DNA of 63,045 bases, filler included, from Reclinomonas americana ATCC 50394 (taxonomy: Eukaryota): the NCBI GenBank assembly GCA_048213135.1. It is 17 parts of 17 records of this genome, joined end to end, with 100 filler letters (N's around TTAATTAATTAA, not from the genome) between each part and the next. Parts side by side here need not be neighbours in the genome. Positions count along the whole stretch, not along the records: positions 47,922 to 49,614 come from AFZH01022521.1; positions 49,715 to 54,254 come from AFZH01022522.1; 15 more parts are not named here. One strand, given 5' to 3'. The stretch's first letter is position 1. Every line of letters starts with the position of its first letter. This document shows, one piece after another, positions 1 through 63,045 of this stretch. The notes under the pieces are model-generated. The model had not been told where the DNA came from. It was given only the letters and a program-made list of their open reading frames with translations, and did no database searches. The translations under genes were made by a program, and so were the position numbers.

Positions 1-312
1 GCAAAATGTGAGTGCTCTCTCTGTCTCTACTCTCTCTGTGCATGTGCTGCTCTCTTGTAGTGTGTGCGCAAGCGCTCAGTACGTGCGTGTGTGTGAGAGA
101 GAGTGTGACCATGACCATCCATCAAAACGCGCGCGCACAGACACGCACACAGGCAGGAAGACAACAGGAGATTCATACGTACATACACATGTGTGTACTC
201 TCTCACAGTGCGCACACACTTGCACGCGCACTCGCTCACACAGAGAGAGAGACAACTCGCGCCAAAAACGCATGCAACACAGAGACACTAATAAGAGAAA
301 TAGAGACGCAAC

Positions 313-355
313 TGCGCTGGGCGCGGGTTGTCGAGGCAACAGTCTCAATCTTCAT
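313..355 (-). CDS. RUVBL1: RuvB-like helicase 1 (pontin), first coding exon only; the rest runs off the window start
   Basis: ATG at 355 gives MKIETVASTTRAQR, closely matching the pontin N-terminus MKIEEVKSTTKTQR. It is followed by a GTTGCG donor at 312. No downstream exon was identified. Confidence 0.5.
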
Positions 356-520
356 GTTAAGCAGTGAGTGAGTGAGAGTGCGTGTGTGTGTGCGCGCGTG
401 AGTATGTTGGAGGTTTGGTGATGCACTCCGTCGGCTGGAATGGGCAGGTGGATTGTGCCATTCCACACGTCTTTGTGGTCCTTTGTCGCGTTTTGACAGC
501 AACGACGACGACGACGACGA

Positions 521-986
521 ATGGCGACTAAGCGGTTATCCGGGCTGCAACGAGAAGTGATCACACTCTACCGCGATTGCATTCGCGCAGTAAGAACAAA
601 GGTGCGTTTTCACTCTCAGTCACACACACTCTCCTGTTCTCTCTCCCCCCTCTCTCTCTCCCATCTCTCTCTCCCTCCTCGGATCCCCCTCTCCCCTCTC
701 TCGCTTCCTCTTCTCTTCACGATCATCGCCGGAGTTGTCCACGGAGTTTTTTCTCTCTCATGACTGCGTGGATCGCTCACACACACACACGCAGGGCCAG
801 TTCGGCTCCCCCTTACCCTCGCCACTGCTCGTGTACGTGCGCGATCAGTTCGCGCAATATCGCGATTTGCATGCGCGACGCGATGTGGAGCTCATTGAGC
901 ACTACTTGCGACGCGGGAGGCGACAACTGCAGATTTTGTCACGGCCAGGCACGCAGACAGTGTCGGTCGCTACTGTCAAGCGATGA
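521..986 (+). CDS. SDHAF1: Succinate dehydrogenase assembly factor 1 (Sdh6, LYR family), 2 exons (521-601, 795-986)
   Basis: MATKRLSGLQREVITLYRDCIRAVRTK|GQFGSP...YVRDQF...IEHYLRRGRRQL. The RLSGLQxEVxxLYR and IEHxLRxG motifs are typical of Sdh6/SDHAF1. GT-AG intron at 602-794. Confidence 0.9.
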
Positions 987-1036
987 GCGAGAGGCGGCGC
1001 AAATGAAGACGCCTTCCTCGACACAGATATATTTTT

Positions 1037-1216
1037 TTATTGCATGCGCTCACCCTGACTGCCGCGCCCGTTCTTGCGCCAGTCGTCGCGGTCGACGTTG
1101 CCTGACTCGTTGTTGTCGATGTTGCGTTGCTTGTTGTTGCTGTCGCCGTTGTCGTCACGCTTCTTCGCCTTGGCGTTTGCGTCGCCGTCGCCCAGTTGGT
1201 GAAGATTGCGGAACAT
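1037..1216 (-). CDS. Small hydrophilic protein (59 aa, N/D/K/R/G-rich)
   Basis: Read manually: MFRNLHQLGDGDANAKAKKRDDNGDSNNKQRNIDNNESGNVDRDDWRKNGRGSQGERMQ*. It is below the ORF-track cutoff. Confidence 0.5.
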   Translation of the reverse strand: MFRNLHQLGDGDANAKAKKRDDNGDSNNKQRNIDNNESGNVDRDDWRKNGRGSQGERMQ

Positions 1217-1392
1217 TGGACTCGGGTGCCTCAGGTTCGTTCACTCCTATCCCTTTCTCTTCGTTGCGTGTGATAAACTGAACGGTGTGTGCTCACTCTC
1301 GTCAGGTACGAGAAAAGATAAACGACTTTACGCACAACCACGAAAGTGACACGAAGGAATCGATTCTCGCGAAACCGACGCGGCCTTGCGGT

Positions 1393-1626
1393 CTACTTGA
1401 AGGCCTCCTCCTGGCCGCCGACACTGCCCGGTGCCAGTTGTGCCTTCAGCGGATCAATGTCTGCTGGGGCGGACTTGGCGAGGGACAGCGGCTGAAATCC
1501 AAGTGGCTCCTCGACGCCGCTGCTGCTGACGATCGGCCCGATGGTTTTCGTCTCCGTCTCCTTCAGCACCTTCTCGTACACTTTGGCCACGTACGGTGAC
1601 ACAAGAGGATCTTCGTGCTTCTCCAT
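1393..1626 (-). CDS. Small hypothetical protein (77 aa)
   Basis: ATG-to-stop ORF MEKHEDPLVSPYVAKVYEKVLKETE... with GC-rich coding-like composition, flanked by AT-richer spacers. Confidence 0.55.
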   Translation of the reverse strand: MEKHEDPLVSPYVAKVYEKVLKETETKTIGPIVSSSGVEEPLGFQPLSLAKSAPADIDPLKAQLAPGSVGGQEEAFK

Positions 1627-1707
1627 TCTCTCTCACACACAGTGGACTGTCTCGTCAGTTTTTTATTCCACAGACTCGCAATACCAGGGCGAATCGATTC
1701 CCCACGA

Positions 1708-2148
1708 TCAATGCTCACTGATGTTCTGGTCGACCTCGTCGCCACCGACGTATTCGTCGTCACCGGCTTCTTTGTTGTCGCCGGTCTCCCCCGTCGTACT
1801 CACGGTGGTTGTGGTGGTCGCCGACGCCGGCTTTCGGCGGCGGCGCAGCACGCTGCGGGGCACACTCGCCGGCACCACCATCTTGCTGATCGGCTCAGCA
1901 GCCTCCATGGCCAGCAGCGCATCGTATACTTGCTCCGACGCGCTGTGCTTGAACGAGTCCTCCTCCATGTTGCCGGTGGGGTCTCGTGCCAGTGCCTGGG
2001 TGAACTCGCGCTGATTCGTGCGTCGTTGCAGCAGCACTGGTTCCGTGTGCGAACGATGCTTCGAGTCGACAGGGTCCCGTCGCGGCGCACGGCCCACCAG
2101 ACCGAGTCTCTCGCCGTCTTTCACAGTTGTGGGGTGTGCCTTTTCCAT
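1708..2148 (-). CDS. Hydrophilic, likely disordered hypothetical protein (146 aa)
   Basis: ATG ORF MEKAHPTTVKDGE...; charged, no Cys. Confidence 0.55.
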   Translation of the reverse strand: MEKAHPTTVKDGERLGLVGRAPRRDPVDSKHRSHTEPVLLQRRTNQREFTQALARDPTGNMEEDSFKHSASEQVYDALLAMEAAEPISKMVVPASVPRSVLRRRRKPASATTTTTVSTTGETGDNKEAGDDEYVGGDEVDQNISEH

Positions 2149-2323
2149 CGCTCTTGCTGTGTTTTATTAACCGGAAGAAATGCAGATGGATGTCGCGACG
2201 ACCAGCACATTCACCACTTGAGGTTTGCGCTCCTCCCAACACAACATTGCTTCCCACTATGTAACGCCCTTTTCGTACACTCGATGATCTTTCACTCTCG
2301 TCGCACTCACTGCGCATGCTCGA

Positions 2324-2485
2324 CTAGGACTCTTGCTGCTGCTCCGGTGGTGTAGCCTGTGCATGCGCCTCGCGGTCGTCGGTGGTGGCGCTGTTGCCAC
2401 CAGAACCGCCACCGTATTCCCGCACCACATCAGTGCCCTCCGACTGTTCGCCGACAGTCTCCTGCACGGGGACCTCACTTTGCAT
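2324..2485 (-). CDS. Small acidic hydrophilic protein (53 aa)
   Basis: Read manually: MQSEVPVQETVGEQSEGTDVVREYGGGSGGNSATTDDREAHAQATPPEQQQES*. Confidence 0.45.
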   Translation of the reverse strand: MQSEVPVQETVGEQSEGTDVVREYGGGSGGNSATTDDREAHAQATPPEQQQES

Positions 2486-2600
2486 GGCGCCTGCGTGCGA
2501 TTGTTATGCGGTAAAACAACGACGACAACTTGTCCCAGCAGCATCTGTCGGGGGTTCTTCATTCTCTTCTCTTTTTACATGGACTATTTTCTGTGCTTCT

Positions 2601-3050
2601 TCAGAGGCCGAGGTTGCCACCACCACCGGCTCCTCCTGTGCCAGTGCCGACACCCATGCCACTGGTGTTGCCCGTCGAGCTGCCCGTCTGCGGCACGCTC
2701 ACACCACTGCCACCAGTCGTGCCCCACTCTTTCGAGCCCGGATCCTGTCCCGACACGGCACGCGGGTCGCTGCCAGCGGCCTCTTGGAATGCGCCACGCG
2801 TCGACGGATCTTTGAACTCGGTGCCCGGCTTGCGACCGGTCTCCGAGCTGCGCTCACGCATGCCACTGGTGGGCACCGACGGGTTGTCGAGGCCACCGCC
2901 ACCACCAGTGGCGATTTCAGAGCCACCGAGGCCAGTGGTGGTGGTGGGGCCGAAGGTGCCGCGGACATCACTGCCCTGCTGCTTCTGTTGCTGCTGCATC
3001 TTGCCACCGCGGTCGCGTCCCGTCTGAGTTGTCTCTTGTCCCTGCTGCAT
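2601..3050 (-). CDS. Gly/Thr/Gln-rich hydrophilin-like protein (149 aa)
   Basis: ATG ORF MQQGQETTQTGRDRGGK...; Gly-rich, no Cys. Confidence 0.65.
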   Translation of the reverse strand: MQQGQETTQTGRDRGGKMQQQQKQQGSDVRGTFGPTTTTGLGGSEIATGGGGGLDNPSVPTSGMRERSSETGRKPGTEFKDPSTRGAFQEAAGSDPRAVSGQDPGSKEWGTTGGSGVSVPQTGSSTGNTSGMGVGTGTGGAGGGGNLGL

Positions 3051-3211
3051 TGTCTCACCGTGCGGATGTTTGGTTCTCCTCTCTCTCTCGCGTGCAGATA
3101 TTAAGCAAAGATCCTGTCTGCCACACGGAATCGACCTTCATTCTTGTTCATAACTACACTCTGCTCTCACCAGTTTTTCTTGCAAAGATTCTGAGATGCT
3201 GTTCGGAATCC

Positions 3212-3664
3212 TCACGTGATGTACGGCTGGGCACCGCCGCGCCCGTCGCCACTCACCACGTGCGCCAGTGGGTTGCCACCCCCACCCGACTGCTGGAAGA
3301 GGGCGGCTTTGTTCATCACCGCGTTGTCCACAGAGTGCCCGCCGGTCGTGTGTTGCGTGCCAAGAGTGGCGCGCAAGTCGTCTCCCCCCTCTTGCTCCTC
3401 TGACTGCACCTGAGTGATCGGAGCGCCGTACATGTCGGCGATCCCCGGTCCCATATCGGTGCCGTGAATGCGTCCAATGTGCGACTCGGCGCCTCCAGGC
3501 AGCGGGTGAGGGTGACCGAGACCAGGAGTCGACAGCAGCGACGTCAGACTCGGTTGCGCCTGGGCGGCCTCCACTCGTGTGTCGTGCTTCTCCTCCTCTT
3601 TGGACGGGGCCACGGAGGTGCTACTCATCTTCTTCTTCTGCGAATCGCTCCCTTGGTGAGACAT
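3212..3664 (-). CDS. Hydrophilin-like disordered protein (about 150 aa)
   Basis: First ATG at 3664: MSHQGSDSQKKKMSST...GGAQPYIT*; rich in G/S/Q/H, no Cys. Confidence 0.6.
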   Translation of the reverse strand: MSHQGSDSQKKKMSSTSVAPSKEEEKHDTRVEAAQAQPSLTSLLSTPGLGHPHPLPGGAESHIGRIHGTDMGPGIADMYGAPITQVQSEEQEGGDDLRATLGTQHTTGGHSVDNAVMNKAALFQQSGGGGNPLAHVVSGDGRGGAQPYIT

Positions 3665-3810
3665 TGTCGCGCGCTCTGTATTGCACAAACAAATCGGAAC
3701 TTGGGGTACAGGCGAATGTCGATCGAATTCACCAACAACAACATTCATTGAATGTCTCTCTTCTTTCTCTTTCTCTCCTCGCTTTTCAGTGCAGCAAGTG
3801 CGCCGCAGGA

Positions 3811-4164
3811 CTACGTGCTGGCTGTGGTGGTGGAACGCCGTTGCACTGATGGATTGTTGTCGCCGCCGCCACCAGCGGACGTCGGCTGCGGTTTTGTCGT
3901 GCGCTCGGTGCCAGCCTTCGCCTGCGTCTCCGTCTGCTGCTGGCCCTGCTTTCGACCCTGCTTCTTCTTGCCGGTGCTGAACTGGGGCAGCCCGGTCACC
4001 GGAGTGGCGGTCAGATCCTCCACAAACGTCGGTGGTTGCAGAACCGAGTTGTTGGGCACGTCGCTGGCGTCTTTCAGCACGCCACCAGTCTCCCGTCGCA
4101 GCTGTCGAATCTGCTCACTGATCGACATGCCGACGCGGTGTTGGCGGGTGGTCTTCTTCTTCAT
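3811..4164 (-). CDS. Basic hydrophilic hypothetical protein (about 117 aa)
   Basis: MKKKTTRQHRVGMSISEQIRQLRRETGG...; alternative start at MSISEQ. Confidence 0.5.
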   Translation of the reverse strand: MKKKTTRQHRVGMSISEQIRQLRRETGGVLKDASDVPNNSVLQPPTFVEDLTATPVTGLPQFSTGKKKQGRKQGQQQTETQAKAGTERTTKPQPTSAGGGGDNNPSVQRRSTTTAST

Positions 4165-4626
4165 CTTCTCTCTTGCGTAACAGTTTGTGTGTTGTGTGAG
4201 TGCTGAAGTCGTCTCGACAGCACCCACGACAACGACGAGAGAGCTCGAAAGAATCATTCACTTTGAATGGCCAGGGAATATATCCTTGAGCGTTTTTGGC
4301 TCTTGCGGTGCATCCACGCGTAGCATATGCATGCGCAGCGCAACCAAAACTTCTGCAAAACAATCAAAAACACTTCATTCACCACCGACAAAACGACCAC
4401 AGATCCCTTCCCGACAATGACCTTGGTACTGCAAGCAAGGATGCCATAATACGTGCATCCACTAACCGCAGCACATCTCTGTTTCTGTGTTGCATGCTTG
4501 TCAGCTTCATAAGAATCACCTGTGCGACCACCATGCAAGCAGAGAATCAATTGCAACCAGTTTTCACTCGCTATTCAATATCCCTTCTCTTCACCGCTGC
4601 ACTGATGTCGCTTGCACCTGACATCA

Positions 4627-5019
4627 TCACACATCGCTAGAGTCCTCCGTAGTCGAGTCGCGCGCGGTCGACTGCTCCTCACCGACCACTTGCTCGTCAC
4701 CACCACCACTGCCGACATCTCGCCCTCCCTGCCCTTGCGTTGCCTCCTGCTCGGCGAGCAGGCGATGCTGGCGCGAAGCGTGCGGATCGGCAGCGTTGTG
4801 GGGCTTGGCTTCCAGGTGATGATGCAGGCGGCCGGCCGAGAGGATCGAGGGCGGGTTCTCCTGCTGCTCGTGAGTGCGAACAGCCGACTTATCGTGAGCA
4901 AACGCACGCTGATCCCACTGATTGTGGTCCGCCTTTTGTCGTTGCTGGCCTGAGGTGAAGGCGGTCTGCTGCTCGCCTGGTGCCTGGCTATGCTGCGAGT
5001 CGTGGTAACGGCGTTGCAT
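4627..5019 (-). CDS. Gln/His-rich hydrophilin-like protein (about 130 aa)
   Basis: ATG at 5019: MQRRYHDSQHSQAPGEQQ...DSSDV*; no Cys. Confidence 0.6.
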   Translation of the reverse strand: MQRRYHDSQHSQAPGEQQTAFTSGQQRQKADHNQWDQRAFAHDKSAVRTHEQQENPPSILSAGRLHHHLEAKPHNAADPHASRQHRLLAEQEATQGQGGRDVGSGGGDEQVVGEEQSTARDSTTEDSSDV

Positions 5020-5104
5020 TGTATATTCTCTCGCTCTCTCTCTCTCAATGTTGACAGTGGGTGTCGTCTGGACAACAAACGACGGAGCAGATGCAAAGAT
5101 TCCA

Positions 5105-5173
<69 letters not shown>

Positions 5174-5273
5174 NNNNNNNNNNNNNNNNNNNNNNNNNNN
5201 NNNNNNNNNNNNNNNNNTTAATTAATTAANNNNNNNNNNNNNNNNNNNNNNNNNNNNNNNNNNNNNNNNNNNN
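5174..5273. other. Artificial scaffold linker (N run, TTAATTAATTAA, N run). 16 copies, at about 5174, 10677, 14929, 20924, 27885, 29447, 30811, 32447, 38288, 41613, 44429, 47822, 49615, 54255, 57738 and 60646
   Basis: Identical 100-nt blocks carrying stops in all six frames; genes continue across several of them. Confidence 0.97.
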
Positions 5274-5280
5274 GTATGTT

Positions 5281-5852
5281 TGCACCAGCAGCAGCAGTCG
5301 GAGAGCCAGCGCTCGGGAGTGAGTAGTGCTTCTGCGTCGTGCAATTATTCTCTCTCTTTTGGCGGTGGTGCTAACACAAAATGTGCCCCCTCACGCAGGT
5401 CCAGTCGGGATTGGGCCAGCAGGGCAAGCAGGGTGACATTGGATCGGTGAGTGCTTGGTGCTGTGCTTGCGTGCCCACCACACAAAACACTCGCAGCCGT
5501 CGAGTCTCACCACTACCAATACTTTGCACGTCTGCAGAAGCAGGGACTTGGCCAGTCGGGCCAGACTGGCAGCACCTTTGGCCAGAGTGGCCAGCAGGGC
5601 CAGCAGGGACTCGGACAGTCGGGCCAGACTGGAAGCACATTTGGCCAGAGCGGCCAGAGCGTCCAGAGTGGCCAGCAGGGCTGGCAGCAGGGCCAGACTG
5701 GACTGTCGGGCGAATCAGGACAATTCAGCAAGGGCGTGAGCAGCGACATCAGCAGTGGCCAGCAGCAGCAGGGCCAGCAGCGCTCGAGTGACATCAGCAG
5801 CGGCCAACAGCGCTCCAGCGATGTGAGCGGCGACATTGGCCGCCGCAGCTGA
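5281..5852 (+). CDS. Gly/Gln/Ser repeat protein (hydrophilin-like), multi-exon, 5' end in gap
   Basis: Tandem peptide repeats GLGQSGQTGSTFGQSGQ (x2) and SSDISSGQQ (x2-3). Short upstream exons have GTGAGT donors. TGA at 5850-5852. Confidence 0.65.
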
Positions 5853-6550
5853 ACGCTGCCGAGTGGAGTCGGCCTCTGGCACCGGCGGCCGAACCGACCA
5901 CCGCCACCGCGTCGGCCAGCTGTGGCGTCGCCGTCCACACCCGTGCCAGGAGCTCCCATTGTAGAGGAGGGCTAGAGGGGATGATTAGAGTCTAGAGAGA
6001 AGAAGAATGAGGGAATGCAGCCCACACTTGCTGCCCGAGCCGGTATTGCTTGGGGCAGGTGGGCGAGGGAGAAAAAATGAACAAGCAGCAGCTGCTGTGC
6101 CAACAAACTAATCTCGATCTGCTGTTCACGGCAGCTGTACATTGCATGCATGCAAGGCAGTCACTCGAGCTCGTAATCAGTCTTTGCTGAGCGGAGCGTC
6201 GGCCACACTGGTCATTTGTTGTCGTCGCCCAAAGAAGCCTTGCGCTGCAGCGCACAAAGTGCTAGCACCACATACAGGAGGGCACAACGCTCTCTGCTCC
6301 AATGTCATGTGCGATCTTGATGGCGAAAAATATTTTTGATTGGTCACTGACAATATCAATTGTAACCTCCTCGAAGAAGTGCAGTGGTCACACTTCCACC
6401 AGTGTGTCCACTATGGAGAGCACCTATCGTTCAACCATCCACCGCGTCACTGACTGATGAAACCAAGTGTGCGGGGCTGACCACTGTTGTCTTCATTTTC
6501 TCTCTCTCCGATTCTCCATGCTCCATCGCGATTCTTCTTGTCGCTCTCCA

Positions 6551-7006
6551 TCACTGGCCTCCCGTGTTCTGCTCGTCGCCTCCAAGTACCTGCTGGCGCT
6601 CGCGCTCGGTGTGCCCCTCCGGCTGTCCCAGCCGCTCGCCGAGACCGGCGTGCCGAACTTCGCTCTCCACCAATCCGCGTGAGGATGGATCTTGACCCAC
6701 GCCCTGCTGGTGCTCCGTGACAGTGCCAGGCCACACGCCCTTTCCTTGCTCGGCACCCTGCTGCCACTTGGTCGCATGCTGCCGCTCGGTGAACTTGCCG
6801 CGTTTCTGGCCCGACTGCATGCGCTGACCGGCGTCAAACTGCACGCGCTCCTCCTGCGGATCCGCTCCCAGCAGGCGATCCTGCGCCTTGCCCTCACTCT
6901 GCTCGTGTTGCGTGAGGGTGCGTCGCTGCTCCTGCTGCGCCTCGATATGCTGTCGATCCAGGTCGCCGGTCTCGCGCCGCGCCTGCGCCGAGGCTCTGGT
7001 GCTCAT
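6551..7006 (-). CDS. Gln/Glu/Arg/Gly-rich hydrophilin or LEA-like protein (about 151 aa)
   Basis: ATG at 7006: MSTRASAQARRETGDLDRQHIEAQQEQRR...; probable 5'UTR intron upstream; no Cys. Confidence 0.65.
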   Translation of the reverse strand: MSTRASAQARRETGDLDRQHIEAQQEQRRTLTQHEQSEGKAQDRLLGADPQEERVQFDAGQRMQSGQKRGKFTERQHATKWQQGAEQGKGVWPGTVTEHQQGVGQDPSSRGLVESEVRHAGLGERLGQPEGHTERERQQVLGGDEQNTGGQ

Positions 7007-7325
7007 GCGGTGGGATCCGGAAGACACCTGCCTGCTGAGTCACCATCCTCATTAAACTAATTAACATTCGCCAACACTACACCACCACCACCGGCATCCA
7101 ATCTCACTGCAACGCGAACGCCATACCTCTCTCGTTGCTCGATGATATAAACCGGTTGTGAAAGGAATCGATAAAACGAGGATCTCCGTCGAGCAAAGTT
7201 GTCCAATGGTTGGCAAAACATTCACGACTCGTTCATTGTTGCCTTTTCCTCCTCTCTGACAAGGGGAAGCAGCTCAACGCCACTGGTCGTTGTTGATGTC
7301 CGCGTCGCTTGTGCTTCCGTACTCG

Positions 7326-7718
7326 CTACTGATTTCCGCGGCCACCCATTCCCTCTCGGCGCTGCTGTGCTCCCTCCTGCTGTCCTCCACCTCCGACCTG
7401 CTGGCGGCCCTGCTGCTGCTGCTGTGAAATGCCACCGGACTGGTGCTTGGCCGAAAGGTCAGACTGCTGCTGCTGCTGTCCGCGGTTCTGGTCGCCGCTC
7501 TGCATGACAGATGATCCGCGCTGCTGTCCGGATGCGGCCGACTCGAACGGGGCTCCTCCAGCCTGGGGATGGCGCTGCTGGGATTGGCTCGATCCCTTGC
7601 TACTGAGACTCTGCTCATGCGGCTGACCCGACTGGCGCTGCTGCTGCTGGCCACTCTGCTGCTGGCTCTCCTGCTGCTGCTGGCCGGAACCGATGTTCGA
7701 GGAGCGTTGAGACGACAT
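7326..7718 (-). CDS. Gln/Ser/Gly-rich disordered protein (130 aa)
   Basis: ATG ORF MSSQRSSNIGSGQQQQESQQ...; low complexity, no Cys. Confidence 0.65.
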   Translation of the reverse strand: MSSQRSSNIGSGQQQQESQQQSGQQQQRQSGQPHEQSLSSKGSSQSQQRHPQAGGAPFESAASGQQRGSSVMQSGDQNRGQQQQQSDLSAKHQSGGISQQQQQGRQQVGGGGQQEGAQQRREGMGGRGNQ

Positions 7719-8237
7719 GGTGATCTACAAGCACACAACATGGACGCACACACACACACTCAACATGAGGGCTTCACCGCGTGTGCACGCAGCGATAGAC
7801 AGGGAAAGGGGGTGTGGGTGGTGGTGGTGTGTGCTCGCCAAGCGTGTGCGCTGCGTGTGCGGTGCAACAAGACATACCGAAGGGAGGTTGTATTGGCTCA
7901 CGAAAAGGCAAGAAGAAAGGTGTCGATGGGCGCGGCGCTTTTGTGGAACAAGAGCGGTTCTTCCGGCTACTCTGTTCCACAAACACATCTTCCGGATCCG
8001 TTCGCGGTTCTCGTCGCTGTTCCACGAAAGAATCCCGACTCGCCGCTCCGGATCCGATGTGCACATGTAAACAACACACTCAACAAGAAGTATACATTAT
8101 TAATGCACGTGTACTCATGCAGATCAACACCACCACCACCACCACTCGCTGCGCTATTCACCCCTCTCGCTACGAGCCCGCCCATTATTTAACACCCATC
8201 CCCATTATCGTAATCGTCGTCAATTGTTGTCACGCTC

Positions 8238-9595
8238 TCATGACGGACCCAGTGGCGGCCGCGCACGATTGGATTCTGCGCCGACATTGTCGGCATTGAC
8301 AGCACTGTTTGACACGGGTCGTCGGCACATTTGCATGTGAGTCCGCGGATTCGGAAGCGTCGCGGAATCACTGGTGGCCGGCAGCGGAGGTGGTGGTGGT
8401 GGTGGTGGTTGCTGTTGTACAAGTGCGAGTGGTGGTGTTCCCGGCGTCGGCGTTATCGCCTCACCACACTGCGTGACAGCATCGCCTTCGCCCTCACCGC
8501 CGGCGGCGGCGTTGTCGCCATTGTCGGCGTCGGAGGCACACATCTCCGGATCAGATCCCGGTGCCGGTGGTGTGCTCACGGCGGCACGCCATTGCGCCAC
8601 TCGGTGCAACACGGCCACGTCGGGACATCGACTGGCGTGGGCCCGATCATGAACCTGCTTCACCTGCACGCTGAGCCACGGCGACGGTACCAGTGTTCCG
8701 TCGGCGGCGTAGTTTTCGTCGATTGTGTCGCCATCGCCGTCGGCGGCGGCACTGTCCATTGAGTCGCGCACCACCTCCGTCTCCGCCTCCGTGGGCACGA
8801 CACCCGCAGTGGTGGTACCGGTGGCGGCCATGGCTACAGCCGCCGCCGCAGTCAACACGGTGCGTTTCGAGAACGGAAACTGCGCAACCGAAATGCACTT
8901 GTGACTTCCGCTCCCCCCGATCAACGGCAACGGCAACACCCGCCGCGCCTCCTCGACCACCGCCGCCCGCTGCGCCGCCTCGCTAATGTCGCTGACATGC
9001 CGTCGCTCCGTACCGCAGTGCACCTGCATAAAGGTCGCTGCCGCCCGGTGCATATCCGACGCCCGCTGATTATCGGACATACTGGCCAGCGACGACAGCA
9101 ATTGTGCAAGTGGGTGCGCCGGGCCCATTGGCTGTGCCAGTGGCAACTGCATGTTCTTTTGTAGTCAGTGTCAAAGAAACATGAAAGGAGGATGAAGGCA
9201 AGAGGAGGGTGGGGAGGAGGAGGAGGAGGAGTAATCAATCGTACCATATCGATTACTTCAACGCGTGCCGAGGCGCGCATGGCTGCCAATTGAAACCCAG
9301 AAGTCCGCACACTCCGCACCGCCGATGGTGGATCGCGTGACGCCGATCGCGCCGAGTCCTTCTTCATGTGCGCAAACACCGCTGCCGCTGCTGGGTTGGT
9401 ATAGTTGTTGTTGCACAACGCCAGCGGAGGCAAAACGGTGGAGCGCGATTCACGATCAACAACAACCGCGGCTGCTTGTTGACTGTTGTGCACGTGGAGT
9501 TGCGTGGGCGGCAGACGCACACCCTCTGTGCAGTCGCGTGGCCCGACAATCGCCGTGTTGGAGTCTGTCCGCTGGCGTGGCGTCAGGCGAGGCAT
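8238..9595 (-). CDS. Hypothetical protein, at least 2 exons, divergent from IFT80
   Basis: ATG at 9595 (MPRLTPRQRTDS...), GTACG donor at about 9244, then a long ORF 9152-8238. No family recognised; 3' end uncertain. Confidence 0.5.
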
Positions 9596-9709
9596 ACCGA
9601 TGAGCAATGGGTCCCCCATCTTCTCTCGCACAAAAGCAGAGAAAACCGAATTGCGTGACTCATGGCGGCAACTGTCCCGTGTAACGTTTTCTCTCGCTCT
9701 ATCGACAAA

Positions 9710-12700
9710 ATGCGCTTGCAGGTGCTCGCCACAGAGACACAACGTTGCGTTTGTGTGTGTGTGTGTGTGTGTGGCACTCACTCCCTATATGTGTGTGCTC
9801 CTCTGTGTGTCTGTGCGCGCGCGTGAATGTGAGAGGCAGAGCGTTTGTGTGCGTGGCAGTTGTTTCTTGCTCTCCTGTGCACCCGCTTGTGCCTCCTCGC
9901 TCGTGTCTGTGCATGGAAGTTCGTGTTCCTGCTTGTGTGCGTGTGTGCGCGTGTGTGTCGTTCTCCATTGGCCCTTTGTGATCGGGCGGTTGACTTCATT
10001 CGCGCGCGCACTTGCTCACTCGCTGCCTTCGTTCACAGACCGCGATGTGGTGACATCAGTGGGCTGGTCGGTTGCCGGTGAGCTGCTCACATGTGGCGAC
10101 GACCAAGCGATCTACGTGTGGAGCAAGAATGGAGAGAACGTGCAGGTAATGTGTCCGGTCGCTGGTGACAAGTTGACACACGCACGCATGCACTCACCAA
10201 CGACAACGACGATGATGGGGGTGTGGTTGCTGGTGAGCAGAAAGTGTGCGACTTTGACCGCCATGTGACGGCGCTGGACTGGTATCCGGCAGTGTCGCGC
10301 AAGCAAGGCGGCAATCCAGACGCATTCGCCGTGTCGTGTGCAGACGGTTCGCTTCACCTCTCTCGCTCACACATGCACGAGCCTGACTAAGGGGTGGGAC
10401 TTGTCCGATCCAGGCGCCTTTTGTTTGATGTCGCGCTCGGGGCGTGTGGAAAAAGTGGTGGACGGCGCGCATCGTGGTGCTGTCACGGCGCTCAAGTGGA
10501 ACTACGAAGGCACCGCCCTGGTGACGGCCGGCGAGGACGGCAGCATCAAGGTGTGGTCGCGGAGCGGTGCGCCGCGCTCGACCTTGTCTTCGGCTGGTGA
10601 GTCGTTGTCGTCGACTTGTTCCTTTCCCTCCCCCCCTCTCTCTCTCTCTCTCTACAAGTGCTGACTCGCCCCGTCTNNNNNNNNNNNNNNNNNNNNNNNN
10701 NNNNNNNNNNNNNNNNNNNNTTAATTAATTAANNNNNNNNNNNNNNNNNNNNNNNNNNNNNNNNNNNNNNNNNNNNATCAAGGTGTGGTCGCGGAGCGGT
10801 GCGCCGCGCTCGACCTTGTCTTCGGCTGGTGAGTCGTTGTCGTCGACTTGTTCCTTTCCCTCCCCCCTCCCTCTCTCTCTCTCTCTACAAGTGCTGACTG
10901 CCCCGTCTCTTTCACCATACCAGGTCTCTGTGTGTACAGCATTGCGTGGGCACCCGACAGCGACCACGTGTTGTACACGTCGGGCAAGGACCTGATCATC
11001 AAGCCGCAGCAGCCGTCGTCGAAGCACCTGCAGTGGAAGGCCCATGATGCCACCATTCTGCGCGTCGACTGGAACATTGTGAACAACCGCATTGTCTCTG
11101 CCGGCGAAGACGGTCGCTACAAGGTGATTTTTCGACGCACGCCGCCACACCTCGTCTCCTCGCCTCCCACTCACTCGACTTAACAGGTGTGGGACTCGTA
11201 TGGACGGCCACTGTTTTCCAGCGCACCGTTCGAGTACGCCATCACTTCGGTCAAGTGGTCGCCCGACGGCGAGCTGTTTGCCGTCGGTGCCTTCAACCTC
11301 ATTCGTCTGTGTGACAAGGCCGGGGTTCGTCTTTTCACACACGAGTGTATGTCTCTCTCTTTCCCTCCCTCCGCACCCCTTCGCTCACTCGCCGGCGCTC
11401 CTGCAGTGGTCGTGCTCACGTGAGAGTGTCGAGGCGGGCTCGATATTTGATCTGAGCTGGACTCCCGACTCCACAATGCTGGCGGGCGGCGGCGGCGGTG
11501 GCCAGGTGGTGTTTGCGCAGGTGGTGGATCGACGGCTGGAGTGGAAGAACTATGTGGTCACCCTGCAGGATTCCAACAAACTCTTTGTGCAAGATGTGCT
11601 GAATGAGTTGGTCGAGGACTTGGAGTTCCGCGATCGCATCATTAAGATCTCGTTCGACTTTGGGTACCTGGTGGTGGCCACCAGCACCCAAGTGCTCGTC
11701 TACAGCTCCGACAATTGGCACACGCCGCACATTCTCGACGTGAAGGACTCGGTGACACTGTTGCTGCAAGCAGAGAGGTGTGTGTGCCGACTGTGCATGT
11801 TGTGGTGCTGGCTGGTTGAGAGTGACTGACTTGTTTGTTGTTGCTCGTGCTGCAGAAAATTCCTGATTGTCGACAACATCACCGGCGTGCAGATCTTCTC
11901 GTACGACATGCGACCAGTGTGCAAGGTGGGCTTTTCGGGTCTGCGACCCGACTTCCTCAACGCCCAGTCCATGTCGCTGTCGAACGACGCGGTCGCCATC
12001 ATTGATCGCGCCGAGCCACGCACGGTGCGCATCCTCAGTTCGGTGACAGGCAAACCACTTGGTGGCACCAATGGCGGCACCATCACGCACACCAACGAGG
12101 TGGTGGAGGTGGCGTTGGACTATCACGGCTCGCTCAACAGCCGCAAGGTGGTGTTTATCGATTCAAATCGCGATCTGTACCTGACCAGCGTGGAGGACGT
12201 GCGCGTCATCAAGCTGGCCACCATGGTTGCGTTCCACTCGTTCTCTCTCTATCTCTCTATCTCTCTCTTAAGCACGGCACGTGCAGGTGGATTCGGTGAG
12301 GTGGAACGATCAGACAGACATGCTGGTGGCTCTGGCCGACGGCAAGCTGGTCACGTGGTACTACCCGCAAGTCATCAACATTGACAAGGATTTGCTGTTG
12401 CAGACGCGCTTCGCCAAGGACGCCAGGTGAGCGCTTTTTGTCAAGAGCACATGACTTGCACCCCCAGCAACTCACTCACTCTTTGTCTCGCCCTTTGCGC
12501 GTCGCAGCGAATTTGGCAAGAACGCAACTCTTTTGAGCTTTGTGGGCTCCCGGTGCATGATTCGGCGAGCGGATGGCGCCATGATGGCCGCCGGCGTCTC
12601 ACCGTACCCCTTGATGCTCTACAAGTATGTGGAGCGCAACGAGTGGGAGAACTCGATCCGCTTGTGCCGCTTCGTCAAGGACAACACACTGTGGGCGTGT

Positions 12701-13219
12701 TTGGCCGCCATGGCACTGGAGGCAGTCGACCTGAACACGGCCGAGGTGGCGCTGGCCGCCATTGAGGAGGTCGACAAGTTGCAATTCATTCTCAAGGTCA
12801 AGGACATTCCGTCGGCCGAGGGCCGCAATGCCGAGTTGCTGATGTACCGTCGACGAGTGGACGAGGCCGAGCAGTTGCTCGTGCAGGCCGGCCTCACGTA
12901 CAGGGCCGTCAAGATGCGCATCCGCATGTTCCAGTGGGATCGGTTCGTTTTTATGCTCTTCTCCTCTCTTCTCTGCCTCTCAGTGGCTCACTCGCTTTCG
13001 TTTAAAAGTGCCCTGGACCTCGCTGTCAAGTACCGCGTGCACACCGACACCGTGTTGGCGTACCGACAGCGGCATCTTCTCTCGACACATCGCCACGAAT
13101 CGAATGCTCGCTTCCTGAAGCTGGCCGAGGAGGTGGGCGAGATCAACTGGGAGCAAATCAAGCTCAAGATCAATGCCGACAAGCAAAAGGAGCGGGATCG
13201 AGGGTCACGGGCACACTAA
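9710..13219 (+). CDS. IFT80: Intraflagellar transport protein 80 (WD40), about 11 exons, spans a gap
   Basis: [21 protein letters not shown]...[22 protein letters not shown]...[10 protein letters not shown]...LEFRDRIIK...RLCRFVK...[20 protein letters not shown]. Colinear with IFT80 throughout; all introns GT-AG. Confidence 0.97.
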
Positions 13220-13398
13220 TCGATCCATGTGTCTTCTTCTTCTTGTTGTTGTTGTTGTTCTTGTTGATATGTTTCCGCTGGCCAAACGGTCTCAATGTCT
13301 CTCTTTGTGTGTGTGTTTTGTGTGTATGTGATGGGGGGAAAAATGACACCGACTTATTCACTTCTTTTACGTTCTCTCCGTCGCCGCCATTCGTGATT

Positions 13399-14327
13399 TC
13401 ATTGGGTAGTTGCGGATGCAGCAGCGGCGACCACCGCAGCGGCTAGACTGAGTGGTTGCAGATCGGGTTCCACGTAGCTGGCGCGCGCCTCGGCACTGAA
13501 CAGACGCTCGCGAGTGTAAAAGTGCAGGAACAGTGCGTTGGACAGGAGCACCGGGTACGACTGCAGCACACGGTCGATGCGAATGGCCTGCATCCACATG
13601 TTAAGTTGATCCAAGAAGCAGGGAAGATTGCGAACACACTCACCTGCATCGGCAAGTGATCTCGACGTGCCGTGGCCACCATGGCCTCGTGGACCATCCG
13701 TGCGTAGAACTGCGTAATGGTCTCGTGATAGCCGATCGTCAACCGGTGCTTGTTGAACTCGTTGTAGTGCTGAATGCCGCGGCGAATGCGATCCAGCGAT
13801 CGCTCCTCCACACCATGGTCATGACTGCGGACATACGACTGAGAAAAAACCACAGCAGCGAGAGCGATCGCACCGACGCCCCACCTGCTCTGCTCGCGAA
13901 GCACAATCGAAGCCATTCGCAGATGCGCTCGATGGGTCCACTGCTCAAACGGCAGCGTGCGATTGCTAAACATGGCAAAAAACTCTGCATGCATTGCACG
14001 TGTGTCTCATCAGAGACCGCATGCATGCATTCGTGCATGCATCACTCCTCACTCACCCGAGTCCGTCAACTGCGCGTTCAGTACATCCGCCGGTAGCAAC
14101 GTGTGATGCCACGCCAGCGGCACATCACTCCGCACATGCATCGATGTCGACAAGACCAAGAATGCCGTCACCGCACCCAACACGGCGAATCCCCACAGCG
14201 ACGACTTGATGCTCGGTGCGAGTGCTGCCTCACTGCTCAGTGTCGACGCCGCCTGCTCAGCGATCACCGGCGACGCAGTCGACTTGAGCAACACAACGTC
14301 GTCGTCTGCACTCCGCGTCGTTGTCAT
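13399..14327 (-). CDS. Conserved uncharacterised protein (THxAHLR...YHETIT...VEPDL family) with an N-terminal TM segment
   Basis: Motifs LPFEQWTHRAHLRMA, IRRGIQHYN, GYHETITQFY, HFYTRERLFSAEARASYVEPDLQPL; several GT-AG introns. Confidence 0.75.
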
Positions 14328-14392
14328 GTTTCGCGATTTGAGCGGCGGGAGTGTCCCACGTTTTGCAACTGCTAACAACTTCGTTCCGAGAT

Positions 14393-15389
14393 ATGGCCGA
14401 GGCCGAGGAGGCGCACTACGACGGCAATGCCGACTTGTACGAGCGCATTGTGTCGTTTCTCACGGAGCAAGGTGTCGCGTTCGAGCGCATCGATCATGCA
14501 CCGGCGTTGCGTTGTTCTGCCATCACTCATGATCGCTCATCCTCGTGCACTTGACCAGTGGCGCGCCGCGCAGTCGCACCAGTGAGGAGAGTGCAGCTTT
14601 CCGCGGCGAGTCGCTGAGCGTCGGTGGGTGTTGCTCTGTGCGTCACTGATGTGATTGATGACGATCATGTCGATGCATGCATGCATGCATGCCATGTAGG
14701 TGCCAAGGCGATTCTGATGTGGGTCGGCAAGACGAATGAGCCACTGTTGTTGGTGCTGCCGGCCGACATGAAGGTCGACTCCAAGAAGCTCAAGAAGGAG
14801 CTCAATCTCGGCGGCGACTTGCGCTTCTGGTGGGCGATCTATGGTTGTTCCTTTTGTTGTTGTTGCTGTTGCTCACTGCGTCTGCAGCACGCCAGAGGAG
14901 CTGCTGACACACACTGGGTTGCGTTGTCNNNNNNNNNNNNNNNNNNNNNNNNNNNNNNNNNNNNNNNNNNNNTTAATTAATTAANNNNNNNNNNNNNNNN
15001 NNNNNNNNNNNNNNNNNNNNNNNNNNNNTCGCCGCTGCTGCTGCTGTTGCTGTCGTGAACTTGCACTCTGACTCGTTTCTTCGTAACTGGCAGATGTGTC
15101 AAGGGTTTGCCACGTCGACTGCACTGCTGTCGATCCCTGTCTGCCACTCACGCAGTCTCGCGCAGGGAGTTTGCCTCCGTTTGGCCACCTCATGAGTCTG
15201 CGAATGGTGTGCGATCCGCGGTTAGTGCCCGCAGCTGCGGCTGCTGCAGGGGGAGAGGCGGCATCGTCGGCAGACGAGCGCGATGTGATTGCCTTCAACG
15301 CCGGACTCTTGTCGCGATCCTTGCGATTGCGTGCCACCGACTGGGCACGCGTGGTCGCTGCCGACTGGCTCGAATTCGGGAAAAAGTAA
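14393..15389 (+). CDS. YbaK/ProX aminoacyl-tRNA deacylase superfamily protein (YeaK-like), spans a gap
   Basis: FERIDH...RTSEESAAFRG...GAKAILM...LVLPADMKVDSKKL...GSLPPFG...IAFNAG..SRSL: YbaK-fold motifs including the conserved K and the GxxPPFG loop. Confidence 0.85.
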
Positions 15390-15452
15390 AGACAGTTCAC
15401 TCAAGTCACACACCACACAGTCTGCGCTACGAATTCGTGTGCCCCATCATCA

Positions 15453-18400
15453 TCATCGGAACATCTCCCCGCGCTTGATGCGCCAGTACATGTCCTGTGC
15501 GTTGGACTCCAGCTCGGCCAGCTGTCGTACAGAGGGTCGCAGTGACTCGACCAGCGCAGCCATGCGGTGCGACGCCTCGCTCGACTCGCGCGACTTGCCG
15601 TACACCACTGCGCGGACACACAACACAAAACGTGAGCGTCGCAAGCAACCAACACATGCGCATCGAAAACCGACCTCCACTTCCACTGGGGCCACTGCCA
15701 CCGCCGGCCAAGAAATCGTCCAGAGTGGGGATGGAGGCCTGAATTCGTGTCTCAATGGCCGCCAGCAGCTCCGGTTCGTCGTACCAGATGGCGCAGCCAC
15801 CTTGCGGCACGAGACGCGTGTTGGTGCACCCTCGGCCGCGACTGGCGCACGTGTGGTACCACACTTTCTCCTTCTCGGTGCCGACCAGGGAGACGGCCAT
15901 ACCCATTGCCTCGGCACGACCCACACGACCCACACGATGCACGTAATCCTCCGGTTTGTCGGGGAGCGTCATGTCTGTCGGTCGCCGACGTATTGAGTCT
16001 CACGCACCAGTATGTTGCACGGCAATGCGCATTGCACGCAACTAATGACATACGGCAACTCCTGCACGTCAATACCACGTGCCGCCACGTCGGTACAGAT
16101 CAAAATTCTCACGTCGCTGTCCTTGAACGCCTGTGTGTGTCGTGGCATCATCAGTGACGTGCGCGCTCTCTCATTCTCTCTCTGACACAAGAGGGCGCCG
16201 CAACTGCCAGATTCTGTCGTCTCTCCTGTGCATTGCGATCGCCGTGCAGCACCACACACGAGTAGATGTTCTCCTTGCCCTTTTCGGCCTTGCCCTTGAC
16301 TGCGATGCACGTCCGTGTCAGTCGCACACGCATACATCAATACACACACTTGGTGAATGGGACGCAACACTTGGTGCCACCACCGCGCTTCACCAAATAA
16401 TCCTCCAGGTTGTCGCAGTCGACCTTGGTACGGCAAAAGATCATCACCTGGTCCATGTTGAATCTGTCCAGCAACTCGACAATCTTCTTCATCTTCAGCT
16501 TCTTGATCGCCTCGCTCAACGCCTCCGGTGTCATGAGGCCCGGTCGCACGCCGTCTACAGAGCACGACCGTGTTTTCAGCGGCGGTAGGGAGCAGAGGGT
16601 TGACACAGAAACACATACGCACCAGCAATGTGAATGCGGTCAGTGGGCGCATCGCCCCACTGCGTGTCGCCCTTCGGGTCAATGACCACTTTTGTGTGAT
16701 GTACAGTCTGCTCACGGAGACCACGGTGAGCGAGTTCAGTGGTGGAACAACAACGAAACGCACGTGTCACTCACATCCGGCACCGAGTCCTTGCCCTTCA
16801 GATCGACCCAGATCGGATTGACAGTGATCTTTTCGGCAAACTCAATAATCTCCGGCGAGTGCAGCGTAGCCGAGAAGAGCAGAACCTGTTCACACGTGTG
16901 CCTGTCAGTCGTTTCCTCCCTGCGTGCGACGGCAAAAATGCACTGTCATTGTTCACCTGCAGGCGGCGAGCAACCTTGGGAATGGCCCGATAGAACTTCA
17001 TGATTTCCTCCACGCTCTCGGGGCTGATGAGACGATCGGCCTCGTCCAGGATGAAGAACTGCACGCCCGACAGGTCCAGCTTGCCGCTGTCGAGCAGATC
17101 CACCAGCTTGCCCGGCGATCCAATGAGAATATCGCAGCCTCTGTTTTGCAGTTCCTGCACCCACACATTCGTGAGTAGCAGCAGTCGTGCATGTCATCAC
17201 GAGAAGGTGCGCTGGACGAAACTCGACCCAGTTGCGCGGTTTCCACACCACCAACAGCCAGCGTGTGGCTGATGGACGGGTGCGAGAGGTGAACCTTGAA
17301 TTTCTCAATCTCCTGCGAGACCTGCTCGGCAAGCTCGCGAGTCGGCTCAATAATCAGCACACTCGGCGTGCGCCTGCGTGTGTCACACACACAAACGTCA
17401 CAGAGTGAGGACAGAAGTGGACAGGGAATGACGAGGCGATCACTCAAAACGCACACGCCGCCCTTCTGCGAGCCACCGGCGGCTTCCACGGCCAGATTCG
17501 TGTGCGACTTTTGCGCCTGGTTGATGAAACGGTAGCCGCGCGGCACGGGGAAGTCGCTGCGCGCAGCTCCAAAGTTGAAGTACACCTCCGAGTTCTGCAA
17601 GTCGCGTTGAGTGACACACACATAGACAGCCTCACAAGCAAACCCCACCTTCAACGTGCAGGCCGGGTAGAACACGGCATTCCTCAGTCCCTCTGGAATC
17701 TCGAATGCCACACCCAAGTCCTTGCCTGCAGATGCAATATGAGGAAGAAGAGGAGAGCAGTACAGCAGAGTGGCATGCCAAGCAGTGCACACCGTTCTTG
17801 GTGAACGAGATGGTGAACTCGTCGTGCAAGTCGATGCACACGCCGAGCACATCTCCCATGCCAAACTTCTCTCCATAGTCCTCGAACTGACCGCCGTGAG
17901 ACTTTTTGCCGGTGCCGCCAAAGCCAAAGCTCTGCAACGATGGGTGGTCAAACAATGAACCTGCAACTTCCTGCACACAAAATCACATGTGTACAGCAAA
18001 CCTGTCGGTCGGTGCCAATAGTAAAGCCGGCCGCCGATGTGGCCCAGCCGACACGCGAGAGACCCTCATCGGAGAAGCGAGCCTCGTAAAAGTACTTGCC
18101 TGCACGACAAACAACAATCAGTCTCCTCACCTCCAATCATCACCAATCTCGTTGTGGCACTGAGGACCTCGCATCACTCCAATGATGGCTCGACCGCCAC
18201 CCCACGAGCGCTCCGCTCGCGCCTGGCACCGGATGCCGTCGGTGACAAAGTCTCGATCGTGATCGCTCTGGCTCATCTCATCCGGAATATCGACTGCGAT
18301 GTGTGTAAGCAGCCCTGCTTCCGTGGCAAGGACGACGCACGCTACACCACGCAACTCGGTCCGCTGTCACTGGCACTGGCCACAGCACGTCGTGACGCCG

Positions 18401-18893
18401 TCAGCGTCTCGTGCACAATCTGAATGGCTGGCAAACAGAACGCCTGACAACACGCAGCGCAGTCAGTCAGCCATCGAGAAAGGGAGAGACCGCAAATAGA
18501 TCGCCTCTCCGACGAAACTCCAGTCTTGCCACTGCCAGTCTCAGCCGCCTATTGATGCACGATCAGCGAACACAACAGCAGCAAGTGGAGAGAGTAGGAG
18601 AGAGCGGAGAGAGAGAACGAAACAGCAAGAACGTCGCCACCTCCGAGAATGAGAGGGATCGCCTCCTGCTGCACATCGGTCGGCAACACCTGTGGCAGCG
18701 CGCAGTGAGACGCACTGTGGAAGCTTCGTCAACGGAAAGCGACCACGCACCCATCCTGTCATTCGTTTTTACACAGACAGACAAGTAAGCGACTTGCATT
18801 CCGATGTGCATTCACCTACACAAAGCACGTACCCATTTCCTCAATGGCCTGAATCAACTCGGGCATGACACCCAGCTCCTCGAACGCCGACAT
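15453..18893 (-). CDS. DDX1: DEAD-box RNA helicase DDX1 with SPRY insert, many exons
   Basis: [58 protein letters not shown] ([10 protein letters not shown]), [46 protein letters not shown]. Confidence 0.97.
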
Positions 18894-19004
18894 TCTCTCT
18901 GTAAACGCGCACACATACGAAGGCGCGTGAGAGTGAGGGAAGAGCGCCGACATTTCCCTCTCTCTCTCTCACGCACGCGGCACCGTCCTTGCCACAACAC
19001 ACAC

Positions 19005-20481
19005 ATGCGATCGAGCGATAACAGAGCAGTAGCACAAGACTCGACACGAACCTTGCACAACCCGACAACACAAGCACAAACACACACACGCGCGCAGGAC
19101 TTTAATGTCCCCTTTCCAATCAGATGCTGCGCCTGGAGACCGAGTATGTGCTCTCCGACTTTCACTTTTCGCACTGGGATGCACACACAGTGTTGGGCCT
19201 GAGCGCCGATCAACAAGACGCCGAGTTGTGAGTCTCGTGCACGCACTTGTTTGTGTCACATGCAGTTCTCATGCGCATGCATATGCGTAGCTTTGGCCAG
19301 CTGAATGTGTGGGATCTCACGGAGAAAGGAACGCTGGAGGAGCGCGCCTCGGTGCCACTGCGCACGGGCGGCATTCGCATGAGCGAGAGCTCGGCGTACA
19401 ATGCATTTCTGTTCACTTGTCACACGGATCCGGTGTTGCGACTGTGGAGCACGGCGAACCTGGAGAAGGGCCCATTGCGGCGTTTCACGTTCCATTCGAT
19501 GGCTGTGGAAGATGTGCGGTGCAGTCCGCATCATGCCGATCAGTTCGCAAGTGTGTCAAAGGACTCCACGCTGGCGCTGTGGGATGTGTCGGCGAGCCAG
19601 CCGGTGTTTGCGCACTCGCACGAGAGCAGCCAGCCGCTCCTCGATGTGCACTATCATCCACAGAATCGCAAGCTGCTGCTGGTGGCTCCCATGGACGCAC
19701 AGATCCAGATGTGGAACACCGACGAGAAGAACATGATCTACGCCGTGACCCCGCCGCAAGAGACGCTCTTTTCGTCGATGAGCATCAAGTTGCGCCGTTT
19801 GTCTTGTGGTGCTTCATGGCATGCGCTCACGCATGTGTACTTGATGCAGTCCGTACAACGAGAACCTCATGGCGGTCGGCGACGAGTTTGGGCAGATCAC
19901 GCTGTGGGATCTGCGAACGCTTCGCAAGCCGGTGGACTCGTGGCAGGCGCACAGCTTGTCGGTGTCGGACGTGCACTTTTCGCCACACGACGAGCACCTG
20001 CTGGGATCGAGCAGCACCGACACGTACTGGCATCTGTGGAATGTGTCGCGCAGCGTCGGTGCTGCGCAGGAGACGAAGAGCAGTGGCCAGCGGTTTGTTT
20101 GTCTCCTCGTGTTCATGCACTCTTCTCTGCGTTGCTGATTGTGTGCTGCAGGGAGGCTAGTGAGAGCGCTAGCAGGACGCGTGGTGCCGTGGTGGAGGTG
20201 CAGTACATCGCCCTCGTTGTCCTTCCCTCATCGGTCTCTGAGACTCAACACGCACACCAGGGATCGTCGGTCGAAAATCTCAAGTCGTACCAGCCACACA
20301 ACCTGCCGACCACCTGCTGGGACTGGAATGTGCATATGCTGGTGAGATAGGCTACTCTTGGTTTCTCCTAGTGCCACTGCTCGGTCGATCTTACTTGCGT
20401 TGGCAGGGCTTGGTGGGCACCGCTGGCGCCGACTACAGCATCTACATGTGGAACTTTGTCGATGGTGACCCACAGCCGTAG
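19005..20481 (+). CDS. WD40-repeat protein, possibly a divergent PEX7-like PTS2 receptor; start uncertain
   Basis: WD repeats LRLWSTANLEKGPLRRFTFH, ITLWDLRTLRKPV...AH...VHFSPHDEHLLGSSSTD, WDWN. The layout resembles PEX7, but identity is not established. Confidence 0.75.
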
Positions 20482-20506
20482 GTGATTGATTCCTCCTGCG
20501 GTTTTA

Positions 20507-23500
20507 CTATTTGGTCCACGCGCTGCTGCATTCGGTCTCGACAATGAGTGGCACCTCAAAGTTCACGCCGTCGACAGCGCCCTCCATGAGGCGCTTGATG
20601 ATGGGCGTGACCTCGTCGAGCTCCTCGTCGGGGACCTCGAACACCAGTTCGTCGTGCACCTGCAACAGCATGCGCGTTCGCAATCTCGGTCGCTGCGACT
20701 CGAGCATGGCGTGCACACGGTTCATCGCAATCTTGGTGATGTCGGCCGACGAGCCCTGAATGGGGGTGTTGATGGCGGCGCGCTCGGCAAATGAGCGAAT
20801 GGCTGGGGTTTGCGAATGAATCTGCGGAATGTGGCATCGTCGTCCAAACTGCGTCACGAGTGCGTTAGCACGTGCGTGTAAGGAAGGAGGCATGCCGGTA
20901 CGGAGTACTCACTAGCGTCTCCANNNNNNNNNNNNNNNNNNNNNNNNNNNNNNNNNNNNNNNNNNNNTTAATTAATTAANNNNNNNNNNNNNNNNNNNNN
21001 NNNNNNNNNNNNNNNNNNNNNNNAAGTGTATCGCGCGCGCAGTACAACCTTCGGTACGAGCCGGAATGTTTTGCAAGTTGGGATCGACCGAGCTCAGTCG
21101 CCCTGCGACGACGCAACTCAGTGCATGCACTTCGCGCATCAGCAGCTGACACACTCGCTTACCAGTGTTGGTGAGTGCATTCTGGAACGTCGTATGAATG
21201 CGCCCAGTGGTGGGGTCGATGCGCACAGAGAGGCCCTTGACGTATGTCGAGTGCAGTTTGGAGAGGCGACGGTGTTCCAGCACCAGTGTCGCCAACTTGT
21301 GACCTGCAACGAATAAAGTATGAGTGTTGACAATCACCGCGGCTTTTTGGCAAATGAACGGCACACGAATACCCTTAGCCTTGAGCTTCTCGAGTACCTC
21401 CGAGTCGGTCTGCCACGTGCCACCGGGCAGGCGCTTGGCAAGGCGGTTGTCGACCTTTTCCACCTGCACGTCAAAAATGATTTCACCGAGCTGTTTTGGC
21501 GAGTTGATCTTGAATTCGCGACCGGCCGCGGCGTAGATGCTCTTGGTCACAATGTCCAATCGGGCGTTGAGATCGGCACCCAGCTTGTCCAGTGCATTCG
21601 AGTCCACCAGCACACCGGTCAGCTCCATGCACTTGAGTGTTTCCACCAACGGCAACTCAATGTCGCTGTAGAATCGCGACCGCGTTGCGTCTTCCACCAT
21701 GCGTGTGGCCAGCAGTTGGTACAAACTGCGCGCACAACTCTGTCAGTACACGGCCCGCCTTCACTCTCGAGACAGGCGTGCTCACCGCAAGTTGTAAAAT
21801 GCACGTTCGCACACAAAACGCGTGGCAATGTCCAGCTCCACGTCCGCAAACGGCATCATTTTGCGCCCGCTGCCCACCATCTGTCACACCTTTGTCAGCA
21901 ACAAGGCAATGCCTTGCTCTGTGAACAGACAAACCTCGCCCTCGGGAGTCACGTCGTGCACGTCGAGCAACTTCTCCACCAGCAGCTGGAGATCGTGTCG
22001 GTGCTTGCCGCAGTCCAGACAGTACGACATGACCATGGTATCATCGTAGGGTTGCACTGCAACACAAAGGCACGCATTCTCAATCGCCCAGTCACATAGT
22101 CACGAATATGTGTGCGCAGCCACCAACCATCCACATTGTAATTGTACAGCGCCTCCAGCTGCTCCTTCATGTCGTGCCCGACCTTGTGAATGGTTGGATC
22201 GGTGAGCACGCGTCGCACGGCATTCCACAGGCGAGTGCCCATATCGCCGGCAGTAGAGTCGGCAGAGGCCGGGTAGGCCGACGGTGACAGATGTGGCACG
22301 TAGCACGCATCGCCGCGGATACTGCACAAGGCCACACCAGCTGCGCGAGAAGGTGAGACGATCCGCACAGACAGAGGCGCGCGCACACACACACACACTC
22401 GCACACACACCCAGCGTCTGTTCGTGCTCGTTGGGGTGCGAGACTTGCGCGTGGATGCTAATCACCTGCGTTCGATAGTGGAGTGAGAAGCAGCAGCGAA
22501 ACCACTCACACACAAGTCAACCTTCGCCCCAGAAAACGCAACACCACCCGGAGCTGCATGCTCTGCAACCCACTCCTCAAAGGCCTCGACGGTACGAATC
22601 GACCGGTAGCGTGCGTTGCCAAACACCGCAGGCACCTCGGCCCACATGGGCAGTGCCATTAGTCGCTGGAAGCGACCGTGCACGCTGTCGTCGGGCTCTG
22701 CTTCCAGTCACGAACACGATCAGAAAGAGACTGTCTAAGATGAAGAGATTGTGCGTGTGTGCGCGCACGACGCAACCGCGATGCTCGGAACGAGACAGCA
22801 CGTGGCCCGTGGTCCCATCGAATCCAATCTTGTCGGCGTCGACGGCTGAGGCCGCAGATGCCAACTGCTGCTGTTGCAGCTGTTGTTGTTGTTGCTGCGT
22901 GAGGAACCATTCGAGCTGATATCGACGGCACACTTGCTCCGCCTGCGCAACACTACACAGTGAGTTGTGCTGCACTGTGCAACGAAGCAACGCGGTCGAC
23001 TGGCGATAAGGGACCTGATCGCCGGGTGTCCACGCCGGCCACGCAAACGACTGCAAGTCAGGGAACATGTGCGGATCGATCGCGTACTCGCCAACACAGC
23101 GCGACAGGTGTGCTGCATGGCTGCGAATGCTGCAATCCCACCAAGACAAATCAGTCGACCAGTCAGTCAGCGAGTTCGCGACCACCTGCCTCCGACGCAA
23201 CAGTTCTCGTGTTTTCCGACTTGCAATGTTTTGCCGCCCAGCCAGCACCGCCTCCATCGATGGGAACTGCTGGAGCAACTCAGCGGCGGCTTTTTTCGAC
23301 AGGCCGAGCACTCCGCGGCCATCTGCAACAGCACGTCAGCGCATACCTTCACTAGAAAGCGCGACAGTGACGAACTTGTCGATCCGTCGCCGGTCAGGCA
23401 AAGCATGTCGCGCACCAACGACGGAGGGACCAGCATCTCGGCCTTCACAGCGGCCTCATCTACGCGCATTGAGATGGTGTGAGGGAGACGCGTTCCGCTG

Positions 23501-24363
23501 TCGTGCACGTGGCGCGCACCACTGACCGTACACACGAGACGACGCCGGATCCACAACCGTCACCAGCGGATCGCTGACCAGCTGCCACAGCATCACGTTT
23601 GGCGTGAAGATCGAGGCCTGCACAACGCACGCCGCGTTACCACCCGTGTTCACCCTCACTCGCCTGTACGCACACTCACCGGCACTTTCTGCTCCTTGGC
23701 CTCGGCCACCACACCGGCGATCACGTTGACGATGCCCGTGCCCGTGTTCTCCGCCTGCACGAATGGCACGCCAAACGCCTTGCACGACGACAACAATTGA
23801 GTGCTTCGCCCGTCCAGCAGCAGCAGCAGCAGTGGGCGCACTAACCTGACACACTTCGCGAAACGCATTCTGCTGCTCCATCACCACCTTGTCCACGTGC
23901 GATCGCTGGCCACTGTGCATCCCATCGCCGAAAACAATCACTGAACACGGAAGGGAATCACATGAGCGTGCGCTGCCTTCCCTCTTCTCCCTCTCTCCTC
24001 CCTCACTCGTGCACTGACCCAGTGTGTCAGCCGACGGAGGCCCGTTCTGCTCTCTCCACTTGGGCAGTGCATGCAACAATGCATGCAATGCACGCATCGA
24101 TGTCGCCGGTCCGTGGCCCCCATCAGTGGCGAATGCCGCAGGCACTGCCGCGGCAAATGCAGGTGACGAGGCCGCCACAAGGCACCCAGGCACATCAACG
24201 ATCAGCACGCGCTGTTGCTGCTGTGTGGAGAACCATGCTCGACTGTAGACGAGGCTGTGTAAGTCTCTCTCTCTCCCACGCACACACACACACACACGTG
24301 TGTGTGGACGTACTTGACTGTGCGTAATGGAGTGGACAGGTGTCGCAACAGGGGAAGCAGCAT
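20507..24363 (-). CDS. Family A DNA polymerase (bacterial Pol I architecture) with a mitochondrial-type presequence; rdxPolA-like
   Basis: MLLPLLRHLSTPLRTV|NRAWFST leader; 5'-nuclease-like domain; DDTMVMSYCLDCG; FKINSPKQLGEIIF; GRIHTTFQ...TGRLSSVDPNLQNIP; AERAAINTPIQGSSADI; motif C LLQVHDELVFEV. Motifs A and B fall in the gap. Confidence 0.93.
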
Positions 24364-24532
24364 GGCTATACTTGCCGCGATCCTTCACTCACTCACTTAC
24401 ACAAACAGGACGAACCGATCACTACCTTCGGCCGTCGTCGTGTGCGAGTCTCTCTTTCTGCTACTTTGTGTGTACATCAAACAGTGCGTGCGGGAACGGG
24501 GAAAACCCGAGTAAAGAAAAAAACTGAACTGG

Positions 24533-25994
24533 TCACTTGCGACGTCCGCCCTTCTTGCCACCAGTGCCGCTGCCGCTGCCGCCTTCGTCGCCTCCGGTGC
24601 TGCCGCGACCCTTCTTGCCGCCCTTCTTGCCTCCCTTTTCGCTGCCACCGGCTGCTGCGGTGACTCCAGGCGTCGGAGCCTGCGCACAACGTCAGTGACG
24701 ATCTGTGCACCGACGAGAACATCCACACGCAACGCCAGCAATGTTGAACTCGAACTCGCCGCCCGTGGCGCGCGTCAAGTCCACCATGAATGCATCAAAG
24801 TCGGCGGGCGCCAGAGCCACCTCGTACACACATCCGTCGCCGTAGGTCTCGTTGCCGACGCGGCACCACTTGTACAAAATGCTGCTCGCCACGCCAATGT
24901 GCTTGGTCGGCACTGTGGAGCGGGTGGTTGGTGAGTGCGCGCGTGCGGGTGCGTACCCGCAGAAACACAGAACGTCGAACCTGTGACTGAGCCCTCCAGG
25001 TCGGCGATCTTGGCGAACGAGAGGAGACCCTGCAGGCGCTTGAGAATGTCGGGAGCCTGACGCTCGGCCGGCACCTCCGGGTCGATCTTGGGCTTGGCTG
25101 CACGACGGTCAGGCGATCGCAAACAGAAGCGACAGTACACACACACACATACGAACCCTCTTCAAAGGCCAGTTCCACACGCATCGCGGGGTGCGGCAGG
25201 CGGGTCTTCGGGTCGACATAGTTGCGGGCAATGTATCCGACTGCGCGCACATGTCACGATCAATAACGCAGCGCCGGTGAGGGAGCAAGGAGGGAAGGAG
25301 CGCAACTGATCTGCTGCCGCTTCTCATCCACCTTTCGCCGCCGCTCCTCCGTGCTCTGCTGAAACTCGCCAGTGGCCTGCCGATCGAAAAAAACTCATTT
25401 CAGTAGCTGGCGTGGAAGGAGGATCCGGATACGGGTGCGTGACAACTCTCACCAGAATGGACGCGATGCATGTGGCCTTTACATCGGTGCCGAACGCTGC
25501 CTGCAGGTCTTCGGCCTTGGCGCGATCGCCCTTGGACGCGTTGCTGAAAATGTGCATCGACGATCGACGACCAGTGAGCGATCATGTGAGAACAGCAGAG
25601 GCAAGACGAAGAGGAAGAAGAGGCATATCTCATCGGAGACCAGCACTTGATCGACAGACAGCTTGCCCTCGCGATATGGCTGTGTGCGTGTGCGTGCGAG
25701 TGAGTGACAGTGTGTGTGTGTGTGTGACCACTCGCATGTGACCACTTGCCCACACATACCTCCACAGAGTCGGGTTGCACCAGCAGCTGTGCGTCGCATG
25801 TGATGAGCATCCGTGTCAGTCACTTGCACACAAACACGCACACACGCATGCACACCTCAAAGGTCTTGCCACCTGCGAGTGTGTGTGTAAGAGAGTGAGA
25901 GAGTGAGAGTGTGAATGCGAGTGAGGATTCGAGTGTGAGCAAGCGCACCCTTCTTCAGCTTCACAGTTTGCATGTCGGATGTTCGGCCTGACAT
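24533..25994 (-). CDS. SBDS/Sdo1-family ribosome maturation factor, archaeal-like paralog
   Basis: KLKKGGKTFE...IFSNASKGDRAKAEDLQAAFGT...[50 protein letters not shown]; C-terminal GGKK tail. Confidence 0.9.
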
Positions 25995-26101
25995 TGTGTG
26001 TGTCTGTGTATGCACTCAAACCAGGCGCACTATGCGTTCCACGAGCAACAAACACAGAGATCGCCGGACGACGGACAGCAGATGAGACGTTTGTCACTCG
26101 T

Positions 26102-26181
26102 GAGACTCTCTTTTTATGGCCACTCAGTCTTCTCCCTCGTCGAGACTCTCTTTTTATGGCCACTCAGTCTTCTCCCTCGTC
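26102..26181. repeat. Perfect 40-bp tandem duplication covering the PPP2R3C-like stop codon
   Basis: gagactctctttttatggccactcagtcttctccctcgtc x2. Confidence 0.9.
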
Positions 26182-27835
26182 GATCTGGCCAGTGGCAAGT
26201 GCCTCGCGATTCTCGTAGTTGCGGAAGGCTCGGACGTCGGTCATGTTGCCGACAAAGTAGTGCCCGTTGCCGGATCGGAAAATGTCGTCAAACGTGATGC
26301 GCAGTGGGTCGGCCGGGTTCACCATATCGTACATCTCCGACTGGGTGGGAGACGAGGAGAAGTCAGAGCGCGGTTCGGTGCATGGGCGGTGCAGTTTGTC
26401 GCACTTACCAGCACATCCTCAAAGGTCCAATCGTCCGACGGTGGCGTCTCAAGGCGGAATCGCTCAAACACCTCCTGTGGAGCGCAAAGAAAGCGATCAG
26501 CACTGAGATGCAGAGATGGATGGGCAAGGGTAGTTCTCACCCTGAAGAACAAGTTGAGTGTGGCCAGCGTAATGTAGCCCTTCTTGTCCACGTCGAGGAC
26601 TTTCCAGTGGAACTTGAGACCCTCGAACGTCTGCCTGTTCTCAATGGCCAACACGAGACGCACAAACGCCTCAAAGTTCTGCGAGCCGCACGTAAGCGAG
26701 CGAGTGAGGGACATGCGATGCCGACACTCAGGCAAGCTGCGCAAAAAAAAACGGAACCATGCGCTGGTCCCTCACATCCAGCTCCTCGAAGGCGCGCTGC
26801 AAGAACATCTCGGTCATCGAGGAGCCATTGAAGACGCGCATGTCCTCCAGCGACAGGTATCCATCGTGGTCCAAGTCAAGCTCCGTGAAATGACCTGGAA
26901 GTGCAACGCGCACGATTAGAAAGCATTCATCGACACCGCCCACCTGTTTGCATAGCATACACACCAATCAACCGGCGCGTGTTCTCCAGCGAGAACCAGT
27001 TGGCGGAGAGCATGTCGTCGTCCGGCACCGCCGTGTGCACCACCTCCATCAGCTCCGCAAACGCCGGACTCGTCATGAGGTCCTTGATGACCAAGTGGCC
27101 TCGTCCCAGCGGGTCGCAGAAGAAGAAGAGCTTGGCGCGCCCCGTGACAATGTGGTGCGGCACCATCGAAGGCGGCACAAAGCTGAGGGCCGGCACTTGC
27201 TGGGTGCCGATAAACGACCGCAGCATGGCGGTCACATCAATGGCCGACAGCGTTCCGTTGCACTTGGAGTCGAACGGCGACACGGTTAATCTCCACTCCA
27301 TCATGGCCACTATCGCAACACCAGAGTGAGCGAGTGTCGAGTGAACAGCAAGCGCACGCGTCGCACTCAACTCTTGCGAATGAGAAAGTTGAAAAAGGGC
27401 TTGGCATCGATGCGTCCCTCCTCGTCGTGCGGCAACTGCGCAAAGGTGCGAGGCGAGAAGAAAAATGCCGCCTTCTCCGCCGGCAACGCACTTGCCACCT
27501 CGCGGAACTGATCGTACGTCAACTATCGCAGCACACAAGAGGAGCGATCAATCAACACACACAGCTGGAAACACCAACAATAACTTGAGCGGGGAGACTT
27601 ACCATGACCTCTGGCTCATTCCTCTCAGACATCATACACGTGCGATTGTAGAGCTCATCGAGCTCCTGCTGCGTGAGTCGCAACATTTCCCACTTCTGTA
27701 CGCGAGGGAGAGGGTGCCACATGTGTGTGAGAGAGAACGAGAGAGAGAGAGACAGAGAGTGACAACTCACCGACATGCGCAAATCCGCAGCCAGACTGCG
27801 CACCAGCTGTCGCGCCTCATTGGCAGCGTTCTACG
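26164..27835 (-). CDS. PPP2R3C: PP2A regulatory subunit B'' gamma-like (EF-hand; PPP2R3C/TON2 family); 5' part may continue in the next contig
   Basis: FFFCDPLGRGHLVIKDLM, NWFSLENTRR, LDLDHDGYLS, FVRLVLAIENRQT...WKVLDVDKKGYITLATLNLFFR, FRNYENRE. Confidence 0.85.
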
Positions 27836-27984
27836 GCACAACACACACACAGAGGGAGAGAGAGAGAGAGGAGGGTGAGGGAGANNNNNNNNNNNNNNNN
27901 NNNNNNNNNNNNNNNNNNNNNNNNNNNNTTAATTAATTAANNNNNNNNNNNNNNNNNNNNNNNNNNNNNNNNNNNNNNNNNNNN

Positions 27985-29445
27985 GAACGGCGCCAAGTGG
28001 GCATAGTCGTCGATGACGCCACTCGCGCTGGCGCTGTCCCCGAGGCCGTCGCTGTCCTCCTCTTCGAACGCTTGCTTGGGTGTTGTGCGCCGCAACGGCG
28101 AGGTGACGAGTGCGCTTCGTCCACCGGCCGAGGGTGGTCTTTGCGTCAGCGCAATAGTGTCCGTGCTGGCCGAGGAGTCCCACGGTGTTGGTGCGCCTCG
28201 ACTCTCCAGCCGACCGCGTGCAGTCGCTGGACCCTGCTGTTGGACCGAATTCGACAGCGGCTGCCTTGTTGGGCGCTCCTTACGCTTCGGACCGGCGAAG
28301 AAGGCTGCGGCCGCTGCGGGTGGCAGTGGTGCATCACTCTCAAACGCACTGGGTAGCGGAAGCCGGGGAATTGTCGGTGCGCTGACGGCGACCGTTGATC
28401 CTGCCGTGCGTGGCCGAGATGGCTGGTTGTCGTCGGCCGACGCAGGGGACTGTGATTGGCCCCGATCGCCAGTGTCCTCCGACACGGCGGTTGTTGTTGT
28501 TGTCGTTGTTGTTGCTGCTGGCGCTGGTGGTGCAATGGCGCCAGCTGCCACCGCCGCCGCCGCGGTGTGGACAGTGGCGGGCAGTGCACTTGGTGTGGGA
28601 TCTGCAGTGTCGACAACGGCACCACCACGGAGTGTTTCTGCATGAACCGCGGTTGGTCGGTGACACTTCCACGAGTCACTTGTGACGGCGTCTGTTTTCG
28701 CATACCTTGTGATTTCTCTCGTGATTTTTGTCGACGACGGCGAATCTCGTCACCAGTGGTGGGTGCCTGCTGACATACGACAAGCGAGTTGGGATCGGCC
28801 GTGGCATTGCGCGCGGCGGCATTAAGAGAGCTGCGCGGTGAAAAAAACAATGTCAGATGGGGGGTGACTGAAGTGCAGGGGTGGAGCGACTCACCTGGCA
28901 CTTGTTGATTTGCCAGACGGTTTCTGCGTGTCGTCGGTGGTGGTCGCAAGTGATGGTGGTCGTAATGACTGATTCTTGCCTGCGTCCAGCGGCTGTGGTG
29001 CTACCGCGCCGGCTGCCACCGCGGCTGCCACCGCTACTGCCGTATTAGGGGTGACTGTAGTGGTGGTGGTCGAGGTTGCGGTCTGTGGCGCAGAGTCGGC
29101 GTCAATGAAGACCGTGGCAGTGCGTTCGACTGGTATGTTGCTGCTCGCCATAATGGTCGCAGTCGCCACAGCAGCCGCAGTGTTGGTGGTCTGCACTGGC
29201 TTGACAGCGCCAGCAGCGCGTGCACGCTCCTTGGTGGAACCCGCCTTGTGGGTCTCCTTGTCCTTGCCGCTTCGTCGGCCGTGTTGCGGAACGCCGAAAT
29301 TCGGATCGACCACCATGGGCACGCTTCTGTCGTCGACCTCTCCGAGGTAGGGAGCGAGATTGGAGCGTGGTGCCACCGCAGTGCGAGCGACAAGCGGCTG
29401 CGGTGGTGGTGGCGACGATGGCGACGATCGCGTGTCGTCATCGTC
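27985..29445 (-). CDS. Low-complexity Ala/Thr/Pro/Ser-rich coding exons, probably the N-terminal extension of the PPP2R3C-like gene
   Basis: Long minus-strand ORFs joined by a GT-AG intron (about 28835-28893); same strand and directly upstream. Confidence 0.5.
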
Positions 29446-29546
29446 CNNNNNNNNNNNNNNNNNNNNNNNNNNNNNNNNNNNNNNNNNNNNTTAATTAATT
29501 AANNNNNNNNNNNNNNNNNNNNNNNNNNNNNNNNNNNNNNNNNNNN

Positions 29547-32446
29547 GAACATGCTTCCGCGCCTTCCGTTGGCTGCCGGATCTGCCAGTGGGTTTAATCC
29601 TCCGCCGCTGTTGTCACTCTGTGCATGTTGGGTACGATGAGTGAAACATAGAAGGGGTACGATTGTGCACAAAATAATACGCACATCGCTTCCGCCGCCT
29701 CCAAACGGATTGAACTGGAAGAACGAGGCTCGGCGTTGCGATGCGTGCGACTCGATGACATGCGAGTGCGCTGCTGATACGGGTTGTTGCATCTGGTGCT
29801 GCGCCACTTGCAGACTCTGCGTGAGCGTGGTGATCTGCATGCGCCGAAAAAACAGCCGTGAGTGGAAGAGCACGATCAGGAAACCAAGTTGCAGCACGTG
29901 CAGAACACACCTCAAACGCCTGCTGTTGAATCAACTTCTCGGCGTGTGCCACCTTTTCGCGCTCTACTCCCAGCGCACGATCGGTTTCCACCAGTCGATC
30001 CTTCAGGTCGCCCATCTCGTCCGACAAAGCCTCCAGTTTTGCCGACGTCTCTTGCGACTGCTCATTGTACAAATCGCGCTCGACAAGCCACTGTCCCTCG
30101 CGTTGCCGCCACGTCTCCAGATCGAGTTCCATGGCTCCCATGGAGTTGGCCATGTGCGCAATCTGCTGCTTGTACGCCGCACACAGTGTACACGGCGTTG
30201 GCTCTGCAGCACCCTCATCCGTATGCTGCTGCTGCTCCGACTGCTGCTGCTGCTCCTCCTGCGACTGCTGCTCTTCGCCCTCTGCTTTCGGCGCCGCCTC
30301 CGCTGGCGGCACTGGTTGCAGTGGCGACTCAATGGACGGATCGCGCGCCAGCAATTGCTGTTGCTGTTGCAGCTGCTGTTGTTCCTCCCGATGCTGCTCC
30401 TCCAGACTCAGCAGCTGCTTTCGCTGCATCTCCTCCAGCACCTTCTGCTGCTGCTGCTGCTCCACATAACGAGCACGCATAATGTCGTTCTCGCGCGTCA
30501 GCACCGAGTTGACGTGCTCCAAATCCTGCTTCTCCTTGGTCACCAGCTCTAGCGACAGCTGCAGCTGCTCGATCGTATCGGAGCTAGAGTTGCGCGAGCG
30601 CTCAACCTCGTTGATCCGACGCCTCATCTCCTCCTGCATCTCCTGTCGCTCCCTCTCCAGCAACTTCTCCGTGTCCACCACCGGCTGCGGGGGTGGAAGA
30701 GAGGCAGCCAGTGCGCCGGTGGGATCCAGCAACACGCAACGACGCTCAGCCTCGTTGAGCTTCTGTTGCAGTGTGAAAATCTGTCGTGTCATTTGATCCT
30801 GCCGCCTCTTNNNNNNNNNNNNNNNNNNNNNNNNNNNNNNNNNNNNNNNNNNNNTTAATTAATTAANNNNNNNNNNNNNNNNNNNNNNNNNNNNNNNNNN
30901 NNNNNNNNNNGGCCGCCGCCTGCACGGTCTCCATTTCGCGCTTTGCCGACACGGCATCTTTCAGGAACACACCACGCTGTTCGTCCCACCACTCGCGATG
31001 CGTGCTTATCTGCGTAGCGGACCGACACGGTGAGAGACTGAGAGACTGACGAAGTGTGGGGGGAGGGGCGTCCACGTACCGATTTTTGCAACGCTTCGAT
31101 CGAGTTCTCTTGCTCGACTACGGTCTTTCGCAACTGCACGAGTTCTCCAGGCAGGTCGGACCACCGATCACGTTCACCTTTCTGCTCCCATGTCGCGGTT
31201 CAGAAGGAAACAGAGAAAGAGAGATTTCGATATTTGTCAACTCACCAGCTGCATGACAGCCTCGCGTACATGGTCCATTTCCACACTGAGTGCGTCTCCG
31301 ACAGCCCTCAGACGCTCCTTGATGTGCAACTCCAGTCCTGCGATATCGTTGACCTGCGGTTGCTACACGTCAGGAACAGACGACCCTCGCCATTAATGTC
31401 AACTGCGACAGACCTCGGGAAAGCGACTGGAGCGGCGTCGAGCGCTCTGCTTGACTGCGGCGGCCACGGCAGCCTTCTGCGTGGCTGCACGATCGGCCGA
31501 GGTCGGCTCTGCCGCGGCTTTGGCTGCTTTCCGCATGGGCACGGGCGCCGGAGCTGGCACACGACCAACACCCGGCACATGCAGATAGCCAAACTCCGAC
31601 TGCAGCATCGCCCACCGACTGCACTCCTCCATTTGCTCGAGGAACTGTGCGCACATCGAGCGATGAGACCCCGAGCGACTGCATTCACCACACGAGAGCA
31701 ACTAACTCACTTCCGAGGTGGCGTTCTCCAGCAGAGACTTGACCGAGCTGATCACCAGCGGAAACGAGATCGACGACTTGGGCGACGATGGTGTCAGTGT
31801 GGCCATCGACACCTTGCGCGGAGGCGGCGTCGACCACACGCGACTGGAAGACGTATTCTGCGCCGACGGCGACGCAAACGACGTTGCATCGTCGTCGTCG
31901 TCTTCCTCACGAATCGCCGTGACTGTGTGGTGGAGTGTGTGAGTGAGCGTTGTTGCTGTGGAAGAGCTGACACGAGTGTGTGTGTGTGTGCGTGTGCACG
32001 CAACTCGATGGAGAGAAGCCGTATCGTGCGGCGCTGGCGTACACCTGAAACCGTGGAGAGTCCACTGCCGGCACACGACTGAAGCACAGAGAGCAACCCG
32101 TAAGAACCTCTTTGTCTGACACACGCACAACCCTCGCCAACAGTAGTGCGTGTGTGTGTGTGTTCACTCACCGTCCGAGTGACATGGTCAGTGGCACGCT
32201 GCCGCCATACATTGACGAATGCGGTTCCGAAAAGGTGAACCCATCGCTGTCGCCCTCTGTGCGATAGTCCTCGTCGCTTGCCGAGTCGCTCATGCTCAAC
32301 TGTGTGAGAGAGGCAAGCGACTTGCGAGTTCTCGGCTTTTGCCTCAAAGACAACACGGACCGGTGACTCATGTTCGTCAACGGTTCAACGGCCGGCAATG
32401 GATCGATTGCTTTTTGGCCCCGTTTGTGACTTTCCCCCGTCCCCGT
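29547..32446 (-). CDS. Large coiled-coil hypothetical protein, partial, spans a gap
   Basis: E/Q/R-rich heptad-like ORF 29614-30792 plus spliced upstream exons; no family recognised. Confidence 0.7.
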
Positions 32447-32546
32447 NNNNNNNNNNNNNNNNNNNNNNNNNNNNNNNNNNNNNNNNNNNNTTAATTAATT
32501 AANNNNNNNNNNNNNNNNNNNNNNNNNNNNNNNNNNNNNNNNNNNN

Positions 32547-33177
32547 GCCAGCCGCCCGACAAATGCTCACCAACTCGCGCTGCTCCTCGTGCGACATGAC
32601 ATACCCGGTGGGGTTATGCGGGCAATTGACGACCACCAATCGCGGAGGAGGATCACTGGCCGCCACCACCTCGCGCAACTGCTGCAAGTCCAATCGCCAC
32701 TCAGGCGCACGCGTCTCCCACCGCGTGACTTGCGCCCCACATGCCTCCGCCACCGCGGTCAGCGACTGGTAGCACGGCCAGTGCACCACGACGCGATCGC
32801 CCGGCGCAATGCACGCTCGCACAAAGGCATAGATGGCCTCCTGCGCGCCCACGTGCACCAGCAGGTGCTGCTCGGGGTCGATGGTGGTGTAGAGTGTGCG
32901 GGCAATGGTGTCGCGGAGGTGTGGATCGCCGGTGGATTCGGCGTAGCCGAGGCGGAGGTCGAGGAAGCGGTCGAGGGTGGAGGAGGAGGAGGTGGGAGAA
33001 GAGGTGGGGGTGAGGGAGAGGAGGTCGCGGATGGAGGTGCTTTCGGCGTCGGAGCAGCAGAGGAGGAGCGGGGTGGTGAATTCGTAGCGGGCGAAGAAGC
33101 TGGGTGGTTGTGAGTAAGCGAGAGGAGGGAGGGAGGGATGAGGAGGAGGCGAACCGTTCGAGTTTGAAGGGCTCCAT
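32547..33177 (-). CDS. PLP-dependent aminotransferase class I/II (capreomycidine synthase/AspAT-like), 3' end lost in gap
   Basis: MEPFKLER|FFARYEF...CSDAES...LGYAESTGDPHLRDTIA...GAQEAIY...WPCYQSL...VVNCPHNPTG; one intron. Confidence 0.9.
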
Positions 33178-33469
33178 GATCGACGACTGATTGGTGTCGG
33201 TGCAATCAGCGCGGGCGGACATCGAAGTGACAGTGATCGCCAGCAAGAAAACTCGTGTGGTATTCTTATGCACTGGGTTGTTGGTGTTGAGAATAAAGAC
33301 CCCTTTCCAAGTTGCATAAACTCTGCCGGCGACGTCGACTTTACAGGCTTAGCAGGGTGGTGTCGATGAGTGGCCAGAGGTCAAAAAAGGGTCAAGGGTC
33401 AAGGGTTGAGGGCACAGAGCCCACAGCCTTACCGCTGGGTGTGAGATACCGAGGCCAACAGGCCACAAT

Positions 33470-33652
33470 GCTTCAAGCTACGTATGGTTTCAAGATCGCA
33501 GTTCTCGACTTGTTCGGAGCTCCGAGAGCGAACGCACGCACACAAGAAACCTGCTGCTGCCTCAAGATTGGTGTCTGTGTTGATGTTTCGGAAACGGTTG
33601 AACTTGGTCATCAAGACAACTGTTTGCTTGTTTGTTGGTGAATAAATTGTTG
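33470..33652 (-). mobile_element. Partial second copy of the MITE-like element at 50760-51061
   Basis: Reverse complement of about 50760-50930 with small indels (aagatcgcagttctcgacttgttcggagctccgagagc ... ggtcatcaagaca.ctgtttgcttgtttgttggtgaat). Confidence 0.75.
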
Positions 33653-33829
33653 CAGATGCAGTAGAACCCCAACACCTGTATATCCCAGTCAACAACCAAG
33701 CTGCGCAAACGGCAAGTGTTACACGTCGTTGCTGCATCGTCAGTAAGGCACTCGCGCGTAGTCCAATCTCCACCGCTAAACAATCCACGGCACGACTTCA
33801 TAAACACCACATTACTCTAATTACCCCTC

Positions 33830-36800
33830 TTACAACGTCCTCGTGGAGACATCCACAATGGCCGCCCGCCGCTCACTAAACAACCTCCACTGCTCCGTCG
33901 CAAAGAACCGATGCAGCGAGTCGCACGTCAGCGTGCGAATAATCGACACCGAGGCGCGATCAAATGGCGTCAACATCGGAACGTCGGTGTGGCCGAGCAC
34001 ACTCTCCATGCCTCCCAACTCCGTGGCGTCACCAGCACCGGCCGGACGCGGCAACTGCAGCTCCTCTGTCGACTCTGGCTCGCTGTACAGCTCGTGCAGA
34101 AACTCGGCCGCACTGGCCGGCAGATTCAACTCGAATTCGCCACCGTGCCGCACAAACGAGTTGTACAGGCGCCGTCCGTACTGCAGCACTCGCTCGCGCT
34201 CCACTGGGGAGTGCGGATCGCGCAGGTAGGCCTGGCAGTGCGCTCTGTACTTGGGCAGGGCGAGAATGTACTGCAGGTTCTGTGTGATGGGAGTGGAGTG
34301 AGTCTCCTGGGGAAGTAGAAAGGGTTATGTGCACACATACGTACTTCGACGCTGAACTGCACGCGAGAAGGGAGAGGGAGTGAGACGAGAAATGGAACAG
34401 AGAGGAGGATGGATAGAGCGACGCAACTTCACGCTCCAGATGTGCGGCGAATAATCTCACAGCCTCGTGACTCTCTGTGAGGCAAGTTAGCGATTTTGTA
34501 GGGCGGGAGCACTTCAAGCAATAGTCACTCACGAAGCACGTCGCCGAGACTGGCACCGAGGAGGAGCTCCTCCTGCATGCACAGACGTAGAGTCGCTTCA
34601 ACACATGCATCTTTCACGGCACATACACGCGGCCAACCAGGCAAGTACACTCTCACTCATTGCCTGTCTGCCTGCCACTGCCCATTCGATCCTCACTTCT
34701 CACACTGTCTCCCTTCTCTCTCTCTCTCTCTCTCTCTCTCACTGCATTCACTCATACATTCACTCCCACGCACACACATTCACTCACTCATGCAGTCCCT
34801 TGGTTACCTGTCTCCCATTGCCCCAGTCTTCTTTCTCTCTCTCCCTCTCGCTCTCTCACACACACGCACTCTTAGTGAAATGTCGCCCCAGCTCTTCTTT
34901 CACTCACGGTCAGTTGTCTCTCGCTCACTTTCTCTCTCCCACACACTTGTCGCACACAGTCGCACATTCACTCCCTCAGTTACTCGCTCACTCACTCACT
35001 TTCTCGCACTGCACTCAGGCACACACTTTCCCACTCAACCGCTTACTCACTCTCCCTCTCTCCCTTTTTTCCTCCCTCCCTTCCTCCGTCCCTCTTTCTA
35101 TCTCATCAACTCGCCCCCTATCCCCTCTCTTCCCCTCCTATCCCTTTCTTTATCTCCCCCTCACACACACCTTCACCGGCTCACTCGAAGAGACACGAAC
35201 AAAGCCAAAGCGGCGAGCACGCAGCTCCTTCCACGGCCACATCAACATCGGCAGGCAGTTGAGACCAGAAATGGTGAAAAACGTGAATGTGTACAGAACC
35301 AAGAACGCGACGGAGCTGAACAATAGGAGATGAGAGGTGGCGATGCAAGTGGACGCAGAGTGCTGCCACTGCAGCACGACGAAACTTGGCATTCAGAATG
35401 GAGAAATACAGACCAACCAGGAACGAGAGATAAGCGACGATCAAAATGCTGGTGAGCCACATGTACAGCTTGAATCCGAGCACTGCAGAGTGGGAGGAGA
35501 GCAGGCGGATCAGAAGAGAGAGAGAGAGAGTACTAGGCAAAGGGCATGCGTCAGCGCAGGGGAACAAGACACAATCAACAGTCAGTGAAATGAGGTAAGA
35601 CAAGCGAGAAATGCGAAACGGAAGACAATCGAGAGAAACAAGAATGGCAAGAAAAAGAGCGGAAGTAGCTGAGCAGTAACACGAATGGCACATGCCTGAA
35701 GAAAAGCAAGAGGAGCAACAGTTGAAGCAAAGTCAACGAGCTAAGGAGGGAGAGCGACAAAACAATGGACAGTGAAGTTCAAGCGCGAAGAAGAAACGAG
35801 GCAGACAAGGAAACAGGAAGAGACAAAGCATGAGACAGAGAGCTTAATTACGAGGACAACAATGCAGTGAATGAGAATCGATATAAACAAGCAAGAACCG
35901 ATGACAGAGACGGAAGAATGTACAGAGTCAAAGCAAAAGACAGAGAGCTGAAGAAAGAGAGCAAACAAGCGAGAGACCGCGAATTGATAATGCACACAAG
36001 AAACGAGAACGCAGAAAGCGTGCAACAGAGTGCTGTAGACGAGAGCGAGAGGATGACGGGACAGCGAACTATGCGGAAACAACCGAGAAACGAGGACGGG
36101 CAAGGAAGAAGACGCAGAAAGGATGGGAATGGACCTGTTCAAGTCACATCGACATGAGGGTGTACGACGAGAGCAAAGAGAAGGAAGGAAATGGAGACAC
36201 GAAGAATTGGGAAAAGAGCAGCGCCGAAAACAGGAAGCAAGAAGCGGAAGATGAGCCGCTCAGTCAGGAGTCGATGTACGAGAGCAGCACAGTCACGACA
36301 GCGAGAGAGAGAGAGCAAAAGCTACTGTCCTCTCAACATCAACAGTCTCTTGCTTCCCCTTTATCCCTCTCTTTCTCTCTACAATCAACCCACCATCATC
36401 CTTTCTCCACCTGCGAGCAGCGAACTCAATCAGCACACCAACCAGAAAGAGCAGAAGACAGTGACTGCACAACACCCCACGCAACACGAGAAACAGGAAT
36501 ACCGGCGAGCTGAGTGTGCACACAGAGTATGCACCCAGAAGTGTCAGACTGACGCCATCGACAACTCGCACACACACCGAGGGCACAAACATGAGCTGCG
36601 TGAATCGTGATCATGAGTGCACGGCGCCGTACACATTCTGAAGAGACAAACATACCGCCAGTGACACCACTGCGCCAATGCCACCGGCGCAAATAATCGT
36701 CCACGCCAGTCGCTGGTCGGAAAAGTAACGCAGCCATCGACTTGCCACCGTGTGTTGACTGCGCACCATCGACGAGCTGCTGATGGAATTTTCTCTGCTG

Positions 36801-37637
36801 CGTGGTGAGAGCGCCTCGGTGTCTGCGTGTCCGCCTCCAGCCACCTTACTGCTGATGATTTTGCACCGAGCTGCGACACACAGGATGAGTGAGCGATATG
36901 GAAGGAAAGTGAAAGAACAATATAAAGTCAAAAGAGTCAGCCACCGAGTAAGAGTGAAGCGAGGGTGAGAGTGAGAGACGGACACACACACACGGAGAGA
37001 CACAGACCGAATGTGCGCGTGCGTGCGTGCGAAAGAGAGAGAGAGAGAGCGAGTGAGGGAGAGGGAGAGAGAGAATCGAGTGACGCATACATACACACAC
37101 GGAGAGTGGAAAAGGAGTCAGTGACCGAGTGACAGAGAGTGAGAGAGATGCATTCACTCGAAACTATAAAGGGTGAAGAAACGGCGAGACTAACAGAAGC
37201 ATACACACAGACACGCGCAGAGAGAGAGAAAGAGATCAACCTTGTGAAAGCAAACAAAGATAGCGAGAGATAGAGAGACACATACTCCGAGAAAACACAG
37301 AGGGGAGAGTGAACGACAGAGATACTGATGGACAGAAACACACGTATTCATGAATAGAATGCGAGTACACACCCTCAGCTGCCTTGAACATGGCGACGTA
37401 GCGGAGGTTCTGCGCGGTCGGACAGAAGAGGATAGGCGGAAACGCGCAACAAACGAGCCACAATGCCACGTCCTGCAATGATGCGGCAGTTCAGACAGTG
37501 TGCTCCTCGTCGCGGGGGAGCGAGAGAGTGCAAGGTGCACGCAACACACGGTGGCACTGCGTCGACGGTGAGCTCGATGAGGATGCTGAATGAGATGATC
37601 AGAAGCGCGGCATTGCCGGTGAACATCACGGCCGTTA
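33830..37637 (-). CDS. Multi-transmembrane protein with a C-terminal RGS domain (7TM-RGS-like), long introns, 5' end uncertain
   Basis: RGS motifs LFAAHLERE|FSVE|NLQY...LYNSFVRHGGEFELNL...FDRASVSIIRTLTCDSLHRF. Hydrophobic upstream exons at about 35200-35490, 36620-36870, 37375-37475 and 37545-37637. Confidence 0.8.
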
Positions 37638-39497
37638 ACCTGACGCCGACGAGCTGCGGGGGGAGGGAGATTGAGGGGAGGGGGGAGGGAGTAACAAAGA
37701 AGGTGAGACACGACAGGGGAGAAAGAACGGGGGAGGAGGAAAAACAGCAAGATAGGAAAGAACGAGTGCAAGCAACTGATGAGAGGCTGAAGGGAAGCAA
37801 GACAACGAATAACACATTGAGACGCAGAACGCACGAGAAAAAGTGCGAGCGTGAGAGAGAGGGGGGTGGGAGGAAGAAAGGAGACAACTGGAGGGTGGAT
37901 TGCGAGTGAATGCATGCAAGGGATCGGAAGGAGCGAAGAGAGGACAGACAGGAGGTGGATGAGAAGGTGAAGGATGATGGCAGCAGGGAGCAAGAAAGAG
38001 AGAGTAGAGAGAAGAGTGTGAGAGACATGACCGAAAATGAAACAGGAGAAGGCAACAGCGAGCAAAGAGATAGGAGGTGGATGTGAGGATCAAGGATGAG
38101 GGAAGGAGGGAGCAAGAAAGGAAACAAGAGAGAGAGAAGAGTGCGGGAGAAGAAATAGTCTGGAGGGTGAGAGGAAATGGCTGCAACACCAACACGCGGA
38201 GAGAGAGAGAGAGAGAGATAGGGAGAGAGAGAGAGGAGGAGTGAGAGTAGAAGAGAAGGAGAGAGACGAGAGAAGGTCGGACTAGTTNNNNNNNNNNNNN
38301 NNNNNNNNNNNNNNNNNNNNNNNNNNNNNNNTTAATTAATTAANNNNNNNNNNNNNNNNNNNNNNNNNNNNNNNNNNNNNNNNNNNNGACAACTGGTGCG
38401 CAGAGACACTCGCAAGTGAGAAGGACGCAATGTGCGCTGTGTGTGCGCGTCTCACACTCCGCAGCATGCGGTGCACGCCTGTGAGAGTCTGTCTGCATGA
38501 GTGAGGCGGTGGGTGAGTGTGGTGGTGGGGTGCGGGGCACTTTGGTGGTGTGTGAGCGACATGGCTGGTATGCACAAGTGAGGGCGGGAAAAAAGTGGCC
38601 AAAGTGAAGTGGATGTTGCAGGAAGCCGCAAAACGCCTAAGTCCTTCACTGACGCCGGGTTTGGCGCAACCCGCAGGCTGTCAGCCGCCGGGTTGTAACC
38701 CGGCGAACCGGACACTAGCAGGTCAAGGTTGACCAGAAACCGTTACTGCTCTCTGCTTCAAAGGCATGGCAAAAAAAGCGTGGTATATGGCGCGACGTCC
38801 AATATTTCCGAAATGGGAAACAAACTGCCGCGCATGCAGCTGGTTGCTCCTTTGATTTGTTCATCGCGAACAGAGGGCTTGTGCGCGCATTTGCCATGTC
38901 GCAGCCGCAGTGAAGAACCTGATTTTATTTCACATGTGTCGAGGCGACGTCGACGTCTTCCAGGCAGCGCACTAAGAAGAAGGATTCAACAGCTAGCCAC
39001 CAAGCAGAACGTAGCAGCTGCTTCGTGCACCAAGTCACCGCACCCAAAACCTCAACGCAATCGCCAGTCCGGCTCGTTTTCTTCGCGTGTTCGAATTCGG
39101 TTCCGCAACTTCGAGAGGCAGAGATCGAGAGGCAGAAAGGCAATTGTGTGTTTGCATATTGTTGACGTCATATTGTTGGCGTGCCAAGGGCATTGCCAAT
39201 AAGAGATCTGTGGGCATTTGTCGCATTTGGAATGCGGCAAGGATCGACGTCGTGAAGTGTTTTGTTTTTCCAGTACTTCGAGAGGCAGAGATTGAGAGGC
39301 AGAAGAACAGCTATATGCCACTGCCACCGTGTACACCCAGAGATGAGTTGTGCACTCGAGCTCCTTCCAGAAACACCAAGACGATCTCGTCCTCTCTTGT
39401 CCTCTCACGCTGAAAGCCAAACTGGGCTCCTCACGCGCTTCTCACGTCTCTCGGGCCTCCTGTCTTTCAGTCTCCCTTCCCTTTACCTCCCTCCACC

Positions 39498-41821
39498 ATG
39501 GCCGAGGGCGGAGACGTGGCGCTGGGGAAAAGCTTCTCCGGACAACAGTCTCCCGCACGACGCGGCATCCTCCGTCGCCCCTCTCCTCCTCCACCTCCTC
39601 CACCTCCACCACAGCCTGAGCAGCAACAGAGTGACACAGCACGCGCTCTGGAAGCTCAAGTCCGCGCAGTGGTGCAAGAGAAGAGCATGGTGAGAGGACT
39701 GACGTGGCATATGCGCATCTCTCTCACACACGCACACACTGTGTGTGTCAACTATACACACTCGCACTCTCACTGATCGCTGGTCACACGCGCTCTCCTC
39801 TAAGTGTGTGGTGCCAGATTGGTGTTGGTGATGTGCATGTGCACATGCACAACACACACTCACTCTCTCTCTCTCTCTGTCTCTCTTTCCCACTCTCTCT
39901 CCTCCTCCCTCTCCCTCCTCTCTCTCTCTCTCTCACTCTCCTCTGTCGCGACTCACTCGTTTACCTCGCGCAGGGCCGACCATGCGGCGAGTACGACTCA
40001 CTAGTGGAGCTTCTGCGCAAGAGTGGGAGCCTCGACACGCGCTTTGTGTATGACTTGTACTCGGCATTGTCACGCTGTGTGGCGATTCTGACTCCGGATC
40101 GCGTGGGCGACTTGCTGCACGCCTCACTGTCGTTGGATTGGGTCGATTTGGTGTCTCATGGAGGCTCGGTGAACTCCACCAATGGCGAGCTGTGGATTGC
40201 GGAACCGTTTGGGCGCTTGTGCATTGGGTTGACGGTGTCGTCGCATGGGCCACTGCTGTTCCCGGCCGTGCTCCGCGCAGTGTGCTCGCTGTTTACGGTG
40301 CATCCGGAGGCTGCGCTGGCCGAGGCGGTGCAGGCGTCGCCTGCGGCGTTGAATCAGCTGGTGGCGTCGGGAACCTCCTCGTCGTCGTCGGCGGCGTCGC
40401 CGGCGAGAGGATCGTCGTCGCTGTTGGTGCAGTCGACGTCGACGGATGCGTTGATGGCGCTCTCGGCACATCAGCGCTACTGTGAGTGGAGTCATGCGCT
40501 GGTGCAGCGCGTGATGGCCATTGCGCCGAGTGCGAGGGATAAGATGTTGGATGTGGTGGCGGAGATGTTGCGTGGAAGGGGGAAGGGTAGAAAAGGGGAA
40601 GGGGAGGGGAGACAAGTGCGTGGGTTGTGTCGGTCAGCCAGAGCCGTCGTCTCTTGCTTCTCTCTTTGCTGTGTTTGGTCTTGCATATCGCGCGGGTGCG
40701 TGATCCATTACTTCTGTACAATCGGCTGTGTGTTGCTTACCAGTCGCTGGTTGTGTTCTCTATTCGGTTAAGTCAGTTTTCTTGGACTTGTGATGCTTGT
40801 CAGGCCATGGCGTCGTTTTTATTGTCTCTCTGTCTCACTCTTGTTCTTCATGCTTCTGTGATTTGGACTGCGTTGGTTCTTTGGAGAAGCGTCGTCCTCT
40901 CACTGTTTCGGTCGAGATTCAGCTGTGTGTTGCTTATCTGGGGGACGCGTCATCCGTTCTCTCTCTCTCTCTCGGTGACGAATGTGGTCTCATGAAACTG
41001 GGGGACGCGTCATCGTTCTCTTCTCTCTATCGGTGGCAATTGTGCTCTGTTGGATGAGTGTTGCTCAGGCTGTGGCTTCATCCATATTCTCTCCCTTTCT
41101 CTCTCTCTCTCTCTCTCGATCAGTGACGACTCTGTTCTGTCAGATGTGATGCTTATGGCGCTGGCTTTGTCCTTATTCTCTCTCCCACTCGTTGATGATT
41201 CTGCTTGATTCACTGTGTCTGAACGCAAGTCGTACTTGTTCAACCTCGTATTCTTTGGGGTTGATCACGAGATGATCAGTTGGTGTGTCTGTTTCTCGCT
41301 AATCCCGTGATCCTCAATCGTGCGCGCGCGCTCTCTCTCTCTCGCTTGTCGTTTGTATGAGAATTTGTCTTACTGCGTACCCTGTGGCGTCGTCCTTCCA
41401 TCTCTCTCGTCACTCAGTGGTCGTCGCTTCTGCACGATAACGTAGAGGAACTGTCTCGCGCTTTCAGTTCGGCAGGTGCTTTCTATTGTCGCCGTTTCAC
41501 TCTTCATCTCTCCCTCTGTCTTCGTCTCTCTCTCTCTCTATCCTTGTGTCTCCGTGTTTCTTTCTTTTTCTTCTCCGTCTCTCTCTCTCTCCGTCTCTCT
41601 CTCTCTCCGTCTNNNNNNNNNNNNNNNNNNNNNNNNNNNNNNNNNNNNNNNNNNNNTTAATTAATTAANNNNNNNNNNNNNNNNNNNNNNNNNNNNNNNN
41701 NNNNNNNNNNNNAGAGAGAGAGAGAGAGGAAAGGAAGGAAGAGAGAGAGAGAGCGGAGAGTGATGAGAGAGAGGAAAGTGAGTGAGAGTGAGGAAAGGAA
41801 GGGAAAAGAGACATGCAGGAA

Positions 41822-41858
<37 letters not shown>

Positions 41859-44428
41859 CACGAGACTGTGCCAATCGACTACGTTGCTCTCGTGATCGAG
41901 AGAAAAGAGAGTTTGAGAGAATAAGTCGGATCCTTTTGTCTGATCTGCATTCGAGAGAGAAAGACAGATCCGCTGAGCCAGACTGTATCTCACACACACA
42001 AGTCGATCATTGTCAGATCAACATTTGAGAGAGAAAGACAGATCCGCTGAGCCAGACTGTATCTCACACACACAAGTCGGATCATTGTAAGATCAGCATT
42101 CGAGAGAGAAAGACATCCGCCGAGCCAGACTCTATTTCTCGCACTCTCTCTCTCTCTCTCTCACTCTCACTCTCTCACACACACTCTACCAGAGGTAGTC
42201 TTCTACGTTAGCACACTTTGTCCTTGTCTTCCACTTCTTCACTGCAAATGTCTCTCTCCTTGCTCCACTTCTCACCGCCCTTGCTGCCTTCCCACACATT
42301 CTCCTCTTCGTCCTCTACCCTTCCGCCTCGCCTATCCGTTTTCGACCCTTCGCCTGCTCTCCTCCCTTCCCTTTCTTACCCCTTCCCCCGTGTAGCGTCC
42401 AGCTCCACCGCGCACACCCCACCCGACCTGGACGCCATCTTCCAAGGCCTGCTGGACGTATTCCGCCGCAGCATCATCTCCACCCACCGCTCCAAGTTCA
42501 CCCAGTTCGCCCTCTTCTACGTGTGCTCCTTCAAGCAGCTGTACACGGATGCCTTCCTCGGGTACCTGATTGACCTGTTCCGGGACACCTCGAATCACGC
42601 CACCTTCCGGCAGGTCTGTGAATTTCACACACTCACTCTCTCCTTGCACCTACGTTGTCTCACCACCCTTTTCTCCACAGACATGCCTGGCGTACCTCAG
42701 CAGCTTTGTCGCGCGCTCGCAATTCATCACCGACAACCTCACGCGCCTCGTGTGCTCCCTGTTGGCGCATGACATTCGCGAGTACATTCAGCAGCACGAT
42801 CATTCGGTGAGCATGCAATCTCTCGTGTTCCTTCCCGTGCTGTTCCTTCCTCTCCTGTTCAATCCTCTCCTGGTCCTTCCGCTCCTGTTCCTTCCTCCCC
42901 TGTTCCTTCGCTCTCCTGCTCCCTCCTTTGCTCTTCCATCCTCTCCTCCTCCTTCCTTTCTCTTCCATCCTTTTCTGTTTATTCATTTCCTTCCTCTCCT
43001 ATTCCATCCTCTCCTATTCCATCCTCTCGTGGTCTTCACTTATCTGTTCCTTCCTGTGCTGTTCCTTCTTTTTCCTGTTTGTTCCTGCTTCGCGCTCTCC
43101 TTATCCTTCCTCTCCTGTTCCACCCTCTCCTCTCTCTCATCTCTTTCCACTCACACTACTGGCGGCACAGGTCATGTACCCCGACGCACAAGCGCACGGT
43201 GTATTCTACTGGCTCTGCCAGGCCCTGTTCTACATTATCTGCTTCAAGCACCGGCGACTGGTCGAGGCGGGCACCGACATGCTGCTCTTCGAGGACCTCA
43301 GATTACAGGCCACGATTGACTGCAAACTGAATCCGCTGAAAGTTGCGTCTCCTCCCCCTTCTCCCTGTCACACAAAGCAGCCCCGAGACTCATTTGTTCT
43401 CCACAATAACAGATGATTCCGTCAACGATTGCCAACGAATTCGCTCGAGTGACGCAGAGATACGGGTGGTGCGATTGCTCATCGCGTCTGGCGGCCAATC
43501 GGTGCGTCTTGTTGTCACTCGACCCCTTCTTTAATCTTTCCCTCCACTCATTTTTTTGTACGCGCACAGGACGGTGTATGTGCCGCCAACCAGCGAATCG
43601 GGCCAGCGCAATGTGCTGGACTCGTTCTTCCCCTTTGATCCGTACCTGTTGGTGCATTCAAGTGTGTACATTAGACCGATATACCAGGACTGGGAGGTGT
43701 TTGAGGACATGTTCGAGACCATGGCGACGCTCGTTGCGTACACACTTTCATGGCGTTGTTTGCCTCTCCTGCCTTCTCCCTTGCGTCCCCCCTTGTGTCG
43801 TCCTTCTTCCACGTTCCGTCCTCTTACACGTTCTTGTCTTCTTTCCGCATTCTCTCTTCCCCTCTTTTGTCTCCCATTTCCGTCTTCCCCCTTCGTCTTC
43901 CCCCCTGCGTCTCCCCCCTTCGTCTTCCCCCCTGCGTCTCCCCCTTGCGTCTTCCCGTCCTCTCTCACTCGTTCTTGTCTTCTTTCCGCATTCTCTCTTC
44001 TCTCTTCCACTCCCATTTCCGTCGTCTTCCCCCTTCATCTTCCCCCTTCATCTTCCCCCTTCCTCTTTCCTCTCCTCCCTTCATCTTCCCCGTTCATCTT
44101 CCCCCTTTGGTCTTCCCCCATTGGTCTTCCCCTTTTGGCTTTCCTCCTTTGGTCTTCCCCCTCCTCCTTCCCCCTTGCTCTTCCCCCTTCATCTTCCCCC
44201 TTCATCTTTCCCCTTCATCTTCCCCCTTCACCTTCTCCCTTTCCCCCCTTCCCCCTTCACCCCCCTTCCCCCTACTTCTCCCCCTTCCGCTCACTTCCCT
44301 TTTCCCCCGCTACAGGAGGAGGGCGCCGACGAGCTGGCCGAATACGTGACCTCGCCTGTGCACTACGAAGCCGCCCAGCAATCCCGCGACGACCACCACG
44401 TACTGTACAGACCATCGGTGGGCCACTC
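39498..44428 (+). CDS. RRN3: RNA polymerase I initiation factor RRN3/TIF-IA, spans a gap, 3' end in gap
   Basis: IISTHRSKFTQFALFYVCS, RQTCLAYLSSFVARSQFI, HGVFYWLCQALFYIICFKH, LNPLK, LDSFFPFDPYLL...IRPIYQDW. Confidence 0.95.
41923..42140. repeat. Intronic minisatellite, about 75-bp unit x3
   Basis: Repeated gagagagaaagacagatccgctgagccagactgtatctcacacacacaagtcg(g)atcattgt. Confidence 0.85.
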
Positions 44429-45561
44429 NNNNNNNNNNNNNNNNNNNNNNNNNNNNNNNNNNNNNNNNNNNNTTAATTAATTAANNNNNNNNNNNNNNNN
44501 NNNNNNNNNNNNNNNNNNNNNNNNNNNNGAGAGAGAGAGAGAGAGACTGCAAGGGGAAAGAGACCGGAGAGACAGCGCGGGGAATGCATGCATAATTGAT
44601 GGAGTTGTCTTTGCATTCTTGCTGTTGTTGGTGTTGATCTTGCTGTTCTCCTCTTCCATTCTTCTTCGCTCCCTCGCTGTTGTTATTGTTGTTCTTCTTC
44701 ATCTGTTCTTGTTCTTCTTCCTCTTCACCTTCTCCTCTTCCTGCTCATCCTCCCTCCTCGTCCTCATCCTTCTTCTTCGTTTCATTGTCGTCGTTCTTGT
44801 TGTTTCACTGGCCTCCTCTTCCTCTTTTCTTCTCTTTGTTCTGCTTATTCTTCGTCCCCTCGTTGCTGTTCTTCTTCATCTTCGCTCTGTTTTTCTTCTT
44901 CTTCTCTTCTTCCTGTCTGTGTTTCCCTCCTCCGCTTTTGCAAATCGCTATTGTTGTTGTTGTTGTTGTTATTGTTGTCGTCGTCTTTTCTTCCACGTCA
45001 TCTCATTCTGCTTCTTGTTCTTCTTCTTCTTCTCCTTCCCCGTCGTCTCCATCATCATCATCATCGTCTTCTTGTCGTCCCCTCTCCTCCTGCTCCTCCT
45101 CCTTGTTCTTTTGACACTCTCTGCCACTCCTCCTCTCTCTCCTCTTAGTTCTCCTCTCTCACTGTCCATTTCCTCCTCCTTCTTCTTCTGCTGCTGCTCC
45201 TTCTGCTTCTGCTTGCTTCTTCTTTCATTTCTCTGCTTGTCGTCCCCTCTCCTTCTCCTCTCCTCTCTTTTGTTTTCCTTGTTCTGCAGACACTCTGACA
45301 CCTTCCTCCTCTCTCTATCTCTTCTCTTCTTTCTCCCCTCTCCTCTCCTCGTTCTCCTTCTTCTTCTGCCGTTTCTGCTTCTGCTATGATTTCTTCATTT
45401 TCTGCTTGCCTTCCCTCTCCTTCTCCTCTCCACTCTTCTGTCTTCCTTATTCTTCGGAAACTCTCTTCTCCACTCTCCTCTTCTTTCTCCCTCTCTCGCC
45501 TTCTCCTGTCCACCTCCCTCTCCCACACCTTGCCCCTCTCACCCCCCTTCCCCTATCTAAG

Positions 45562-46603
45562 GTCATTGTCCACCTCGCGGCACACACCAACACCAAGACC
45601 GCCGAGGAAGACCCCGACCGCTGCATGCTGGCCAACGAGGCTGGCACTCGCAACCTCGTGCAGTGCCTCGACAGTCACACCAAGTTTCGCGCCTCTCAGT
45701 CTCTCCCTCGCCTCTTCTTTCTCCCCTCTCCATGTCCATCTCCTTCTTCTTCTTTGCTTCTCCTCCTCCTCCTCCTCCTCCTCCTCTTTTCCTCTACTTT
45801 CTCCCTCTCGCCTTCTCCTGTCCACCTCCTTCACCTCCTTTTCCCTCTCTCACCCCACATCAGGTTCATCCTGTTCTCCACCGACTGGGTGTACCGCGGT
45901 GAGGCCTCGCGTGAGGAGCCGTACTTGGAGACGGATGCCACCGAGGCGGAGACTGTGTACGGGCGCTCAAAAGTGGCCGCCGAGCGAGTAGTGCTGGAGG
46001 CGGCGGCGGAGCGAGGCTTCCCGTATGTGATTCTGCGCAGTGCGCTCATCTTTGGTCCACCGGCGGTGTACAGCGGGCAGACGAGTTTCTTTGAGTGGTT
46101 CAACGTGGCGCTGGCCAACGGCAAGACCGTGCAACTGTTCATCGACGAGATCCGCAGTCCGGTGTATGTGCGCGACATTGCGGGCATTGTGATCGCACTG
46201 CTGCACGACGATGCGCACTGGAACCAGGTGTACAACATGGGATATCCTTGCTTGCACGTTGTCTTCTTCGTGTTCTCGTCGTTTACGTTGCGCACTTCCT
46301 TGACTGCGTGAGAGAAATCGCACAGGGCGGGATCTGATCTCGCGTTTTGAATTTGGTCGCCGGCTGGCACTCTCGCGTGGCTACAATTTGGATCTGCTGG
46401 TGCCATCCAAGGCCAGCGATGGTACGTTGCCGCGTGCTGTGCTCCTCCCCCTGGTGGTGGCGAATCATTCACACGCGCACTGCGCAGTATTCAAGGACGG
46501 CAATCGACCGTCCAAACTGGGCATGAATATCGACAAGCTGCTGGCTATCTATCCCAATCTGCGCACCGTGGACGAGGCTCTCGCCGACATGGACGCCAAG
46601 TGA
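45562..46603 (+). CDS. RmlD/MAT2B-like extended SDR (dTDP-4-dehydrorhamnose reductase family), 5' end not seen
   Basis: VIVHLAA..., FSTDWVYRG, catalytic YGRSK, LFIDEIRSPVYVRDIA, YNMGGRDLISRFEFG. Confidence 0.9.
46242..46323 (+). other. U12-type AT-AC intron (82 nt)
   Basis: 5' ATATCCTTG, branch site TTCCTTGAC (46296-46304), 3' AC. Removal restores in-frame YNMG-GRDLISR. Confidence 0.9.
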
Positions 46604-46698
46604 CACTCAGATGTATACTGGATAGAACGAGAGAGACAGAGGAAAACAGCCAGTGGAGAGTGTTAAAGGGGAGATAAAATAGTGGAGGTCTACACGGC

Positions 46699-47583
46699 TC
46701 ACGCCTCGTCATCGTCGTCGCCGCTGCATTCGGCCGATCCCGCAGCAGCACTGCCGCTTCCTGCACCGGCAGGCAGATCCAGAAACGTCATTTTGGCAGG
46801 CGGCACACGCAGCTGCTGAATCACCGACGCCTCATCCTCCTCGTTCGTCACTCGGTACACTGCGAGCGCAGCGAGGGTCAGTGAATGGGGGGAAACGGGG
46901 TGAAAGTGGATAAAGCGCGTACGCACCCACGGAAAAGCCCTCGGCCACTGTCGGCGCCACAAACTGACGGACGAAGCGCTGCATCGTCTGGACCGACTCC
47001 TCGGTGGGCGGCAGGGTCGGATGGTTCTCTCGCGTCCTTACACGCTCCTCGCACACCGCCTGCGCACGCACACACATTCTGTCAGCTGACACAGACTGCA
47101 AAGAGAGGAGCGTGATTACACACACCACTGGCGTGTCGAGGTGCACAGCGACAACATCGTCGGCCTTGTAATCGCGGGCCAGAGTCACCCACGTCGCCCG
47201 CTGTGCCACATCAAAGTTGACACGATCGACCACAACCGAGCGGTCCTTGGCCAACGCCTGCTTCATGTTTGCCTGCACACAAGAGATGAGATCACGAATC
47301 CAACAAACAGAGCACGCACTCAAAAAAATGCGCCTCACCTCGACCGCACCACGCGAGCCCATGTCGTCCTGGTTCACACTGCACGGGAGAGACATAGTCA
47401 GTCGCTGCACAACCTCGACCAATCATCTTCACAACCCGCTCACCGCACGAGGTTCGGAATCTTGTTGACCAGCAGACGACTAAAGTACGACTTGCCGGAG
47501 CCAGGCAGACCGCAGACCACAATCACGCGCAGCGGGTGCGCGTGCGGGCGTGTCGGCACCTGCACCTTGACGTTGCGGTCGAG
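46699..47583 (-). CDS. P-loop polynucleotide kinase-like domain (AAA_33); probable C-terminus of the gene starting at 50520
   Basis: VIVVCGLPGSGKS, VNQDDMGSR, VVVDRVNFDVAQRATWV, VCEERVRTRENHPTL, PTVAEGF. The first exon starts at a splice acceptor with no ATG. Confidence 0.88.
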
Positions 47584-47743
47584 CTACAAACCACGGAATT
47601 GAGCGACAAAAGGGCAACTTCATCCACACACATATACAAACACACATAGACACACACACACAAACGCACACGTGCAAACACACAAGCACACAAGCACGCA
47701 AACACGCAAACACACACACACACACACACAAACACACAAACAG

Positions 47744-47813
<70 letters not shown>

Positions 47814-47921
47814 CACACTACNNNNNNNNNNNNNNNNNNNNNNNNNNNNNNNNNNNNNNNNNNNNTTAATTAATTAANNNNNNNNNNNNNNNNNNNNNNN
47901 NNNNNNNNNNNNNNNNNNNNN

Positions 47922-49464
47922 CGGAACGCCTGGTTCTCCTCAAAATTGTCGCGCTGCAGGCGCGCCAGTAGCGCATGCAGCTCTCCTGACGGCGGCACCG
48001 GGGCCGGGCCACTGCAGAGCGCCATGAGTTGCAAGAGAAGATAACAACATACAAGGTGTGGTCACACGAAACATCTCGTTCGGGTCGGTGGAGGTGATCA
48101 CGGGCTGAATGCGACCACGATCGTCGCTGATGAATAGCGGCTTCATGGCCAAGTCAAAATCGTACGACACCAGGTGCGGCTCGCGGCGGCCGCACAACTC
48201 AAACGCCACGGCCTGCCACTGTGGCGAGTCAAAGTGCACCGCGCGCAGGTCGGCCGGCAGGTGCGGCGAATCGGCGTAGAACCACGACTCGTGCTCCGCG
48301 CTCACGATGGCCTTGTCGTGCGTTTGGCCGGCTGTCGGACAAGGGAAATGAGAAGATGATCAGTGGCCAACACAAGAGCGAGAAAGAAATGGTGCGACTC
48401 AACGATGCTCGGGCGCTGCGCCGAGTGCCGTCAACACCAGGTCGAAAAACGCGCCAAACTCGCCATTGGTGATGAATGGCGAGCCCTTGCTCTTGGCGCT
48501 GATGCGCCAGCGGCCTGCGCCGTCCGGGTACTTGAACATGAGCAGGTTCATGCCGTTCCACTTGGTGGTGATGAACATTTGCGAGGCGGCGTGGGGGATA
48601 TTCATGAACTGGCGCGAGTCGAAGTTGGCGTAGGGGTACTTGAGCTGAGTAGGGGGAAGGGACAGGAGGGGTTAGGGAGGGGACAAGAATGGCGATGCTC
48701 AATGACAGAGAGGCAAGTAGACAAGCATGAAAGGCGCTTCTCGATTACAAACACGACATACGAGAGCAGAGACACGAGCGACGCGACGAAAAGGACAGCA
48801 ACAAGCTCAATCAAACAGAGAGGAATGACTCCGCTCTCGGCATGATGAGAAAAACGAGCGTGATGGACAGCTCTCTCACACTCTCTTTCTTGCCATTCAC
48901 CTTATGGGTGTCAAACACAGCATACGCGAGGAGAGACAATGGCAAGACAGGCGATGACAGGAGCAAGCTCAATGAAACAGAGAGGAAAGCAGCAAGAGTT
49001 CAACAAGCAAGATGGACGGCACTCTCTCTCGCCGTTCACCTTGTGAGCGCCAAACATGACACACGCAAGTAGATAAGATGGCTAAAACAAAGGACTCTTC
49101 TCTCTCCCTCCCTTCCCCCCCTTCCCCCCGTCCCCTCCCTCATCTCGTACACACCTTGGGCGTTCCAAACAAGACATACGGCGCCGGCAACACGCGATCG
49201 CCCACCTCGTAGATCACCATTGAGCCGCCAAACGCACCCTCCTACACTCCACGTACGCGTCCCCCAATGAGACACTCATACTCGACGAGTAGAAGACAAT
49301 CAAAGAAGCAGAAAACAACAGACCCGCTTGCACATGTACCCGACGACCTGCTCGCCGGGGTGAAACGGATCGACCTTGGAGAACTTCAGCAGCTGCTTGT
49401 CGTTGCAATCAAACAGCTTGCGAACACTGTCACCGAAAAAGAAAATGAATCAATCAATGCACAC

Positions 49465-49498
<34 letters not shown>

Positions 49499-50520
49499 AG
49501 AAGAAGAAGAAGAAGAGAAGAGAAGAAGACGTACGTACGTACGTACGTACGTACGTACGTACGTCCGTACGTACGACGACGACGAACGAACGAACGAACG
49601 GAAAGAAAGAAGAANNNNNNNNNNNNNNNNNNNNNNNNNNNNNNNNNNNNNNNNNNNNTTAATTAATTAANNNNNNNNNNNNNNNNNNNNNNNNNNNNNN
49701 NNNNNNNNNNNNNNACGTAACTAACTAAACAACGTACGTTACGTACGAACCGAACTACGTACGACGAAAACGAAAAACGAAAAGTAAGTAACGTAACAAT
49801 ACAATAGACACACAACACGAGAGAGAGAGAGAGAGAGAGAGAGAAGAAGAAGAAGAAGAAGAAGAAGAAGAAGAAGAAGAAGAAGAAGAGGGGAGAGGAA
49901 GAAGAAGAAGAAGAATGCGAGAAGAATGCGAGTAGAATGCAGGAGAATGGGAGGAGAATGAGAGTTGAGCGGCATGCATTGTGATACGAATTCATGATGC
50001 CCTCTCCCTTTCTCTCTCTCTCTCACACACACTCACACACTGTCTCTCTCCTCTTCACTCCCACTGTGTGTGTGAGAGTGTGAGTGTGTGTGAGTCCCTC
50101 CCTCTCTCTCTCACACACATACTCACACACACTCACACACACAGATTTCCCTCATCACTCTCACTCTGTGTATGCGTGTGTGAGTGTATGTGTGAGTCCC
50201 TCCCTCTCTACTCCTCCCTCTCCTTCGCCCACTCCCTCTCCCTGTGTCTCCCAACTCCCTCACCTCTGCCTGGCCTCTGCGGAGTTGAACGGGTGCACAG
50301 GCACCAGCAACGAAGGCAACCCCGAGGAGGCCTCTCCTCCCGTTGCAGGCGAGTCGGGTCCAATCAGAGGCAACGCATCGGCGGCCGCAGACATCTTCGT
50401 AACACGCGATCGATGAGGAGGTCTCCGTCGATGTTGTGTAAATGCGCGTTGTGTGAGGTGCGAAGTGGGTAAGAGGAGAGAACGCGCGCTCCGCACAAAG
50501 GTGGTGAGAAGTGAGAGCAT
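47922..50520 (-). CDS. RNA ligase-like nucleotidyltransferase domain with a mitochondrial-type presequence; 6 exons seen, runs into gap
   Basis: Phase-consistent splicing: MLSLLTTFVRSARSLL...AEARQS|VRKLFD...DPFHPGEQVVGYMCKR|EGAFGGSMVIY...FGTPK|LKYPY...ITTKWNGMNLLMFKY...SAKSKGSPF...VAFELCGRREPHLVSYD. KxNG resembles motif I and FELxG resembles motif III. Confidence 0.65.
49529..49575. repeat. Palindromic tetranucleotide microsatellite (ACGT)n in an intron
   Basis: acgtacgtacgt... about 9 perfect units, then degenerate. Confidence 0.85.
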
Positions 50521-50759
50521 GCCCGCCGATCGACAGGTTTCACGATGCAACAAAGCTGTCGGTTTCCGGCGAGAGGGTGTTTTTTTACATAAGACCGCGA
50601 GTCGCATGTGCTCCAGAAATGGGCTTCTGTGGAGATGGGGGGGTTGATGGACCGCTGGTTAGTAGAGCGAGTAAGTGCAATCAGGATCAGGATCCAGAAA
50701 TGGCCATATGCATGCATGCAAATGGTGCTGAGGCTAGTTTCTTAACGTGCACGCGACGA

Positions 50760-51061
50760 TCAACAACAATTCATTCACCAACAAACAAGCAAACAGCTGT
50801 CTTGATGACCGTATCCAAAATATCAACACAGACACCAATCTTTAGAGCAGCAGCAAGTTTTCCTGTGTGCTCTCGGAGCTCCGAACAAGTCGAGAACTGC
50901 GATCTTCACCGCATAAGCGTGGTTGAACAGTGGATTTGACGCACTTGCACAGACGCATATTCAGCGATCGTACACGGCACATCGAATTCCGGAAAGTTCA
51001 CGGTTGAACTTGGTCATCAAGACAGCAGTTGCTTGTTTGTTGGTGAATGAATTGTTGTTGA
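50760..51061. mobile_element. MITE-like element (about 300 bp) with about 50-bp terminal inverted repeats
   Basis: Left arm tcaacaacaattcattcaccaacaaacaagcaaacagctgtcttgatgacc and right arm ggtcatcaagacagcagttgcttgtttgttggtgaatgaattgttgttga are near-perfect reverse complements. A second copy lies at about 33.5 kb. No clear TSD. Confidence 0.75.
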
Positions 51062-51246
51062 ATTTGATGTTGTTGTTGTCGGTCCATTGCGTGCTGGGAC
51101 TCGAGGTCGTTTCTTTCGTGACACGAACAAACATGCTTTGCTTACAATCAGAAGACCAAAGGCAGATCAAGAGCACAGGCAAAAGGGAAAACACACCGGA
51201 GAGGCATGAACGATCAACAATGAGATACATAGAACGAGTGAGATTG

Positions 51247-52308
51247 TCAAAAGGAAGCCTCCAAGAAGAGGAGCCGATAGTGAATGCTCTCTGCATCCTC
51301 CACCAAGAAGCAGCGCAGGACAATCTCCACAAGGCAGCGGTCGATCGCACCCTGCATATCCTGCACGGCAAGCATGGCCGAGCGAGCACAGTCGAGCTCC
51401 TGGCGAGCGTCGCCGCACGGCGTGGACCACACCCGCACCGTCCTATCATAGCTGCCACTCGCAATAAACTCACCATGGGGAGCGACGGCGACAGACCGCA
51501 GCCACGCAGAGTGACCTTCCAATAGTCGCACCTGCTGGCCGCTAGACAGCGACCACACGCGCACCGTCATGTCCGAACCGCCACTGATCACATGCCGTCC
51601 ACTGGGAGAGACGGCAATACCATTCACCGTTCTCGTATGTCCCTCCAGTCGCCTCACCTCCTTTCCACTCGCCAGCGACCAAACTCGCACGGTATTGTCG
51701 TAGCTGCCACTCACGACGAGCTCGCCATCGGGTGTGACAGCGACGGAAGACACCGTATCTGCATGTCCCTCCAGCCGTCGCACTTCTTCGCCACTCGCCA
51801 GCGACCACACGCGCACCGTGTTATCACGACTTCCGCTCACAGCATGTTGGCCGTCGGGAGTGACAGCGACGCTCTCAACACCGCGAGTGTGACCCTGCAG
51901 CCGTCGCACCTGCTCACCACTCGCCAGCAACCACACGCGCACCGTGCTGTCGCCAGCTCCGCTCACAACGTGCTCTCCGTCGGGAGTAAGGACGACTGAG
52001 TGCACAGAGTACTCATGTCCAAGGAGACGTCGCACCTCCAGTCCGCTCGCCAGTGACCACACTCGAATCGTTCTGTCATAACTCCCGCTCACCACGTGCT
52101 GACCATCGCGAGTGACAGCGACAGACCACACGCCTCCTGTGTGGCCCTCCAGGCGCTGCACTTCCTGTCCACTTGCCACACACCACACACAGATGGTGTG
52201 ATCCTCGCTGCCGCTCAGAATGTGCTGACCGCTGGGAGAGACAGTGACAGTCAGCACGAATGAGGTATGCCCGTGCAGGCACTTGTTGAAAAGAGGGGTG
52301 GAGGCCAT
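51247..52308 (-). CDS. Intronless WD40 protein with 7 highly similar 42-aa repeats and a short helical C-terminus
   Basis: Repeats of LxGHxxxVxSVAVTPDGxHVVSGSxDxTVRVWSLASGxEVRR; ATG at 52308. Confidence 0.92.
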   Translation of the reverse strand: MASTPLFNKCLHGHTSFVLTVTVSPSGQHILSGSEDHTICVWCVASGQEVQRLEGHTGGVWSVAVTRDGQHVVSGSYDRTIRVWSLASGLEVRRLLGHEYSVHSVVLTPDGEHVVSGAGDSTVRVWLLASGEQVRRLQGHTRGVESVAVTPDGQHAVSGSRDNTVRVWSLASGEEVRRLEGHADTVSSVAVTPDGELVVSGSYDNTVRVWSLASGKEVRRLEGHTRTVNGIAVSPSGRHVISGGSDMTVRVWSLSSGQQVRLLEGHSAWLRSVAVAPHGEFIASGSYDRTVRVWSTPCGDARQELDCARSAMLAVQDMQGAIDRCLVEIVLRCFLVEDAESIHYRLLFLEASF

Positions 52309-52740
52309 GCGCGTGAGAAAGTAGACGGATGAATTATGACGCAGGTCGCGGGACCGCGAAGTCAACATGCAACATGCAGCCTCGCCTTTCGCAGGCCAGC
52401 CCGCGAAGTGAACATCGAAAGAACTGCTGCTGAATGCAAACGAAATAGCAGGATGCATGCGGACTTGTTTTGCTTTCGATTTCCCTTGGCTCTGCTGGCC
52501 TTCTCGAGCCGCTGTTCAGCTTGCGAATTCGGACCACCTGATCTTTTCGGTGCGCGCGAGCGAGAGGGACCACATGCGCAGTAAATCCATGCCGCTGTCG
52601 CTAAGTCACGTGCTGACTGGTCTTGGCTCATGGTTCCTTCCCGTTTCTGGCAATAACAGTGCCACATTTCATTCCTCTTCTCCTCTCCCCTCCGTAAACC
52701 TCCCCCCTTCTCCCCTTCTCCCCTTCCACCCTCTACCCCA

Positions 52741-55563
<2,823 letters not shown>

Positions 55564-55789
55564 TCGCACTCGTCGTTGTTGCTCTCTCGTGGTGTGTGCG
55601 TTGACGACGGAGTGTGTGTGTGTGACTGTGTGTGAGTCACGCGATTTTCGCAGCACGTGTTTTTTTGGTCACGATCGCACGTGACAGTCGCGCTTGTCAA
55701 TGCAATCGCGACGGTGAGTTGACAGGTCGCTGTCTTGCACATAAAGAGAAGTACTTGAGTGGACGCGTTTTTATGTGCGCTTTGAAGTC

Positions 55790-56250
55790 GATGAGCATCT
55801 ATCGCCAAAAGGGTCGACATCGACTCGACGGCTCACACTCTCACACACGCTCACTCTCTCTCTCTCTCACACACACACACACTCACACACGCTTCTCTCT
55901 AACACACACTTATCAACTGTCTCATTTTGCATGCATTCGATGATAAATTGCCGCCAGGGTCGACATCGACTCTGCACACTCTCTCGCTCACACACACTCT
56001 CTCACACTCACTCACTCACTCACTCACTAATCAATCGATTGTCACATTTGCATGCAGCGATGACAAATCACCAGCAGCAGGGTCGATATCGACTCGCCGG
56101 TGTGTCTTCTCTTTTCCACGCGCTGTCTCTCTCACTCTCACAATCTCATCGGTCGATGTCACAAGCAGCAATGTCGATGACGACGACGATGACGACGAGG
56201 AATTTCTGTTGTCGCCAACTGCAATGAGCGCAGGGTCGATGTCGACTCGA
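55790..56250. repeat. Degenerate tandem repeat (about 125-150 bp x4) with core GGGTCGAYRTCGACTC
   Basis: Cores start at 55811, 55957, 56080 and 56233, separated by CA/CT tracts. Confidence 0.7.
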
Positions 56251-56316
56251 CGGTGCGTTCCTCATTGCCTCTCACTCACTCTCCGTCACACAGGCGGCTA
56301 TTCGTTCTCATAATGT

Positions 56317-57180
56317 GTGTCAATTTCCATCGAAAGCAGCACTGTCAGTGTCAGCGAGGAAGACGACGATGAATTCCTCTTGTCGCCGGTATCTCCTCCG
56401 CCTTCTCTCCCGCCTCCGTCTTCCGCAAGGCCGCCGTTGTTGGATCTGCGCAGTGTTGATGATGGCCATGAGGGCGATCACTGGCTGTCGCGCTGGCAAT
56501 GGGAACTGGTGACGCTGTTGTTGTTGGTGTTGGGGTACTTTGGCAGGTACTTTTGCACGATTCAGTTGCATCAGGTCATTCGCTTGTGGGAGGAGTCGGG
56601 TGCGTTGTGTGTGGCTGTGTGTCTGTGGAGTAAGAGAGTGAGGATTCGCTCATTGTGTTGCGGCAAAAGAGGGCATGTCGGATGCGGACTTTGGAGTGAT
56701 CCTGGCGGCGGGGTACATTACGGATTGCACGTGTCGTTTCTTATATGGTGCGCTTGGGCGGGGTTCTGCTTGTGTGTTTGTGTGTGTGGGAATGTGGCAT
56801 GTGGGGTGGCAGTTGGGTGAGATGGGTGGGAAGATGCGCTTTTCTGTCAGCTCAAATCCGTTATTCCACTCTGATCAGCTGCTCTCTCTCGCTCTCTCTT
56901 TCTCTCTGATGGAGCTCTGGGCGTTCTCCTTCCTTTGCTGGCATTCAGTACGCTGCTTCGTCAAGAGGATTCCTTCCTTGCTCACTCTGCGCTCGTTGAC
57001 CGTGGCCTCCTTGTAATGTGGGCTGCTGTCTCCTCGCTCGCTCCTGCATCTTTTAACAATTCCTTCCTTGCTCACGTTTGTGCTCGTGAGCGTGGCATCT
57101 TCTTCCCTCGCTCGCACTCAGAGCACTGCTGATTGCAGGATACGCTCCTTCCTTTGCTACTCCTGCACGTGCTGAGGATT

Positions 57181-57211
<31 letters not shown>

Positions 57212-60200
57212 TGCCTTTTTTCGCACTCACAGTGAAGGCGTCCTCATTCCTTTGCTGGGATCCTGCCTCCTCACTCAGGACTCCTCTCTTGCCCCCCTCC
57301 TATCTTCCACGTCACATCTGCTGCGCTGAGCCTGTTTCGCATCCCATCCCAGCCTAACTCCCATTCCTTCCTCCCCTTTTCCATTCTCCCAGGCGTGTCC
57401 ACGGACCTACTTGGCGGACGATTCACGTTCCTGTTCGCCAACACCGGCGCTGCGTTGGTGCGTTCCCCGCCTCTCGTCCTTTGTTTCCGCGTTGTGATTA
57501 CTCACTCTCCCTTCCCCGCCCAGGCCACGTTTCTGTTTGCGGCAGGCTACAATCACCGACTCACGTGGTACCTGTTTGGCTGGTGCCTCATTTGCTTCCT
57601 CAAGACGGGATCGTGGGTTGGTGCGTGTGCATATCGCGTATAGTCATAAGGAGACCATGTGCTCACCTGTGAGTCGGCAGGTCTCATCCGAATCGTGGCG
57701 TTCTGGGTGCCGCCAGAGAGACACGTGCGTATCTTTCNNNNNNNNNNNNNNNNNNNNNNNNNNNNNNNNNNNNNNNNNNNNTTAATTAATTAANNNNNNN
57801 NNNNNNNNNNNNNNNNNNNNNNNNNNNNNNNNNNNNNTTCAGTCTTCCCCCTTCAGTCTTCCCCCTTCATCTTCCCCCTTCATCTTCCCCCTTCGTCTTC
57901 CCCCTTCATCTTCCCCCTTCATCTTACCCCTTCATCTTCCCCCTACCTTCTTCCCTTTCCGTCTTCCCCCCTTCGGTCTTCCCCCTTTAGTCTTCCCCCT
58001 TCAGTCTTCCCACTTCCCTCTTCTCCCTTCCCTCTTCCCTCTTCCCCTTTCCCTCTTCCCTTTCCCGTTGACCCCTCCCTTCGCCTCTCCCCCCAGGGTC
58101 GCACCATGAGCGTCATGTCCATTTCGTACCTCGGCGGCAGCGTTCTCGTGCGCAGCACCATCGGGGCCATGATCTCGGCGGGCTCGACGTGGCGGCAAGT
58201 GTTTGTCGCATGTGGCATCATGGCCTTGCTGCTCAACGTGCCTGCGTACTTGTTCCTGCGCGACTCGCCCGAATCAGTTGCGTGGGTGGCGATGAAGGGG
58301 TGCTTTCATTTTGCTGAAGCTTCCGCTTGCAGATCGGATTCCCTCCGGTTGTTTACAATCGTGCGCGTCTCGTCAATCTGCATTTTAGTCTTCGGCTGCT
58401 CACACTCATTTTGGCGTCTGTGCGCCAGGTGACGACTTGCCCCAATCCAATCTCACCCCCGCTCAAGAGCAGCGAGCCTACCGGGCGCTGCTGTTGCGCA
58501 TCGCCAAGACTCGCGTGTTTTGGGTGGTGGCCATTCTGGCGATGCTCATTTTTAGCATTCGAGAGGTTGGTGGCGCGGAGGATGCCTTGATACTGCATCT
58601 TGTTGATTGATCGCGTTCCCCCTCTGCAGTTCTTCCTCTCGTACGCCTCCAAGTTCATCGCTTTCGTGTATTGCGCCTCACGACTGGAAGACGGCGTGCT
58701 CGGTATGTGTGCTTTCCGCCTTCCTCACTCTTGCACACTGTGTGTGCTCACACGTGGCGCAGCGCTGCCGGAGGTGATGGGCCAGTGCCTGAACTCGCCC
58801 GCCGCCAACTCCTTTGCCGCCTACACCTCCAGCTTCATGCCGCTGGCGGGTATCATATCGTCGCTGGGTGCTGGCTGGATCCGAGATCGCACACCGAAGC
58901 AGGGTCGCGCCCTGCTCATGCTGGCATACATGTGCATCCTCTTCCTCGCGCTCAATATTATGCTGTGGAGCAGCTCACCAGGTGAGAGTGATTCCTGCGA
59001 GGGTTGGTGGGTGGAGAAGAGAAATCTTACCTTTTGTCGCAGGACCACCTCCATCGCTGACCCTCAGCGCCTCGGCGGTAATCATGATGGGCTTTGGCAT
59101 CATTGGACCGTATTCGCTCATCGGCGGTGTCTTGGTCCTCGAGATTGGTGGTTCGTCCTCACCTTGCAGCGAGTTGTGCATTTGGTTCTCTGTGCTCATG
59201 TCACCTTGCTCTTTCACAGGCAAGCAGGTGCAACTCGATGAAACCCTGTGTCTGCACGATCACCTGTCTCACTCTGTTCCCCTGCAGGCATCGTCGGCCG
59301 TCAGCACAGCCATTGAATGTTGCGTGCTTTCACAAGCGTGAGCATTCTTGTCGTTGTTTCTGCACTCCTTGTTGTCGTCTTGTGCTTCCTTGATGTCGCT
59401 CCATTCCCGACCTTTTCATTTCACGCACATCATTGTCGTTGCACTATTGTCGCCTCACTAGCTGGCATCATCGTCCATTTCCTCTTTCTTTCGCTCCTCT
59501 CCTTTTTCCTTGTCGCTCCGCTCGTTCCATCCGTCGCTCTGCTTACAATCGCACCACATTCCGCATCCCTCTCCTCTCTCTTCCCCTGCTTTTCCGTCTG
59601 TCTTCCCCACTCTTCCCCCATTCTCTTCCCCCACTCTTCCCCCCACTCTTTCCCCCACTCTTTCCCCACTCTTTCCCCTCACTCCCCCCCACCCCCCTCC
59701 CAGCATTCGGCATGCTCGGCACCTGCGTGATCATCCTGATCAGCTCAACACTAATCTCAAGCTGGATCGGCACCTTCCGCCTGCTCATCGTCACCCTCTC
59801 GCTGGCCATGTGCCTCACGCTCTACCTGTGGTACCTCGATCGCAGGCCACCAGAGGCCGATGCGTCTGCTGTTTCCGAAGGTGCTCCTCTTTCTCCTGCT
59901 CCTTCTCAACTCAGTTGTCTGCAGATACTGAACTCCCTGCAGACCCCAAGACACCTCTGGTGGGCGACGACCGGCCACGCGAAGGCAGTTTCCACGATCT
60001 CGCCTCCGTGACGTCGCCAACGACAGCCGTGGAGGCCGCCAACAACCACAACAACAGCAACGTCCGTCAACAGCATCACAGCAGTGCGGCTCAGGATACC
60101 TCGTGGCGAGGGCGTGGCGACAGCGACGGTGACCGCGAGAGCGCCGCCGTCGAAATGCGCCTCATGAGAGCGATTCGCACGGCGGCGCCTGTTGGTGGCG

Positions 60201-60238
60201 AGGAGGAGGTGAAGGGCTCATCGTCGGGCACTCGTTGA
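56317..60238 (+). CDS. Major facilitator superfamily transporter (GlpT/UhpC/SLC37 sugar-phosphate type), many exons, start uncertain
   Basis: LGYFGRYF, TDLLGGRFTF, IVAFWVPPERH|GRTMSVMSISYLGG, LFLRDSPES|IGF, GIISSLGAGWIRDR, GFGIIGPYSLIGGVLVLEIGG|KQ|ASS. Confidence 0.88.
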
Positions 60239-60320
60239 CGATGGCGATGATGTATGTACGATAAGCTTGTTTAACACAATGGAAGGCGATGAATAAAGAT
60301 TGTTTCCTTGTTGTACATTG

Positions 60321-60755
60321 TCAACCGGGTGTACCGGCCGTGGTCACCGACTGCAACATGGCCTGCACGCGTTCGTACTCGCCCCGTGCCGACTGGTACT
60401 TTAGCTCGACCTGCACGAGACGCGTCTTGCGGTCCTCCCACATGCGCCCAATCTCCCGCCCTCGCTGCTCCACCCGTCGCCTCTCGTTGCGCAGCCGCAC
60501 AATCTCCCGCTCCACAAAGTCCCTCGGTTCCCGCGGCTTCGGTGGGATGAACATGGCCGCACCGGGCGACACCGGCGGCATGTTTGGCGTGGTGGGCATC
60601 GGCTGCGACCCTTGTTGCTGTTGCTGCTGCTGATCCATCATCATTNNNNNNNNNNNNNNNNNNNNNNNNNNNNNNNNNNNNNNNNNNNNTTAATTAATTA
60701 ANNNNNNNNNNNNNNNNNNNNNNNNNNNNNNNNNNNNNNNNNNNNCACTGCAACA

Positions 60756-60792
<37 letters not shown>

Positions 60793-61252
60793 TGTGTGTG
60801 TGTGTGTGCGTGTGTGTGTATGTGTGAGAGAGAGAGACAGTGTGTGTGTGTTTGTCAGAAAGGGCGTTCGCCTTGTCTCACTCACATGCACAACTGCATG
60901 CATGCATTCTCATTGCAATGCATACTCTCTCTCTCTCTTCTCTGCGTGTGCGTTTGTGTGCGTTTGTGTGCACCATCACCGAAATGCGCGCCCTTTCTCT
61001 CGCACTCTTTCCCTTTATCTCTTTACCTTGTGGTGGCGGCGGTGGTGGCGGCTGCCCATAGTCACCACGTCGCGCAGAGGACGACGACGACGACGACGAG
61101 GAAGACGACGAACCCACGCCCGACGTCGACGTCGACGAAGCTCCTGCGCCGCCTCCTTGTTGTTGCGGAGGCGGTGGTGGTGGTGGTGGTGGCGACCAGC
61201 GCGACGACCGCGGCGGCGGCGGCTGCCCTCGCCCTCGGTATCGATCGCTCAT
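60321..61252 (-). CDS. Hypothetical protein: Pro/Ser-rich first exon (ATG 61252) and coiled-coil last exon, probably one gene across the gap
   Basis: MSDRYRGRGQPPPP... ending at a GTAAAG donor; terminal exon FVEREIVRLRNERRRVEQ...TPG*. Confidence 0.55.
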
Positions 61253-61321
61253 CACAATAAACACAAATCAGACAGTCCGTCCTGCGCAGGACACGGGTCG
61301 ACATCGATTTCTGACACACAC

Positions 61322-62857
61322 ATGGACGAGAAAGCAGTGTCGTTTTCGACTCCGGGCGACGCGCCTCTTCGCGCGCGCGGACACGCGAGCAGCAGCAGCA
61401 ACGGCGCCTCCTCTGCCGCACTGCTGGGCGATGCAGGCGACGATGCAGCAGCAGCAGCAGCTCCCTCCACCACTGTCGAATATGAGTGCCCAGTGGGCGA
61501 TGCAGCGCGCAGAGTTACTCCCCAAGCGTGTGAGTCATCGTCCAAATGAGTGTGTGCTCACTCGCTCCGTACAGGTTCCGTTGATTGATGACGATCGCGT
61601 GGCGCTGTTGACTCGATTTGGATCCAGCTTTGCGGTGCTGCGTCTTGCCGCCGTTCATCACAAAGCGAAGGACGCCGACGACGATGACGATGCGTGTTTG
61701 GTGATGATTCACGTGTCGCCGGCATTTGCGAGGAACACCGGCTATCATGCGTCGGAGCTGCTCGGGAAGCCGGTGGCGTTCCTCGGGCATCAGAGGTCAG
61801 TGATTGGTCTGACCATTCGCACGCCGGAGTCGGAGTTCCATTACGGGCGATGTTTACATAACGATGTGCATTGTGTAGTGAGCACTGTGAGGGCGATGTG
61901 CGGAATGAGATCAATGCGCAGGCGCGACGGGATATGATGCGCAATGTGCACTCGGGCGATGAGTTCTCGGTGCGATTTCTGCATTTCCATCGGAATGGCA
62001 CCGAGTTCTGGAACCTCCTGCACTTCTTCCCGCTGGAGGGCATCGAGAGCGGCCATGTGCAGGATAGTCTGCAGCATGTGTTGCCGAAGTATTTCATGGC
62101 CGTGCAGTGTGGTGAGTATAGGAGAGACAAGGAGGAGTCGTTCGGAGCGCTGATCGTGTGCGGATAGATGTGACGCGCATGGAGGACTCGTCGGAGGACC
62201 ACTCGGAGGTGGAGCCTCGGCATGCCATGGCCGCATCTGCGGTGCCTCTGCTCTCCAAAGCCGACGAGTTGCGTCCCTCGCAAGGGAGCGAGAGATGGGA
62301 GCAGGGAGAGAGACATATTTGTGTGTGTCTACGGAGTCTCACTGGGCTGGACATCTGAATCTCGGGCACAGTGACGAGGAGGATCGGAACACGCGCGGCA
62401 TCTCCTTCCGCCACAACACCGTCAGTCTCGACTTTTACAACCTGTCGTACCACGTCGAAAGCAGTGGAGTGGGATCGTCGCAGAACGTGCGTCGCCAGAT
62501 TCTCGACAACATTGAGGGTTTTGCCCGTCCCGGCCAGTTGTTGGCTGTTGCGTTCATGACGGACGGGCTTGTCGGGGGGAGTGCTCCGCGCGTCTCCGAT
62601 CGCCGATGCTCATTCATGACGCGTTTTGTGTAGCTCATGGGTCCGTCGGGAAGCGGCAAGACGGTACGCACGTGCGAGGAGGAGGAGAGCGAGGGAGTGA
62701 GAATCGGCGATGCTAAATGACTTGTCGCCTCCCCGTGCAGACTCTTCTCTCCATTCTCGGCAGTCGCATCTCGCACAATGTCACCGGCACCATTCTCTTC
62801 AACGATGGGCCGCCCACCAAGCAGACCAAGCGCACAACCGGCTACGTGCTGCAAGAA
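61322..62857 (+). CDS. PAS (LOV-like) domain fused to an ABCG transporter nucleotide-binding domain; continues past the window end
   Basis: PAS: VSPAFARNTGYHASELLGKPVAFL...FHRNGTEFWNLLHFFPL...YFMAVQC|DVT. ABCG: LDFYNLSYHV...RQILDNIEGFARPGQLLA|LMGPSGSGKT|TLLSILG...TKRTTGYVLQE. Confidence 0.85.
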
Positions 62858-63045
62858 GTTGCGTGAAGCATCACATCACAAGTTTCTACTTCTCATTCGC
62901 CCTGTTCCTCTCTCTTCCTCGTTTCTTCTTCCGCCTGTTCCTCCCGCATGCTTCTTCTCCCTCTCCTTCCCCTTCCCCTTCTCCTTCTCCTTCTTCTTCC
63001 CTTCCCTTCCCCTTCCCCTTCTCCTTCTCCTTCTCCTTCTCCTTC

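Follow-up and report, generated by a model that had tools for sequence, protein, structure and literature searches.

Two in-frame start codons bracket a presequence-like leader in an RNA ligase-kinase gene of Reclinomonas americana

The RNA ligase-kinase gene of Reclinomonas americana contains two in-frame ATGs on the minus strand, at 50520 and 50394 of the window (the whole stretch of DNA that was analysed, 63,045 nucleotides long). We slightly favor a main product that starts at ATG 50394, with the 126 nt between the two ATGs acting as 5′ leader (UTR, promoter-proximal sequence or both) of the principal mRNA. Most transcripts would then start between 50520 and 50394, or ATG 50520 would be little used. 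ATG 50394 is the likely main start because coding-like codon usage begins only downstream of it. The original prediction was that the two ATGs may direct the enzyme to both mitochondria and cytosol. The available tests, including codon usage, the score of the reading frame (the worst of three) and the N-termini of homologues (0/58 presequence-like), lean against the leader as an established coding sequence.

The gene has multiple exons on the minus strand and encodes a Trl1/Rnl1-like RNA ligase fused to a PNK-type 5′-kinase; two assembly gaps interrupt it. The coding part of exon 1 (MSAAAD...NSAEARQ, 50264-50394) is followed by a donor, AG|GTGAGG, after 50264, and the alignment to the conserved domain of the family sets in at the final residues of this exon. 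Counted from the 50394 start, the pre-domain extension is ~48 aa, inside the range of the homologues. One assembly-gap linker (49615-49714) lies within intron 1. Exon 2 (VRKLFDC...DPFHPGEQVVGYMCKR, 49324-49426) encodes the N-terminal module that is conserved in the ligase family, and exon 3 is EGAFGGSMVIYEV...LFGTPK (49155-49241). Exon 4 (48404-48644) carries nucleotidyltransferase motif I (KWNG) and SAKSKG, and exon 5 (48049-48331) carries a motif III-like FELCG and EPHLVSYDFDL, with an uncertain 3′ border at a weak GT donor. Exon 6 (..GELHALLARLQRDNFEENQAF, 47922-48011) is truncated by the other linker (47822-47921; 44 N, TTAATTAATTAA and 44 N), where the C-terminal half of the ligase is missing. 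Five kinase exons follow within 46699-47583 (47444-47583, 47339-47378, 47126-47272, 46927-47059 and 46699-46859), which contain the P-loop GLPGSGKS, VNQDDMGSR and DRVNFD and end in a TGA stop codon at 46701-46699. Upstream of ATG 50520, a 726-nt spacer separates the gene from a complete WD40 gene (ending at 51247) and contains a perfect 33-nt inverted repeat (50760-51061, arms 50760-50792 and 51029-51061). Scans of the whole window for tRNA genes and Rfam families gave no match.

We infer that the enzyme is an ATP-dependent RNA ligase of the Trl1/Rnl1 fold fused to a PNK-type 5′-OH kinase. Judging from motifs and homologues, it is predicted to phosphorylate a 5′-OH RNA end and to seal it to a 3′-OH end. 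The KWNG of exon 4 fits motif I (KxxG), and this column reads K-W/F/Y-N-G across the alignment. Downstream are FELCG in exon 5 and, in homologues, EGxVLY and YKIKP, which together we take to be nucleotidyltransferase motifs III-V; the place of the latter two falls in the gap at 47822-47921, and tblastn found no match to them in the window. The structural model of homologue P0007 (pLDDT 93.9), rather than of the window protein itself, is predicted to have the ligase fold, as its top Foldseek matches are Trl1-LIG (9qw7 and 6n67), T4 Rnl1 (2c5u) and an archaeal Rnl (5d1o), with E-values of 2e-7 to 3e-6 and TM-scores of 0.45-0.51. Neighbours in the ESM Atlas are clusters of phage RNA_lig_T4_1 (PF09511) proteins (27/30 matches, score 0.98). 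By sequence, the ligase exons have no Pfam match at E<=1, 18 homologues have no match to RNA_lig_T4_1 (PF09511) at E<=0.01, and the PDB contains no sequence match for the ligase part, profile search included. The kinase exons contain a P-loop of the form GxxGxGK(S/T), a downstream Asp-containing motif and DRxN, and align with homologues whose kinase matches 9drz and 9d8a (1.8e-28 and 2e-27) and PNKP (1.8e-11). Against Pfam AAA_33, whose gathering cut-off of 27 is exceeded by 12 of 18 homologues, single kinase exons reach 21.8 and 24.4 bits.

The best matches to the exons are metagenome proteins of ~760 aa with a metallophosphoesterase-ligase-kinase architecture (P0081, P0077, P0028, P0015 and others), about 38-68% identical per exon. 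These uncharacterised proteins, annotated as 'predicted kinase/phosphohydrolase', have their two modules, ligase and kinase, arranged as in the window gene, but they also have an N-terminal calcineurin-like phosphoesterase (~260 aa, upstream of the ligase) that the window gene lacks. Within the family, some relatives carry a metallophosphoesterase or CPD domain. A hidden exon for either domain was rejected, as tblastn with ten homologues gave no match anywhere in the window. The representative protein search gave 65 matches at E<=1e-3, 2 at E<=1e-10 and none at E<=1e-30, all of them distant. The profile search gave 96 proteins, none from Reclinomonas americana, a scan of metagenomes yielded no more than two short matches (L001 and L002), and the exon 4 homologue search found no close relative.

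The enzyme resembles several known systems. It shares with fungal Trl1 LIG-KIN (PDB 9r3w, 6n67 and 9qw7) the order of an adenylyltransferase-type ligase followed by a P-loop 5′-OH kinase, and the homologue model matches Trl1-LIG with a Foldseek E-value of 2e-7 and a TM-score of about 0.5. It differs from Trl1 in having no CPD, in a ligase identity of only 11-14% (structural alignments of the homologue model) and in the distinct conserved N-terminal module of its family (DPFNP...GSLxIT...GTPKL). For the kinase of the family, the Mucorales structures 9drz/9d8a are matches at 1e-28 to 1e-31; Mucorales have a stand-alone RNA ligase and an RNA 5′-OH kinase (PMC11571804, PMC10946426). T4 Rnl1 (PDB 2c5u and 5tt6) has the same ligase fold class and is likewise paired with a PNK-family kinase, T4 Pnk, but the T4 enzymes are separate and Pnk has a 3′-phosphatase, in contrast to the fused, phosphatase-free window gene. 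The plant tRNA ligase is a trifunctional ligase-kinase-CPD enzyme of a different sequence family. A limited literature search (papers on Trl1, Dictyostelium and RNA ligases, and on Mucorales) found no published description of this ligase-kinase family.

The two in-frame ATGs were confirmed on the minus strand, and the peptide of the original prediction is correct: ATG 50520-50518 opens a 42-residue leader, MLSLLTTFVRSARSLLLPTSHLTQRAFTQHRRRPPHRSRVTK, without D or E and with eight R (R8 L7 T6 S5 P3 H3 F2 V2 A2 Q2 M1 K1), and the next in-frame ATG is at 50394-50392 (MSAAAD...). The first acidic residue of the long form is at position 48. There is no ATG in any frame between 50520 and 50394, the most downstream start possible in exon 1. 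ATG 50520 has G at -3 (gcgggcATGc) and ATG 50394 has A at -3 (acgaagATGt), with AG immediately before the latter. With its fair context and no intervening ATG, ATG 50520 would be used if it is on the mRNA. A third in-frame ATG, which the original prediction did not mention, is found at 50605-50607 (gagcacATGc, C at -3), and a one-codon uORF (ATG TAA, 50590-50585) lies downstream of it. The first in-frame stop upstream of all three ATGs is at 50659-50661, so that the frame is open from 50658 through 50607, 50520 and 50394. We note that an A-run, TGTAAAAAAAC, is present 60-70 nt before ATG 50520, at ~50588-50578; it could serve as a TATA-like element, with a start site upstream of 50520. Openness of the frame was rejected as coding evidence, because none of the three minus-strand frames has a stop within the leader (open stretches 50260-50658, 50364-50741 and 50123-50539) and 57% of the sequences obtained by dinucleotide shuffling of the leader contain no stop.

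The R-3 cleavage motif of MPP-type presequences is R-x-(F/Y/L)|(S/A/T). The peptide is presequence-like, as had been predicted from its composition: the N-terminus is basic, acid-free and rich in R/S/L/A/T, an amphipathic segment gives a maximal 11-residue hydrophobic moment of 0.69 (100 degrees, Eisenberg scale, in-house script), and RAF|T at leader residues 25-28 fits the R-3 motif. The six frames of the window contain 750 stop-free 42-mers starting with M; of these, 83 are acid-free and 21 (2.8%) are acid-free with at least 7 R/K. We also defined a composite resembling a mitochondrial targeting peptide by post-hoc criteria (no acidic residue among the first 30, three or more R/K, a hydrophobic moment of 0.6 or higher, S+T+A+L of 15 or more). 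The leader passes this composite, which is passed by 3/750 ORF starts of the window. Of 20,000 composition-matched shuffles of the leader, 11,363 were stop-free; 7.8% of these were acid-free, 1.2% passed the post-hoc composite, and 0.5% had both the composite and the R-3 motif. A C/T-rich leader that contains CG would, if translated in an open frame, give an acid-free peptide rich in R/S/L/T/P/H, which may largely explain the presequence look; the shuffles show that the C/T-rich composition explains it only in part.

To assess codon usage, we built a codon model on 12 stretches with Pfam matches (conserved domains; 1,531 codons) from 8 other genes in the window. In the predicted frame the leader scores -0.385 bit per codon, lower than in either of the other two, and its GC3 is 0.48. 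Coding windows of 42 codons (n=154) have log-odds of 0.407 ± 0.160 (minimum 0.057) and a GC3 of 0.75 ± 0.09 (minimum 0.55), and none of the 154 is as low as the leader; stop-free off-frame windows (n=109) have log-odds of -0.315 ± 0.165. On a synonymous-only score the leader (50395-50520) reaches -0.285, versus 0.338 ± 0.131 for the same peptide back-translated with coding usage, and 0/20,000 of these simulations were as low. Introns and spacer of the locus (n=50) give -0.262 ± 0.256 on this score and a GC3 of 0.50. The leader as a whole is thus indistinguishable from local non-coding DNA, and in GC3, frame preference and synonymous score the inter-ATG segment does not behave as coding sequence.

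Starting at ATG 50394, frame 0 outscores the other two (0.016 versus -0.46 and -0.37), and GC3 (0.70) and the synonymous score (0.124) are compatible with coding (P=0.11). GC3 climbs to 0.87 at the end of exon 1, and the other exons of the gene have values of 0.73-0.88. The controls included the acidic C-tail of the same gene, which is non-conserved and coding-like (GC3 0.65, score +0.26), and a membrane-anchor protein with a GC3 of 0.70-0.82 directly from its start codon. Pseudo-leaders do occur in the window, since an open, in-frame stretch rich in S/P/R/L upstream of an aminotransferase domain has a GC3 of only 0.40-0.50. The non-coding signal of the leader comes mainly from its last 20 codons (GC3 0.25, score -0.55); codons 1-22 have a GC3 of 0.68 and a score of -0.03, and the best GC3 change-point is 50334, not exactly 50394.

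The N-termini of homologues were compared using 58 sequences that start with M and have no large N-terminal domain, all of them distant (at most ~60% identity over short cores). The presequence composite was passed by none of the 58, and the first 30 residues were acid-free in 2. Strongly basic N-terminal extensions, with 7-10 R/K among residues 1-30, were found in several homologues, for example P0003, P0004, P0046, P0062, P0063 and P0014.

Several observations speak against a purely untranslated leader: only 1.2% of shuffles and 3/750 ORF starts pass the composite, albeit by post-hoc criteria; the N-terminus is amphipathic, RAF|T is present and ATG 50520 has a fair context with G at -3; and codons 1-22 have a high GC3, the change-point lies at 50334 and the codon model derives from conserved domains. 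These observations leave some room for dual targeting, by which two transcription starts or leaky scanning would produce a minor long isoform from 50520 with a cleavable matrix presequence and a nucleo-cytosolic short isoform from 50394, a possibility that we consider rather unlikely. Upstream alternative starts are a common route to mitochondrial isoforms, as the original prediction held and as PMC11653698 describes, and the gene has the configuration of such systems (e.g. yeast Crs1), with two in-frame ATGs, none between them, and a basic, acid-free, amphipathic peptide added by the upstream one. The window gene differs from them in that the inter-ATG codon usage is non-coding and the leader is found in 0/58 homologues. 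There is also a precedent for the idea among RNA ligases, because the heal-and-seal tRNA ligase of plants is reported in organelles as well as in the nucleus and cytosol, with a chloroplastic isoform on record (PMC5895719 and PMC10485636, citing Englert et al. 2007). Presequence features beyond composition, together with RAF|T, the imperfect contexts of both starts and the GC3 of codons 1-22 fit dual targeting. The whole leader nevertheless resembles local non-coding DNA, its frame scores worst of three, the composite is post hoc and 0/58 homologues are presequence-like, though none of the 58 is a close relative. Non-coding usage would count for less against an isoform that is seldom translated, as a minor isoform need not be codon-adapted and would escape codon selection, which reconciles dual targeting with the codon results. 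Entry of a minor, N-terminally extended Trl1-like heal-and-seal ligase-kinase isoform into the mitochondria of this flagellated protist, via the upstream ATG or an upstream transcription start, is put forward tentatively.

It is improbable that translation starts solely or mainly at ATG 50520 and that every molecule carries the leader, either as a presequence of an essentially organellar enzyme or as a tail that serves nuclear localisation or RNA binding through the basic tract HRRRPPHRSRVTK. No other ATG comes between the mini-uORF and ATG 50520, which has G at -3, and the basic K/R/G-rich N-termini of several homologues would suit such a tail, but an always-translated segment should share the codon bias of the gene, and the leader does not (GC3 0.48, no simulation as low); the basic tract lies within its most non-coding-like part (GC3 0.25). 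We give very little weight to a different gene structure, namely a start at ATG 50607 that adds 29 residues, or an intronic leader with an upstream exon spliced to the AG directly before ATG 50394. The open frame from 50658, the position of that AG and the ~260-aa metallophosphoesterase domain upstream of the ligase in the closest homologues would agree with it. The window, however, has no metallophosphoesterase-like or CPD-like coding sequence by tblastn with the ten homologues, the next upstream feature is the complete WD40 gene, the context of ATG 50607 shows C at -3, and the stretch 50521-50658 is itself non-coding-like (GC3 0.52, score -0.16).

For diplonemid mitochondria, an RtcB-type ligase has been proposed in the mitoproteome paper (PMC12699882), and a diplonemid-like origin or mitochondrial ligase link was dropped because that proposal concerns RtcB and not the present family. 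If the minor mitochondrial isoform is real, it would imply repair of 5′-OH/3′-OH RNA ends or fragment joining in the organelle by a 5′-phosphate ligase pathway, which would differ from that RtcB-type proposal and from the editing ligases of kinetoplastids. An ATP-dependent ligase-kinase in a protist mitochondrion would then be a new example and not a new principle, because precedents exist for the targeting device as well as for tRNA-ligase isoforms in organelles. If the leader is untranslated, as we slightly favor, it would be a caution for GC-rich genomes with C/T-rich leaders, where upstream in-frame ATGs readily yield presequence-like peptides, and inter-ATG codon usage offers a cheap discriminator. 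In either case, the family itself, an uncharacterised ligase without a Pfam match fused to a PNK kinase, merits biochemical study.

The ligase-kinase gene on the minus strand of this eukaryotic scaffold (GC of the window ~55%) was read from the strand with its borders fixed, and 46699-50520 forms one multi-exon gene. It contains two of the 16 gap linkers of the window (each 100 nt, 44 N + TTAATTAATTAA + 44 N), at 47822-47921 and 49615-49714. Exon 1 ends at 50264 with the donor AG|GTGAGG. Exons 2 (49426-49324), 3 (49241-49155), 4 (48644-48404), and 5 (48331 to ~48049) match, position by position, a protein family that phmmer identified (alignment A1). The gap at 47822-47921 cuts exon 6 (48011-47922) short and leaves the ligase domain without approximately its C-terminal half (residues ~463-589 of homologue P0081 are unmatched in the window). 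Five kinase exons follow, from 47583 to the stop codon at 46701-46699. The residues that end exon 1 (..AEARQ) align with the beginning of the family's conserved domain, which indicates that exon 1 is part of the gene and that the start codon lies within it. We note that the intron between exons 3 and 4 contains a direct repeat (48794-48825 and 48956-48987, 162 nt apart, 91% identity) and, by eye, the end of exon 3 with its donor (..aag|gtgaa..) in two degenerate copies.

Pfam matches identify neighboring genes for IFT80 (11128-13216, plus strand), a family-A DNA polymerase (20975-21742, minus), RRN3 (42212-43413, plus), and a seven-bladed WD40 protein (51250-52458, minus). The presence of IFT80 indicates that the organism builds cilia or flagella. 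No tRNA genes or Rfam families were found in the window by the respective scans. A convergent plus-strand ORF (46304-46603) ends less than 100 nt from the ligase-kinase stop codon, so the two 3′ UTRs necessarily touch or overlap, a sign of a compact genome. Between the WD40 and ligase-kinase genes, the spacer holds a perfect 33-nt inverted repeat (arms 50760-50792 and 51029-51061, 236 nt between), perhaps a hairpin or a MITE-like element.

The kinase exons contain GLPGSGKS, VNQDDMGSR, and DRVNFD, and two of them, taken singly, reach 21.8 and 24.4 bits for AAA_33, just below the cut-off of 27. Homologue P0023 matches the structures 9drz and 9d8a of Mucorales tRNA-splicing 5′-OH kinases (PMC11571804) at 1.8e-28 and 2e-27, and the alignment profile matches them at 2.2e-31 and 6.6e-29. 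The homologues' kinase domains match T4 Pnk, C. thermocellum Pnkp, and mammalian PNKP more weakly. For the ligase part, neither Pfam (searched with window exons and homologues) nor PDB sequences (searched with a homologue and the profile) gave a match. Its motifs are KWNG and FELCG in the window, with EGxVLY and YKIKP additionally in homologues; these presumably include motifs III-V. For the ligase-only homologue P0007, an AlphaFold model (pLDDT 93.9) has as best Foldseek matches Trl1 ligase domains (9qw7, 6n67, 6n0t, 9r3w), T4 Rnl1 (2c5u), and archaeal Rnl (5d1o), with E values of 2e-7 to 3e-6, TM scores of 0.45-0.51, and 11-14% identity. In the ESM Atlas, this ligase adjoins phage RNA_lig_T4_1 clusters (27 of 30 matches, score 0.98). 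The gene is a member of an uncharacterised family in which a ligase of Trl1/Rnl1 fold, lacking Pfam and PDB sequence matches, is fused to a PNK-type kinase.

The phmmer search gave 65 family matches at E≤1e-3, 2 at E≤1e-10, and none at E≤1e-30, and the profile search gave 96 proteins at E≤1e-5. Named members, annotated as 'hypothetical protein' or 'predicted kinase', come from dictyostelids, Balamuthia, Willaertia, and protist transcriptomes, and the best matches of the window exons are ~760-aa metallophosphoesterase-ligase-kinase proteins from metagenomes. An N-terminal metallophosphoesterase is present in P0015, P0028, and many ~760-aa proteins, and homologue P0065 has a CPD-like 2H domain (22.6 bits, cut-off 23). 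These domains in relatives indicate that the family is a module for RNA repair or splicing of the heal-and-seal type. In the window itself, coding sequence for a metallophosphoesterase or CPD domain was found nowhere. Metagenome contig L001 carries at 1352-1396 a stretch of 15 residues that is 87% identical to exon 4 around SAKSKG, and is possibly another family member.

The original prediction proposed that two in-frame ATGs, at 50520 and 50394 (MSAAAD), give mitochondrial and cytosolic isoforms, and the sequence agrees with both ATGs and the 42-residue leader peptide between them (8 R, 7 L, 6 T, 5 S, no D/E). An additional in-frame ATG at 50607 had been missed, and the frame is open from an upstream stop at 50661-50659. 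A mini-uORF (ATG-TAA) lies at 50590, and one of the out-of-frame ATGs at 50707-50717 starts an ORF of 117 codons that overlaps the two starts; productive transcripts would therefore, by the scanning model, begin downstream of ~50705. There is no ATG in any frame between 50520 and 50394, whose contexts are gcgggcATGc and acgaagATGt, respectively. The leader is open in all three minus-strand frames, and 57% of its dinucleotide shuffles are stop-free, so the open frame itself is no evidence.

The prediction that the leader resembles a mitochondrial presequence holds in part. The window contains, over its six frames, 750 stop-free 42-mers that start with M; 83 of these have no D/E, 21 (2.8%) also have at least 7 R/K, and 3 satisfy a composite defined post hoc (first 30 residues acid-free, at least 3 R/K, hydrophobic moment at least 0.6, S+T+A+L at least 15). 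C is the commonest base of the leader (47 C, 31 T, 26 A, 22 G), and of 11,363 stop-free sequences among 20,000 shuffles, 7.8% are acid-free, 1.2% satisfy the composite, and 0.5% also contain R-x-(F/Y/L)-(S/A/T). The peptide has a maximum hydrophobic moment of 0.69 and RAF|T at residues 25-28, which we take to be an R-3 motif. Much of the presequence look is thus due to composition, but not all of it, and after the post-hoc discount the peptide features favor a presequence by roughly one order of magnitude at most.

Codon usage was scored with a table of 1,531 codons from 8 other genes of this one window (12 stretches with Pfam matches). The leader gave -0.385 bit/codon in the proposed frame (-0.174 and -0.107 in the other two) with a GC at third codon positions (GC3) of 0.48, and none of 154 coding 42-codon windows was as low (0.407 ± 0.160, minimum 0.057; GC3 0.75 ± 0.09, minimum 0.55). 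Off-frame stop-free windows (n=109) gave -0.315 ± 0.165. A synonymous-choice score, which takes amino-acid composition out of the comparison, was -0.285 for the leader, and back-translation of its peptide with coding usage gave 0.338 ± 0.131 (0 of 20,000 simulations as low). On this score, stop-free windows from the introns and upstream spacer of this locus (n=50) gave -0.262 ± 0.256, with GC3 0.50. After ATG 50394, frame 0 is best (GC3 0.70, synonymous score 0.124, P=0.11 under coding usage), with GC3 up to 0.87 toward the end of exon 1. The acidic C-tail of the ligase-kinase (GC3 0.65, score +0.26) and a membrane-anchor protein (GC3 0.70-0.82 starting at its start codon) indicate that the measure is valid on non-conserved sequence and at true starts. 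A second pseudo-leader, 33140-33380 (minus strand, in ORF 32502-33380), is open and in-frame with an ATG and encodes an S/P/R/L-rich, acid-poor peptide before an aminotransferase domain; its GC3 is 0.40-0.50, then sharply 0.78-0.93, and it is probably intron or UTR. The non-coding signal comes mainly from the last 20 leader codons (GC3 0.25, score -0.55); codons 1-22 have GC3 0.68 and score -0.03, and the best change-point is 50334, not 50394.

Homologues add little weight to the start-site question. Of 95 family members that start with M and have motif I, 58 are without a large N-terminal domain; none of these satisfies the presequence composite, and two (one truncated, one G/R/K-rich) are acid-free in the first 30 residues. 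A smaller set of 24 homologues agreed with this. The N-termini of several homologues are strongly basic and NLS-like or RGG-like, and the HRRRPPHRSRVTK tract of the leader could be a tail of this kind. All homologues are distant (the best ones share ~38-68% identity per exon), and phmmer, profile, exon-4 homologue, and metagenome searches found no close relative or protein from the organism itself.

Taken together, we lean slightly toward a main start at ATG 50394, in which case the leader would be 5′ UTR. Codon usage disfavors the leader in the main product at least as strongly as the peptide features favor a presequence, and a main start at 50520 is accordingly improbable. Codon usage weighs less against true dual targeting with the long isoform as a minor product, as a low-translation isoform would not be expected to show codon adaptation; this reading is possible, though rather unlikely. 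Other gene structures are very improbable. The proposed device itself has precedents: pairs of mitochondrial and cytosolic isoforms arise most commonly from upstream alternative starts and alternative transcription starts (PMC11653698), and for plant tRNA ligase a chloroplastic isoform is established (PMC5895719, citing Englert 2007). Dual targeting of the ligase-kinase, if true, would therefore be a further case of an already known kind.

Follow-up and report, generated by a model that had tools for sequence, protein, structure and literature searches.

A predicted intron-rich gene places a degenerate LOV-type PAS domain ahead of an ABCG-type nucleotide-binding domain

We analyzed a window of 63 045 nt (the whole stretch of DNA under study, filler included) and focused on a gene model on the plus strand close to its right end (Table 1). 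Splicing by coordinates gives an open frame from 61431 to 62857 that comprises seven exons and 975 nt and reads through 325 codons with no stop, which agrees with the claim of the initial annotation that a single stop-free spliced frame leads from a LOV-type PAS domain into an ABCG-like nucleotide-binding domain (NBD). In the encoded protein, a PAS domain contributed by two exons is followed by an acidic linker and then by the beginning of an ABC NBD (Walker A to Q-loop). All six introns inside the model are of the GT..AG type, with lengths of 45, 83, 56, 104, 87 and 77 nt. Because four of the six lengths are not multiples of three, the open frame requires the splicing of four introns; the length of intron 5 is a multiple of three, yet this intron ends with an in-frame stop as its last codon. 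The protein junctions AVQC/DVTRMED and KAD/DDEEDRNTRG were reproduced in the spliced frame, as was the previously given intron at 62268-62371. The junction between the PAS domain and the linker, formerly placed at 62110-62168, was right on one side only: the linker does start at 62168, but exon 3 ends at 62111 and the intron covers 62112-62167. The window contains the 5' part of the gene, as the sequence ends in the intron that follows the Q-loop exon. On the left side the gene is bounded by N runs around the linker TTAATTAATTAA, which has stops in all six frames. Positions 60627-60745 are an artificial scaffold join, and for this reason a linkage of the PAS-ABC gene to the left-hand sequence is not established. 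An ORF on the minus strand (60321-60689) with a Gln-rich N-terminus runs into this gap and would be a divergent neighbor if the join were real. Long (CT)n and (GT)n microsatellites are located upstream of the PAS-ABC gene at 60760-60860, and an imperfect CT-rich repeat (62930-63045) occupies the intron at the window end.

Table 1. Features of the analyzed window; positions count along the whole stretch
Feature	Position	Strand	Basis or remark
ORF, exon-sized, Helicase_C	15972-16766	-	Pfam match
ORF, exon-sized, family-A DNA polymerase	20975-21742	-	Pfam match
ORF, exon-sized, class I/II aminotransferase	32502-33380	-	Pfam match
ORF, exon-sized, RmlD/NAD-dependent epimerase	45115-46308	+	Pfam match
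ORF, exon-sized, seven-repeat WD40 propeller	51250-52515	-	Pfam match
N runs around the linker	60627-60745		Direct reading; gene on 2.3-kb piece to the right
First coding stretch, probable	61431-61529	+	ATG 61431, Gln-rich, same frame as PAS exon; codon-position GC
Intron 1, 45 nt, GTGAGT..CAG	61530-61574	+	In frame; reading frame kept whether spliced or retained
Exon 2, N-terminal PAS half (A-beta to E-alpha), GKPVAFLG for GRNCRFLQ	61575-61795	+	PAS_9, PDB
Intron 2, 83 nt, GTCAGT..TAG	61796-61878	+	LOV alignment continuous across junction
Exon 3, C-terminal PAS half (F-alpha, G/H/I-beta)	61879-62111	+	PAS_9, PDB 1n9l, whole-library search
Intron 3, 56 nt, GTGAGT..TAG	62112-62167	+	If retained, stop as last codon (TAG 62165-62167)
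Linker exon (exon 4), end of LOV I-beta (DVT), then acidic stretch	62168-62267	+	LOV profile, codon-position GC
Intron 4, 104 nt, donor GTTGCGT	62268-62371	+	Heptamer enriched in window; IFT80 donor precedent
Exon 5, NBD start up to ..PGQLLA	62372-62546	+	Weak Cdr1 match; codon-position GC
Intron 5, 87 nt, donor GTTGCGT	62547-62633	+	Frame stops at its last codon
Exon 6, ten codons, Walker A (GPSGSGKT)	62634-62663	+	Direct sequence reading
Intron 6, 77 nt, GTACGC..CAG	62664-62740	+	Spliced model
Exon 7, NBD after Walker A to Q-loop (..GYVLQE)	62741-62857	+	PDB matches to ABCG25
Start of next intron, donor GTTGCGT, CT-rich, to window end	62858-63045	+	Unspliced, frame stops at TGA 62864-62866

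The beginning of the gene had originally been set to ATG 61322, which is probably wrong. The own frame of this ATG stops at 61547, and an exhaustive listing of introns that could connect it to the PAS frame returned 255 GT/GC..AG combinations, all of them with weak donors. The strong GTGAGT donor at 61530 is in frame for the PAS frame only. Regarding the GC content at the three codon positions, the PAS frame from ATG 61431 has values of 0.67/0.42/0.76, compared to 0.71/0.67/0.59 for the frame of ATG 61322, and the pattern of the stretch 61431-61529 resembles that of the known exons of the window. Because codon-position GC favors the PAS frame and ATG 61322 can reach this frame through weak donors only, translation probably starts at ATG 61431 or at a later ATG. 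The choice of the start is without effect on the fusion.

For the PAS part, the unspliced exon pieces were scanned separately against Pfam, in which the family PAS_9 (PF13426) has a gathering score of 27 bits. Exon 2 matched positions 13-39 of PAS_9 (18.6 bits, E 0.0023) and exon 3 matched positions 44-89 (17.0 bits, E 0.0074). Either piece alone is below the gathering score; the two matches are collinear and their simple sum is 35.6 bits. In the PDB, exon 3 matched the LOV1 domain of Chlamydomonas phototropin (1n9l, E 4.2e-4), and among the 60 PDB chains listed for this exon nearly all were named LOV photoreceptors or LOV-derived constructs, with phototropin, miniSOG, envoy and aureochrome as top matches. 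The PDB matches of exon 2 were weak (best E 0.047) and were all LOV/PAS sensors. When exon 3 was compared to 1.84 billion representatives, we observed eight matches at E <= 0.001, the best of them with 45 bits, E 1.1e-6 and 36% identity. All eight are LOV-bearing proteins with PAS_9; two of them additionally contain Pkinase (phototropin-like) and one contains RhoGEF and RGS, and an ABC domain was present in none of the eight. On these scores the PAS/LOV likeness is greater than chance, and the domain is to be placed in the LOV branch of the PAS fold, without a close relative in the library. The LOV-type PAS domain of the initial annotation is thereby borne out. Both PAS exons find their closest sequence relatives among phototropin-type LOV domains such as 1n9l, which show the same fold elements. 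The window domain keeps their FWN and I-beta Gln (the Gln of VQ), both encoded in exon 3, as well as the DVT end, but has inserts in the A-B, E-F and H-I loops, the H-I insert in exon 3 being nine residues long. A further difference concerns the output, which is an ABC ATPase in the window protein and a kinase in phototropin.

The flavin site of the domain is strongly altered. GKPVAFLG aligns with GRNCRFLQ, with Cys replaced by Val, Asn by Pro, Arg by Ala and Gln by Gly, and the LOV signature GXNCRFLQ with its adduct-forming Cys is absent from the window domain. In the alignment of 13 related LOV domains we found 22 near-invariant columns, 15 of which are kept in the window domain and seven of which differ; the latter include N to P, R to A, Q to G/E and N to H, the last change being located in the LNY strand (G-beta). 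Kept are FWN, the Gln of the last strand, the Arg of F-alpha and, within the motif, G, F and L. Both earlier observations on this site, namely the replacement of GxNCRFLQ by GKPVAFLG without the Cys and the retention of FWN and the signaling (I-beta) Gln, were confirmed by the alignment. Since the Cys is replaced, a canonical blue-light adduct photocycle is unlikely.

Cys-less LOV domains that bind flavin have been described under the name LOV*. For a LOV* domain, the passage on sequence analysis in Yee et al. (PMC4682037) demands that, the Cys aside, no fewer than 9 of 10 conserved residues are present; G59, N61, R63, F64, L65, Q66, N94, N104 and Q123 (YtvA numbering) are named among them. 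Mapping from our alignments shows that the window domain keeps five of these nine (G, F, L, N104 and Q123) and that N61, R63, Q66 and N94 are replaced by Pro, Ala, Gly and His. These four residues we take to be polar flavin contacts in LOV structures. Because five of nine named residues are kept and at least nine of ten are asked for, the window domain falls outside LOV* as defined there. With LOV* proteins such as halobacterial BAT (PMC4682037) it has in common that a LOV-like domain without the adduct Cys is part of a multidomain protein; the difference lies in the number of conserved residues retained. By sequence criteria the domain is neither LOV nor LOV*, flavin binding itself appears doubtful, and most likely the domain has ceased to function as a photoreceptor for blue light through flavin. 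We also considered that it could be a working Cys-less flavin sensor, which would bind FMN, FAD or riboflavin, form a semiquinone by photo- or chemical reduction and gate the ABCG part by light or redox through a relay over the I-beta Gln. The residues kept as listed above would fit such a sensor, its closest relatives are true photoreceptor LOV domains, and signaling of Cys-less LOV proteins proceeds via the neutral semiquinone, with about 70 natural LOV-like entries in GenBank that lack the Cys (PMC4682037). However, with the loss of N61, R63, Q66 and N94 and a count of conserved residues this far below the LOV* definition, we regard a flavin sensor of this kind as quite unlikely. Still less credence is given to the wider proposal that the LOV-derived domain holds a chromophore, be it a non-canonical flavin or another ligand, and switches an ABCG pump by light or redox; if true, this would be a natural single-chain light- or redox-gated primary active transporter. 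Of the regulation by ligand, redox or light that had been suggested for the protein, light is the least likely option, as the Asn, Arg and Gln of the motif and the LNY Asn are replaced in addition to the Cys.

Downstream of the linker, direct reading of exon 6 gives GPSGSGKT, a Walker A motif of the kind expected for the P-loop of an ABC ATPase. For the 39 residues of exon 7 all four PDB matches were to Arabidopsis ABCG25 (E 2.2e-4), with the stretch from behind Walker A to the Q-loop aligned to chain residues 110-147. For the 58 residues of exon 5 the PDB yielded a single match, to the PDR/ABCG protein Cdr1, which is not significant (E 1), and for these two short pieces, exon 5 and exon 7, no Pfam family was found. 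Half-size ABCG (WBC) proteins such as ABCG25 share with the window protein that the NBD comes first and that Walker A reads GPSGSGKT. The NBD-first order and the PDB matches, which cover 39 and 58 residues, suggest an ABCG half-transporter. The window covers roughly the first 100 NBD residues; Walker B, the signature motif (LSGGQ), the D- and H-loops and the membrane domain, presumably a six-helix one of the ABC2 type, would follow beyond it. From the earlier assignment as an ABCG transporter, the ABCG-like start of the NBD is upheld by the ABCG25 matches (four of four), while the transporter itself is extrapolated from these approximately 100 residues. The window protein differs from known ABCG proteins by the PAS domain and linker, together about 230 residues, in front of the NBD; to our knowledge, no more than a short unstructured N-terminus occupies this place in known ABCG proteins.

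Several lines of evidence bear on the question whether the PAS and the ABC parts belong to one gene. Three predicted exon ends (62268, 62547 and 62858) coincide exactly with the heptamer GTTGCGT. In the whole window it occurs 36 times compared to 12.4 expected occurrences (about 3-fold), and none of 100 shuffles reached 36. In the IFT80 gene of the same window, the tblastn alignment to a homologue breaks at 12228, where an intron of about 60 nt led by GTTGCGT begins (donor 12226). Because GTTGCGT leads this homology-defined intron, the organism genuinely uses it as a donor. Within the gene model, two of the three GTTGCGT sites are located inside the NBD, with junctions fixed by homology (..LLA/LMGPSGSGKT..), and the third one joins the linker exon to the NBD. 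The codon-position GC of exons 2-7 is 0.63/0.40/0.74, similar to 0.60/0.40/0.77 of the reference IFT80 exon; exon 5 has 0.59/0.40/0.76 and the linker exon, which is coding-like from its first codon, 0.72/0.47/0.81. The spliced protein aligns with P0001 (phototropin-like, LOV2, residues 216-312) with 58 bits, and this alignment spans the exon 2/3 and exon 3/4 junctions, with ..VQCDVTRMED in the window protein opposite ..VQVDITSMEE. Splice donors, codon-position GC and LOV homology across the junctions support the gene model as credible at the sequence level.

An objection to a fusion comes from intron 3. If this intron is retained, the frame runs into the stop that forms its last codon, and an in-frame ATG (62179) is located 12 nt downstream of this stop, so the locus could instead make a PAS-only protein ending at TAG 62165-62167 and a separate ABCG protein from ATG 62179 or from another promoter, the fusion being unreal or minor. 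By the profile of the 13 LOV domains the retained form (44.0 bits) is not inferior to the spliced form (42.6 bits), and the two are not separated, as the local alignment ends before the last strand. When the last 11 nodes of the profile were scored without gaps, we obtained 13.4 bits for the spliced form and 6.7 bits for the form with intron 3 retained, and in the last three nodes DVT contributes +4.9 bits compared to -1.8 bits for the read-through. DVT, which precedes ATG 62179, extends the I-beta strand of the LOV domain, and the coding-like pattern of the linker exon likewise begins ahead of this ATG, at the first codon. Furthermore, intron 3 has the consensus donor GTGAGT, 12 bases are too few for a terminator and a promoter, and a GTTGCGT donor, the organism's own type, connects the linker exon to the NBD. 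ATG 62295, an alternative start in the frame of exon 5, opens an ORF with a codon-position GC of 0.54/0.54/0.50, which is not coding-like. Separate products are for these reasons considered unlikely. A PAS-less ABCG isoform, which would count against the fused form, could arise from the in-frame ATG 62179 in the linker exon.

We looked for relatives with the same design. An orthologue with PAS-ABC architecture was found neither in the word-indexed protein search nor among the 1.84 billion representatives nor in the metagenomes. The word-indexed search returned three candidates for exon 3 and 18 for exon 5, none of which reached a score, and the metagenome scans gave 248 pattern matches for exon 3 and 598 for exon 2, none of which was confirmed. 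Within the window, a search for further LOV or ABC exons matched only the exons of the gene itself. The best library homologues of the IFT80 exon of the window are 52-55% identical and spread over unrelated eukaryotes. Because even for IFT80 the identity stays in this range, the organism and its kin are absent from the protein libraries, and the absence of orthologues is weak evidence since the lineage is unsampled there. The locus could also be read as a gene copy that is truncated or in decay, or as an ABC ATPase lacking a membrane domain; the degenerate LOV motif and the contig break would then mark a relic. The lost flavin-site residues and the missing orthologues in the libraries and metagenomes searched would agree with this, as would the position of the gene on a 2.3-kb piece between the assembly gap and the window end. 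However, a frame of 325 codons over seven exons with no frame break, a strong coding GC pattern in every exon tested and intact splice signals speak against it, and in the PDB search the NBD fragment resembled membrane ABCG proteins and not the soluble ABCE/ABCF type. We regard a relic as very unlikely.

In the literature searched, we found no description of a PAS- or LOV-ABCG protein apart from one phrase in a 2025 preprint; neither PMC4649718 nor PMC13257379 has a PAS passage of relevance. There, in the excerpt available, a 'LOV-ABC transporter' is listed among algal modular LOV proteins with conserved Cys and NCRFLQ, and neither subfamily nor experiments are given in that excerpt (10.1101/2025.06.20.660589). 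In the algal entry as in the window protein, a single protein predicted by bioinformatics only unites an ABC transporter with a LOV-type domain. They differ in the NCRFLQ motif, which is conserved with its Cys in the algal proteins and altered in the window domain, and the comparison refers to the listed name. The initial annotation did not recognize the architecture as described; no PAS/LOV-ABCG paper was found in the literature searched, and this view needs to be qualified by the preprint entry. A LOV-derived PAS domain ahead of an ABCG-type ATPase seems to be an unusual and uncharacterized design.

Slightly better than even in our judgment are the chances of a real fusion in which a LOV-derived and probably flavin-free PAS domain regulates or dimerizes an ABCG half-transporter. 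One gene of an intron-rich, flagellated eukaryote would then encode a LOV-derived PAS domain of about 140 residues, an acidic linker of about 45 residues and an ABCG-type NBD. The PAS domain would have descended from a phototropin-type LOV domain, minus the adduct Cys and four other flavin-site residues, and may act as a cytosolic regulatory or dimerization module. ABCG half-transporters function as dimers. With one PAS domain attached to each NBD, the two PAS domains could form a pair, or the PAS domain could dock on the NBD, and this pairing or docking might set how easily the ATPase domains close. The trigger sensed by the PAS domain might be a ligand or a partner protein. The open spliced frame, the homology to PAS/LOV domains, the lost residues and the ABCG-like beginning of the NBD are observed, while the membrane domain, a regulatory role of the PAS domain and expression as a fusion are inferred. 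A working analogy is given by the KCNH channels (EAG/hERG), whose N-terminal PAS ('eag') domain carries no cofactor and regulates a membrane transport protein by docking on its cytosolic domain. The likeness is one of function, and the eag domain sits on an ion channel while the PAS domain of the window would sit on an ATPase.

ABCG transporters export lipids, hormones and drugs, and as far as we know they are regulated by expression, trafficking or phosphorylation and not through a sensor domain of their own. With a folded PAS domain attached to its NBD, the protein would be a natural example of an ABCG pump under direct allosteric or dimerization control, and also of a LOV domain that was recruited to a new output and then lost its photochemistry. 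If light or redox were still sensed, the protein could serve as a template for controllable transporters. More generally, the locus suggests that an unsampled eukaryotic lineage holds domain combinations that are missing from the current protein libraries.

Apart from the PAS-ABC gene and the exon-sized ORFs of Table 1, the window contains the IFT80 gene (intraflagellar transport) with several exons at 10044-13216 on the plus strand; from the presence of IFT80 it follows that the organism makes cilia or flagella. GTTGCGT is an unusual donor consensus and may help to place the organism. Two tblastn pieces of IFT80 on the plus strand, 10413-10586 and 10777-10818, align to identical homologue residues (124-137), and the same 30 bases come after each of them; this resembles a locally duplicated exon end or an artefact of the assembly.
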